Virus record (IMG/VR): IMGVR_UViG_3300029805_000015
Span: 1-6,701 of that record
Source of the DNA: a virus
DNA length: 6,701 bases
Reading direction: 5' to 3' (one strand)
Numbering within the stretch: the first letter of the stretch is position 1; every line of letters begins with the position of its first letter. The notes under the pieces are model-generated. The model ran no database searches, had not been told where the DNA came from, and saw only the letters and a list, made by a program, of their open reading frames with translations. This document shows positions 1-6,701 of this stretch, piece by piece. The position numbers and the translations under genes are program-made.

Positions 1-119
1 CAATTTCCAAAACAAACTACAGTACAACCACCATCATCATTGCCAGGGTCTGGATTAGCCGCTGGATTATCTTCACCCCATTCACCAACTTTGCATTCGT
101 TGCCTGTAAGATTATAATC
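1..119. repeat. Terminal direct repeat, left copy (identical to 6583-6701)
   Basis: Compared base by base: caatttccaaaacaaactacag...cctgtaagattataatc is present at both ends. This implies a circular molecule or a circular assembly overlap. Confidence 0.97.
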
Positions 120-725
120 AGTTAAAAATCCAGGTTCAGGGGAATCTACATGTGTATATAAGTCTCTAACAAATTCACAAGCAACACCGTCAATCAAATA
201 ATCACAGACATAATCGAGAGGTTGAGTTTCACCGTATAGCGCTAAAAACGAATCAGGATAAAAAGAAGTTAAATGTGTTTCGTTTGGATTCTGAAATCTA
301 AAGTATTCACAGGGACTAGTACAAACGTCAATACCGTCATCGTCTTCATATTTATAATACGGGTGCGGGCATTCATCTTCTTCAGTATTATCAAAATCAC
401 ATGAGAAATTATTTCTAACTTCATAATTGCCGCGTATCGAAGTTAAACCCCAATTGACATCACCGTCAGCATTTACAGAAGCTGCTGACTGATAAGCGCA
501 AGAAGTAGAATTAGGGTAAGCACCCAATGATCTATACTGATCTGAAAACTCCTGAGGAACCCAAGATCTATATAATGTATTGCATGCATGTTCTGCACTA
601 GTGCAAAGCCATCCTGTATCATGCTGAAATCCACCATAAGTTGTAGTTGCTTTATATTCTGTATTTGCAAATGAATTCTGAGAGAGGAATAATACTATAA
701 TCGAGAAAATGTTAAGTGTGCGCAT
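1..725 (-). CDS. pIII-like minor coat / adsorption protein, 5' (N-terminal) part; the gene continues across the circular junction into 6582->5925 (full length 1,383 nt, 460 aa)
   Basis: ATG at 725-723 on the minus strand. Hand translation gives MRTLNIFSIIVLFLSQNSFA|NTEYKATTTYGGFQHDTGWLCTSAEHACNTLYRSW... This is a signal-peptide-like N-terminus followed by a Cys-rich acidic region. The frame stays open to base 1 and, through the 119-bp overlap, is in phase with track ORF 5925..6548, whose first codon is an internal GTG. It is missing from the ORF track because it runs off the window edge. Confidence 0.78.
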   Translation of the reverse strand, partial: MRTLNIFSIIVLFLSQNSFANTEYKATTTYGGFQHDTGWLCTSAEHACNTLYRSWVPQEFSDQYRSLGAYPNSTSCAYQSAASVNADGDVNWGLTSIRGNYEVRNNFSCDFDNTEEDECPHPYYKYEDDDGIDVCTSPCEYFRFQNPNETHLTSFYPDSFLALYGETQPLDYVCDYLIDGVACEFVRDLYTHVDSPEPGFLTDYNLTGNECKVGEWGEDNPAANPDPGNDDGGCTVVCFGN

Positions 726-779
726 ACAACACCAATTATAAATAATGAGAAATAATATAATTCAGCCATTTGTTTTTCC

Positions 780-799
780 AAAAGGGGGGCGTCCCCCCC
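780..799 (-). terminator. Rho-independent terminator immediately after the major coat gene
   Basis: The minus strand reads AGGGGGGGACGCCCCCCTTTTGG. A 6-7 bp pure G:C stem with a short loop is followed by TTTT, starting 8 nt after the coat stop codon (807-809). Ff phages have a strong terminator in the same position after gene VIII. Confidence 0.7.
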
Positions 800-806
800 T
801 TAGTTA

Positions 807-944
807 TTAACTTCGAATTAAACCAAGAACAATTTTCGTGCTTCTGATTCCAATAAATAATCCTGCTAAAGCTACACCTATCGCAGCCAATGCAGTAAAG
901 ACTGTACTAAAATCCACAGCCGCCAACAGAGTTGTAAAATCCAT
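807..944 (-). CDS. Major coat protein (pVIII-like, 45 aa, apparently no cleaved leader, Pf3-like organisation)
   Basis: Absent from the ORF track, presumably because it is too short. ATG at 944-942 and TAA at 809-807. Translation: MDFTTLLAAVDFSTVFTALAAIGVALAGLFIGIRSTKIVLGLIRS. It has an acidic N-terminus, an Ala/Gly/Val-rich hydrophobic helix and a basic C-terminus (R, K, R). An AAAGG Shine-Dalgarno lies 7 nt upstream. It sits directly before the pIII-like gene. Confidence 0.78.
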   Translation of the reverse strand: MDFTTLLAAVDFSTVFTALAAIGVALAGLFIGIRSTKIVLGLIRS

Positions 945-948
945 ATTA

Positions 949-1179
949 TTACCTTTGTATTAATTTTAAAATGTGAACGAGACCGACTGTAGAAACGTAA
1001 TAAAACGCTACTAAACCCCATCCCGCAGAGAATGCCGCAGTTAAAATTGCCGGGTCTAACTGTGACAGATCAAACGGCTGAACGGTTACATATTCAGTAA
1101 CTGTCCAACTGTCAGAACATGTTGGCGACAGATCTATATTTTCGGAAACAACCCCATCGCACAATAGAATAAAAGGCAT
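949..1179 (-). CDS. Small membrane protein of unknown function (candidate minor coat / pVII-pIX analogue by position)
   Basis: 76-aa ORF. Its C-terminal segment DPAILTAAFSAGWGLVAFYYVSTVGLVHILKLIQR is coat-protein-like: acidic, then transmembrane, then basic. The start overlaps the upstream stop as TAATG at 1177-1181, suggesting translational coupling. It lies between the ssb-like and major coat genes. Confidence 0.6.
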   Translation of the reverse strand: MPFILLCDGVVSENIDLSPTCSDSWTVTEYVTVQPFDLSQLDPAILTAAFSAGWGLVAFYYVSTVGLVHILKLIQR

Positions 1180-1469
1180 TAAGCAGTAGCCATTTTTTTA
1201 ACTGAACCTGCAATAGACGACATTGATACTATGCTGATTGTCTGTTCTTGTTTGTCGTTAACTTCCATATCACCTTCACATTGAACAGTAGAACCGATCA
1301 TTTTTTTATAACGATCATAATCTTGAAAGCCATCCATAAATTTATACTTATTTGTCATTTGGCCTTCACCGCCTTTAACTTTAACTAATAAATATATATT
1401 CACATGCTGCCAGGTTTCATAATCTGTTTTCTTGGTTCCCATCAAAGTGCCGTTCATTGTAATTCGCAT
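1179..1469 (-). CDS. Putative ssDNA-binding protein (gene V / RstB positional analogue)
   Basis: 96-aa ORF with an AAGGA Shine-Dalgarno 8 nt upstream of the ATG at 1469. It is the first gene of the structural block, the position held by ssDNA-binding proteins in inoviruses. The function is inferred from size and position only; I recognise no motif. Confidence 0.5.
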   Translation of the reverse strand: MRITMNGTLMGTKKTDYETWQHVNIYLLVKVKGGEGQMTNKYKFMDGFQDYDRYKKMIGSTVQCEGDMEVNDKQEQTISIVSMSSIAGSVKKMATA

Positions 1470-1501
1470 ATCATTAATCCTTTTGTTGTTGAACTATTTT
1501 G

Positions 1502-1529
1502 AGTTTACATCATAATTATATTTATGCAA
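1502..1529 (-). promoter_or_regulatory. Candidate sigma70 promoter for the ssb-like/coat operon
   Basis: The minus strand reads TTGCAT (1529-1524), a 16-nt spacer, then TAAACT (1507-1502), about 33 nt upstream of the ssb-like ATG. This is hexamer matching by eye only. Confidence 0.3.
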
Positions 1530-1541
1530 CATTGTTACAAC

Positions 1542-1569
1542 GAACAATATTAGAAATTAGATGTTAAAT
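1542..1569 (+). other. Weak dif-like (XerC/XerD) candidate site
   Basis: GAACAATATTA-GAAATT-AGATGTTAAAT compared with E. coli dif GGTGCGCATAA-TGTATA-TTATGTTAAAT. The XerD arm matches 9/11, including ATGTTAAAT. The XerC arm is poor, with only the 3' A/T positions shared. It lies in the divergent intergenic region. Confidence 0.2.
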
Positions 1570-1646
1570 GTCACTGCTATCATAATTAGGAGTTAAATGC
1601 AATAATGAATAATATTTATATTTTGAAGAAAAAAGGAACACCGAAG

Positions 1647-1814
1647 ATGGCTACAATTCGAGTTAAAGAAGACACATACGATAAATGGGAAAAGTTGGCT
1701 ATAAAGAAAACTAACGAGCAGGGTAAAATAGTTGCCGTTGCAAATATCATTAACGAATATCTAGAGAGAGAAGCCGATAGGCTAGTAAAGAAATTTGGTT
1801 TAGATGTCGACTAA
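1647..1814 (+). CDS. Small ribbon-helix-helix-like DNA-binding protein (putative phage repressor/regulator), opposite strand
   Basis: This is track ORF 1605..1814. I prefer the internal ATG at 1647 because AAGGAA lies 8 nt upstream. The product MATIRVKEDTYDKWEKLAIKKTNEQGKIVAVANIINEYLEREADRLVKKFGLDVD has the N-terminal beta-strand (TIRVKEDT) plus two-helix pattern of Arc/CopG/MetJ-type proteins. The alternative start at 1605 has AGGAG 12 nt upstream. Confidence 0.6.
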   Translation: MATIRVKEDTYDKWEKLAIKKTNEQGKIVAVANIINEYLEREADRLVKKFGLDVD

Positions 1815-1925
1815 ATTGGGCTACTTGATCAAGTTACTAATGCACTAACTCCTAATGCTTTTTTCTTATAACATAAACCAAATTAATGTTATCGTAGAAT
1901 ACATGTATTAACGGAGTATGGCTAA

Positions 1926-2078
1926 ATGATAGAGCGAGAAGAAAAGGATTGTCAGAAAACATCTATTAAAATTGAAATAGAAAAACTTGAGGTCCTCGGT
2001 AAAAAGCTAGGAATCAATGCGACTGAAATAATTCACATTATTAAAACTAGAGAATTCCGCGAAGAACCTAGAAAGTAA
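1926..2078 (+). CDS. Second small ribbon-helix-helix-like protein (50 aa), opposite strand
   Basis: Not in the ORF track. GGAG (1913-1916) lies 9 nt before the ATG at 1926, and the stop is TAA at 2076-2078. Translation: MIEREEKDCQKTSIKIEIEKLEVLGKKLGINATEIIHIIKTREFREEPRK. TSIKIEIE is strand-like and is followed by two short helices. Confidence 0.5.
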   Translation: MIEREEKDCQKTSIKIEIEKLEVLGKKLGINATEIIHIIKTREFREEPRK

Positions 2079-2093
2079 AAATTATTAATTGCG

Positions 2094-2159
2094 TTCAAGT
2101 AGTTGTTTATTTCTCAATGGTCGCGCTGCTCGCATTCGAGAAATAAACAACTACTTGAA
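2094..2159. repeat. Long perfect inverted repeat / hairpin (22-bp arms, 22-nt spacer) between convergent genes
   Basis: TTCAAGTAGTTGTTTATTTCTC (2094-2115) is the exact reverse complement of GAGAAATAAACAACTACTTGAA (2138-2159). The GC-rich spacer adds partial pairing (AATG/CATT). No clean T-run follows on either strand. Confidence 0.9.
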
Positions 2160-2167
2160 ATTATAAA

Positions 2168-3472
2168 TCAGGAATAAGATAACCAGTCTGGGTTTTCAAA
2201 TTCATATCGAGATATTTTCTCGTCTGGCATTTTTCCAGAAATTGGAAATTCTAAGGATTTAGGAATACCGTCTCTTGTTATATCATTAATAATATCTTCA
2301 GCGCTTCGACCAATTTCAGTTAACGCATTAATAAGTTTTCCGTACTGACGCTTGCAATGTGAAATCATTGAATCCAATGTTATCTGAGCTTTCTTCTTTT
2401 GTATATTAACTAGTTTAATGCGCTCATCAGAAATAAACTCTAAAGCTTTGCATGAACCCGCTAAGTATTTTCCAGGTTCAGTAAGGGTATCCCACGGTAT
2501 ATAGAAATTAGATGCTTTAAGCTCAAGCTCAACACGAACCCATGCGGAGTTTTCGTCACCTAACTGCTTACCTTTCTCATAAATTCGATAATAACGTGCG
2601 CTCGACCTAGAACCCACATACGCAGTCAAACCCTTGTTATCTACGTCATCATTAAGCCAATCACCAACTTGAGAAAACCCCGGCATACGACCGCCGTTTG
2701 CATTATTGTACAAGCCTTCCTTTCTATCTTCGTTAACTTGACGAACTCGATAAGTAGAACCATCCATATCATCATAAGCGAGATCAACACGACGAAGCGA
2801 AGCGTTGATAAACTTACCCCATGACTTTATCTTATTCCAACCGAAACCTTGAGAATGAATATACTCGCAACCCTCGGCATTAAAATACAATTGAACTGTA
2901 GAATTATTTCCACCCCAAGCTACAAAACCAAGCATTGTACTCAATTGCTCGCCGTTCTCATTCTTCGTGTACATCAATTTTCTAGTATTATGATAAAAAT
3001 TCTTGGCACCCATTGGGTCACCAATTTTTATACCTACCATTTTAGAGAAATCATTTGATATAGAAGAAAGAACATCCTCATCACCGAAAAGATCCGGCAT
3101 GATCCTCATATAATCGTCAATTTTCAAAACCAGCGAACAAGTATCAATAATCGCACAATCATTGTTTGCTGACTCCATTGGTATTAAAGAATCAACAAAA
3201 GAGAAACCAGAAGAAGAACGGACAAGAATACCCCCCAGATTGTTCACGGTTTGACCGTTCCGGGGAGTTAGCCCACGTATTACTAGTGTGGGCTGATCTA
3301 CTTTCGTCCGATGATGTGAAAATTTATGAGGGTCAAAAGTAGATAAAGAAGGGTGTGTAGGAGGTAGCCAAGAGAAAGGGCCATCGAACATAATTGCTTT
3401 AAAATCAGACGGTTCATATAGAACATCGTCAACATTAACAGTCGTATCGTTAGAGTTTATTGATTTAAGCAT
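2168..3472 (-). CDS. Rolling-circle replication initiation protein, Rep_trans / RstA-like
   Basis: Translation contains LRRVDLAYDDMDG and TAYVGSRSSARYYRIYEKGKQLG...WVRVELELK. These resemble the RxDLAxD and Y-x-GSR-x-S-x(3-4)-RIY-[DEN]-K motifs of Rep_trans initiators (pT181 RepC, CTXphi RstA). The start is ambiguous. The track begins at a TTG at 3646, and ATGs occur at 3634 and 3472. I favour 3472 because the upstream 174 nt is AT-rich, carries hairpins and translates poorly. Confidence 0.85.
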   Translation of the reverse strand: MLKSINSNDTTVNVDDVLYEPSDFKAIMFDGPFSWLPPTHPSLSTFDPHKFSHHRTKVDQPTLVIRGLTPRNGQTVNNLGGILVRSSSGFSFVDSLIPMESANNDCAIIDTCSLVLKIDDYMRIMPDLFGDEDVLSSISNDFSKMVGIKIGDPMGAKNFYHNTRKLMYTKNENGEQLSTMLGFVAWGGNNSTVQLYFNAEGCEYIHSQGFGWNKIKSWGKFINASLRRVDLAYDDMDGSTYRVRQVNEDRKEGLYNNANGGRMPGFSQVGDWLNDDVDNKGLTAYVGSRSSARYYRIYEKGKQLGDENSAWVRVELELKASNFYIPWDTLTEPGKYLAGSCKALEFISDERIKLVNIQKKKAQITLDSMISHCKRQYGKLINALTEIGRSAEDIINDITRDGIPKSLEFPISGKMPDEKISRYEFENPDWLSYS

Positions 3473-3902
3473 TTTGAACCCGGCTATTTGCCGAGCTAGA
3501 ATAATAATATATACTAATATACATATATCTGAGCTTCCGTGAAGAGCTTGGCGATCGTTGATCGGGAACCTCAAGGGCTGTTTGCGCAGTTCTTGAGGCT
3601 TTATATTTCCACTGTCAGATTCAATATTCCGCATTGCAGAAATCAAAAAATCTAATCTTGTGTTAACGACGCTACCGACAATGATCGATTAAACAAATAA
3701 CGCCGCAATTTTATTTAAACAGCAGTCAGCTGATTTTACAAGGTAATTGCGTTTGAACCGTAGGCGAATGCTCACTATAGAGATTACCGCTCCCCAGCTT
3801 CTTCCCCCGTCATCGAAGGTTTTTTAAAAGGGTTAGCCATTAGGTAGTGTATTCGTTATACAAATAGTAACTATACTATAATGGTATTCCGTTAATTGAG
3901 AT
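3473..3902. other. Large intergenic region upstream of rep; candidate replication-origin / rep promoter region
   Basis: No convincing ORF. Hairpins at 3552-3564 (CGATC-GTT-GATCG) and 3569-3598 (CCTCAAG...CTTGAGG, extendable to 12 pairs). AT-rich block at 3500-3530. Palindromes TCAGCTGA (3726-3733) and ATCGAT. Pyrimidine tract at 3788-3810. Ff phages have their origin region directly upstream of gene II. Confidence 0.35.
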
Positions 3903-4337
3903 TTAATCAAATATAGTAGTTTGAAGTTTAGCGTCTGATTCAAGCGCTACTAAATACTGTTTATTTAAATACTTATTAATAATTTGGGAATTAGTCAGAC
4001 CTTCAGAATCAGAAATAGCAGAAAGCTTACACCACGCTTCAAAGTCTATATCTATAGACTTTCTCTTACCTTTATCCTTACGGTTTCTACCTGCCCTAAT
4101 TGATGTTTTTAACTTTGACCAATCTTTTGACGTTAAGAATTTTTCACACCATTCGTTAAGCTTTACAGTAGCTCTAAAGTCAACTTTTTTGTATTCTTCT
4201 AAAGCAACGTCGATACATTGACGATTTCTCATATGATTATTGAATGATTTGTAATCATTTGCATTAAATTTATTATCTATCCAACGCCTCACGAAAATCA
4301 AATCAGACTTAACAATTGTGTATTTTTTCTTCGGCAT
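3903..4337 (-). CDS. MatP-like DNA-binding protein (helical N-terminal part plus ribbon-helix-helix C-terminal part)
   Basis: 144-aa ORF with its ATG at 4337. The segment LNEWCEKFLTSKDWSKLKTSIRAGRNRKDKGKRKSIDIDFEAWCKLSAISDSEGLTNSQIINKYL aligns by eye with E. coli MatP [69 protein letters not shown]. Shared positions are W..K, LK.[ST]IRA.R.R, [RK]KSID[IL][DE]F..W..L and G.T.S..I. This is recalled from memory, not from a search. Confidence 0.65.
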   Translation of the reverse strand: MPKKKYTIVKSDLIFVRRWIDNKFNANDYKSFNNHMRNRQCIDVALEEYKKVDFRATVKLNEWCEKFLTSKDWSKLKTSIRAGRNRKDKGKRKSIDIDFEAWCKLSAISDSEGLTNSQIINKYLNKQYLVALESDAKLQTTIFD

Positions 4338-4355
4338 AGTGATTTAGCCCTTTGC

Positions 4356-4486
4356 GTTACCCGGTAACTAGTAAAGCAATAGTACATTACGTTACCCGGT
4401 AATGCAATAGATCTAGATATATTTATATTTTATATTGGGTTACCGGGTAACGAATTCTGGCAAGCTGTAATGTGTTACCGGGTATC
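4356..4486. promoter_or_regulatory. Array of four 13-bp palindromes GTTACC[C/G]GGTAAC (candidate operators of the MatP-like protein)
   Basis: The four copies are 4356-4368 GTTACCCGGTAAC, 4391-4403 GTTACCCGGTAAT, 4439-4451 GTTACCGGGTAAC and 4474-4486 GTTACCGGGTATC. Centre-to-centre spacing is 35, 48 and 35 bp. The central base flips C,C / G,G across an AT-rich core (4407-4436) that contains the palindromes TAGATCTA and ATCTAGAT. The array fills the pI-to-MatP-like intergenic space. Confidence 0.75.
4379..4407 (-). promoter_or_regulatory. Candidate sigma70 promoter for the MatP-like/rep transcription unit, overlapped by palindrome 2
   Basis: The minus strand reads TTGCAT (4407-4402), a 17-nt spacer TACCGGGTAACGTAATG, then TACTAT (4384-4379). 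The spacer is largely the 13-bp palindrome at 4391-4403. An alternative is TTACCC-17 nt-TATAAA further upstream, overlapping palindrome 3. This is hexamer matching by eye only. Confidence 0.35.
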
Positions 4487-4487
4487 A

Positions 4488-5630
4488 CTAATTAATTGCT
4501 TCACTAACCCTATTCATACCCATCGTAACCATGTCCTGGTTACGATCTTTTTTGCAATATGCATAACGAACAGCTTTCTTAACAGTAATCTTAACAAGGC
4601 ACTGGGATATATAAGATATTGAGCCGCCTAGTTTTTTGATCTGACGTGAATTTAAGTCAGTATAGCTAGATCCATATTCAACACTAAATACATAGCTCGG
4701 AGTAGCACCAAAGCTCATATTCGATGAAATGTATATAGAACCTCTCAACAACGGATGAGGATCATTTTTAACAACTTTAACTTTTTTAACCTTGAGCTTT
4801 TTCGCCTCATGCTCCGATCTAACAGATTTAACAGAGTCAGTATCAACCGTAGAAGCACTTTGAGGACCAAGAGAACCACGAGAACTTTTCGCATAAAGAG
4901 AACTTTCACCATTGATAAATTCATCGAAAAAATAGTATCCAACGGGTACTGTAACCAAAACAAATAAAACTAATAAAACAAGAGAACCCTTTAATGCATT
5001 AGCCCTACCATCTGCGCCACTTTCTTTACCTGCGCCTCCGTCACTTTTAGTATGACTTTTATAATATTGAAATATTTTAGGCTTATACTTTCCGGGAATT
5101 TGACGTAAAAGTGCGTGTTTCGGCGGTTTAAGTCCACTAATAGAACCTTGATAGACATCGATCCTAAAAGATTTAGAAAAACCAATGGATGACATTTTTT
5201 TAGATATATATGTAGTAGCAACTAAATCTCTAGCAAATGCACAAACTTGATTTAAACCCAGCGTAACAAAAACTATTTCTGTAGATCTGTTGTCTTTACA
5301 AACGAGATGTCTATGCTCTGCTAAAAACTCTTTATGCTGATCAACCATCGTTGTTGATTTAAGACCCGTAGGCCAAAGCCGCCACATCTCATCGACTATA
5401 AAAATGACACCTTTAGGCAAAATATCAATAAACCAATTTTCATCATCTAGAATGTCTTGAATATCAAAAAGAGTAATATCAGCATGAGGATAATCTCTAA
5501 GTATCACATCTAAATGCAAAGGGATGTTAGTCCAAATTTTTCTATCATCTTTAATAGCGTTAATAATAACGTTTTGTACAACACCGTAACTTTTGCCAGA
5601 ACCTTGCAAACCGCAATACGCTGTAATCAT
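4488..5630 (-). CDS. Zot / pI-family phage assembly NTPase
   Basis: 380 aa. N-terminal Walker A CGLQGSGKSYG, Walker B-like GVIFIVDEMWRLWP, and a single central transmembrane segment SLVLLVLFVLVTVPVGYYFF followed by a periplasmic C-terminal domain. This is the architecture of gene I / Zot proteins. It sits directly after the pVI-like gene with a 3-nt gap. Confidence 0.9.
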   Translation of the reverse strand: MITAYCGLQGSGKSYGVVQNVIINAIKDDRKIWTNIPLHLDVILRDYPHADITLFDIQDILDDENWFIDILPKGVIFIVDEMWRLWPTGLKSTTMVDQHKEFLAEHRHLVCKDNRSTEIVFVTLGLNQVCAFARDLVATTYISKKMSSIGFSKSFRIDVYQGSISGLKPPKHALLRQIPGKYKPKIFQYYKSHTKSDGGAGKESGADGRANALKGSLVLLVLFVLVTVPVGYYFFDEFINGESSLYAKSSRGSLGPQSASTVDTDSVKSVRSEHEAKKLKVKKVKVVKNDPHPLLRGSIYISSNMSFGATPSYVFSVEYGSSYTDLNSRQIKKLGGSISYISQCLVKITVKKAVRYAYCKKDRNQDMVTMGMNRVSEAIN

Positions 5631-5633
5631 AAA

Positions 5634-5921
5634 TTATCCTATTAACGGCAATCGTCTTATTAAAAATCGTAATCCGTAAGCTGAAAAAATAACGGATATA
5701 CCAAAACCTAGTTGAAACATATTAGAAAAATATATCATCGATGACGGAATATTGATAAAAAGTTGAGGCAAACTCATAGCCCAGTCAGGAACAGGTATTA
5801 AATCAAATAGGAATGAGAGCCCTTCTAACATCGATTGATAAAGAAATAGAAATAAACTTTCTAATAGATCTTTAAGCCAGGAAGCCATAGCTGATATTGA
5901 ATTAACTATAAAATCTAACAT
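5634..5921 (-). CDS. pVI-like minor coat protein (hydrophobic, 95 aa)
   Basis: ATG at 5921, 3 nt after the pIII-like stop (5925-5927). TAA at 5634-5636, 3 nt before the pI start. It is very hydrophobic, has a basic C-terminal tail ...GLRFLIRRLPLIG, and sits between pIII and pI as gene VI / ace do in known inoviruses. Confidence 0.6.
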   Translation of the reverse strand: MLDFIVNSISAMASWLKDLLESLFLFLYQSMLEGLSFLFDLIPVPDWAMSLPQLFINIPSSMIYFSNMFQLGFGISVIFSAYGLRFLIRRLPLIG

Positions 5922-5924
5922 TAC

Positions 5925-6701
5925 CTAAGCCCTCAAAATTATTACAATTCCAAAAATAACCCAAATAGCCGACATAGCAGAAGCCATCAAACCTGACATT
6001 GATGTGAAGATCTGACAATGAGCTTGTGTTGTTATAGATGTACCAAAAACTTGAAAATCAATTATTGGACAAGTGCCGCCCGTTGGCCAAGCCTGCGAGG
6101 CTCCTACAGACATTTGATAAATCGGTGCCTGAGTCAATCGATCGTAAAATATTGAATTTGTTTCAGACATCGTATTTGCTGTAAAAATACCAGGCGAGCT
6201 AAAAGACTGATTACCGAAGTCCAAGTCTCCGATACTTGTACCTGAATCTCCTGTGTCTGTTCCAGTGTCTGTTCCAGTGCCAGTACCTGTTCCGCTAGTT
6301 CCAGTTCCAGTTCCAGTTCCGCTATCGCCATTTCCAGTTCCGGAATCTCCACTTCCATCATCCGATCCATCACCCGATCCATCACCTCCATCATCACTTC
6401 CATCTCCACTTCCGTCTCCATTAGCATCAGTGCTAGTGCCAGGGCAACCCGGCGCGGTTGGAATGTAATAACAAATGATAGGAATATCTGGATCATCTTG
6501 TACAGATTCATGTTCAGGATCACTCAATCCATCAAAATCATCTAACACACCTTCCCCGTCAACTTCAGCACAAATGTCAGCGCAATTTCCAAAACAAACT
6601 ACAGTACAACCACCATCATCATTGCCAGGGTCTGGATTAGCCGCTGGATTATCTTCACCCCATTCACCAACTTTGCATTCGTTGCCTGTAAGATTATAAT
6701 C
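5925..6701 (-). CDS. pIII-like minor coat / adsorption protein, 3' (C-terminal) part; 6583-6701 duplicates 1-119
   Basis: The frame is open from the window edge to TAG at 5925-5927. It encodes a Cys-containing region, a long Gly/Asp/Ser/Thr linker (GDGSGDGSDDGGDGSGDGSDDGSGDSGTGNGDSGTGTGTGTSGTGTGTGTDTGTDTGDSGTS), a C-terminal domain and a membrane anchor AMSAIWVIFGIVIILRA. This matches the g3p domain-linker-anchor layout. Confidence 0.82.
   Translation of the reverse strand, partial: DYNLTGNECKVGEWGEDNPAANPDPGNDDGGCTVVCFGNCADICAEVDGEGVLDDFDGLSDPEHESVQDDPDIPIICYYIPTAPGCPGTSTDANGDGSGDGSDDGGDGSGDGSDDGSGDSGTGNGDSGTGTGTGTSGTGTGTGTDTGTDTGDSGTSIGDLDFGNQSFSSPGIFTANTMSETNSIFYDRLTQAPIYQMSVGASQAWPTGGTCPIIDFQVFGTSITTQAHCQIFTSMSGLMASAMSAIWVIFGIVIILRA
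6253..6385. repeat. Short tandem repeats encoding the low-complexity pIII linker
   Basis: GTGTCTGTTCCA x2 (6253-6276), a CCAGTT x3 run (6301-6318, extended by partial copies) and CCGATCCATCAC x2 (6362-6385). All are in frame with the Gly/Asp/Ser/Thr linker. Confidence 0.85.
6583..6701. repeat. Terminal direct repeat, right copy (identical to 1-119)
   Basis: See the left copy. It begins right after ...gtcagcg at 6582. Confidence 0.97.

Follow-up and report, generated by a model that had tools for sequence, protein, structure and literature searches.

MatP is regarded as an organiser specific to the chromosome and restricted to enterobacteria, Vibrio and their relatives, and its C-terminal coiled coil tetramerises the protein and contacts ZapB. 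What, then, would a gene resembling matP be doing in a filamentous phage, placed between the genes for virion assembly and replication? Such a gene had been noted in a 6,701-nt stretch of viral DNA (hereafter the window) in a reading of the sequence alone, which took it for a MatP homologue that the phage had captured or retargeted, and which listed autoregulation of an early operon among its possible roles. Here we describe a follow-up by profile searches, structure prediction and comparison of loci, according to which the feature is real: a MatP-fold protein from a branch of the family found on mobile elements, equipped with matS-type operators and most probably serving a filamentous phage as an autorepressor.

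The window represents a complete inovirus genome in circularly permuted form, in which an exact terminal overlap of 119 nt defines a circle of 6,582 nt with a G+C content of 36.7% and with the core genes on the minus strand throughout (Table 1). The open reading frame lies where the sequence-only reading had placed it, between pI/Zot and rep, it begins with ATG, and its product is indeed similar in length to MatP (144 versus 150 aa); downstream of it, rep comes next and has the same orientation. GenBank phages yielded no match when the entire window was compared with them by Megablast, and a search of species genomes with Rep found no relative and hence identified no host. The suggestion that the host belongs to the clade that possesses MatP is thus not borne out, and relatives of the protein occur on contigs spanning 37-58% GC as well as on broad-host-range IncC plasmids. 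Two small open reading frames on the opposite strand (1605-1814 and 1926-2078) could be the main regulators of this phage instead; the 69-aa opposite-strand frame has no BLASTP similarity to the small regulator-like frame of L017, the locus representing the nearest other inovirus lineage.

Table 1. Features of the window, predicted structural elements of the 144-aa protein, and positions of palindromic sites relative to the ATG of matP-like genes
Feature	Position	Strand	Remarks
matP-like gene, 144 aa	3903..4337	-	ATG start; ORF call
Zot/pI assembly ATPase	4488..5630	-	Pfam Zot, E 8e-22; upstream neighbour of matP-like gene
Rep (Rep_trans family)	2168..3646	-	Pfam Rep_trans, E 2e-29; PHROG 453; alternative start codons, gene also delimited as 2168..3634
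pVI (DUF2523)	5634..5921	-	
pIII-like gene	5925..6548	-	runs over window end
Major coat protein, 45 aa	807..944	-	
96-aa ORF and 76-aa ORF		-	core genes listed between Rep and coat protein
Shine-Dalgarno-like AAGGG	4348..4352	-	10 nt 5' of the matP-like ATG; from sequence
Proposed promoter of matP-like gene	4379..4407	-	read by eye
Site 1, GTTACCCGGTAAC	4356..4368		exact match to GTTACNNNGTAAC; -31 to -19 from ATG
Site 2, GTTACCCGGTAAT	4391..4403		fills 17-bp spacer of proposed -35/-10
Site 3, GTTACCGGGTAAC	4439..4451		upstream of A+T-rich stretch
Site 4, GTTACCGGGTATC	4474..4486		directly after zot stop codon
N-terminal helical bundle (predicted)	residues 10-25, 29-33, 39-51, 57-67, 70-89		helices; AF2
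Ribbon-helix-helix (predicted)	strand about 92-98; helices 99-112, 116-134		AF2
Short C-terminal helix (predicted)	residues 136-142		AF2
Sites, window	-31, -66, -114, -149		offsets from ATG
Sites, L018	-30, -58, -97		offsets from ATG; one further site 5 bp after stop codon
Sites, L021	-30, -59, -95, -136		offsets from ATG
Sites, L022	-33, -68, -136		offsets from ATG
Sites, L023	-29, -58		offsets from ATG
Site, L019	-57		offset from ATG
Site, L024	-55		offset from ATG

The 144-aa protein is a distant relative of MatP, and the match is well beyond chance. As a single sequence it exceeds the cut-off of the Pfam model for the C-terminal ribbon-helix-helix (RHH) domain, MatP_C (PF17414; E 6.5e-7, 30 bits against a cut-off of 24), over residues 91-125, and it gives a sub-threshold match to the MatP N-domain (PF06303; 19.1 bits against 27) over residues 42-86. 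When phmmer was run against the PDB, nothing but MatP was significant (7nyw, E 4e-7; 3vea, 3e-5; 4d8j, 2e-4), the best match being MatP of Photorhabdus thracensis; BLASTP aligned the protein with E. coli MatP at 30% identity across 69 residues. A profile of 78 family members reached the MatP structures at E 5e-17 over positions 17-130, which take in both the helical domain and the RHH, and 31 of these 78 members match the Pfam N-domain. The motifs that had been picked out by eye are present in the HMMER alignments to MatP structures, where eWceK of the phage protein stands opposite gWidK of MatP and GlTnSqiI opposite GkTlSetI, and where the phage stretches KtsIRAgRnR and RKSIDIDFeaWckL are likewise paired with MatP; within the pattern LK.[ST]IRA, which was recovered, only the leading L fails to hold, being M in MatP. 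KTSIRAGRNR and RKSIDIDF are the best conserved stretches, the phage protein has a five-residue deletion in the linker preceding beta1, and the alignments end at about residue 126-130.

An AF2 model calculated with the family alignment as input (pLDDT 89.5) predicts the MatP-type arrangement, a bundle of four helices at the N-terminus followed by an RHH, in common with MatP of E. coli, Yersinia pestis and P. thracensis (PDB 4D8J, 3VEA/3VEB, 7NYW). In a Foldseek search of the PDB, ranks 1-7 were all MatP, with probability 1.0, 138-158 aligned columns and TM scores of 0.39-0.49, the query being a monomer model; against viral predicted structures (BFVD), nothing appeared below E 0.98. About 14 residues of the modelled protein extend beyond the RHH, and this tail, conserved within the closest subfamily as YLxxLxxDxxLQ, has no demonstrable similarity to the tail of MatP in sequence alignments. 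We considered whether the protein is simply an RHH regulator of a generic sort, resembling MatP in the RHH alone or by chance. Such a view could draw on the single-sequence Pfam result, in which MatP_C alone passes its cut-off, and on PHROGs, where the protein has only a weak match annotated 'transcriptional repressor'. It is contradicted by the extent of the profile alignment, which includes the helical domain, by the N-domain matches among family members, and by Foldseek, in which the long alignments were to MatP chains only and plain RHH proteins of the CopG type scored E > 2. Homology confined to the RHH was rejected on the profile alignment and the Foldseek matches, and we regard this explanation as extremely improbable. 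The outcome that the sequence-only reading had named as refuting its proposal, a match to generic RHH models alone, therefore did not arise; the claim of true MatP homology was upheld by sequence profiles and predicted fold alike.

Judged by its sequence, however, the phage protein is not a canonical MatP, because it failed the NCBIfam equivalog model (NF003471; 43.8 bits against a cut-off of 165). Full-length alignment and shared hallmark motifs place it instead in a large MatP-like family that has no name and is carried by mobile elements. When 1.84 billion representatives were searched exhaustively with HMMER, with counts referring to clusters at 50% identity, no fewer than 150 proteins were retrieved at E <= 1e-3, of them 26 at E <= 1e-10, mostly of 120-150 aa and aligned from residue 1. 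Members are small stand-alone genes with palindromes upstream, and their products are recognised by the N-terminus MARxKYxIT, the motifs LNxWCExYL and LKxAIRAxRxR, and an RHH with TLSxxIE; W63, W73, R81, R84, A101, L105, T115 and S117 are nearly invariant. The window protein shows its own variants of these hallmarks, with PKKKY in place of ARxKY and LTNS in place of TLS. Most members seen reside on plasmids, islands or chromosomal contigs rather than in phages. Their settings include a 125-kb chromosomal-type contig, an island that also carries type I restriction-modification genes, SIR2 and a resolvase, an integrase-bearing contig, and an Oceanisphaera plasmid on which the gene directly follows parA-parB and precedes a BREX system. 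On plasmids the family is found in 748 records, of which 708 are conjugative; the single record examined, pEC12-1b, is an IncC plasmid on which the gene is unannotated and encodes a 124-aa 'hypothetical protein'. The IncC protein WP_000868820.1 matches the family profile with 99.4% probability (E 2e-21), and both it and the Oceanisphaera protein align with the whole of the phage protein, MARxKYxIT N-terminus included; the IncC member differs in its upstream sites, which are 12-bp GTTACATGTCAC inverted repeats and not 13-bp sites as in the phage. No family member has a described function, and we found no description of a MatP-like protein from a phage or plasmid in the literature searched. The proposal that the phage captured or retargeted a host MatP fares poorly on this evidence: all 150 nearest relatives are non-canonical, the best scoring 44 bits against E. 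coli MatP, and they sit on plasmids, islands and other inoviruses. Recent capture of a host matP was rejected on these grounds together with the equivalog score.

Among filamentous phages the gene is recurrent, with the matP-like module present in at least three inovirus lineages, though absent from GenBank phages: tblastn of the protein against 50,697 GenBank phage records gave no match. IMG/VR returned only the phage's own clade, a word-index protein search returned only the protein itself and one relative with 89% identity, and the same type of search with the family profile returned only 11 proteins. The closest relatives outside the clade are both encoded by filamentous phages (P0003, 42% identity; P0005, 37%) that have a Rep of another family (Phage_CRI) and carry the matP-like gene on the strand opposite rep. 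In these other two lineages the gene points away from rep, at the attP end, and a separate small regulator, which in L021 contains HTH_3, adjoins rep. With this arrangement, control of rep cannot be the role of the gene in these two lineages. In L017 a dif-like attP site follows the matP-like gene at a distance of 54 bp, and dif-like direct repeats of 30 bp bound the prophage on either side; a scan of the window revealed no dif-like site at thresholds that detected sites in L017, L018 and L021.

What the gene in the window may act upon is suggested by the 150-bp gap that separates it from zot, in which four 13-bp palindromes of the form GTTACCSGGTAAC are found. Sites of the GTTACNNNGTAAC type number four within 131 bp against 0.14 expected, none of 200 shuffles contained four, and neither such a site nor the core TACCSGGTA occurs elsewhere in the phage genome. 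The sites are spaced 35, 48 and 35 bp centre to centre, with alternate sites 83-84 bp (about 8 helical turns) apart, and the zot stop codon abuts the fourth. They share the 5-3-5 layout of matS (GTGACRNYGTCAC) and match in pattern a variant, GTTACNNNGTAAC, that is a high-affinity matS for P. thracensis MatP (Burmann et al. 2021, PMC8669397). Strict E. coli matS is absent from the window within one mismatch, and the only two-mismatch matches of note are the GTTAC sites themselves. The window contains, as candidate target, a 13-bp palindrome of the matS type cognate to canonical MatP, in the variant form GTTACNNNGTAAC. MatP inserts alpha4 and beta1 into the major groove of matS (PMC8669397), and it is in these two stretches that the phage protein is best conserved. 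In the 89%-identical relative the site cores are kept and the DNA between them has diverged; the cores are conserved in L001 and L002. The two coding sequences of this pair differ by 24 synonymous and 16 non-synonymous codons. Residues 59-90, 92-112 and 119-144, where the reading heads, the first RHH helix and the tail are situated, are free of replacements. This absence of replacements shows that the putative DNA-binding part and the C-terminal tail are under constraint.

Comparable sites accompany the relatives. In the closest subfamily, every locus with enough upstream sequence has one to four palindromes in the 150 bp that precede its start codon. The upstream density is 7.0 per kb, compared with 0.23 per kb in the rest of these loci, and the 5-3-5 palindromes peculiar to each recur at about -30 and -58 in L018, L021, L022, L023, L019 and L024 (Table 1). 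The L018 consensus, GCTACATGGTAGC, is present in four copies against 0.10 expected. Half-sites vary by lineage (GTTAC versus GCTAC) and the architecture is kept, as expected if each protein and its operators form a cognate pair. Canonical matP has a site of this kind as well: in E. coli, where it is a chromosomal housekeeping gene in the order ycbZ-matP-ompA, an exact GTTACACGGTAAC stands at -25 relative to the ATG. Of 80 genomes of Enterobacteriaceae species, 77 have GTKAC-N3-GTMAC at exactly -25 of matP, where the background density is 0.21 per kb. No description of matP autoregulation was found in the literature searched.

The positions of the sites relative to a candidate promoter suggest how they might work. 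The proposed -35 element (TTGCAT, 4407-4402) and -10 element (TACTAT, 4384-4379) are separated by a 17-bp spacer, agree with the consensus at 7 of 12 positions and lie downstream of an A+T-rich stretch (4417-4435). We treat this promoter as provisional, because a strict consensus scan did not report it; like geometry is seen in L001 (TTGCGT-17-TATTAT) and L018 (TTGAAA-16-TATAAT), and the promoter spacer encloses the site at about -58 in all three, the window, L001 and L018. Site 1 lies immediately 3' of the proposed -10, on or close to the likely start of transcription. With a probability of roughly 0.65, we favour a MatP-fold, sequence-specific autorepressor of the matP-like/rep operon that acts through the four matS-type palindromes. 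The protein would dimerise, presumably via its RHH, and would bind the four palindromes upstream of its own gene, possibly with bridging between sites. Since site 2 lies in the -35/-10 spacer and site 1 on the start region, occupancy should block RNA polymerase and so produce negative autoregulation of the matP-like gene. A scan found no minus-strand terminator-like site between this gene and rep, and the gap at 3640-3905 has no unusual single-strand structure (z -0.16). Because rep comes next in the same orientation and no terminator intervenes, it is probably co-transcribed, and the same switch would probably set the level of Rep, which in turn would govern the copy number of the replicative form and the output of phage.

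Among the roles that the sequence-only reading had offered, early-operon autoregulation is the one that the four palindromes on the gene's own promoter favour. The locus combines a predicted RHH fold with repeated palindromic, putative operators across its own promoter, as is characteristic of RHH autorepressors. Arc, Mnt, CopG and omega use this mode, in which a pair of beta-strands reads repeated promoter operators and the protein regulates itself, but they are proteins of 45-70 aa without a helical-bundle domain for DNA contact, and as structural matches they score E > 2. The arrangement also recalls RstR and ig-2 of CTXphi, where a regulator located between assembly genes and rep acts on the rep promoter through several operators and where operator and protein variants differ by lineage; RstR, however, is an HTH protein, is transcribed divergently from rstA and has no homology to the phage protein. 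The phage gene and canonical matP have in common a matS-type site just 5' of the start codon, and yet the two systems differ in scale, with about 23 sites over the roughly 800 kb of Ter in the one case and four in 131 bp of a 6.6-kb circle in the other.

Autoregulation by itself leaves the purpose of the protein unsaid, and the protein may do more than regulate itself. Self-regulation might be secondary to cross-talk of the phage protein, its sites, or both with host MatP and matS, either by the phage protein acting on host matS or by host MatP acting on the phage sites; the replicative form or prophage would thereby be placed in the Ter/dif/mid-cell zone, or Ter cohesion would be altered in favour of XerCD integration or inheritance. 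Several observations fit such a hijack of Ter/dif or the divisome. The phage sites match a variant bound with high affinity by a real MatP (PMC8669397) and the reading elements are near to those of MatP; in the nearest other inovirus lineage the gene lies close to a dif-like attP in a prophage bounded by dif-like repeats, and an extra site is located there 3' of the stop codon. The cluster of four matS-type sites on a phage is also notable, because E. coli and Salmonella prophages are reported to avoid matS (PMC3603311). We nevertheless consider it unlikely: no host was identified and no dif-like site emerged from the scan of the window, the sites are not dispersed but all lie on the gene's own promoter, the tetramerisation/ZapB region of MatP has no counterpart detectable by sequence alignment in the phage protein, and the family is found in non-phage contexts as well. 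A broader form of the idea, which we hold to be equally doubtful, is that mobile circles, both filamentous-phage replicative forms and plasmids of the IncC type, are equipped with a MatP/matS cassette of their own by which they engage or subvert the chromosome-handling machinery of the host. Canonical MatP displaces MukBEF by contacting MukB at its joint, as well as MukE, an interaction seen by cryo-EM (PMC8669397), and a cluster of high-affinity matS-type sites occupied by a MatP-fold protein could be an unloading site for MukBEF or related SMC-type complexes on small circles; alternatively, the element could be tethered to the Ter/dif/septum zone where XerCD acts. Autoregulation would then be only a housekeeping layer, common to canonical matP with its -25 site.

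The four-site array could instead be read as a centromere-like locus with the RHH protein as its binder, comparable to ParG, ParR or omega, in which case replicative-form circles would be paired or tethered and so inherited during chronic infection. RHH centromere-binding proteins do bind arrays upstream of their own operons and autoregulate, the family is common on IncC plasmids and has the Oceanisphaera member next to parA-parB, and the phasing of alternate sites would suit bridging. Yet a partner partition ATPase is absent among the genes of the phage by ORF, Pfam and PHROG annotation, inovirus replicative forms are usually multicopy, and the retention of sites at about -30 and -58 relative to the ATG indicates promoter control, which together make a maintenance element quite unlikely. 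Even less likely, in our judgement, is that the palindromes are mainly a single-stranded DNA signal, such as a packaging or minus-strand origin hairpin, with an incidental likeness to matS. The packaging signal and origins of Ff phages do lie in the intergenic region past the last morphogenesis gene, and as single-stranded DNA the viral strand at 4338-4490 adopts a long hairpin fold (z -5.4 at -27.1 kcal/mol, with none of 200 shuffles as stable); this z-score carries little weight, because repeated palindromes pair in this way automatically, and it is not independent of them. Like sites at like offsets from the ATG occur in non-inovirus members of the family and upstream of canonical matP, and the 89%-identical relative conserves only the 9-13-bp cores and no continuous stem. 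Given the hairpin, the site region may have some structural role in the viral strand.

As this locus shows, the MatP fold has a large, previously undescribed branch on mobile elements, which in at least three inovirus lineages takes the form of a compact cassette, matS-type operators followed by the gene. The locus offers a testable model of the MatP fold as a promoter switch, with a likely ancestral link to canonical matP, whose own promoter bears a similar site, and it provides a defined system for asking about MatP/matS logic in dif-linked integration, inheritance and escape from SMC complexes.

The stretch ends as it begins, with a 119-nt exact terminal overlap (1-119 = 6583-6701), and thus represents an entire circular genome, 6,582 nt in length. 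The gene for a pIII-like protein, which is 460 aa long in the relative L004, spans the two ends and includes a long Gly/Ser/Thr/Asp-rich linker (about 6250-6470). When the region upstream of the MatP-like gene (4338-4490) is folded as single-stranded DNA of the viral strand, here the minus strand, a single long hairpin is predicted (-27.1 kcal/mol, z -5.4), in which the first of the four matS-type palindromes pairs with the fourth and the second with the third. In the packaged strand, such a predicted hairpin would rebuild two duplex matS-type sites.

Comparison among close relatives offers a clue to how these sites are read. The MatP-like proteins P0003 and P0006 have R-M-R in helix alpha4, and their sites have GCTAC half-sites; other close relatives have R-N/S/K/L-R at this place and GTTAC half-sites (alignment A4, window residue 85). 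This correspondence at the sequence level hints that residue 85 reads base 2 of the half-site, and it counts as one event because P0003 and P0006 are sister sequences. Two loci of other inovirus lineages, L018 and L021, share a further matS-type site at the same place inside the MatP-like gene; the window gene encodes LTNS instead of V-T-L-S and lacks this site. The shared site may be an operator within the gene, or it may be a coincidence of codon choice.

Coordinates of features in the window and in related loci
Feature	Location	Strand	Remarks
Small ORF, 69 aa	window 1605-1814	+	opposite strand to all phage core genes
Small ORF, 50 aa	window 1926-2078	+	opposite strand to all phage core genes
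Intragenic matS-type site, GTTACATTGTCAC	L018:644-656 (+342); L021:3126-3138 (+345)		codons of conserved RHH V-T-L-S
30-bp dif-like direct repeats, CGTTCACATAATCACAACATTATGCCGAAT	L017:93-122 and 7119-7148; L018:903-932		flank integrated inovirus with P0003
Second dif-like site	L017:7006-7033; L018:790-817		54 bp 3' of MatP-like gene
G+C-rich, hairpin-laden stretch	L017:5966-6478; L021:2290-2620		just upstream of MatP-like cassette
MatP-like gene, WP_000868820.1	L014:4869-5243		IncC plasmid pEC12-1b; 124 aa, unannotated
matS-type palindrome, exact GTTACACGGTAAC	L025:1961-1973		E. coli K-12 NC_000913.3; 25 bp upstream of matP
matS-type sites of canonical matP	L026-L105, about 976-988		Enterobacteriaceae species

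With its flanking repeats and second dif-like site, the inovirus carrying P0003 looks, from its sequence, like a XerCD-type integrating phage whose MatP-like cassette adjoins attP. In L017, the G+C-rich stretch common to two Phage_CRI inoviruses (L017 and L021; example ggggcaagcccccgaaccccc) is predicted as an ORF of 170 aa, but it more probably forms a structured element at the DNA level, for instance an origin or a packaging signal. The two small window ORFs, located between rep and a 96-aa ORF, are predicted as genes in the relatives as well (L001 and L004-L006), and may constitute the main repressor module of the phage. A family search with them gave no significant match; by eye, they resemble short strand-helix-helix regulators.

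The same MatP-like family extends to IncC conjugative plasmids (hhalign probability 99.4%); by tblastn, 748 plasmid records contain the gene. On pEC12-1b it is preceded by two inverted 12-bp repeats, GTTACATGTCAC and GTGACATGTAAC (L014:4815-4860), and followed by rhs. A member on Oceanisphaera plasmid pA immediately follows parA-parB and precedes a BREX system (L015:3188-6390 and 6760-11716). Another adjoins a resolvase and an island with type I restriction-modification and SIR2 genes (L009:953-6802). Placement within variable regions by chance could account for such proximity to defence loci.

Canonical matP also has a matS-type palindrome in its own promoter region. Of 80 Enterobacteriaceae species, 77 have a GTKAC-N3-GTMAC site at precisely -25; its half-sites and central triplet vary. 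A literature search turned up no paper on matP autoregulation; this palindrome suggests that canonical matP is autoregulated.

Follow-up and report, generated by a model that had tools for sequence, protein, structure and literature searches.

The stretch of viral DNA considered here (6,701 nucleotides, hereafter the window) holds a complete circular genome of 6,582 bp plus a 119-nt assembly overlap, the first 119 nt being repeated exactly at the end. The genes predicted from its open reading frames (ORFs) and their Pfam matches indicate a filamentous phage (inovirus) in which the assembly, coat-like and rep genes lie on the minus strand, within a genome of 36.6% G+C. Minus-strand genes include zot, which encodes a Zot-type assembly ATPase (4488-5630, with its stop codon at 4488-4490), those for a DUF2523/pVI-like protein and a small coat-like protein, a gene for a 144-aa MatP-family protein (3903..4337) and, downstream of and co-directional with it, rep, which encodes a Rep_trans rolling-circle initiator (2168..3475, with an ATG at 3475, or 2168-3646 in its wider extent). 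A non-coding stretch of about 430 nt (3476..3902) separates the MatP-like gene from rep, a perfect 22-bp hairpin is found at 2094-2159, and two small ORFs occupy the plus strand.

Identical or near-identical genomes are present as circular permutations in several metagenome assemblies, and one relative (L001-L003 and L015) encodes a MatP-like protein that is 89% identical to that of the window. Neither a megablast comparison of the whole window nor a tblastn search with the 144-aa protein produced a match among GenBank phages, the search with Rep recovered distant inoviruses only, and genome searches for a host gave no matches for this phage lineage.

To our knowledge, MatP has been regarded as a chromosome organiser that is limited to enterobacteria and their relatives and acts on dispersed Ter sites. 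Its C-terminal coiled coil mediates tetramerisation and ZapB binding. The 144-aa phage protein, which a preliminary description of this DNA had called MatP-like, matched the Pfam domain MatP_C (PF17414) at residues 91-125 with 30.0 bits, above the gathering cutoff of 24, and the MatP N-terminal domain (PF06303) with 19.1 bits, below the cutoff of 27. A phmmer search of the PDB returned MatP chains only (E from 4e-7 to 2e-4), the best being that of Photorhabdus thracensis MatP (7nyw_I), followed by those of Yersinia and E. coli. The AlphaFold2 model of the protein (pLDDT 84, built on 78 homologues) predicts a helical N-terminal domain or bundle, a basic helix α4, an RHH and a short C-terminal helix, with helices at residues 10-25, 29-35, 39-51, 57-67 and 70-88. 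When this model was compared with the PDB by Foldseek, the top six matches were all MatP, over the full length, with probability 1.0 and TM scores of 0.53-0.66, and generic RHH repressors such as CopG followed far behind. Judged by the MatP_C match, the match to solved MatP structures and the predicted fold, the 144-aa protein is thus a true member of the MatP family, as had been proposed, with an identity of 24% to E. coli MatP in a multiple alignment and of 19-23% to solved MatP chains in structural alignments.

Helix α4 and strand β1 of MatP enter the major groove of matS (PMC8669397); the basic IRAxRxR helix is conserved, and the β1 sequence SID[LI]DF is common to the window protein and P. 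thracensis MatP. The predicted C-terminal helix of the phage protein runs to residue 143, with low confidence at its end (pLDDT 69, then 55). In the inovirus subfamily the tail follows the pattern YLxxxxxDAxLQxDL and resembles the E. coli MatP tail (...YANKMSSLKQDLQ) in a loose alignment that is short and weak; this tail is missing from shorter chromosomal homologues.

Palindromic sites and proposed promoter elements upstream of the MatP-like gene

Four copies of a 13-bp palindrome, GTTACCSGGTAAC, start at positions 4356, 4391, 4439 and 4474 of the window, all within 131 bp and with start-to-start distances of 35, 48 and 35 bp. Numbered towards the MatP-like gene, the distal sites are site 1 (GTTACCGGGTATC, 4474..4486), which comes directly after the zot stop codon, and site 2 (GTTACCGGGTAAC, 4439..4451); the proximal ones are site 3 (GTTACCCGGTAAT, 4391..4403) and site 4 (GTTACCCGGTAAC, 4356..4368). 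Two of the sites have perfect GTTAC/GTAAC arms and the other two carry one outer mismatch, each site has CCG or CGG as its centre, and the central bases read C,C,G,G in coordinate order. With up to 2 mismatches allowed, the genome contains 4 matches, compared with 0.07 expected, and 0 of 200 shuffled sequences reach 4; up to 3 mismatches bring in no further copy. The coordinates, spacing and central bases reported earlier were all found again in the sequence, and the accompanying statement that the genome has no other full copy holds because the window is a complete circular genome. A fifth site with a relaxed matS skeleton does exist (GCAACATTGTTAC, 1526..1538), located within the divergent promoter region that precedes the ssb-like gene and the structural genes. 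This site is perfectly conserved in L001, where it adjoins a TATAAT, and in a second inovirus lineage (lineage 2, described below) the ssb ATG is preceded by a site at a distance of 17 nt.

The two proximal sites coincide with promoter-like elements on the minus strand. A proposed -35 hexamer, TTGCAT (4402..4407), shares 2 nt with the outer end of site 3, most of which lies inside the 17-nt spacer that leads to a proposed -10 hexamer, TACTAT (4379..4384). Site 4 starts 10 nt past the -10 hexamer, in the region of about +1 and the 5′ UTR, leaving 18 nt between its end and the ATG; a Shine-Dalgarno-like AAGGG (4348..4352) is placed 10 nt before that codon. The -35 hexamer agrees with the consensus at 3 of 6 positions and a consensus promoter scan of the window did not report this promoter, which is assigned by the homology of its layout with those of L026, L083 and inovirus lineage 2. 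On this layout, sites 3 and 4 very probably overlap the promoter of the MatP-like gene.

Between the two pairs of sites lies an AT-rich core (4404..4438) of 20% G+C, well below the genome average, which contains the nested palindromes TAGATCTA and ATCTAGAT, as had been described. Its location upstream of the -35 hexamer is that of an UP element, and we infer that it may act as one.

Comparison of the window with L001 separates the conserved parts of this region from the variable ones. The four sites are identical at 47 of 52 positions and the two inter-site spacers at 23 of 44 (Fisher P = 5e-5); site 1 is identical at 13 of 13 positions and site 2 at 11 of 13, and the 9-nt cores, TACCSGGTA, differ between the two genomes only at the central S. 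The promoter hexamers largely persist, with one substitution each (TTGCGT and TATTAT in L001), and the Shine-Dalgarno-like element reads AAGGAG there. Within the AT-rich core AATATAAAATA is conserved, and L001 lacks both the TAGATCTA and the ATCTAGAT palindromes, so the TAGATCTA palindromes were rejected as a functional feature. The same applies to the facing 2+2 symmetry that had been proposed for the array: it is present in the window, but the central base of site 2 flips between C and G, giving C,G,G,G in L001, and the symmetry was therefore not retained as a functional feature. A terminator-like hairpin on the plus strand (4522-4546) was likewise set aside for want of conservation in L001. 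Sites 1 and 3, like sites 2 and 4, are separated by 83-84 bp, or about 8 helical turns.

The preliminary description also placed the palindromes over the only plausible promoters of a unit formed by the MatP-like gene and rep. The overlap with the promoter of the MatP-like gene is upheld by the layout described above, but rep probably has a promoter of its own, judging from a promoter-like TTCACG-16-TATATT (3543..3516) ahead of its ATG at 3475 and from the conserved non-coding region of about 430 nt behind which it lies (88% identity with L001). A search for a minus-strand intrinsic terminator between the MatP-like gene and rep detected none, so some control of rep by read-through is possible.

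Recurrence of the sites beside other MatP-like genes

A word-indexed protein search found only the 144-aa protein and its 89%-identical relative, and an exhaustive search revealed a wider family of at least 150 clusters (at 50% identity) of full-length relatives of 120-150 aa. Many of these are standalone chromosomal genes, one of which has a Tus-like gene nearby, several are set in a common thiD-...-DUF3467-mazG neighbourhood, and others are found in Hahella, Nitrosomonas and Mariprofundaceae genomes. The closest of the distant relatives (P0003, P0196 and P0211; 37-42% identity to the window protein) are located on mobile elements that differ in kind from the window phage, namely the inoviruses of lineage 2 and the mini-element L090/L091 described below. 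A related-locus search from a tight family alignment recovered the known relative only, and scanning viral contigs with P0004, P0005, P0006 and P0009 one at a time gave nothing.

The arrangement of a MatP-like gene with adjoining sites recurs in five genetic contexts besides that of the window. For example, inovirus lineage 2 (L016-L019), which has a Phage_CRI initiator and in which the MatP-like gene points against rep and the structural genes, carries the 13-mers GCTACATGGTAGC, GTTACATGGTAGC and GTCACAAGGTAGC at -97, -58 and -30 relative to the ATG and a further one immediately past the stop codon, and contains 7-8 matches to the motif compared with 1.1-1.4 expected (0 of 200 shuffles had as many). 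Its upstream layout reads TTGAAA-17 (holding a site)-TATAAT-8-site-17-ATG. A circularly permuted mini-element of 3,565 bp (L090/L091) encodes a Rep, an HTH protein and a MatP-like protein, with no recognised structural genes; L091 has four sites, at -138, -97, -58 and -30, including one in the promoter spacer and the next 8 nt past the -10 element, as in lineage 2. A pattern scan of genomes for the motif identified two further settings, a 5.7-kb Rep_3 plasmid-like contig (L026) and a TraG-bearing, conjugative contig (L083), each of which encodes a homologue and has a pair of GTTACCSGGTAAC sites. Their layouts are TTGACA-C-site-GCC-TATACT-7 nt-site in L026 and site-5-TTGACA-18-TACCAT-3-site-20-ATG in L083. 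The arrangement matches that of the window, and in these two contigs, as in lineage 2 and L091, the promoter is close to the consensus. A site at -30 or -31 from the ATG is common to both inovirus lineages, and the number and spacing of sites are not conserved between lineages.

Chromosomal homologues have sites at -19 to -48, among them L008 with the identical GTTACCGGGTAAC at -48; the two homologues examined from Hahella (L011) and Nitrosomonas (L013) have no upstream site. The strict matS skeleton occurs in the retrieved loci at a background of 7.7e-5 per nt, which corresponds to a chance of 0.0076 per locus for a site within 100 nt upstream. Of the 8 lineages whose selection did not depend on the motif, 6 have such a site (binomial P about 5e-12). 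The same genome-wide pattern scan found most of its matches in a multi-copy Burkholderiaceae element, which was rejected as a candidate and is not counted as evidence because its 86-aa neighbour aligns only weakly with α4 and the RHH (probability 6%).

The preliminary description had suggested a search for co-variation between the protein and its sites, and across about five independent groups the residues at the DNA-facing start of the RHH strand were found to track the centre of the site. A β1 of K-S-I/V-D/T is paired with a CSG or NGG centre in the window, L026, L083 and L008/L009, K-Q-I-T with an AWG centre in P0003, P0196 and P0211, and K-T-V-T with a CTT centre in the thiD-mazG group. 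The proposal that the palindromes are the cognate sites of the phage protein gains support from this co-variation, from the conservation footprint against L001 and from the recurrence in five other contexts, and is very probably correct.

Sites of this type also precede matP itself. In E. coli K-12, GTTACACGGTAAC ends 12 nt before the matP ATG and has arms of the GTTAC/GTAAC type, as in the window. Among 28 distinct enterobacterial matP upstream variants, which were recovered from metagenomes and are associated with proteins of 89-100% identity, all 28 keep a site at exactly -25, with arms of GT[T/G]AC/GT[A/C]AC, and the neighbouring bases vary. A consensus promoter scan upstream of E. coli matP returned nothing. 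The presence of the site before every enterobacterial matP examined suggests that enterobacterial MatP may regulate its own gene.

The arms of E. coli matS are GTGAC/GTCAC, within a consensus of GTGACRNYGTCAC that has an RNY centre. For P. thracensis MatP, matS has been defined by experiment as GTTACNNNGTAAC, with arms of GTTAC/GTAAC (PMC8669397). The phage motif had been interpreted as keeping the matS skeleton with altered specificity positions, as a retargeted paralogue would require. The skeleton is indeed kept, but the arms are identical to those of the published P. thracensis site and so are not retargeted; what departs from the E. coli pattern is only the CSG centre, which is likewise found in L001, L026 and L083, with no RNY centre among these sites.

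Proposed function of the array and competing readings

The 131-bp segment is probably an autorepressor array, in which four operator sites of the matS type would serve the MatP-family protein that the phage itself encodes and lie at the promoter of its gene. In this proposal, sites 3 and 4 are the operator proper and bracket the -10 element of a σ70-type promoter; dimers bound to site 3 in the spacer and to site 4 at the start site and 5′ UTR would exclude RNA polymerase, resulting in negative autoregulation; repression would then extend to whatever transcription reads through into rep downstream. The distal sites 1 and 2 are most likely auxiliary and would contribute cooperativity through a higher-order complex across the tract of 20% G+C. 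Binding, repression and cooperativity at the array are inferred here from the arrangement and conservation of the sites. The following considerations qualify this proposal: four sites over 131 bp exceed what simple occlusion needs, which counts against it, and a protein that regulated only itself would serve no purpose, so either it or its complex with the array must also do something else.

This requirement for a further function is one argument for a dual role, in which the array and the MatP-like protein form a centromere-like or tethering complex that pairs replicative forms, links them to Ter or the divisome, or unloads an SMC of the MukBEF type. Arrays of the RHH type ParR/parC serve as operator and centromere both, the gene is found on small elements without partition genes (the inoviruses, the 3.6-kb mini-element and the 5.7-kb Rep_3 contig), the spacing of sites 1/3 and 2/4 by about 8 turns is consistent with such a complex, and the C-terminal tail of the inovirus subfamily aligns with that of E. 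coli MatP; MatP is known to unload MukBEF at matS (PMC8669397). However, that tail alignment is short and weak, site number and spacing vary between lineages, and the genome has no partner gene such as one for an NTPase, so a dual role of this kind is possible but rather unlikely. The preliminary description had offered a partition-like site as an alternative; a partition NTPase of the kind that accompanies ParR/parC is not encoded, the Zot-type assembly protein being the only NTPase of the 6,582-bp genome among the ORFs and their Pfam matches. Since the arms of the array are those of a natural matS, a host MatP could also occupy it, and host MatP might even be its main reader, or the phage protein might act mainly on host matS (Ter mimicry or interference) with the array in a secondary role. 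The identity of the arms to P. thracensis matS and to the site upstream of matP in E. coli K-12, the position of P. thracensis MatP as best solved-structure match with the same β1 SID[LI]DF, and the use of the identical 13-mer by the chromosomal homologue L008 all fit this idea. On the other side, the sites co-vary with the adjacent gene, and the retention of the CSG centre in all four window sites and in L026 and L083, each with its own homologue, argues for a self-encoded reader; moreover, genome searches matched no host for the phage lineage. Either form of a mainly host-directed role is considered unlikely.

Two further readings assign the array to the phage replication cycle rather than to its MatP-like protein. 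The intergenic region of Ff phages follows gene IV much as this region follows zot, and the array as single-stranded DNA has a predicted fold of -27.1 kcal/mol (z = -4.9 relative to shuffled sequences), as might be expected of a hairpin that acts as packaging signal or minus-strand origin. Strong folding is, however, a property of any array in which one palindrome is repeated; the pairing is nested in the window (1-4, 2-3) and adjacent in L001 (1-2, 3-4), the changes between the two are not compensatory, and homologues on double-stranded DNA, whether of a chromosome, a plasmid or a conjugative element, have the motif beside them too. In addition, the far better conserved non-coding region of about 430 nt and the 22-bp hairpin at 2094-2159 are available for such roles, making a single-stranded signal at the array very unlikely. 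An even smaller probability attaches to a plus-strand origin in which the sites are iterons bound by the Rep_trans initiator, one form of the origin that the preliminary description had offered as an alternative. In its favour are the intergenic setting of the array, the AT-rich centre and a position upstream of the replication module, but only the sites and promoter elements are conserved around it, compared with 88% conservation next to rep, and the motif stays with the MatP-like gene whether the element has a Rep_trans, Phage_CRI or Rep_3 initiator or the gene is chromosomal, so binding by Rep is hardly to be expected. The non-coding region at 3476..3902 is more likely than the array to house the origin and packaging elements. 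An association of the array with Xer-mediated integration was also dropped for the window phage because a site scan found no dif-like XerCD site in the window or L001; such sites are present in inovirus lineage 2.

The proposed autorepressor array raises the question of what a homologue of a Ter organiser does for a mobile element. The self-targeting layout is common to the second inovirus lineage, the 3.6-kb mini-element, the plasmid-like contig and the conjugative element. It is conceivable, if distinctly improbable, that the MatP-matS module was taken up by mobile elements on repeated occasions and serves them as a portable mimic of Ter, for tethering to Ter or the divisome or as a counter-defence against SMC systems of the MukBEF or Wadjet type; if this were true, the operator of enterobacterial matP would represent an unrecognised feedback loop that sets the level of MatP against the occupancy of matS. 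A literature search, in which most matches to 'matp' were unrelated words, turned up no description of homologues of MatP from phages or other mobile elements; this absence is not proof. It likewise found no report of matP autoregulation or of a conserved site 12 nt before enterobacterial matP. Autoregulation through this site is directly testable in E. coli, and the phage array, with four sites and one small protein, offers a compact system to analyze MatP-type recognition, cooperativity and possible bridging.

Comparison with known systems

An RHH autorepressor with an operator in its own promoter is of a known kind. The novelty appears to lie in the presence, on mobile elements, of a reader of the MatP family whose matS-type sites are clustered and self-targeted, along with a putative family-wide operator that includes enterobacterial matP.

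The closest parallel is MatP-matS of E. coli, Yersinia pestis and P. thracensis, with which the phage protein shares the predicted full-length fold and a MatP_C match above the cutoff, and the phage sites share the 13-bp palindrome, the G..AC-N3-GT..C skeleton and, in the case of P. thracensis, the arms. Unlike enterobacterial matS, which is dispersed over the Ter macrodomain, the phage sites are clustered in 131 bp over the promoter of the cognate gene in a 6.6-kb phage, and their centre is CSG, compared with RNY in E. coli matS. The phage protein also differs from enterobacterial MatP in a linker before β1 that is 5 residues shorter and in a shorter C-terminal tail. At enterobacterial matP there is a single chromosomal site, placed between a -10-like element and the ATG by the same logic as site 4 of the window, whereas the phage has four.

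As a regulatory arrangement, the array resembles the operators of CopG/Pcr of pMV158 and of Arc and Mnt of P22, in which an RHH protein binds a pseudo-palindromic operator over its own promoter. In pMV158 the repressor gene is immediately upstream of the gene for a rolling-circle initiator, and the gene order in the phage is alike, where co-transcription of the MatP-like gene and rep is no more than possible. Compared with CopG, Arc and Mnt, the MatP-type reader adds a helical bundle and α4 to the RHH, and the phage array consists of four discrete, separated sites. The array is also reminiscent of ParR-parC of plasmid R1 and of ParG-type arrays, in which RHH-binding repeats are arrayed on either side of the core promoter for the gene of the binding protein, and the complex serves in both repression and segregation; it differs from these in that the phage has no ParM/ParA-type NTPase and its repeats are palindromes, not direct iterons.

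matS-like sites at and within matP-type genes

The occurrence of matS-type palindromes ahead of a MatP-like gene extends to enterobacterial chromosomes. In E. coli K-12, a perfect GTTACACGGTAAC ends 12 nt 5' of the matP ATG (L089:1461-1473; NC_000913.3 about 1,018,460-1,018,472), and a matS-skeleton site is present at -25 of matP in 28/28 distinct enterobacterial upstream variants (loci L093-L172), where it is preceded by a conserved CTGATATTCTG. The retention of this site at -25 in all 28 variants suggests that MatP would be autoregulated in enterobacteria; we found no earlier report of a matS-like site upstream of matP, or of MatP autoregulation, in the literature searched.

A matS-like 13-mer (GTTACCTTGTCAC, GTTACATTGTCAC or GCTACATTGTCAC) was also found repeatedly within the coding sequence of many MatP-like homologues. 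Measured from each ATG, it lies at +273 in the homologue loci L008 and L020/L021/L092, at +342/+348 in the lineage-2 inoviruses (L016-L019) and at +351 in the mini-element L091. This 13-mer codes for the conserved residues VTLS in the RHH helix, and it is absent from the MatP-like gene of the window, whose residues at this position are GLTNSQ. Its recurrence in the homologues may be a coding coincidence, or else it may represent an intragenic site. One of these homologues, that of L008, is chromosomal and has a Tus/Ter-domain gene (PF05472) as a neighbour at ~1.6 kb (region L008:2393-3424); this proximity hints that the short MatP-like clade to which the homologue belongs is also terminus-linked.

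Additional candidate targets and regulators in the inoviruses

The window contains a fifth, relaxed matS-skeleton site, GCAACATTGTTAC, at 1526-1538, in the divergent promoter region that separates the ssb-like gene from a 69-aa plus-strand ORF. It is identical throughout in the close relative L001, where the copy adjoins TATAAT, and lineage 2 has a full matS-type site 17 nt 5' of the ssb ATG (L017:5122-5134). The MatP-like protein may have a second target in the site at 1526-1538, or else this site may be the operator of the 69-aa protein. The latter ORF (1605-1814, + strand) is one of several small ORFs of 55-69 aa, RHH-like in appearance (for example ATIRVKEDTYDKWEKL...), that occur in both inovirus lineages (L016:5785-5952 and L019:5568-5750 in lineage 2) and are divergent from replication or structural genes. 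The 69-aa ORF has zero Pfam matches, and none are on the existing record for the lineage-2 ORFs; these proteins are candidate phage repressors distinct from the MatP-like protein.

Genome ends, non-coding regions and hairpins of the window

The sequence of positions 1-119 is repeated exactly at 6583-6701, a 119-nt terminal redundancy which shows that the window spans the entire 6,582-bp circular genome. A long non-coding region (3476-3902) separates the MatP-like gene from the probable rep start (ATG at 3475). It shares 88% identity with L001, far above the spacers of the palindrome region, and is likely to house origin and packaging elements; it contains an AT-rich ATATATGTATATTAGTATATATT tract and a hairpin with a 13-bp stem (3569-3598). 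Between the rep end and a 50-aa plus-strand ORF, an inverted repeat (2094-2159) with perfectly matched 22-bp arms and a 22-nt loop is a candidate bidirectional terminator, or packaging or origin hairpin. About 35 nt from the distal palindrome (4474-4486), a terminator-like hairpin is followed by a T-run (ATCGTAACC...GGTTACGAT CTTTTTT; 4522-4546, + strand) antisense to the zot 3' end; because it is not kept in L001, it is probably non-functional. The short tandem repeats at 6250-6420 encode a Gly/Ser/Asp/Thr-rich linker of the pIII-like adsorption protein, which is ordinary for inovirus pIII.

Other mobile elements and integration

The 3,565-bp, circularly permuted mini-element (L090/L091) encodes a Phage_CRI Rep, an HTH_19 protein and a MatP-like gene, and carries four sites; zero structural genes were recognised in it, and a filamentous-phage satellite is a possible identity for this element. 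A multi-copy element of Ralstonia, Cupriavidus, Paraburkholderia and Trinickia (L023-L088) has GTTACCCGGTAAC-N15-GTTACCGGGTAAC on either side of TTGCAT (for example L042:5166-5208, neighbouring ORF 5230-5490). The adjoining 86-aa ORF has the layout of a basic helix plus an RHH-like segment, and its putative relationship to MatP reaches an hhalign probability of 6%; an IS66 transposase also adjoins these sites.

No dif-like XerCD site was found in the window. Lineage-2 inoviruses have such sites directly downstream of the MatP-like gene (L016:6952-7160; L017:790-817 and 905-932; L019:6657-6684). L016 is an integrated prophage, with the host-DNA junction just past its dif-like sites; one site alone scored in L019, and the two in L017 are inverted, the same arrangement as in CTXphi attP.
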